Shown piece by piece: positions 1-32,000 of a DNA stretch of 32,000 nucleotides (the first letter of the stretch is position 1; every line of letters starts with the position of its first letter). This DNA is from Acholeplasma laidlawii PG-8A (GTDB lineage: Bacteria; Bacillota_I; Bacilli_A; Acholeplasmatales; Acholeplasmataceae): positions 1,380,001-1,412,000 of the forward strand of contig NC_010163.1 in the NCBI RefSeq assembly GCF_000018785.1, read 5' to 3'. Below the pieces are notes generated by a model, which worked only from the letters and a program-made list of their open reading frames with translations, had not been told where the DNA came from and ran no database searches. The translations under genes were made by a program, and so were the position numbers.

Positions 1-646
1 ACTCACCATGTTTTGTAGGAAGCTTAGCCTCAGCTGCTTTTTTTACTAAACTTTCAGTCATTTGACGGTATCTAATAATAGATTCAACAGAAACGATTGG
101 TAGTGCATGTTTTGTAGCAAATGCTATAATCTCATCCATCTTCATTGGTTGTTTATCTTTATTTAATAATAGTGATAACACACCAACTGGTTTAAGATTA
201 GCTAGTTCAGACAAATCTACGATAGCTTCAGGATGTGCAACTCTTTTTAAAGTACCTCCTAATCTCGTAATTAAAGGAAATACAACACCATTTTTATGGT
301 ATTCCACTTTCTTCTTATTTAATACAGATTGGGTGGTTGCCAATATATTGGATGGATCGTCTTTATGAGTATCAGTTAGTGAAATAGTAGTATCTTTAAA
401 AGCGTGCATAGACCCAACTACTTCATAAACTGGATCAATGTTTAAACCTTCATAAAATTGTTTACTTGCAGCAACATAGATGTATTTATCACCATACTCT
501 TTTAAAAAATTGATGTTCTCTAAGTTTAATTTTTCTGCATTAAAAATTAAACTCCCCGTATTTTGTAAATCATGATCATCTACAACAATGACAGGCTTAC
601 TCATCTTGATTGCTTCAATGATGGATTGTACAGTATTAAACTCCAT
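1..646 (-). CDS. ribBA: RibBA-like protein, N-terminal DHBP-synthase-like domain; the 3' part of the gene lies beyond the left window edge
   Basis: Own translation of the minus strand from ATG at 646-644 gives MEFNTVQSIIEAIKMSKPVIVVDDHDLQNTGSLIFNAEK...NGVVFPLITRLGGTLKRVAHPEAIVDLSELANLKPVGVL...SIIRYRQ...AKLPTKHGE. This is collinear with RibB and ends at the LPTxxGxF start of a GTP cyclohydrolase II half. It is absent from the ORF track because it is open at the window edge. Confidence 0.7.
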   Translation of the reverse strand, partial: MEFNTVQSIIEAIKMSKPVIVVDDHDLQNTGSLIFNAEKLNLENINFLKEYGDKYIYVAASKQFYEGLNIDPVYEVVGSMHAFKDTTISLTDTHKDDPSNILATTQSVLNKKKVEYHKNGVVFPLITRLGGTLKRVAHPEAIVDLSELANLKPVGVLSLLLNKDKQPMKMDEIIAFATKHALPIVSVESIIRYRQMTESLVKKAAEAKLPTKHGE

Positions 647-813
647 GTTAAATTCATCTCCCTTTATTAGAAGTCACTTTCTTATAGGATCTTCTTTTTT
701 TTGTTTTGTAACTTATTTTACAATGTAAGTTTCTATTTAATATAAAATATACTTCTATGTTTAGAAGTTTAACATAAAGTATATTTTATTGTAGGAAATA
801 TTACATAAATTAA

Positions 814-838
814 GTAAAGCATAGGTAAAAAGCTTTAC
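814..838 (-). terminator. Possible terminator hairpin downstream of the SRPBCC gene
   Basis: Inverted repeat GTAAAGC (814-820) / GCTTTAC (832-838), about 20 nt past the stop at 860, followed by an A/T-rich tail on the minus strand. The stem is short. Confidence 0.35.
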
Positions 839-859
839 CACACCAACCAAACTTAAGAA

Positions 860-1276
860 CTACTTATAACTTTCTGCATACTTCTTGATATTATCTAGAA
901 TTGCTTGCCAACCTTTTTGTTGATGTTCAATTGGAAATTCATTTTCAGCATCTACAGTAAGCTTAACAGTAACAACACCTCTATGTTTAATAAATTCCAC
1001 TTCAATTTGTCTTTTATCGGTTAAATGATAATGAATTGATTGATGATATATGATCGAATCATATGTACCCATAAAATTAAATCCCATCGATTCATCCTTG
1101 GCTTCCATGCGGTAGTTAAATGCACCACCTTCTACAAAATTTGACTTTCCCTCTGTGACATGCCAATCATCACTTGCAAAACTCCATTTTACAACGTGTT
1201 TTGCATTATTATAAGTTTCCCAAACTACATCTATGTTTTGATGTATATCTGCTGTGATAACAAATTTTTTCATCAT
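860..1276 (-). CDS. SRPBCC / AHSA1 (Aha1-like) family protein
   Basis: ORF track 860-1285. About 140 aa with ...WSFASDDWHVTEG...GGAFNYRMEAKD...GWQAILDNIKKYAE, typical of the Aha1/START-like fold. AAGGAG lies 10 nt upstream of the ATG at 1276 and only 1 nt from the ATG at 1285, so 1276 is the preferred start. Confidence 0.7.
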   Translation of the reverse strand: MMKKFVITADIHQNIDVVWETYNNAKHVVKWSFASDDWHVTEGKSNFVEGGAFNYRMEAKDESMGFNFMGTYDSIIYHQSIHYHLTDKRQIEVEFIKHRGVVTVKLTVDAENEFPIEHQQKGWQAILDNIKKYAESYK

Positions 1277-1390
1277 AGAAATCATTCTCCTTATACTACA
1301 TTATATGCCTGTTTTTAGGACAATGTAATTTATATGCTTACGAGAAACTTATAATTTATACCATTTTTTTACTTTTATTACACTTTATAC

Positions 1391-1419
1391 TTTACTACGG
1401 TAGAGTAATAAAGTATAAT
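1391..1419 (+). promoter_or_regulatory. Sigma-70-type promoter candidate for the ABC transporter operon
   Basis: TTTACT (1391-1396), 17-nt spacer, TATAAT (1414-1419), 35 nt upstream of the start codon at 1454. Confidence 0.45.
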
Positions 1420-1453
1420 AGTTTTAAATTAAATTGGAAAATGAGGAAAACAC

Positions 1454-2242
1454 ATGAAAAAATTATTTTTACTACTAAGTATCATGCTTACTACAATCGT
1501 ACTTACAGCTTGTAACGCAAACAACCTAACAGATTATGAATATATCGAACAAAAGGGGAGTTTCACTTTAGGTTACACAGACTTCCCACCAATGGGCTAT
1601 TTAGATAATGGTACACCAAGTGGCTTTGATATAGAAATAGCCACATTAGTCTTTGAACGTTTAGGTATTGAACTTAAATTTAAGTATATTGATTGGGATG
1701 CAAAAGTTGTAGAACTTGATTCAAAGAGAATTGACGCAATTTGGAATGGTTTGACAATCACAGATGAAAGAAAACTAGAAATGACCTTTTCTAAACCATA
1801 TTTTGACAACAATCTAATTATCATATCTAAAGAAGGATCTAACATTGATACTATAAGTGATCTAAGTGATAAAAATATCGGTTTAGAATTAGGTTCATCT
1901 GCAGATTTAAGTGTTGGTAAAAATGAGAACATTTTAAGCATTAGTAAAGAAGTTAAAAAATATAGTACATCTTCTGATGCAATTCTGGCGCTTAATGCTG
2001 GTTTAGTAGATGCAGTGATTGTAGATGAAATCTATGCACGTTATGTTGTCTTAAAAGATACTACAAACGCCTATACAATCAGTTCAGAGATAATTGGTAC
2101 TGAACAGTACGGCATTGGCTTTAGATTAGGTGATGAAACACTTAAAACTAAAATAGATGAGGCACTTGATGCGTTATTTGAGGAAGGGTTAATAGAACCT
2201 ATTTCTATAAAGTATTTTGGTGTAAACTTATTTGTTAGATAA
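1454..2242 (+). CDS. Polar amino-acid ABC transporter substrate-binding lipoprotein (family 3 SBP)
   Basis: Signal peptide with lipobox LTAC (MKKLFLLLSIMLTTIVLTAC). SBP_bac_3-like body (GFDIEIA...IDAIWNGLTIT..R......FSKPY). First gene of an SBP-permease-ATPase operon. Confidence 0.85.
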   Translation: MKKLFLLLSIMLTTIVLTACNANNLTDYEYIEQKGSFTLGYTDFPPMGYLDNGTPSGFDIEIATLVFERLGIELKFKYIDWDAKVVELDSKRIDAIWNGLTITDERKLEMTFSKPYFDNNLIIISKEGSNIDTISDLSDKNIGLELGSSADLSVGKNENILSISKEVKKYSTSSDAILALNAGLVDAVIVDEIYARYVVLKDTTNAYTISSEIIGTEQYGIGFRLGDETLKTKIDEALDALFEEGLIEPISIKYFGVNLFVR

Positions 2243-2244
2243 CC

Positions 2245-2901
2245 ATGGATTACTTTATAGATGTCTTAACCTATTTACTAGAAGGGTCTAAAATCACCCT
2301 TCTAGTATTTATCTTTACATTGTTATCTATCCCACTTGGTTTAATTTTTGCAGTCATACGTAAAATTAGTATTCAACCGATTGTGAAGTTAATCGATTTA
2401 TATACTTGGATTATTCGTGGTACACCACTACTTCTGCAATTATTTTTTGTGGTGTACGGTCTACCTATATTGTTTGGACCTGCATTCTTGTTTGATGAAC
2501 TTTATGGTGCAATATTTACCTTTATTATTAACTACACGGCTTACTTCATAGAAATATTTAGAGGTGGTATGAATGCAATCCATAAAGGGCAATATGATGC
2601 CTCAAAAGCAATCCACTTAAGTCCTTATCAAACCTATAGACACATCATACTTCCACAAACCTTACATAAAACACTACCAAGTATCGGTAATGAACTCATT
2701 ACACTTATAAAAGATACTGCACTTGTAAGTGCTGTGTCCATTTCTGATATCTTAAGAAACTCACGTGAACTGGTGAATAGAGATTTTAGAGTGGAGTCAT
2801 ACATGGTTGCAGCAGTCATTTACTTATTGTTTACTTATGTGATTGTCATGTTGTTTAAGAAGATTGAGACGAGACATAAGGCTTACTACGGAGAAAGATG
2901 A
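2245..2901 (+). CDS. Amino-acid ABC transporter permease (His/Glu/Gln/Arg/opine family)
   Basis: 218 aa, multi-TM, with an EAA-like loop (...QYDASKAIHLSPYQTYRHIILPQ...). Starts 3 nt after the SBP stop. Confidence 0.9.
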   Translation: MDYFIDVLTYLLEGSKITLLVFIFTLLSIPLGLIFAVIRKISIQPIVKLIDLYTWIIRGTPLLLQLFFVVYGLPILFGPAFLFDELYGAIFTFIINYTAYFIEIFRGGMNAIHKGQYDASKAIHLSPYQTYRHIILPQTLHKTLPSIGNELITLIKDTALVSAVSISDILRNSRELVNRDFRVESYMVAAVIYLLFTYVIVMLFKKIETRHKAYYGER

Positions 2902-2902
2902 T

Positions 2903-3607
2903 ATGTTATTAGAAGTTAAAAAATTAAATAAATCCTTTAACCCAACAAAGGCTGTAAATGATGTCTCTTTTAGTTTATCTAAGGGTGAAATACTTAGTAT
3001 TATCGGTCCATCTGGTTCTGGTAAATCCACCTTATTAAAACTTATAGGCGGACTAGAAAGATTAGATAGTGGCGATATTTATATTAATAATATCCATATT
3101 GGTAGTGCCTCTAAAAAAGAAAAGAAAATAGCCCAAGAACATATTGGATTTATCTTCCAAGATTTCGCTCTTTTTGATCATTTATCTATAAAAGATAATA
3201 TAGGCTTAGCTTCTAAAGTTGTATATAAAAAGGATAAAACTTGGATAGATAGTGAAACAAATAGACTACTTTCATTATTTGGATTAAGTGATAAGCGCTT
3301 AAATTATCCACTTACCTTATCTGGTGGAGAAAAACAAAGGATTGCGATTGCACGCGCGCTTATTACAAAACCTTCTATACTTTTATTTGATGAACCTACA
3401 TCAGCGCTAGACCAAGCATCTATCGGTGATCTAGTAGCAATCATAAAAGATCTTAAAAAAGAAGACATTGGTATACTTATAGTTACTCATGACCTTAATT
3501 TCGCTAAACAAGTGTCTGATAGATTGCTTTTTATGCGAGATTCAAGTATCATTTTTAATAGGGACATGGTGGATGTAAAAGACATTCACACGGTCTTTGA
3601 CCTATAA
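2903..3607 (+). CDS. Amino-acid ABC transporter ATP-binding protein
   Basis: Walker A GPSGSGKST, signature LSGGEKQRIAIARAL, Walker B LLFDEPTSALD. The ORF track starts at 2843 inside the permease gene. ATG at 2903 (MLLEVKKLNKSF), 2 nt after the permease TGA, is the sensible start. Confidence 0.9.
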   Translation: MLLEVKKLNKSFNPTKAVNDVSFSLSKGEILSIIGPSGSGKSTLLKLIGGLERLDSGDIYINNIHIGSASKKEKKIAQEHIGFIFQDFALFDHLSIKDNIGLASKVVYKKDKTWIDSETNRLLSLFGLSDKRLNYPLTLSGGEKQRIAIARALITKPSILLFDEPTSALDQASIGDLVAIIKDLKKEDIGILIVTHDLNFAKQVSDRLLFMRDSSIIFNRDMVDVKDIHTVFDL

Positions 3608-3629
3608 TCTATTTAAAAAGGAGTCTTGT

Positions 3630-3914
3630 ATGTCTAAATTAAAAAGTGATGTAAATGATCTATTATTTGAAAGTATTTTAAAACTTGAAACATTAGAGGA
3701 TGCTTATGATTTTTTTGAGGATCTATTAACCATGAAAGAAATCGAAGCTATGTCACAAAGAATATTAGCTGCAAAACGCCTTATAGAAGGAAAAACTTAC
3801 GATCAAATCACAGAGGAAACTAAAATTAGTTCTACCACTCTAAGTAGAGTTTCTACTTGTGTCAGATATGGCACGGGTGGTTATAAAAAAGTTTTAAGTA
3901 AAACCTCTAAGTAA
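3630..3914 (+). CDS. YerC/YecD family TrpR-related DNA-binding protein
   Basis: MSKLKSDVNDLLFESILKLETLEDAYDFFEDLLTMKEIEAMSQRILAAKRLIEGKTYDQITEETKISSTTLSRVSTCVRYGTGGYKKV matches the conserved YerC/YecD pattern. AAGGAG lies 7 nt upstream of the ATG at 3630. The track start at 3597 overlaps the ATPase gene. Confidence 0.75.
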   Translation: MSKLKSDVNDLLFESILKLETLEDAYDFFEDLLTMKEIEAMSQRILAAKRLIEGKTYDQITEETKISSTTLSRVSTCVRYGTGGYKKVLSKTSK

Positions 3915-4019
3915 AGTTAAAATATTAGTCGCTTATCATAATTATGTTACAATAGGTTTTACATAAAACTAAACATTAAGGAGACCAGTAATATTTCATA
4001 TATTATTGGAGTACATTTT

Positions 4020-4856
4020 ATGCCAACAATTGAAAATAGACTAAAAGCTTATATCGAAACATTACCTGAAAGTAAATTAAAAGCGGCTATGGCCTATGCA
4101 TTACTCGGTGGTGGTAAACGCATAAGACCTATGTTAGGGATGACCTTACTTGAAAGTAAAGGTGTTGATCCAACACCTTACATAGAAGCATTTTTAGCTG
4201 TTGAAATGATTCACACTTATTCGCTTATTCATGACGATCTTCCTGCAATGGATGATGATACACTAAGACGTGGAAAACCAACTGTACATATTGCTTTTGA
4301 CGAAGCTATAGCCATCCTAGCTGGTGATGCACTTCTAACAGATAGTTTTAGACTTGTTACTCAAAACAAATATCTAAGCACTCTACAAAAAGTTGAGATC
4401 ATCGATATCATTTCTTCTAAAGCTGGTAGTACCGGTATGGTCTTTGGTCAAATCAAGGATATTGAATCCGAAGACAAAATGGTTACAATAGAAGATTTAA
4501 ATTTAATGTATGAGCTTAAAACAGCAAACCTCATTCAAGCCAGTCTTATGATTGCTGGCGTTATTCTTTCAGATCATGATATAAAAAGTTATGAGGATTT
4601 AGGTTACTATATTGGACTTATTTTCCAAATTCAAGATGACATATTAGAATATACATTATCACCTGAGGAATTTGGTAAATCTAAATCAGATGACATTAGA
4701 AATAAACCTACCTATGTGTCACTGCTTGGTTTAGATAAAGCCAATCAAGTACTAAATACATATGTTGATACATTAAATACATTAATCGAGTCTCTATATA
4801 TTAAAGATACTGTTATACATACACAAATTAAACTATTATTAAATAGAAGAAAATAA
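4020..4856 (+). CDS. ispA: Polyprenyl (farnesyl/geranyl) diphosphate synthase
   Basis: First aspartate-rich motif LIHDDLPAMDDDTLRRGKPT and second motif FQIQDDILE; GKRIRP near the N-terminus. Confidence 0.9.
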   Translation: MPTIENRLKAYIETLPESKLKAAMAYALLGGGKRIRPMLGMTLLESKGVDPTPYIEAFLAVEMIHTYSLIHDDLPAMDDDTLRRGKPTVHIAFDEAIAILAGDALLTDSFRLVTQNKYLSTLQKVEIIDIISSKAGSTGMVFGQIKDIESEDKMVTIEDLNLMYELKTANLIQASLMIAGVILSDHDIKSYEDLGYYIGLIFQIQDDILEYTLSPEEFGKSKSDDIRNKPTYVSLLGLDKANQVLNTYVDTLNTLIESLYIKDTVIHTQIKLLLNRRK

Positions 4857-4858
4857 TA

Positions 4859-4893
4859 AAAAGAACTATCAAATTTATTTTGATAGTTCTTTT
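4859..4893. terminator. Bidirectional rho-independent terminator between the convergent ispA and GGDEF genes
   Basis: 13-15 bp perfect stem AAGAACTATCAAA (4861-4873) / TTTGATAGTTCTT (4879-4891) with a 5-nt loop and T-runs on both strands. It overlaps the GGDEF stop codon. Confidence 0.75.
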
Positions 4894-5821
4894 ACTTTTG
4901 TTTACTCTGATACATCATTTGATCTACTCTGTTGATTAGTTGATCTATAGTTTCCCCAGGTTTATACTGAGATACACCCATACTAAGGACTACATATCCA
5001 ACACTAGAGATTGGTGTTTTTTTAAATACATCTTGTATCCTACTAACAAGATTTAGGGCGTCTTTATATCGTGTATTTGGTAATACTAAGAAAAATTCAT
5101 CGCCACCATATCTAAACGTTATATCTGATTCTCTTTTTGATTTATTTATAAGCTGAATGGTTTCAATTAATACTTCATCCCCCACTAAGTGACCATAAGT
5201 ATCATTGATTTGTTTGAACTTGTCCACATCAAACATCAAGAGTGAAAAAGGTATATTTTTGTATGTATTCATATATATTTGATGTTCTAGTTCTTTAAAC
5301 AACATACGCCTGTTTAGTGCATCTGTCAAGGGATCACTTTGAGCATACTTAATAAGTTGTTCCTCTAATTTCTTAGACTCTGTAATATCAAAAACAATAC
5401 CCTCTAATTCAAGTGGTTTACCGTCTTTATCTCTTTTAGTAACAATGCCTCTATCATAGTACCAAAGATAATAGCCTTCACGGTGCATAATGCGGTACTC
5501 CACTTCATAGGCATCAGTTTTGCCGGTTAGATGTTGTCTCATATTATCCATCACACGATCATAATCATCTGGGTGCAATTTACTGGTGAAAAACTCAAAT
5601 CCGATTTGACCAATCTCTTCTGCTTCATAACCAATAGTACGTGCTTTAAGTGCATTAAAAAAAACTTTATTCTCAGCATAAAGCCATTTCCATTGACCTA
5701 AGTTACCAGCCCATTTAATATTTATACTTAGTTGATCTTCTTTTTGTTTGAGTGCTTTTTCTAAGGTCAAGATATAATCTATTAATTCTTGTTTCGTATA
5801 TGTTAGTAGTTTATTGTTCAT
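4892..5821 (-). CDS. PAS-domain diguanylate cyclase (GGDEF)
   Basis: N-terminal coiled region, PAS-like core (...YEVEYRIMHREGYYLWYYDRGIVTKRDKDGKPLELEGIVFDITE), then a GGDEF domain (DALNRR...FDVDKFKQINDTYGHLVGDEVL...RYGGDEFFLVL). Confidence 0.85.
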   Translation of the reverse strand: MNNKLLTYTKQELIDYILTLEKALKQKEDQLSINIKWAGNLGQWKWLYAENKVFFNALKARTIGYEAEEIGQIGFEFFTSKLHPDDYDRVMDNMRQHLTGKTDAYEVEYRIMHREGYYLWYYDRGIVTKRDKDGKPLELEGIVFDITESKKLEEQLIKYAQSDPLTDALNRRMLFKELEHQIYMNTYKNIPFSLLMFDVDKFKQINDTYGHLVGDEVLIETIQLINKSKRESDITFRYGGDEFFLVLPNTRYKDALNLVSRIQDVFKKTPISSVGYVVLSMGVSQYKPGETIDQLINRVDQMMYQSKQK

Positions 5822-5928
5822 AGAAATCCTTTCTATAAAAACTAAGAGATGTTATCAAGAATTATAGTCTCTATATCCTTATTATATACCACTTCTAATA
5901 GTCATAATCACTTGATGATTTATAGAAG

Positions 5929-7281
5929 TCACTTAAAAATCTTTCTAATAAGTTTTTCCTTAAACTTAGTATATGGTGGGTATATAATCGGTAAATCAAA
6001 CCATGTAGCTTTTTTTACATAACCTTTCGTGTGGGAAAATAGTTTAAAGGAATAGAATCCATGGTAAGCGCCTATACCACTCATGCCAATACCACCAAAC
6101 GGTAAGTATGGATTACTTACATGCATAATTGTATCATTGATAGCACCACCACCAAAAGTTAGGTTTTCAAATACATATGTTTGATTCTTTTTATCGTTTG
6201 AAAATAAATAAAGTGCTAGTGGTTTATCTTTTGTTTTTAGTAGTGAAACCAAATCTTTTAAGTTGGCATATTTAAGTACTGGAAGTATAGGACCAAAAAT
6301 CTCTTCTTGCATCACTTTATCATCCCATGTTACATCTATTAATACTGTCGGACTAATGAGTTTAGTTTCGGCCTCTACTGTAGGTTTTTGAATCATTTTC
6401 GTTTCATCTATTAGTCCAATTAGACGCTTATAATGTCTTTCATTAATGATACGTCCAAAATAATTCATATCACTGTATCTTGTGTTAATTACTTGATTTA
6501 GGATATTAATAAATTCATCATGAATGGTGTCATGTACATAAATATAGTCTGGTGCAATACATGTTTGACCTGCATTTAAAAACTTACCAAATAAAATCCT
6601 TTCGGCTGCTATTTTTAGGTTTGCTGTTTCATCGACTATGGTTGGACTTTTACCACCTAATTCTAATGTCACAGGTGTTAAATGTTTACTTGCTTTTTCA
6701 TAGACAATTTGACCTACACGACTACTTCCAGTAAAGAAGATATGATCAAACTTTGAATCTAATAACTTACTAGTCACTGTATAGTCACCTTCTATGACAT
6801 ATAGATAATCTTTATCAAAGTGATTGTTAACTAGTTTAACTAATATTTTCTCTGTATACGTTGCAAATTCAGATGGTTTAATCATCACTGTATTACCTGC
6901 AGCAATCGCTCCAATGAGTGGTTCTATTATTAGCTGAAATGGATAGTTGTAAGGACCAATAATTAAAATAGTACCCAGCGCATCATATGTGATATAAGAT
7001 GAAGTTGCAGATAAGTAATATGGGGTTTTAACCTTCTTAGGTTTCATCCATTTCTTTAAACCTTTAATTGTATGTGTTAATGACTTTAAAACATAACCCA
7101 CTTCTGTTGAATACGCTTCAAATCTAGACTTATGTAAATCTTTAAATAGTGCTTCTAAAATCTCATCTTGATAATTTATGATTAATTGTTTAAGTTTTTG
7201 TAACTGTCTTATACGAAACTCATAAGATAGCGTCTTACCACTTAAAAATAATGTTTTTTGTGATTGAACTATAGTCTCCAT
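5929..7281 (-). CDS. NAD(P)-dependent aldehyde dehydrogenase (ALDH3-like), full length
   Basis: 450 aa with ELGGKSP, catalytic-Cys motif GQTCIAPDY, EEIFGPILP and PFGGIGMSG. Confidence 0.9.
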   Translation of the reverse strand: METIVQSQKTLFLSGKTLSYEFRIRQLQKLKQLIINYQDEILEALFKDLHKSRFEAYSTEVGYVLKSLTHTIKGLKKWMKPKKVKTPYYLSATSSYITYDALGTILIIGPYNYPFQLIIEPLIGAIAAGNTVMIKPSEFATYTEKILVKLVNNHFDKDYLYVIEGDYTVTSKLLDSKFDHIFFTGSSRVGQIVYEKASKHLTPVTLELGGKSPTIVDETANLKIAAERILFGKFLNAGQTCIAPDYIYVHDTIHDEFINILNQVINTRYSDMNYFGRIINERHYKRLIGLIDETKMIQKPTVEAETKLISPTVLIDVTWDDKVMQEEIFGPILPVLKYANLKDLVSLLKTKDKPLALYLFSNDKKNQTYVFENLTFGGGAINDTIMHVSNPYLPFGGIGMSGIGAYHGFYSFKLFSHTKGYVKKATWFDLPIIYPPYTKFKEKLIRKIFK

Positions 7282-7384
7282 AATATTTACCTCTTATGTT
7301 CAGTATATCAAAAATGATGTGTTTATCTTAATCTAATAATTAGGCTAAATTATGGAGTAAAAGTAATTTTAGTTTCTAAGGTTA

Positions 7385-8377
7385 TTAAACAATTGTAAGT
7401 GCACGTAAAATAATATAGGTAATATATGTTGCATAGATTAAAACTAAGATCAGTCCTTCTTTTTTAGATACGATGTCTTTTGTAATCGCAAACACTACCG
7501 CAATGATTGTTACACCTAACATGATAAATGTATCGATTACAACATCACCATTAATACCAAGTGGTGTAAACAAACCCGATAAACCTAGAATGAATAAAAT
7601 GTTAAAGATATTGGATCCTACAAGGTTTCCAAATGCAATCTCATTTTCACCTTTTTTAGCAGCTACTACAGATGTAACCATCTCAGGTAGTGATGTACCT
7701 ACAGCAACTACTGATAAACCAACTAAGGTAATAGCTTTAGTTGTAGACATACCAAATAGTCCAACTAATACGGTTGTAGCTAAATTACTAGCACCTTCTG
7801 TCACCATGTAACCACCTAATGTAACACCTGCAAGACCAATAACAAGTAATAACACTGATTTTTTCATATTAAGAATTTCAAATTCAACATTTTCATCTTC
7901 ACTCTTACCAGTTTTTATCATGATATAGATGTAAACAATAAAAGTGATTAGCAATATAAGTGCTTCATACCAAACGATTCTTGTATCACTTTGGAAGAAT
8001 AGTGCAAGCACTAAAATTAGTATAGAAGAAAATAATAAATAAGGAAACTCTTTTCTGTACATGGTATTAGATACTTTAACAGGTCTTGCTAGTGCTGTTA
8101 ACCCTAAAATAAGTGAGATATTTACAATACTAGAACCAATGACATTACCCATTGCAATATCTGCAGTTGCGCCTGGTTCAACGGTTAACGATGCAATAAA
8201 GCTTACTGCAAGTTCAGGTAGTGATGTACCAAAAGCAACCAATGTTAAACCAATGACTAAAGGTGATACTTTAAACTTTCTTGCAATCGATGAAGATGAT
8301 GCAACAAAGAAATCTGCACCCTTAACTAAAAATATAAATCCTATGATGAGTAAACCGATGTTTATGACGTAATCCAT
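7385..8377 (-). CDS. CaCA family Na+/Ca2+ (cation/Ca2+) exchanger, YrbG-like
   Basis: 330 aa, about 10 TM. Two alpha-repeats: GTSLPELAVS...GNVIGSSIVNISLILG and GTSLPEMVTS...GNLVGSNIFNILFILG. Confidence 0.85.
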   Translation of the reverse strand: MDYVINIGLLIIGFIFLVKGADFFVASSSSIARKFKVSPLVIGLTLVAFGTSLPELAVSFIASLTVEPGATADIAMGNVIGSSIVNISLILGLTALARPVKVSNTMYRKEFPYLLFSSILILVLALFFQSDTRIVWYEALILLITFIVYIYIMIKTGKSEDENVEFEILNMKKSVLLLVIGLAGVTLGGYMVTEGASNLATTVLVGLFGMSTTKAITLVGLSVVAVGTSLPEMVTSVVAAKKGENEIAFGNLVGSNIFNILFILGLSGLFTPLGINGDVVIDTFIMLGVTIIAVVFAITKDIVSKKEGLILVLIYATYITYIILRALTIV

Positions 8378-9059
8378 GAACTTTTCCCTTCATAAAAAGA
8401 CTTTACTAGACTTTTTATCTTCTTTTTTTGTATAAGTAACTACTTAAGTTATGAAAATCAAACTATAAGTTTTTATAAGATATTTTACATTCGGAAAGCA
8501 TTTTAACATGCCTAATTTATGAAATCAAGCGTAATGGTTTAAACAAGTATATAAAATATACTTTAATGTATTGTATGTAAAATTTCTTCTATTTGAATTG
8601 ACGCCTCTAAATTAGGCACAAGAGATAATCTAAAACAGATGCTGAATTTACGTTTTCTATATAACAAAATATTTTCACTAAATCTCAACTTATTTTGATT
8701 CCTTATCATACCACATGAAATCAATTACATAAGTTCGAGTTTCGAGGACTTTTTGAATATCTTATAAACCCTTTTAATTTTTTCCATCAAAGACAAAAAA
8801 ACCTACCACAAAATAAGCGCTTATTTATTAAGGCTGTATAAACCAAGAGATTAAAGATATACTGATGGCTCCGGATTATATATATATCATCAATGTTACT
8901 ATTATCATAAGCCTGAAAAAATAACTTGATTTATAATTCAAATACATACGTATATGAAGTTTATATGCATGTGTGTTTTTCTTACGTATAATTTACAGTT
9001 TTTGTTATATTTATATGATAAAATATAACGTATTTTAAAATTACCTATGGAGATAAGAC

Positions 9060-10330
9060 ATGAAAAGAATAGTTGTAGTTGGTACACAATGGGGCGATGA
9101 AGGTAAAGGTAAAATTACTGATTTTCTTGCTCAAAAGGCTGATGTTGTTACCAGATACCAAGGCGGAAATAATGCAGGTCATACAGTTGTTATAGGCCAT
9201 AAGAAATATGCACTGCATTTATTACCATCAGGTATATTGAATGCTGACAAAGTTAATATATTGGCTAATGGTATGGTTATTAATATCGAGGCACTGATTG
9301 CTGAATTAAAGAATCTAAATCATACAGATTATCAGTTGTTTATTTCTGATCGTGCACATGTAACATTTCCGTTTCATATCACTTTAGATAAACATGAGGA
9401 ATTCCTTAAAACAGAAAAGATTGGTACAACCAATAAGGGTATTGGACCAACCTACAAAGATAAAGCATCCCGTATTGGTATAAGGGTTGCTACACTTGTA
9501 TCAAATGAATTTGAATCAGAACTTAGAAAGTTAATTGATGAAAAAAATATAGACTTTAAAAACTACGGATTACCTTTAATAGATTTTGATTCAGTCTATA
9601 AAACATATCAAGCTTATGCAAATATTATTAAACCGCTTGTTAAAGATACTTCTCTTTTATTAAATGATTATATAGGATCAGGGAAAAACATTTTATTTGA
9701 AGGGGCCAAGGTACACTGCTTTGTTTAGATCATGGAACATATCCCTTTGTTACCTCATCATCACCAACAGCAGCCTCAGTACCATTAAATACCGGGGTTG
9801 CACCTTGGTTAATTGATGGTGCTATTGGTGTGACTAAGGCTTACTCAACCAGAGTAGGTGCCGGTGTCATGCCAACTGAAATATCAGGTGATATTGCCCA
9901 AAGTATACGTATCAAGGGTAACGAGTTTGGTACAACCACTGGAAGACCAAGACGTATTGGTTGGTTAGATTGTGTCGTTTTAAATTATACAAAACGTGTT
10001 TCTGGGTTATCTTATTTAGCAATTACTTTATTGGATGTCTTATCCGGTCTAGACACCATAAAGATTTGTACATCTTATACATTAGATGGCAAAGAAATAT
10101 TCACCATACCAGCACACATTAAAGACTATGAAAAATGTGTTGCAAACTATATTGAGCTACCTGGTTGGCATGAAGATATTACGGGTGTGAAATCATTTGA
10201 TGCTTTACCAGTTAACGCTCAAAATTATCTAAACAAAATTACAGAACTTACAAAAATACCATTAGCTATATTTTCAGTGGGTCCAAGGCGTGACCAAACA
10301 ATAGAAGTATCATCTATATTTGAGGATTAA
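9060..10330 (+). pseudogene. purA: Adenylosuccinate synthetase interrupted by a single-base frameshift
   Basis: ORF 9060-9728 encodes MKRIVVVGTQWGDEGKGKITD...GGNNAGHTV...ILFEGA, then runs out of frame (KVHCFV*). The next frame is open from 9701 and continues QGTLLCLDHGTYPFVTSSSPTA...GVTKAYSTRVGAG...GTTTGRPRRIGW to 10330. One C appears to be missing in GGGGCC(C)AAGG at 9702-9710. Confidence 0.85.
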
Positions 10331-10333
10331 TTT

Positions 10334-11626
10334 ATGATAAAAAGATATCGAACACCATTATTTGAAACTTTATGGAGTGATCAAAATCGCTATGACACTT
10401 TTTTGACAATTGAACTAGCTGTTGCCAAAGCGTGGTATTTATTAGGCAAATATGATGAAACAACTTACAATAAACTTACTAAAGCAACCTTTGATTTAGA
10501 ATCAATCTATGCATTAGAAATAGAAACAAAACATGATATGATTGCATTTACAAGAACTGTCTCTAAAAGTTTGGGTGCTGAGAAAATGTGGCTACACTAT
10601 GGTTTAACATCTACAGATGTTGTCGACAGTGCACTAGCACTTATACTCAGGCAAGCCAATCAAGCAATTAGATCAAAAATTAATAAGTTATTGTCAGTCT
10701 TAAAACAAAAAGCTTATACTTATAAAGACCAACCAACCATAGGTCGTACCCATGGCATCCACGCTGAAATTACATCTTTTGGATTAAAATTTGCACTATG
10801 GTACAGTGATCTAAAACGGCTACTTTCTGTATTTGATGCTGCCTGTAAAAACATCGAAGTGATTAAAATATCAGGCGCTGTTGGCAACTATGCGGCCAAC
10901 ACACCTCAACTAGAAAAAACAGTTTCCCGTCTATTAGATATAGCATCTGCAGACATTTCTACACAAGTACTTCAAAGAGACAGACATGCAAACTACATTT
11001 CAAGTATTGCACTATTGGGTAGTGAACTAGAAAAAATAGCCACTGAAATTAGACATTTATCACGTACTGAAGTATCTGAGGTAAATGAATACTTCAGTGT
11101 AGATCAAAAAGGTTCTAGTGCAATGCCACATAAAAAAAATCCGGTATCTAGTGAAAATATATCTGGATTATCTAGAGTCTTAAGAGGTTATGTTTTAACA
11201 GCTTTTGAAAATATTAATTTATGGCATGAAAGAGATATTTCCCACTCCTCTGCTGAGCGTATCATATTAGCAGATGCAACAACATTAATTGATTATATGT
11301 TAGATCGTATAACAAATACGCTATCTAACTTAGAGGTCCACGCATTAAAACTACAAAACAATATAGATATAACTGGTGGTATCGTATTTAGTCAACATGT
11401 ACTATCTTTATTGATTGATAAAGGACTTACAAGAGATCATGCGTATGATTTGGTTCAAAAGATTGCGACTGATGCCATGAGCAATCAAAAAGATTTTAAA
11501 ACAGAACTTTTAAAAAGTTCAGATATCATGAAGTTTATGACACCAGATGAACTGGATAAAGCGTTTGACTCAATCTATATATTAAGACATGTCGATACCA
11601 TATACTTAAAAGTCTTTAAAACATAA
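10334..11626 (+). CDS. purB: Adenylosuccinate lyase
   Basis: 430 aa with fumarate-lyase signature GSSAMPHKKNP and TSTDV; starts 4 nt after the purA stop. Confidence 0.95.
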   Translation: MIKRYRTPLFETLWSDQNRYDTFLTIELAVAKAWYLLGKYDETTYNKLTKATFDLESIYALEIETKHDMIAFTRTVSKSLGAEKMWLHYGLTSTDVVDSALALILRQANQAIRSKINKLLSVLKQKAYTYKDQPTIGRTHGIHAEITSFGLKFALWYSDLKRLLSVFDAACKNIEVIKISGAVGNYAANTPQLEKTVSRLLDIASADISTQVLQRDRHANYISSIALLGSELEKIATEIRHLSRTEVSEVNEYFSVDQKGSSAMPHKKNPVSSENISGLSRVLRGYVLTAFENINLWHERDISHSSAERIILADATTLIDYMLDRITNTLSNLEVHALKLQNNIDITGGIVFSQHVLSLLIDKGLTRDHAYDLVQKIATDAMSNQKDFKTELLKSSDIMKFMTPDELDKAFDSIYILRHVDTIYLKVFKT

Positions 11627-11627
11627 T

Positions 11628-11660
11628 AAAAGTCACATATCTATTTGATGTGTGACTTTT
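11628..11660. terminator. Bidirectional terminator between the convergent purB and ALDH paralogue
   Basis: About 14-bp stem AAAAGTCACATATC / GATGTGTGACTTTT with a 5-nt loop, immediately after the purB stop and 10 nt from the ALDH stop. Confidence 0.75.
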
Positions 11661-11669
11661 ATTATCCCT

Positions 11670-12965
11670 TTACTTTAGGATTTTTTTGATTATATTTTCT
11701 TTGGACTTTGTATATGGTGGATAGACCAGTGGTAAATATAACCATGTGCAGCGTTTTATATAGGATTTTTTATGCGAGAATATTTCAAATGAGGCAAAAT
11801 AATGATATGCACCCATCCCACTTTGACCAACACCGCCAAAGGGTAGGCAGGGATTACTCACATGCATGATAGTATCATTCATAGCTCCACCACCAAATGA
11901 TAATTGGCTAAAGACTTTATGCTGTATATCTTTATTATTTGTAAATACATAAAGTGCCAAAGGTTTTTCTTTAGTTTTTAACAGTTTAATTAGTGTATCG
12001 ATATCATCATAGATAAGTACTGGTAAAAGGGGCCCAAATATCTCTTCTTGCATGACTTTATCCGTCCAGGTTACACCCTTCATGATTGTAGGTGAAATTA
12101 AGCACATTTTGGCATCAATTACAGGTTTTTGAAGTACTTTATCTGCATCGATGAGATTCATTAATCGATCAAAATGTTTATCATTAATAATACGTCCAAA
12201 CTGATGTAAATCATTATACATGGTATGCATCGTATCTGATAAAATCTTTATAAATGATTCTGCAATCGTTTGATGTACATAAATATAATCTGGTGCAATA
12301 CATGTCTGTCCTGCATTTATAAATTTACCAAATATAATACGTTTGGCTGCAACTTTTAAATTGGCACTTTGATCAACAATCGTGGGACTTTTTCCACCCA
12401 GTTCTAATGTCACTGGTGTTAAATGCTTACTTGCTTGTTCATAAATGAGTTTTCCAACCCTTGTACTACCTGTGAAAAATATATGGTCAAATTTATTTTC
12501 AAGTAAATTTTCTGTTATCTTATGATCACCTGTTATAACATGTAGATAAGACGGCTCAAAGTGATCGTTTATTAAAGTTTGTAGTAACTGTTCTGTGTGG
12601 CTTGCATATTCAGAGGGTTTTATACTTGCAGTATTACCTGCTGCAATCGCACCAATAAGCGGTTCTAAGATTAATTGGAACGGATAATTATAAGGACCAA
12701 TAATCAATATCACACCTTTAGGTTCATATGCGATATAGGAAGTAGTTGGGCGTAAGTAAATGGGTGTTTTAACCCGTTTAGGCTTCATCCATTTTTTGAG
12801 TGACTTTATCGTTTTTGTAATACTTTTTAAAACATACCCGATTTCTGTTGAATAACTTTCAAAAGCACTTTTGTGTAAATCTTCATAAATACTCTTATCA
12901 TGATTCCGGTGTGTAGCCCCATATAACACGGTTGTCTGGATTAACCCAATCATCATGCCATCCAT
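11670..12965 (-). CDS. Aldehyde dehydrogenase paralogue, 5'-truncated (possibly a pseudogene or an N-terminally shortened protein)
   Basis: Collinear with 5929-7281 from ...IYEDLHKSAFESYSTEIGYVLKSI onward (ELGGKSP, GQTCIAPDY and PFGGVGQSG all present). The first roughly 20 codons of the track ORF (MDGMMIGLIQTTVLYGATH) have no counterpart in the paralogue and overlap the 3' end of the upstream lipoprotein gene. About 40 N-terminal residues of the family are missing. Confidence 0.75.
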   Translation of the reverse strand: MDGMMIGLIQTTVLYGATHRNHDKSIYEDLHKSAFESYSTEIGYVLKSITKTIKSLKKWMKPKRVKTPIYLRPTTSYIAYEPKGVILIIGPYNYPFQLILEPLIGAIAAGNTASIKPSEYASHTEQLLQTLINDHFEPSYLHVITGDHKITENLLENKFDHIFFTGSTRVGKLIYEQASKHLTPVTLELGGKSPTIVDQSANLKVAAKRIIFGKFINAGQTCIAPDYIYVHQTIAESFIKILSDTMHTMYNDLHQFGRIINDKHFDRLMNLIDADKVLQKPVIDAKMCLISPTIMKGVTWTDKVMQEEIFGPLLPVLIYDDIDTLIKLLKTKEKPLALYVFTNNKDIQHKVFSQLSFGGGAMNDTIMHVSNPCLPFGGVGQSGMGAYHYFASFEIFSHKKSYIKRCTWLYLPLVYPPYTKSKENIIKKILK

Positions 12966-13938
12966 CTGGTTTTTCTAATACTTCTGCTTGAATTCTATTA
13001 AGCCTTGTCACATAAAATGCATTCGGCCCAATGGTGTGAACACTCAATGGAATCGTGATAGAATAAAATGTAGATCCATAAAATGCACTTGCTTCAATAA
13101 CTTTAAGCATGCTATTTGCTTCAAATACAATATGATTAATAGACGCACTAAAAAAACTTGATTTCCCAATAGATTCGATTGTGTTTGGAATTGTTAACAA
13201 ATCAATATTGGCGAAATGAAAGGCATACTTATAAATTTCAGTCACAGGTTTATCATCAATTGTTTTTTGTATAACAACCTTTGCCCTATTTGCTTGCCCA
13301 ATATATTTTGCAAGTATAACTTTTTGGCTTTTTACTAAATAAATAATATTATCTTTTAAAATTGCTTTGGTACCGTTTGATAATAGATGTTTGATATTTT
13401 GATATGTATACTTTTTATCGTATGTCTCAATATCTAGGACTGAAGAATCTGTCATCTGATGTCTTAAATTTGTTTCTAATTCATCAATAGCATTTCTATT
13501 AGCTAATAGTGCGTATTTTGTGTACTCATTAAAATCAATTTCACCTTGTATCAATTCTAAATTGCTGTTTTCTGCAAACTTTGCATGCTCATTAAATATG
13601 TATTCATGCCATCGATAAGTATAGTGTTGTGGTACTTTAGATGCGCCTTTAAACGTAATAATCGCATGAAGTACATATTTAGTAGCTTCATCACCATTAT
13701 AATATCTTGTTTGCTCATCACCTATATCTTTTAGATAGTAAGCGTGACCAAAAATATGAATATCTTTGATCATTTCAGATGCCTCGACATTTTGAACAGT
13801 TGAGTCTATCAAATAGTTATCCCAAAATAAATCTAAAATTGATTGATTATCTATTTCTAGTTTACTTATCGTTGTTGTGCAACCAAAGAGTAATGATAGA
13901 CTAACTATACTTAAAAAAATTAGTTGTATATGCTTCAT
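12898..13938 (-). CDS. Surface lipoprotein with C-terminal BspA-type leucine-rich repeats
   Basis: Signal peptide plus lipobox (MKHIQLIFLSIVSLSLLFGC). The C-terminal third carries repeated units of the type I.IP.ti.sIg..aF: IDLLTIPNTIESIGKSSFFSASINHIVFEANSMLKVIEASAFYGSTFYSITIPLSVHTIGPNAFY. Ends ...KPDGWHDDWVNPDNRVIWGY. Confidence 0.65.
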   Translation of the reverse strand: MKHIQLIFLSIVSLSLLFGCTTTISKLEIDNQSILDLFWDNYLIDSTVQNVEASEMIKDIHIFGHAYYLKDIGDEQTRYYNGDEATKYVLHAIITFKGASKVPQHYTYRWHEYIFNEHAKFAENSNLELIQGEIDFNEYTKYALLANRNAIDELETNLRHQMTDSSVLDIETYDKKYTYQNIKHLLSNGTKAILKDNIIYLVKSQKVILAKYIGQANRAKVVIQKTIDDKPVTEIYKYAFHFANIDLLTIPNTIESIGKSSFFSASINHIVFEANSMLKVIEASAFYGSTFYSITIPLSVHTIGPNAFYVTRLNRIQAEVLEKPDGWHDDWVNPDNRVIWGYTPES

Positions 13939-14148
13939 AATATATGCCCTCTTTTATATTTTTTTTGATGTTTGTATTATTTATATATTTTAATCATATC
14001 ACATGTGTGATGTTTTTGATCGGTACTTCATAATCCAATAGTTTTTATATAATGAAAGAATATAAAGTCTTAATACGTCATTTATCGGTCTCATATTTTA
14101 AAGACATAATATTTAACTAATCATTTAAAACACTTCGTCGATACAACC

Positions 14149-14292
14149 CTAAAAGTGCAATGATTTTTTTATTACCTTTATCACAATTATCTTTGCAAGG
14201 TTTGGATCAAACTGTTTTTCTGCACATTCAATAATTTCTTTAACTGCTTCTTTTTTTGATTGTTACACTCGATAGATTCTTGAAGTTGTCAT
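14149..14292 (-). pseudogene. C-terminal remnant of an HD / HD-GYP-type phosphohydrolase gene with an in-frame stop
   Basis: Own minus-strand translation gives ...LD*EVMTTSRIYRV*QSKKEAVKEIIECAEKQFDPNLAKIIVIKVIKK. It resembles the ...AD.fdAmTs.R.YR.a.s.eeA..el....G.qFDP..v..f tail of HD-GYP/HD-domain proteins. There is no upstream HD core, and the frame is broken by TAA codons. Confidence 0.4.
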
Positions 14293-14336
14293 CACCTCTT
14301 AATCCAGCAAATAATCTAAAGGATCACTTTTTATAT

Positions 14337-14401
14337 AAAAAACTCTTCCCATACGTGAGAAGAGTATTTCATTAATTAATGGTGACCCGTAGGGGTTCAC
14401 G
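14337..14401 (-). repeat. Direct repeat copy A: degenerate 3' end of tRNA-Glu (about 22 nt) plus a copy of its terminator
   Basis: 14355-14371 and 14373-14391 are identical to 16662-16678 and 16680-16698 (offset 2307 bp). Hairpin CTCTTCTC/GGGAAGAG (14343-14364) followed by T6 on the minus strand. The tRNA-like part reads CGTGAACCCCTACGGGTCACCA on the minus strand. Confidence 0.85.
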
Positions 14402-14470
14402 TTTTTTTCAGTGACTATCAGTTCAGACTGGCATGAAGATCAATATTTCAGGTATCGTTTTGGTAACCCT

Positions 14471-15226
14471 TTATATTTTTTTGCTGCCAGGGTAATCAAT
14501 AATTAAAACAATTTCTTCAATAACTTGTCTTAAATCAGATTTCAAATGATCTAGATCGCTTTTCTTCGCTAAAAAACGCCTGTTATGCGCACTTAAATCT
14601 CCATATTTTTTTATTTGCATAATATTATTCTTTAAATTTCTACTATTGTTCCAAAATTTCGAATTAATAAACACTGGAATTAAATCGCTCAAGTATTTAA
14701 AGTTACCATTGTCATCCTTTATAAGATTATCACACTTGAATTTTTCAAATGTCTCAATAATTAAAGTCTCCAAGATTTTTCTTATTATAACAAGAGTAGC
14801 ATCAAATAATCCGCTATCATAGCATTGATTCATTTGTTCAGCTATTTTTTTTATATAATATGGAGTTCCGTTAAAAATTTCCATTGATATTAAATTATTA
14901 GTAACTGGTACTTCTTTTATTATAGATAGCTTCTGACGTATATTTTCGATTGCATTTCTGTGCAAATAATAGCCATTTGTTTTTTTTCCGAAAGTTGCGT
15001 TTCTGCCTTTACTATTTTTCCCCAAATAATCGGGAATATTTGAATAAGGCTTTATAAGGAGAGTTTCATAGCATTCTAAAATATTCTTTGCCGTGAAATA
15101 TGACTGCTCAAGTTCAATCAATAAAAAATACGAAAAATATTTGATTAATTTGCTTGATTGTAAATGATTAATGTCGGGAATTTTTGATGAAAACAATTCT
15201 AGCTTATCTTTCAACTTTGTCACCAT
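14471..15226 (-). CDS. Hypothetical protein: N-terminal winged-helix-like module plus C-terminal DUF4145/HEPN-like helical domain
   Basis: 251-aa ORF whose ATG overlaps the upstream gene by 23 nt. The C-terminal half (...LFDATLVIIRKILETLIIETFEKF...NNIMQIKKYGDLSAHNRRF...) fits the a..m.Rk.lE.l ... iR..GN.aaH pattern I associate with DUF4145. No closer family recognised. Confidence 0.55.
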   Translation of the reverse strand: MVTKLKDKLELFSSKIPDINHLQSSKLIKYFSYFLLIELEQSYFTAKNILECYETLLIKPYSNIPDYLGKNSKGRNATFGKKTNGYYLHRNAIENIRQKLSIIKEVPVTNNLISMEIFNGTPYYIKKIAEQMNQCYDSGLFDATLVIIRKILETLIIETFEKFKCDNLIKDDNGNFKYLSDLIPVFINSKFWNNSRNLKNNIMQIKKYGDLSAHNRRFLAKKSDLDHLKSDLRQVIEEIVLIIDYPGSKKI

Positions 15227-16139
15227 TTATTATAAGATTTCTTTTGATATAATCTTCTCCCATATAATTAATTTTATAATATGATTTTTTATTTGATGAT
15301 AACAAAAAATTCATTTTATGTTTTGCATTTGTGAGTGCTGAAACGATATTAAATGATATATTTTCATCTAAAATTCTTAATAAAGTGAAAATTTCATCTT
15401 TACCCATTTCATCTATTTTTTTGTGTTCTTTCATCCAATTAAAAAGTAGTATAATTTTATCGAGAGTTTTGTCATGCTTGTATGTTCCCCAATATGTTCT
15501 TAAATTTATTCTATCCTCCTCGTTCAAATTCAACTCCACTATATTATAAGAGGTTATAGCTGTTTTAGATTTCTTGTCACCTTTATTTTTTTTGATCTTT
15601 TCACGAGTGTTATAAATTATGCTTTTAGCTTCTTCGAGTCCCAAAGTTGTTATTTTGTAATCTGAATTATTAATAGCTTGAATAAACTTAGAAGTCACAA
15701 GTTTTGCTATATTGGTTTTAAAATTGCCCATGCGATTTGATGTGCTTCTTTTAGATTCATCGTATTTCAATTTCAAATCTTGTTCTGTAAATAATTTCTG
15801 TCCATTATCAGAACTATATAGCGCATACACTAATAGCCATTCTTTTTCAGATCTCGGATTCCCCTCTAAAACTATATTACCTAAAAACGGTAATTCAGTA
15901 TTTTCTATAACTGCTTGTGATTGGTCGGTTTCCTCATTCATTTGTGCGCTAACTAAAGACTCTTTACTGTCTAATATCCTATTGTTACCTATCATGTTAT
16001 GATTATCTACTTTTTTTGACATTAGAGATCCCAAACCATCTTCTTTTAATTCTTGAAAAATTGTTCTAACAATCTCGCCTTCCCCATCCAATTCAATTTC
16101 AATCTCGCCGATTCTAACTTTCAATCTTAACTGACTCAT
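15204..16139 (-). CDS. Hypothetical protein with a short N-terminal domain, an acidic/polar linker and two winged-helix-like modules
   Basis: 311-aa ORF with GAGGGG 5 nt upstream of the ATG at 16139. N-terminus MSQLRLKVRIGEIEIELDGEGEIV. The segments EKEWLLVYALY..LFTEQDLKLKY...NRMGNFKTNIAKLV..KFIQAINNSDYKITTLG and ILLFNWM...GKDEIFTLL...NIVSALTNAKHK.NFLLSSNKKSYYKINYMG look like wHTH units. No family recognised. Confidence 0.55.
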   Translation of the reverse strand: MSQLRLKVRIGEIEIELDGEGEIVRTIFQELKEDGLGSLMSKKVDNHNMIGNNRILDSKESLVSAQMNEETDQSQAVIENTELPFLGNIVLEGNPRSEKEWLLVYALYSSDNGQKLFTEQDLKLKYDESKRSTSNRMGNFKTNIAKLVTSKFIQAINNSDYKITTLGLEEAKSIIYNTREKIKKNKGDKKSKTAITSYNIVELNLNEEDRINLRTYWGTYKHDKTLDKIILLFNWMKEHKKIDEMGKDEIFTLLRILDENISFNIVSALTNAKHKMNFLLSSNKKSYYKINYMGEDYIKRNLIINGDKVER

Positions 16140-16168
16140 ATTTTCCCCTCATATTCTAATGTATTGTT

Positions 16169-16200
16169 TATGCATAATACTCAAAATAGTAATATGCATA
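16169..16200. promoter_or_regulatory. Pair of palindromic boxes TATGCATA upstream of the island operon (candidate operator)
   Basis: TATGCATA at 16169-16176 (extends to the 10-bp palindrome TTATGCATAA) and at 16193-16200. Centres are 24 bp apart, 30-60 bp upstream of the start codon at 16139. Confidence 0.3.
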
Positions 16201-16641
16201 CATAACTATCTTTTATTATATATAATTTAATCTGTTTTGTAAAATAAATCAAAGTTAGTTATAACCATGTAGTCTCAAAAGTTTCGTGTGAATTGAATTA
16301 GTTAAGATATTAAGACCTCTCATTTGTATCTCTAAAGTTTTTAATTGTCTGAATAAAAGCTCATTACATTCCATTAAATTGATATGATGATCTTATGGAA
16401 TTTCACAATTCATATGGTTTGAGGAACGCACATTTCAAAATCACTCAAAACTTATATCAAAATAAGTTGCTTTTTTCGCAAAATTTTGAAACCTATAATA
16501 TATCTTCAAGAATTGCTTTAATTTTTGTTTATGTACACATAAGTTTTAGGAGGTTTTCTAAGTTTGAATGAACTCTGACAAATTCAGTTTTTTCAACTTA
16601 GAACATCTGTTAATGAGTTTAAAACTCTACATAAATGTCTA

Positions 16642-16671
16642 GAAAAAAAACCTTCCCACGGGTGAGAAGAG
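16642..16671 (-). terminator. Rho-independent terminator of the tRNA-Ser/tRNA-Glu transcription unit (within repeat copy B)
   Basis: Minus strand reads CTTCTCAC-CC-GTGGGAAG followed by T8, about 16 nt past the tRNA-Glu CCA end. Confidence 0.75.
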
Positions 16672-16705
16672 TATTTCAATAATTAATGGTGACCCGTACG
16701 GGATT
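16645..16705 (-). repeat. Direct repeat copy B: intact tRNA-Glu 3' end plus terminator
   Basis: Partner of 14337-14401, with identical 17-nt and 19-nt runs separated by one mismatch. Confidence 0.85.
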
Positions 16706-16762
16706 CGAACCCGTGAATGCATGCGTGAAAGGCATGTGAGTTAACCGTTTCTCCAACGGGCC
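16687..16762 (-). tRNA. tRNA-Glu (anticodon UUC), CCA encoded
   Basis: Minus strand reads GGCCCGTTGGAGAAACGGTTAACTCACATGCCTTTCACGCATGCATTCACGGGTTCGAATCCCGTACGGGTCACCA. It folds by hand into a cloverleaf: 7-bp acceptor stem, anticodon loop CTTTCAC, T-loop TTCGAAT. Very close to Bacillus-type tRNA-Glu. Confidence 0.95.
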
Positions 16763-16764
16763 AA

Positions 16765-16855
16765 TGGCGGAGCGAGAGGGATTTGAACCCTCGCACGGGG
16801 TTAACCGTCTAACGCGTTAGCAGTGCGCCCTCTTCGGCCTCTTGAGTATCGCTCC
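16765..16855 (-). tRNA. tRNA-Ser (anticodon GCU), class II with long variable arm, CCA encoded
   Basis: Minus strand reads GGAGCGATACTCAAGAGGCCGAAGAGGGCGCACTGCTAACGCGTTAGACGGTTAACCCCGTGCGAGGGTTCAAATCCCTCTCGCTCCGCCA. Acceptor GGAGCGA/TCGCTCC, anticodon loop CTGCTAA, T-arm GAGGG-TTCAAAT-CCCTC. Confidence 0.9.
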
Positions 16856-16886
16856 ATTGTAGGCATGAATTAAATCATGCCTTATT

Positions 16887-16915
16887 ATATTAACTTATTT
16901 TATTCTAGTTGTCAA
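16887..16915 (-). promoter_or_regulatory. Promoter candidate for the tRNA-Ser/tRNA-Glu unit
   Basis: Minus strand has TTGACA (16915-16910), 17-nt spacer, TAATAT (16892-16887), located between the tex stop and tRNA-Ser. A hairpin AGGCATGA/TCATGCCT (16861-16882) sits between it and the tRNA. Confidence 0.5.
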
Positions 16916-16918
16916 TCA

Positions 16919-19093
16919 CTAATTTGATGTATTTACCATGGTTAGCCCTACTTGACCTTTATCACGGTCAATATTGAGTACCCAGACAGTTACAATTTGC
17001 CCAACTGATACAACATCTTTGGGATGTTTCACAAATTTATTAGACAATTTAGAGATATGAACAAGTCCATCATTTTTAAGTCCTACGTCAACAAAAGCAC
17101 CAAAGTCTGTTACGTTTCTTACAGTACCTTCTAATTCCATACCTACCTTTAAGTCTTCAATAGATAATACATCAGATTTTAAGATTGGTTGAGCATAGTC
17201 ATCACGTGGATCTCTCATAGGTGCAACAAATGCATCTAGTATAAGATCTAGTGTATATTTATCGGTATGCAGTTCACGAGCTACTTGTTCTCTATCGATG
17301 TTATCTGTCCATAGTCTAATACTTGGTTTCCCAATATCTTCAGAACTGATATTTAATTTCTTCATCACTTCTCTTGCTAGTTGATAACTTTCAGGGTGAA
17401 TAGATGTTTGGTCTAAGATTTCATCAGATTCTGGTATTCTTAAGAAACCAACTGCTTGTTCATAAGTTTTAGGTCCAAGACTTGGTACTTTTAATAAATC
17501 TTCACGAGATTTAAAACCACCAATTTTATTTCTGTAGTTGACTAAGTTTTCAGCAACATTTTTGCTTAAACCAGATACATAGGTTAGTAAAGATTTACTT
17601 GCAGTATTCGCGTTCACACCCACTTGGTTTACAACTTGTGTAACAACAAAGTTTAGAGAATCATCTAGCTTTTTAGGTGCAATATCGTGTTGGTATTGAC
17701 CAACACCGATAGATTTTGGATCTATTTTAACAAGTTCAGATAGCGGATCTTGTAGTCTTCTTGCAATACTTGCAGCAGAACGCTCTTCCACTGAAAAATC
17801 AGGGAATTCTTCACGTGCAACATCACTTGCAGAATATACAGATGCACCTGCTTCATTGACGATAACGTATTTAGCATCCATATTTTGGTTCTTTATGACT
17901 TCAACAACAAACCTTTCGGTCTCTCTTGAAGCTGTACCATTACCGATTGCTACTAATTCAAACTTATATTTTTTGTATAAAACTTTTAATTGAAGTTCAG
18001 CTTGGAATACCTTTTCAGGATCTGGTCTACCACCTTGAGTTGTCTCATGTGGATAAATGACACCTTTTTCAAGTACTTGTCCAGTTTGATCAACAACAGT
18101 CCATTTACAACCTGTTCTAAATGCAGGGTCAATACCTAGAATCACTTTACCTTTTAAAGGTGGTTGTAATAATAGTTTAGATAAGTTGTCTGCAAAGACT
18201 TCAATCGCTTGTTCTTGACCTTTTTCAGAGAGTTCTGAGCGAATTTCTCTTTCAATCGAAGGAAAGATTAAACGTTTAAGTGAATCTTTAATTGCTTCTT
18301 CTAAATACATATCTGCATTAGATGGTTTTTTGATCACTTGTTTGATTAGATAGTTTTCCATGGCTTCTTTAGTACCATCTAATTTTACTGTGATAACTTT
18401 TTCATCTTCAGCACGGTTAATCGCTAAAATTTGATGTGGTTTAATTTTAGTAATCGATTGACTATAGTCATAGTAAATCTCATACACACCCTTTACATCT
18501 AATTCTTTACCATTTTTTCTTAAATTAGATACTAATACACCATGTCTAAATAAGTAATCTCTTAAATATTTACGATAGTTTGCATCATCACTAATAAGTT
18601 CTGAAATAATGAATCCAGCACCTTCAAGTGCATCTTTGGTAGTTAATACTTCATCATTAAGATATTTTTTTGCTTCTTCTACTACATCCGTTTTTGGAAA
18701 TGTTAATAAGAATTTTGCAAGTGGTTCTAAACCTTTTGCAATTGCTTCTGTTGCTTTAGTCTTTTTCTTTTCTTTGTATGGTCTGTAAAGGTCTTCAACT
18801 TCCACGAGTTTAGTAGCACTTAAGATTTCATTCTTAAGTTCTTCAGTTAACATACCTTTTTCATCAATTAAACGGATAACATCTTCTTTACGTTTAAATA
18901 GGTTATTCGCATACTCAAACATTTGGTTAATTGCAAATATCTGTTCTTCATCCATACCACCAGTCATTTCCTTACGGTATCTAGCGATAAATGGAATGGT
19001 TGCACCATCTGCTAAAAGTTCAAGTACAACTTTAACTTTAGCTGTTGGTAATTTGAGTTCTTTTGATACACTCATTACTAATTGTTCGTTCAT
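16919..19093 (-). CDS. tex: Tex-like transcription accessory protein (YqgF/HhH/S1 domains)
   Basis: 724 aa with N-terminal ...ATIPFIARYRKE.TGG, a central RuvC/YqgF-like region (GIDPAFRTGCK) and a C-terminal S1 domain (GTVRNVTDFGAFVDVG...DGLVHISKLS). Confidence 0.95.
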   Translation of the reverse strand: MNEQLVMSVSKELKLPTAKVKVVLELLADGATIPFIARYRKEMTGGMDEEQIFAINQMFEYANNLFKRKEDVIRLIDEKGMLTEELKNEILSATKLVEVEDLYRPYKEKKKTKATEAIAKGLEPLAKFLLTFPKTDVVEEAKKYLNDEVLTTKDALEGAGFIISELISDDANYRKYLRDYLFRHGVLVSNLRKNGKELDVKGVYEIYYDYSQSITKIKPHQILAINRAEDEKVITVKLDGTKEAMENYLIKQVIKKPSNADMYLEEAIKDSLKRLIFPSIEREIRSELSEKGQEQAIEVFADNLSKLLLQPPLKGKVILGIDPAFRTGCKWTVVDQTGQVLEKGVIYPHETTQGGRPDPEKVFQAELQLKVLYKKYKFELVAIGNGTASRETERFVVEVIKNQNMDAKYVIVNEAGASVYSASDVAREEFPDFSVEERSAASIARRLQDPLSELVKIDPKSIGVGQYQHDIAPKKLDDSLNFVVTQVVNQVGVNANTASKSLLTYVSGLSKNVAENLVNYRNKIGGFKSREDLLKVPSLGPKTYEQAVGFLRIPESDEILDQTSIHPESYQLAREVMKKLNISSEDIGKPSIRLWTDNIDREQVARELHTDKYTLDLILDAFVAPMRDPRDDYAQPILKSDVLSIEDLKVGMELEGTVRNVTDFGAFVDVGLKNDGLVHISKLSNKFVKHPKDVVSVGQIVTVWVLNIDRDKGQVGLTMVNTSN

Positions 19094-19127
19094 AGTTTCC
19101 TCCTAATACTGGTTCTATATAATAAAT

Positions 19128-19151
19128 AAAGGGAAAAATTGATTTCCCTTT
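19128..19151 (-). terminator. Terminator hairpin between the membrane-anchored protein gene and tex
   Basis: AAAGGGAAA (19128-19136) / TTTCCCTTT (19143-19151), 9-bp stem with a T-rich tail on the minus strand. Confidence 0.55.
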
Positions 19152-19159
19152 ATGAATGG

Positions 19160-19840
19160 TTAATTTAATTCGTTTAATACGTCTGTTAATTTATCTTCAG
19201 CACGTTTGTTTTGGCCTACTTGGTCAAAAGGTCCGTACCAATTTAAGTCTTCACCATTAAATACGTGTAATAACACAGGGATTGTTGCTCTTGAAGCTTG
19301 TCCAGCAGAAACATCAACAACTGCTTGCCAGCTTTCATTTGCAGGATTATCCACATTCACAAAGAATAGAACATATTCATCGTTAATTACAGTGAATTCA
19401 AAATCGTCAAATTTTACCTTTTTAACAGTGTCTAAAGCCATGATATCATCAGCCACATCAAGTGCACCTGGTTGCCATGAGTTTGTATCTTTTTCTGAAT
19501 AGAATAAGATATAAACATTAGCATATCTATCAAGTGTATATTTTAAACCTTTATGAGTAAGATTTTCAAAGTTTTCACGGTTTGATATTTTAGTAATATC
19601 ATCTACTAATACATAGTTTGATCCTTCATAACGGAATGGATCTTTATTTTTTCCACTCGATATAATTGCATCAATTACAAAATATAGCACAACAGAGACC
19701 ATTGCAACCGCCATAATAATTAATACAATTTTGAAAAATAATTCGCCTTTTTCTGATTCTTCTTTAATACCTGATAAGCTTTTTTCTACTTTTTCTTGTT
19801 TAACAGGTTTTTTAACATCTTTTTTATTTATTCTTGCCAT
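19160..19840 (-). CDS. Membrane-anchored protein of unknown function (Lys-rich N-terminus, single TM, extracytoplasmic domain)
   Basis: ORF track 19160-19849 starts on GTG 1 nt after AAGGA; ATG at 19840 (MARINKK) has 10-nt spacing. TM segment LFFKIVLIIMAVAMVSVVLYFVIDAII. No cysteines or recognisable motifs in the ectodomain. Confidence 0.55.
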   Translation of the reverse strand: MARINKKDVKKPVKQEKVEKSLSGIKEESEKGELFFKIVLIIMAVAMVSVVLYFVIDAIISSGKNKDPFRYEGSNYVLVDDITKISNRENFENLTHKGLKYTLDRYANVYILFYSEKDTNSWQPGALDVADDIMALDTVKKVKFDDFEFTVINDEYVLFFVNVDNPANESWQAVVDVSAGQASRATIPVLLHVFNGEDLNWYGPFDQVGQNKRAEDKLTDVLNELN

Positions 19841-19903
19841 GTTTTTCACATCCTTAAATTTTTACGCAATAATATTATACTTAAATATCATCAATTTTAC
19901 AAC

Positions 19904-20260
19904 CTAAACTTTAGTTTCTAATACAACAAATGCGATAGCATAAAGGTTTGTGTGACTTATTGTAATATGTACTACAAAATCACTTGTATGTTTAGATACA
20001 ACATAAGGTGCCCCTACACTGTCATTTAGTACTGAAAAATCCTTATAATTAGCCGTTTTATCCCCTGCTTTAAAGCATTTAAATAAAGATTCTTTGACAG
20101 CAAATCTACCAGCTAAATAGGTTAGTTTTCTATTTTCATGGTTGATTTTGGCATATTCGTTCTTCTCATCTTCATTCAATATTTTATCTTTAAAGCGGTC
20201 GATGCCAATAGATTTAATTCTTTCCAATTCAACTAAATCTGTACCGATAGCATGTATCAT
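19904..20260 (-). CDS. acpS: Holo-[acyl-carrier-protein] synthase
   Basis: 118 aa with MIHAIGTDLVELERI... and ...AGRFAVKESLFKC..., characteristic of AcpS. Confidence 0.9.
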   Translation of the reverse strand: MIHAIGTDLVELERIKSIGIDRFKDKILNEDEKNEYAKINHENRKLTYLAGRFAVKESLFKCFKAGDKTANYKDFSVLNDSVGAPYVVSKHTSDFVVHITISHTNLYAIAFVVLETKV

Positions 20261-20261
20261 G

Positions 20262-21185
20262 TTATCCCTCGTTTCTTAACTCATTTGCTAAATCTTTGAT
20301 TTTTTTAAATCGGTGATTTAGTCCTGATTTTGTAATGGTTTCACCATAGAGTACTTCATACTCATCAATAAGTTCCATGAGTGATGCATCTGGATGTGTT
20401 TTTCTTAGGTGAATCACTTGAAGTAGTTTATCATTTAATCTCATGTGATACTTTTCGATGAATTCAATATCTTCTAACTGACTATTGGCTGCTACAATTG
20501 TTTTTTTCTCATTAGCAATCTCACAGTTTAATATACGGTTAATTGAGTTATTAAAATCTCTTTTAATACGTATATCTTCAAATTCAAATACAGTTTGAGA
20601 TGCACCAATATATCTTAAGAAGTCTTCTATTTTATTGACGTCTTTTAAATACACGATAAACCCTTTACGTCGCTTCGTAATTTTAGCATCCATATCAATG
20701 AAGTTCATTAAACGTTGTATCTTTAATATCGTATCTGAGTTTTCAGAATATATTTCTAAATGATACTCGGCCTTTTTAGGATCATTTACAGAACCAGATA
20801 CTAAGAATGCACCTCTTAAATAACTTAGTTGAGCTTCTTGAGAAACGGTTAAGAATTCAGAGGCGTCTTTATCACCTAAGATGCCGTGCTCTTGCATAAT
20901 TTGTTTCAAGGATTCTTGAATGCCTAATCGAACTTGATGTCCTTTATTAAAACTACCTTGCTGTTTGGTAAGTAAGGTAGAATCAATTTTGTATTGTTGT
21001 TTGAGCAGTTTTAAAAACCTTCTTGCAACAGTAGGGTTATTTGATTTAAACCAAAGCGTTGGTACACCTTCTGAAATAGAAAGTTCCGTACCTAAATCGA
21101 TCATCGCAGAGAGTTCAGCTAGTTGTTCTTCATTGGTTGTATTTAGTTGGATGAGTTCATTTTTAACTTCTTTAGCATAACTCAA
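20262..21185 (-). CDS. whiA: DNA-binding protein WhiA
   Basis: 307 aa. N-terminal SYAKEVKNEL, degenerate LAGLIDADG-like middle (YLRGAFLVSGSVNDP) and a C-terminal HTH (...ITKSGLNHRFKKI). TTG start. Confidence 0.9.
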   Translation of the reverse strand: MSYAKEVKNELIQLNTTNEEQLAELSAMIDLGTELSISEGVPTLWFKSNNPTVARRFLKLLKQQYKIDSTLLTKQQGSFNKGHQVRLGIQESLKQIMQEHGILGDKDASEFLTVSQEAQLSYLRGAFLVSGSVNDPKKAEYHLEIYSENSDTILKIQRLMNFIDMDAKITKRRKGFIVYLKDVNKIEDFLRYIGASQTVFEFEDIRIKRDFNNSINRILNCEIANEKKTIVAANSQLEDIEFIEKYHMRLNDKLLQVIHLRKTHPDASLMELIDEYEVLYGETITKSGLNHRFKKIKDLANELRNEG

Positions 21186-21204
21186 ATTTAATCATTTCCT
21201 TTAA

Positions 21205-22110
21205 TTATAAATTTTCAATATATTTGATAATATTTTGTGTTGCAATTGCACCATCACTGACTGCAGTAACAATTTGTCTAATCTTTTTAACTGTTACATC
21301 GCCTGCAGCGAATATGCCCTTACAAGGCGTTTGGAAGTCTTCACCAGTTAGGATGTAGCCAAACTCGTTTAAGATGTTTAAATCCTTTAAAAACGATGTT
21401 GCAGGGATTAATCCAACGTACTCAAAGACACCATCCGTGTCAATAACTTGTTCTTTACCAGCAACCGATACTTTAACACCTTTTAAGTTATCATCACCAA
21501 CAAATTCTTTTGTTTCTGCATTAAAGATAAAATCAACATTTTTAGCATGCATCAGTAAGTCTTGAGCTTTTTTATCCGCTGTTAAATATGGTAGGTTTTG
21601 TACCACTGTGACATGACTCGCAATATTAGATAAGAATAGTGCTTCTTCTACAGCGGAGTTTCCGCCACCAATAACAACCACTTTTTTATCTTTATATAAT
21701 GGACCATCACAAATAGCACACCATGAAATACCTTGTGCAGTGTAATTCATTTCACCTGGTATGTCTAATCTTCTAGGTACTACACCTGTAGTAATTAAAA
21801 TAGCTTTCGATTCAAATGTTTCATGTGCTGTAACTATTTGTTTTGTAGTGCCTAAATCTTTAATTTCAAGTACTTCTTCAAACTTAACTTCTACACCTAA
21901 ATTTAATACATGTTCAAACATAGATGTTGCAAGTTCATAGCCCTTAGCTTTTGTAAATCCTGGGTAGTTTTCAACTTCTGCAGTATCGACTATTTGACCA
22001 CCTGGTGCGCCTTTTTCAAACATCATGACTTTTAAATTCGCACGCTTTGCATAAATTGCTGCCGTCATACCTGCAGGACCTGAACCAATTATTAATACAT
22101 CATAAATCAT
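21205..22110 (-). CDS. trxB: Thioredoxin-disulfide reductase
   Basis: FAD motif IIGSGPAGMTAA, redox-active CAICDG, NADPH motif VIGGGNSAVEEA. Confidence 0.95.
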   Translation of the reverse strand: MIYDVLIIGSGPAGMTAAIYAKRANLKVMMFEKGAPGGQIVDTAEVENYPGFTKAKGYELATSMFEHVLNLGVEVKFEEVLEIKDLGTTKQIVTAHETFESKAILITTGVVPRRLDIPGEMNYTAQGISWCAICDGPLYKDKKVVVIGGGNSAVEEALFLSNIASHVTVVQNLPYLTADKKAQDLLMHAKNVDFIFNAETKEFVGDDNLKGVKVSVAGKEQVIDTDGVFEYVGLIPATSFLKDLNILNEFGYILTGEDFQTPCKGIFAAGDVTVKKIRQIVTAVSDGAIATQNIIKYIENL

Positions 22111-22123
22111 TTATTATTACCTC

Positions 22124-23653
22124 TTAAAATATATAGAGTAGTTTTTCTAAGTTATCAACTACAACGTCTGGTTTTGCACCCAAGAGTGCTTCATAATGCA
22201 CGGAATAACCTACTCCGATAGATTTTACATTTGCAGCTTTGGCTGCTAGGATATCATTTGGATGATCCCCTACATAAGCAGCATTTGAAGGACTAACATT
22301 TAATCTTTCAAGTGCCATATTGATTGGTAGTGGATCCGGTTTATGTTTAGGCGATTCATCGGAACCAATAATCACATCCACATATTGCATTAAATCATTT
22401 TGTTCTAAGCCTAGTTTTACAAATTTGTGTATCTTACTACTTACAATACCTATGAGATAATCATGTTCTTTTAAAGTTTTTAAAACAGTAAGGGCATTTT
22501 CAAAACTCTCTACCTTAACTTTATGATTTACTTCATTAATTTCTCTATAGGTTTTAATCATTGCTTGTAGTTTTTTGTTATCTTTTTCATACCATCCAAA
22601 CGATTCATCTAATGTTGGTCCAACAAATGCTTTTAATTCTTCATCGGTTAACTTCTTGTTTGGAAAATGGACTTTAAAAGTAGCTGTAATATTTTTGTAG
22701 ATAAGATCTATGGTATCTAGTAAGGTACCATCTAAATCAAATAATACAGCTTTTCTACCGTAGTCATTATATGCAATACGGTTTTTAACTTTAAGTGTTC
22801 TGTATAAATAGATTGCTAACCCAGCAATGATAAGCCCTACTGAGGTTGCAATACTCGTTGGGATATTAAACATCATTAACGGTTCCGGTACACCACTATT
22901 CATTCTTAAGATTTCAGTTGGAATACGGCCAATGCCATACCATACTAAATAAAAGGAAATGATGTCACCAATTTTAACTTGTTTCTTTCTTCTAAATACT
23001 AAGATAAGTATAAGCCCTAAAAGATTCCAACTACTTTCATAAAGAAACGTTGGGTGTCTAAAGGCACCACCTATATTCATGTTATCTCTAATAAATGGTG
23101 GTAACCAGTTTAGATTATCAATTACTGGACCGTAAAGTTCACGGTTCATAAAGTTACCCCAACGGCCAAAGATTTGACCAATTAAGAAACCCGGTCCAAC
23201 CATATCAAGCACAAAGAAATAGTCTATTTTCTTCTTTTTAGCAAATAAAATTAAACCTAGTACTACGACGATAATCGCTCCATGAATAGCTAATCCACCT
23301 TCTGTAACGTCTAACATGCGAAGGATATCCCCGTTATATTTATCTAAATTAAATAACACGTACCAAAGTCTTGCACCAATTACTGCAGAAGGTACAAAGA
23401 CTAATAAACCGTCCCAAAGAATGTTAGGATCTTGGTGATATCTAGTAAGTTCTAAATAAGCTAAAACTGAAGCACTAATAATACCTGATAAAATAAATAC
23501 TGCATACCACTGTACACTAAATGAACCAAGTTCAAATGCAGTGCCACTATAAGGGGCAGTACCAAAGGTAGCAATCAGTATAAGTAGTAGGAATAATAAG
23601 GTGATTCCACCATATACAATATAACCTTGGTATTTTTTAAATGTCGTCATCAT
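22124..23653 (-). CDS. lgt: Fusion protein: prolipoprotein diacylglyceryl transferase (Lgt) plus HAD-family PpaX-like pyrophosphatase
   Basis: Residues 1 to about 290 are multi-TM Lgt (GRWGNFMNRELYG, RHPTFLYES). From about residue 300 there is a HAD fold with VLFDLDGTLLDT, IVSSK, KHKPDP and VGDHPNDILAAKAANV, collinear with B. subtilis PpaX as I recall it. Confidence 0.85.
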   Translation of the reverse strand: MMTTFKKYQGYIVYGGITLLFLLLILIATFGTAPYSGTAFELGSFSVQWYAVFILSGIISASVLAYLELTRYHQDPNILWDGLLVFVPSAVIGARLWYVLFNLDKYNGDILRMLDVTEGGLAIHGAIIVVVLGLILFAKKKKIDYFFVLDMVGPGFLIGQIFGRWGNFMNRELYGPVIDNLNWLPPFIRDNMNIGGAFRHPTFLYESSWNLLGLILILVFRRKKQVKIGDIISFYLVWYGIGRIPTEILRMNSGVPEPLMMFNIPTSIATSVGLIIAGLAIYLYRTLKVKNRIAYNDYGRKAVLFDLDGTLLDTIDLIYKNITATFKVHFPNKKLTDEELKAFVGPTLDESFGWYEKDNKKLQAMIKTYREINEVNHKVKVESFENALTVLKTLKEHDYLIGIVSSKIHKFVKLGLEQNDLMQYVDVIIGSDESPKHKPDPLPINMALERLNVSPSNAAYVGDHPNDILAAKAANVKSIGVGYSVHYEALLGAKPDVVVDNLEKLLYIF

Positions 23654-24590
23654 CGTCTTCTGCTCCTTTTGCAGCTTTTGCTGCTACGTTTTGTATAAGT
23701 GTTTCTGCTGCGTTATAACCTAAATATTTTAACTTTTGATTCATTGCTGCAGATTCTACTAGGGTTGCGTTATTACGTCCTGGTAAAACTGGAATCGTAA
23801 TCTTTGGTATTTCGGTACCAAAAATAGTATAGTTTTGAGTTTCAATACCTAGTCGGTCATAAGTTTTAGACTTATCCCAATGTTCTAATTCAATCACTAA
23901 TCTAATTTTTTTGTTTTCTCTAAATGCTCCAGCACCTAACATTTGAACCACATCTACAATACCAATACCGCGTATTTCTATATAGCGCTCTAGTATTTTT
24001 GGTGCTTGACCAATAATCACACCTGGAGCTGTTTCATAAACATCCACTCGATCATCAGCAACTAAAATATGATTTCTTTTAATCAGTTCCAGAGCAGTTT
24101 CAGATTTACCTACACCGGATTTACCAATAATTAATGTACCCATGCCATAAATATCTAGTAACGTACCATGAATACTTTCACGTGGTGCAAGTGCACTACG
24201 TAAATAAGAATATAGTTTTGAGTTAATTGGTGTTGTACGTTCATTGGATTTATAAAGTGGTACATGATACTTATTACCTAAGTCCATAAAGTATTGTGGG
24301 ATATCCACATTAATACTAAATATCACTGCAGGTGGTTGTAGTTTAAGTACTGCATCTACACGCTCAATTTGAACTTGTTCATCTAGTAACATCAAAAAGT
24401 GTGCTTCTTTTGAACCGATAAGTAAAATACGTTGTGGATCAAAAAAGTCTAAGAATCCAGCAAACTCAACACCGGGTCTGCTAAGCATTTCTACTTCTAC
24501 ACGTCTATCCTCTCCGTCAAAACCTGCCACTATTTTTAAATTTAAGTCATGTGCTATTTTTTTAAGTCTAATTGAATTTTTATAAGCCAT
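23637..24590 (-). CDS. hprK: HPr kinase/phosphorylase
   Basis: 317 aa with Walker A GKSGVGKSETALELI, ...LVADD..., EIRGIGI and an acidic C-terminal tail. Overlaps the lgt start by 17 nt. Confidence 0.95.
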   Translation of the reverse strand: MAYKNSIRLKKIAHDLNLKIVAGFDGEDRRVEVEMLSRPGVEFAGFLDFFDPQRILLIGSKEAHFLMLLDEQVQIERVDAVLKLQPPAVIFSINVDIPQYFMDLGNKYHVPLYKSNERTTPINSKLYSYLRSALAPRESIHGTLLDIYGMGTLIIGKSGVGKSETALELIKRNHILVADDRVDVYETAPGVIIGQAPKILERYIEIRGIGIVDVVQMLGAGAFRENKKIRLVIELEHWDKSKTYDRLGIETQNYTIFGTEIPKITIPVLPGRNNATLVESAAMNQKLKYLGYNAAETLIQNVAAKAAKGAEDDDDDI

Positions 24591-25086
24591 GAGATGCCCC
24601 TTTCTGAATCCACTTGGATTTTCTTACATATGTTGTAAATAATAATCTAATCATCATAAAGATGAATGTAAATGCGAAAATGTTGGAACCATTATAAAGA
24701 AATGATATTTGGCTGATACTTAAGTCAACTAAATAAAAGGATAAGAGATTACTTAAGTAAAACATGAGACCAAATGTCATGAGTACAAATCTGTATAAGT
24801 ATCTTACCATGAGTCCTTTGATAAATACTTCAATACTTGTAAATAATAACATAGCTACTACAAAGGATTCAATCGATTCAAATTGAATGATTGGATAAAA
24901 TCTTGAGGATAGTCCTACGACTATACCACCTACTAAAAAGTTAATAATGGTAAGTAGTAATACATGGTAACCAAAATTCATGTGTAAAATAAGCCCTAAT
25001 TGGTAACCAATAATCGCCTTTTTTTTACGAATGATTTTATCCTTATTGTCTTCATTTTTATTTGGATCGTTTGAATCATTTTGCAT
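24580..25086 (-). CDS. Small integral membrane protein (about 4 TM), function unknown
   Basis: 168-aa ORF with a polar N-terminus followed by four hydrophobic segments. Overlaps the hprK start by 11 nt. Confidence 0.55.
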   Translation of the reverse strand: MQNDSNDPNKNEDNKDKIIRKKKAIIGYQLGLILHMNFGYHVLLLTIINFLVGGIVVGLSSRFYPIIQFESIESFVVAMLLFTSIEVFIKGLMVRYLYRFVLMTFGLMFYLSNLLSFYLVDLSISQISFLYNGSNIFAFTFIFMMIRLLFTTYVRKSKWIQKGASHGL

Positions 25087-25099
25087 AAGTCATTTTTCC

Positions 25100-31108
<6,009 letters not shown>

Positions 31109-31170
31109 GTTTATACCTCCTTTAATTTTATAGTAGATATAACATGCTAAAAATACTTTTATAAAGTAAA

Positions 31171-31200
31171 AACCACAATCAAAATTAAAGATTGTGGCTT
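31171..31200 (-). terminator. Terminator of the metalloprotease gene
   Basis: CCACAATC (31173-31180) / GATTGTGG (31190-31197), followed by TTTTT on the minus strand, 13 nt past the stop at 31213. Confidence 0.6.
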
Positions 31201-31212
31201 ATGTTTAAATAT

Positions 31213-32000
31213 TTATGCGACTGAAACTGTTAGAGTAACATTTTCAGAACTATTATTAAATAAGGATGCAACTGTTAAAGAAACGTTGATTTTACCACCT
31301 TGATTCCATGAGTAAGTATTTAAGTTTAATGTACCACTTGTAAGTAGGTCACTTTGCTTAATGGAACCATTACCTGGAATTGAGTTGTTTTTATCTGCTT
31401 CTAAGATTTGATTGATGAAACTTGAAGCACCTTCGTTATTATTTCTAAAGTATTCTCCCCAAAATACCGGGTTAGATGTAAGTCTTGCATCAATATGATA
31501 CACTACAATACCCGCATTACTTGGAATATATTCTAATCCCGAATGTGCACTATATAATCCGTTTGGTGTATAGAACATAACAAGTAAATATTCGTCAAAT
31601 GCATTACCATCATTTAAATCACTTGAGTTAAACGGAATTAATAATGTACTGTTTAAACCATCTGTATCTGTTGAGTAACTATCAAGTGTTACTTGATAAG
31701 TTCCTTTTTGAGCTACAAGTGGTTGTAACCAACCAAATACTAATTTATTAAATGGACCATGATCACCTGCATTATAATCCATCATGTCAAATCCACCCAT
31801 TGGTCCATATTGGTTGTTGCCTTCATATGGATAGAAATCTACTATACCCATTAAGTGACCAAGTTCATGAATGTATGTTTCACTGTTTAATATGAGATCA
31901 CTATTTCCTGGTAATGCATCATTCATGAAATCATAACTTGCCCAGAAATAGTATTCAAAGTTTTTACCATCTAATTCACTAACGCTACCAACGATATCTG
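31213..32000 (-). CDS. Secreted zinc metalloprotease (HExxH; M6/InhA-like), 5' end outside the window
   Basis: HELGHLMGIVDFY zinc motif. Own translation shows the frame stays open upstream of the track Met (…DIVGSVSELDGKNFEYYFWASYDFMNDALPG) to position 32000. Confidence 0.6.
   Translation of the reverse strand, partial: DIVGSVSELDGKNFEYYFWASYDFMNDALPGNSDLILNSETYIHELGHLMGIVDFYPYEGNNQYGPMGGFDMMDYNAGDHGPFNKLVFGWLQPLVAQKGTYQVTLDSYSTDTDGLNSTLLIPFNSSDLNDGNAFDEYLLVMFYTPNGLYSAHSGLEYIPSNAGIVVYHIDARLTSNPVFWGEYFRNNNEGASSFINQILEADKNNSIPGNGSIKQSDLLTSGTLNLNTYSWNQGGKINVSLTVASLFNNSSENVTLTVSVA

Follow-up and report, generated by a model that had tools for sequence, protein, structure and literature searches.

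A recombinase-less 2.3-kb insert at the 3' end of tRNA-Glu(TTC) in Acholeplasma laidlawii PG-8A: a probable non-autonomous integrative element with defence-like cargo

CIMEs (cis-mobilizable elements) of the ICESt1/ICESt3-type islands of Streptococcus thermophilus, like other att-flanked islets devoid of an integrase, are bordered by attL/attR-type repeats at the 3' end of a conserved gene, have no recombination or transfer genes of their own, accrete at one site and depend on a helper recombinase. They are understood as deletion derivatives of known ICEs, with which they have att sites in common, and the helper ICE is known. In the window, by which we mean the whole 32-kb stretch of Acholeplasma laidlawii PG-8A DNA that was analysed, an insert at the 3' end of tRNA-Glu(TTC) resembles these elements: it is flanked by att-like repeats, is devoid of recombination and transfer genes and is stacked with other elements at one site, and its movement would be expected only with a helper recombinase. 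Unlike for the CIMEs, a related autonomous element with the same att and arms was not found; the target is a tRNA gene, and the host a Mollicute, without a cell wall; and at least two members with both arms in common carry unrelated cargo, which suggests a cassette system more than a one-off deletion product.

Classical tRNA islands and prophages (P4-type, tyrosine-integrase and L2-like elements) also use the 3' end of a tRNA gene, with the tRNA regenerated by an element-borne 3' copy, and the direct repeat, the empty site in relatives and the hybrid attB are likewise features in common with the window element. They differ from it in size (10-100 kb versus 2.3 kb) and in that no integrase lies next to att in the window; L2 has no tRNA-Glu core. 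Integron cassettes are likewise small, consist of one or two genes without a recombinase, and have a hairpin-bearing distal recombination site of about 60 nt; they stack in arrays at one site, carry variable and often defence or toxin cargo, and are moved in trans. However, no IntI, attI or Pc was found near the window element, its repeat is a tRNA end plus a Rho-independent terminator rather than attC, and its cassette has a promoter-like site of its own. By this comparison the likeness to integrons would be functional only.

The repeat pair and the empty site

ARAGORN and Rfam identified a pair of tRNA genes downstream of tex on the minus strand, where the repeats, open reading frames, arms, promoter-like site, flank and older terminator remnant described below also lie. 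The first is tRNA-Ser(GCT) (16765-16855), directly followed by an intact tRNA-Glu(TTC) (16687-16762). An earlier note on this DNA had reported that the 3' end of tRNA-Glu and its terminator are duplicated 2307 bp away, and the repeat finder recovered this duplication as a direct repeat of 59 nt, identical at 52 of 59 positions (88%), at 14337-14395 and 16644-16702, with a start-to-start spacing of 2307. The repeat unit consists of the final 16 nt of tRNA-Glu(TTC) and the tRNA-Glu terminator. Both of the identical runs described in that note were found again, one of 19 nt (TACGGGTCACCATTAATTA) and a second of 17 nt, and the 17-mer TGAAATACTCTTCTCAC is exact in both copies. A 20-nt core, CTACGGGTCACCATTAATTA, occurs at two sites only in the 32 kb with up to 3 mismatches allowed (0.00 expected, 100 shuffles).

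Copy B (16644-16702) is attL-like and holds the tRNA-Glu 3' end, whose 16 nt begin the repeat, a spacer and terminator B; its left part is host-type, and its loop and 3' stem (CCCGTGGGAAGG-T8) are element-type. Copy A (14337-14395) is attR-like and holds a 16-nt mimic of the tRNA-Glu 3' end (CCCCTACGGGTCACCA), a spacer and the chromosomal terminator A. As in site-specific tRNA elements, the tRNA 3' end is thus present in both flanking repeats, with the intact tRNA on one side. A foldable, terminator-like hairpin followed by a T run is present in both copies, as had been claimed (A, -15.5 kcal/mol, z = -5.9; B, -8.9 kcal/mol, z = -1.3, then T8), and by alignment the two terminators are variants of one ancestral Acholeplasma tRNA-Glu terminator.

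All PG-8A-type A. laidlawii assemblies carry the insert, with identical repeats. The earlier note had proposed that relatives be searched for an empty site, and such a site, with tRNA-Glu, one terminator and then the flank beyond copy A, was found in two related sequences independent of each other. One, L035, is a contig of 3.8 kb from the assembly of A. granularum ATCC 19168, and at this locus its identity to A. laidlawii is about 98%; the other, L179, is a contig from a metagenome. Exactly 14396-16644 is missing from both, and both flanks match at about 98%; the alignment of L179 covers 12879-14395 of the window at 97.6% and continues at 16645-16785. The polymorphism is a clean one, with the insert either present or absent. 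As in site-specific tRNA elements, the relatives have a single hybrid att copy, whose left part (CCCG, ATTATTG) is of the copy B type and whose right part (CACGTATGGGAAGAG-T6-ATATAAAAAGTG) is of the copy A type. This pattern supports the reading of the L035/L179 site as the attB predicted by a reciprocal attP x attB exchange, for which the window would hold attL and attR. The hybrid pattern fits either direction: L035 and L179 may have been cured of an insert rather than never occupied.

Copy B, in its loop and 3' stem, and the DNA after it resemble the terminator and flank of a distant MAG, L030, and not terminator A; the tRNA-proximal terminator therefore arrived with the insert. A target-site duplication in the window was rejected on the same match to the L030-type terminator. 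Among the public contigs that bear ORF1 of the insert (n = 14), all of at least 20 kb and, where listed, all chromosomal, neither an excised circle nor an attP junction was seen.

Arms, flanks and cargo of the insert

The repeats bracket ORF1, ORF2 and 504 nt of non-coding DNA (16140-16643), and the unique part of the insert is 14396-16643. This agrees with the earlier description of an insert with two ORFs, about 500 nt of non-coding DNA and no recombinase: Pfam, PHROGs, PADLOC and NCBIfam gave no recombinase in the insert, and none was found in the 32-kb window. Besides ORF1, ORF2 and short ones on the opposite strand, the insert has no ORFs of at least 50 aa. Its GC content is 24-32%, versus 33-36% for tex. 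Distant-mode blastn searches of phage and plasmid collections with the insert returned only tRNA matches, and the 504-nt stretch showed no similarity to protein families, phages or plasmids.

Much of the non-coding stretch is a conserved tRNA-proximal arm (P' arm, 16381-16634), delimited by blastn, alignments, nhmmer and a motif search. This arm of about 250 nt has two A/T-rich palindromes, ACTTAT-N6-ATAAGT at 16450-16467 and a related one at about 16527-16544, and its homologues lie 3' of tRNA-Glu in L030 and in the metagenomic element L172, and after IS66 in strain 8195 (L001). A structured RNA in the arm was rejected: there is no Rfam match, the folding is not significant (z = -0.5), and no covariation is seen because the palindrome arms are invariant. 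The first 40 nt or so also resemble the A. oculi chromosomal flank, so that the proximal arm may derive from the chromosome, by capture or by ancestry. The palindromes were also considered as dif/Xer (IMEX) sites, and this was dropped because their arms are unlike dif half-sites and the target is a tRNA gene. Between the arm and ORF1 there is a promoter-like site, TTTACA-17-TATAAT (16215-16243), a consensus match at 11 of 12 positions about 75 nt upstream of ORF1. The distal arm (P arm, 14392-14470) begins directly after the ORF2 stop and runs from GGTTACCAAAA to CGTGAACCCC; it aligns in register with the distal arm of L172, with 43 of 80 positions identical, which 0 of 20,000 shuffles reach.

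Beyond the insert, the chromosomal flank 13939-14336 is non-coding in the window and contiguous with tRNA-Glu in L035 and L179. An HD-family gene had been placed there in the earlier note and could not be confirmed: the flank has no ORF of at least 50 aa, and a 37-aa peptide read from it has no Pfam match. A 361-aa gene in L176 was rejected as the origin of this putative HD fragment. The first intact gene beyond the flank encodes a BspA-type LRR lipoprotein (12898-13938). The neighbours in the window include tex, acpS, whiA and others as well as purA/purB, aldh and LRR_5; purA is present as two ORFs in the window versus intact in L035. Farther away, the 3' half of a strain-8195-type tRNA-Glu terminator (term0, 8785-8814) is the remnant of an older layer, is joined to the purA island via an ATTTTGT microhomology, and marks the place where backbone homology with strains 8195 and L171 resumes.

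The cargo consists of ORF1 (311 aa, 15204-16139) and ORF2 (251 aa, 14471-15226), which overlap by 23 nt. Neither has a match at threshold in Pfam or NCBIfam, and PADLOC assigned 0 families to them. In the AF2 model, ORF1 has a small N-terminal beta/alpha domain, a disordered linker and two winged-helix domains, belongs to no known family and has only winged-helix matches in Foldseek. The model of ORF2 (pLDDT 90.8) has an N-terminal winged-helix domain and, C-terminally, a HEPN-like (DUF4145-like) helical domain in which the motif GDLSAHNR is invariant. Its best Foldseek matches were Csm6 (probability 0.99, E = 0.03) and the HEPN structures 2hsb (TM 0.72 on the target) and 2q00, none at E <= 0.001, and a profile search against PDB sequences gave no match. 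Against Pfam DUF4145 (PF13643), ORF2 scored 14.0 bits (E = 0.054), below the gathering cut-off of 23.1; "DUF4145 domain-containing protein" is the name that one source gives to the ORF2 cluster. The folds found in the insert are winged-helix and HEPN-like only, and either ORF as a novel recombinase was rejected on these models.

DUF4145 is a HEPN family that often occurs in defence contexts (PMC3710099; PMC13017515), and the HEPN catalytic motif is R-x4-6-H (PMC13017515). ORF2 resembles the HEPN/DUF4145 proteins (such as RAZR, AbiJ-like, HepT, Csm6) in its HEPN-like C-terminal fold and weak DUF4145 match, and the pair in its defence-island-like neighbourhoods. However, the family-invariant motif of ORF2, K206-K207-Y-G-D-L-S-A-H214-N-R-R, is K-x6-H, with lysine in place of arginine, and its partner is the tandem winged-helix ORF1 and not an MNT or zinc finger protein. 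Listeria (43% and 53% identity), an Acholeplasma-like MAG, Zobellia and others share the conserved ORF1-ORF2 pair, and its neighbours there include type I R-M, AAA_21/RloB with Fic, an integrase/LXG island and the Listeria guaA hotspot. Judged from fold and gene neighbourhood only, the pair is most likely a toxin-like RNase (ORF2) with a DNA- or trigger-binding partner (ORF1) that would act in phage defence or addiction.

Sister elements and the search for a helper recombinase

A sister element, L172, has the same architecture at the same tRNA-Glu nucleotide, with a spacing of 2352 bp versus 2307 bp in the window. Its proximal arm matches that of the window by blastn (E = 2e-8). L172 has no integrase either, and its cargo bears no relation to that of the window (BLASTP E = 0.16). 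The window and L172 show the CIME-like combination of common ends and different cargo, and the proximal arm extends this to L030 and L001. The L030 relative may exceed 2 kb, its contig ending there. The comparison of the tRNA-Glu element family covered four members. In the window, in L172, in A. oculi and in strain 8195, the partial tRNA copy has essentially one and the same starting point in the tRNA. The last two have a related cassette flanked by repeats, both copies of which carry the host's own terminator. An IS66-mediated origin was rejected for the window, which has no IS66; it would apply at most to strain 8195, which carries one.

No recombinase was found in any known family member. 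The earlier note had suggested looking for the same repeat beside an integrase-bearing element, and none turned up: the loci downstream of tRNA-Glu in about 14 lineages, the phage and plasmid collections and the viral contigs gave no integrase-bearing relative with the same arms or att. In the viral contigs, scans for the proximal-arm motif, the core plus terminator and the distal-arm end each gave 0 matches; the tRNA-Glu core by itself matched at least 120 times, being too generic, and none of these is BLAST-similar to the locus. Phage L2 was rejected as a helper, as it has no tRNA-Glu core within 2 mismatches, and its integrase has no relatives in the viral contigs except L2 itself. L2-like plasmavirus prophages have been reported to integrate into Acholeplasma tRNA genes (PMC12662186), and therefore tRNA-targeting integrases exist in Acholeplasma. 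Searches of the literature for A. laidlawii mobile elements turned up no work specific to the tRNA-Glu locus.

Origin and meaning of the insert

We consider it rather probable that the insert at the tRNA-Glu(TTC) 3' end of PG-8A-type A. laidlawii is a small integrative element, non-autonomous and moved in trans, that carries defence-like cargo. The att of the element would mimic the final 16-22 nt of tRNA-Glu, the spacer and the terminator. A single reciprocal crossover with the chromosomal copy, placed between position 65 of the tRNA and the loop of the terminator and most simply within the common 17-mer TGAAATACTCTTCTCAC, would have rebuilt an intact tRNA-Glu, now with the element-borne terminator (copy B), and would have shifted the original terminator (copy A) 2.3 kb downstream. 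There it would now end the two-gene operon that the cargo is predicted to form with its own promoter-like site; that the displaced terminator ends the cassette, as the earlier note had suggested, is plausible, as its hairpin is strong and lies about 100 nt beyond the stop codon of ORF2. As no recombinase accompanies the conserved arms, insertion and excision would depend on an enzyme acting in trans, probably the tRNA-targeting tyrosine integrase of another element. The interpretation of the tRNA 3' repeat as an integration scar (attL/attR) gains support from the empty sites, the hybrid att and the missing tRNA 5' half (see below). The host-type terminators in both repeat copies of strain 8195 and A. 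oculi are not predicted by an attP x attB model with a fixed crossover. For a crossover within the 12 nt of tRNA, where L172 requires it, the A/T difference in ATTA[T/A]TG would have to be a SNP between strains.

Of the three origins listed in the earlier note, mobilisation in trans is favoured over a decayed island because the sister L172 has the same two arms, a similar size, unrelated cargo and no integrase. It is unlikely that the insert is what remains of a larger tRNA-integrating island or prophage, once autonomous, from which an internal deletion took the integrase and left attL, two cargo genes and attR. Integrase loss from islands is common, and decay and deletion are seen elsewhere at the locus: purA is split, and the deletion junction at the ATTTTGT microhomology took part of the older terminator. 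The possible length of the L030 relative, over 2 kb, would also fit. Against such a remnant, two independent deletions at the same arm boundaries are unlikely, and these would be needed for the window and L172; the distal arm begins right at the stop of ORF2, and the conserved arm and the promoter region account for the 504 nt of non-coding DNA.

We also find it improbable that no dedicated recombinase was involved and that the repeat is a by-product of RecA-dependent exchange of diverged alleles between strains or species at a tRNA-Ser/tRNA-Glu hotspot, by Campbell-type insertion of a circle or by double crossover via the conserved tRNA genes and homologous terminators. In its favour are the two stretches of identity, of 19 and 17 nt, the common ancestry of the two terminators, the host-type terminators in strain 8195 and A. 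oculi, the content after tRNA-Glu, which differs in every lineage, and the failure to find an integrase anywhere. In addition, the L035 contig has tRNA-Ser at both ends and a second, diverged tex 3' fragment, as expected of a Campbell insertion through about 170 nt of tRNA homology. However, in L172 the two repeat copies have only 12-14 nt of the tRNA end in common, too little for RecA to recombine efficiently, and differ immediately beyond CCA; the partial tRNA copy has essentially the same start in the window, L172, A. oculi and strain 8195. The distal arm beside this copy is inherited and not made anew, and a double crossover makes no duplicated tRNA 3' end.

Tandem duplication of the tRNA-Glu gene, with copy A as its relic and the 2.3 kb arriving separately, is hardly credible: tRNA genes are sometimes tandemly duplicated and the repeat includes the terminator, as a gene duplication would, but no trace of a tRNA 5' half or of tRNA-Ser was found upstream of copy A (local alignment score 7 versus 7.8 +/- 1.3 in 1000 shuffles), the DNA there is homologous to the L172 distal arm, and the empty sites lose exactly one repeat unit plus the insert.

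For the non-autonomous element that we favour, a wider and more tentative proposal, which we would put forward as a possibility rather than an expectation, is that the Acholeplasmataceae harbour a family of recombinase-less "tRNA-Glu cassettes" of about 2.3 kb. These would have the proximal arm of about 250 nt with its two ACTTAT-N6-ATAAGT palindromes, a distal arm of about 80 nt ending in the tRNA-Glu 3' mimic, and interchangeable cargo including the HEPN-like two-gene module, and would be inserted, stacked and excised by a trans-acting recombinase, as a tRNA-anchored functional analogue of integron cassettes or MITEs.

tRNA islands are normally defined by their integrase. Here, the occupied and empty alleles, the mapped exchange interval and the inferred attP are all available at the sequence level for an inserted unit that is tiny, has conserved ends and no recombinase, and has a sister unit with the same ends and other genes. 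The ORF1-ORF2 pair is a widespread, unnamed two-gene module in defence-island contexts (Listeria, Bacteroidota and others) and may reasonably be considered a candidate new defence or addiction system. Should there be no helper, the locus would simply be a tRNA hotspot of the usual kind, hypervariable through recombination. Should a trans-acting enzyme be found, the locus would represent cassette-style gene shuffling at a tRNA gene in Mollicutes, and would offer a small, natural attP/attB pair for the engineering of Acholeplasma, a genus with few genetic tools.

Repeat copies and empty sites at tRNA-Glu

The Tex protein (724 aa, 16919-19093, minus strand) is identical in 15 public A. laidlawii contigs, including the complete genome LS483439.1, and is 96% identical in strain 8195, the species representative; in all these A. 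laidlawii sequences tex is followed by tRNA-Ser(GCT) and tRNA-Glu(TTC). The earlier note had proposed that the 3' end of tRNA-Glu and its terminator are duplicated 2307 bp apart, and this was borne out. A repeat finder returned one direct repeat of 59 nt (88% identical) at 14337-14395 (copy A) and 16644-16702 (copy B), with a spacing of 2307 bp, and the 20-nt repeat core was found at just two sites in the 32 kb with up to 3 mismatches, where none were expected. Copy B is made up of the last 16 nt of the intact tRNA-Glu, then a spacer, then a terminator; copy A is built alike but has no tRNA body, and the 17-mer TGAAATACTCTTCTCAC is exact in both. Hairpins were detected in both copies by a terminator scan, a strong one in copy A (-15.5 kcal/mol, z = -5.9) and a weaker one in copy B (-8.9 kcal/mol), after which T8 comes next. 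Between the copies lie ORF1 (311 aa), ORF2 (251 aa, with a 23-nt overlap with ORF1) and 504 nt of non-coding DNA, and the GC content of this insert is 24-32% versus 33-36% in tex. The locus was otherwise as first described, except that the downstream gene assigned to the HD family was not confirmed.

Empty-site variants, which the earlier note had suggested seeking in relatives, were found in two sequences that are independent of each other and lack precisely the bracketed DNA. In L035, a 3.8-kb contig of the A. granularum ATCC 19168 assembly, a match to window 16645-16832 (97.9%) runs straight into one to 14395-13934 (97.8%). L179, a metagenome contig that also has the LRR_5 lipoprotein gene, aligns first with 12879-14395 (97.6%), next with 16645-16785. 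Copies A and B differ at seven positions, and at these positions the single copy of L035 and L179 is B-like on its left side (CCCG, ATTATTG) and A-like on its right side (CACGTATGGGAAGAG-T6-ATATAAAAAGTG). As a sequence pattern this hybrid fits an attB, from which attP x attB would give attL (copy B) and attR (copy A); it would equally fit the product of excision by recombination between copies A and B. The predicted attP would join the left part of copy A to the right part of copy B (...GTGAACCCCTACGGGTCACCATTAATTAATGAAATACTCTTCTCACCCGTGGGAAGG-T8-CTAGAC...), and the circle junction of the insert would read ...GTGAACCCCTACGGGTCACCATTAATTA[A/T]TGAAATACTCTTCTCACCCGTGGGAAGG-T8-CTAGAC. The exchange interval would lie between tRNA position 65 and the loop of the terminator, shrinking to the 17-mer should the A/T difference be informative. 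On its right side, copy B, like the DNA after it, is similar to L030, a distant Acholeplasmataceae MAG (terminator CACCCGTGGGAAGGG and flank), and not to copy A; the tRNA-proximal terminator therefore arrived with the insert.

Conserved arms and stacked units after tRNA-Glu

Nine loci were obtained when metagenome contigs were scanned with the tRNA-Ser/tRNA-Glu junction. One of them, L172, carries a sister element with a repeat spacing of 2352 bp, in which tRNA-Glu and its own terminator are followed by a proximal arm, a 48-aa ORF, a 399-aa ORF and a distal arm; the two ORFs have no relation to ORF1 or ORF2. The non-coding arm of L172 is homologous to window 16428-16547 (E = 2e-8), with the shared block ...ACTTAT-N6-ATAAGTTTT.... 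This conserved arm covers 16381-16634 in the window, 176-438 in L172, 13297-13538 in L030, where it is directly 3' of tRNA-Glu (E = 2e-11), and 15029-15230 in the strain 8195 sequence (L001), where it is placed after an inserted IS66. No Rfam family was matched and its folding was not significant. Within it, two A/T-rich palindromes, whose arms are conserved and whose 6-nt spacers vary, are putative protein-binding sites. The arm weakly matches itself on the opposite strand (nhmmer E = 3e-4), because two ACTTAT-N6-ATAAGT-type palindromes lie about 80 nt apart. The distal arm ends in ...TTCGTGAACCAGTACGGGTCACCA in L172 versus ...AACGTGAACCCCTACGGGTCACCA in the window, and the 80 nt preceding the partial tRNA are identical in register at 43 of 80 positions, a score reached by 0 of 20,000 shuffles and by no other 80-mer of the window. 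Past CCA, the distal copy of L172 has a different, host-type terminator, and its two repeat copies have just the tRNA end in common. No recombinase gene was found in these family units except the IS66 transposase of 8195, and this IS66 inserted secondarily, with inverted repeats of its own.

The site is a hotspot with stacked units, and other cassettes occupy it too. The bare backbone is represented by L171, with tRNA-Glu, a different terminator (term0) and a Na/Ca exchanger gene. Strain 8195 has an independent bracket, in which a perfect 55-nt repeat (L001 12396-12450 and 15993-16047), made of the last 12 nt of the tRNA and term0, encloses 3.6 kb. This stretch holds an IS66-family unit and the arm, together with a DUF1905 gene and the N-terminal fragment of a photolyase, and no integrase was found within it. 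In A. oculi a 54-nt repeat (93% identical; L006 12444-12497 and 13295-13348) surrounds an 851-bp version of this cassette with an IS66-end remnant, the photolyase fragment and DUF1905, and the matching empty site is present in L173, a metagenomic relative. The cassettes of 8195 and A. oculi are 88-94% identical versus about 75% for their backbones, and in each species both repeat copies have the host's own terminator.

In the window, 8785-8814 is the surviving 3' half of a term0 of the 8195 type. Here the backbone homology resumes and the homology to the purA-purB block of L035 ends, and a 7-nt microhomology, ATTTTGT, joins the remnant to the purA-side island. The junction appears to stem from a deletion that took away an older duplicated tRNA and terminator. 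The window therefore has at least three layers: innermost the term0 remnant, then the purA'-purB-aldh-LRR_5 block ending in terminator A, and newest the 2.3-kb unit at the tRNA.

Within the middle block, the adenylosuccinate synthetase gene purA is broken into two ORFs at 9060-9728 and 9830-10330 (Pfam positions 1-218 and 260-416) and is probably a pseudogene in the strain of the window; L035 and L176 each have an uninterrupted gene of 423 aa. L035 has neither of the genes at 11646-13933, which encode an aldehyde dehydrogenase and a BspA-type LRR lipoprotein, and runs from the terminator A flank straight to purB. The aldh ORF has a 68-nt overlap with the LRR_5 ORF and a diverged paralogue at 5929-7281. 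Both ends of L035 (NZ_JAFR01000004.1) are inside tRNA-Ser; the contig holds tRNA-Glu, purB, purA (about 98.8% identical to the window) and the truncated 3' end of a second tex (3457-3657), 85% identical to A. granularum tex and 88% to the window tex. L035 looks like a duplication with the tRNA pair at its borders, either tandem or of the Campbell type, or else like DNA of an A. laidlawii-like strain that came in by horizontal transfer or as a contaminant.

The cargo pair

More than 170 homologues of ORF2 were found at about 50% identity, and 26 of ORF1 by profile (Listeria, an Enterococcus-like genome, Zobellia and metagenomes). The two remain adjacent and overlapping across genomes, next to a type I R-M system in one context, to AAA_21/RloB and Fic near smpB in another, and also in an integrase/LXG island. 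In many L. monocytogenes genomes (L046-L049, genes at about 9080-10747) the pair lies in a variable region 3' of guaA, with proteins 43% (ORF1) and 53% (ORF2) identical to those of the window. Its flanks there are small unknown ORFs and HTH proteins, with no tRNA close by.

The AlphaFold model of ORF2 (pLDDT 90.8) begins with a winged helix and ends with a helical domain, for which the top structural matches are Csm6 and further HEPN proteins (probability 0.99, though with E = 0.03). Its sole Pfam match, below threshold, is DUF4145, a HEPN family frequent in defence contexts (PMC3710099; PMC13017515), and the invariant motif of the ORF2 family, KKYGDLSAHNR, has a lysine at the HEPN arginine position. 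In the AlphaFold model of ORF1 (pLDDT 75), a small N-terminal domain is connected by a disordered linker to two winged helices. No PADLOC or NCBIfam model matched either protein. With winged-helix and HEPN-like folds, a role of ORF1 or ORF2 as recombinase was rejected; fold and gene context suggest that the pair most likely forms a module for defence or addiction.

Mobility of the unit

The att-like repeats, the empty alleles, the element-derived proximal terminator and the inherited conserved arms show that the insert is a discrete unit. Its entry and exit would be reciprocal exchanges at the 3' end of tRNA-Glu, carried out by an enzyme acting in trans, and we consider such a trans-mobilised cassette moderately probable. 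The partial tRNA copy begins at the same place in four lineages, which favours a site-specific enzyme, and tRNA-integrating L2-like prophages exist in Acholeplasma (PMC12662186), which we count on the same side. Against it, the host-type terminators in both repeat copies of 8195 and A. oculi are unexplained by a fixed-crossover attP x attB model. Also counted against it, a helper recombinase element was found neither in phage and plasmid collections nor in viral contigs or phage L2, and no excised circle was found among public contigs carrying ORF1. Phage L2 (L050, NC_001447) has at about 5385-5430 a segment, TGGTGCACAATACAAGGATTGAACTTGTGACCCCCTGCACG, resembling the reverse complement of a tRNA 3' half, some 350 nt away from the putative attP of the annotation (5029-5053); by this resemblance it may be the true L2 attP.

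Homologous recombination is a live alternative for the origin of the insert, although the L172 copies have too little homology for efficient RecA recombination, a point in favour of the site-specific enzyme. Decay of a larger island is live as well. A target-site duplication is excluded, the proximal terminator being insert-borne, as is a decayed tandem tRNA-Glu gene, the relic that the earlier note had named as a refutation: no tRNA 5'-half residue was found upstream of copy A.

As a trans-mobilised cassette the insert would be functionally similar to CIMEs and, more loosely, to integron cassettes. A classical tRNA island is defined by its own integrase and an integron by IntI plus attI; the insert lacks these hallmarks and does not qualify as either. 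Integrase-less att-flanked islets are already known, and the insert therefore counts as a new variant of that kind. More unusual is the conserved arm pair around interchangeable cargo, a pattern drawn from four members so far.
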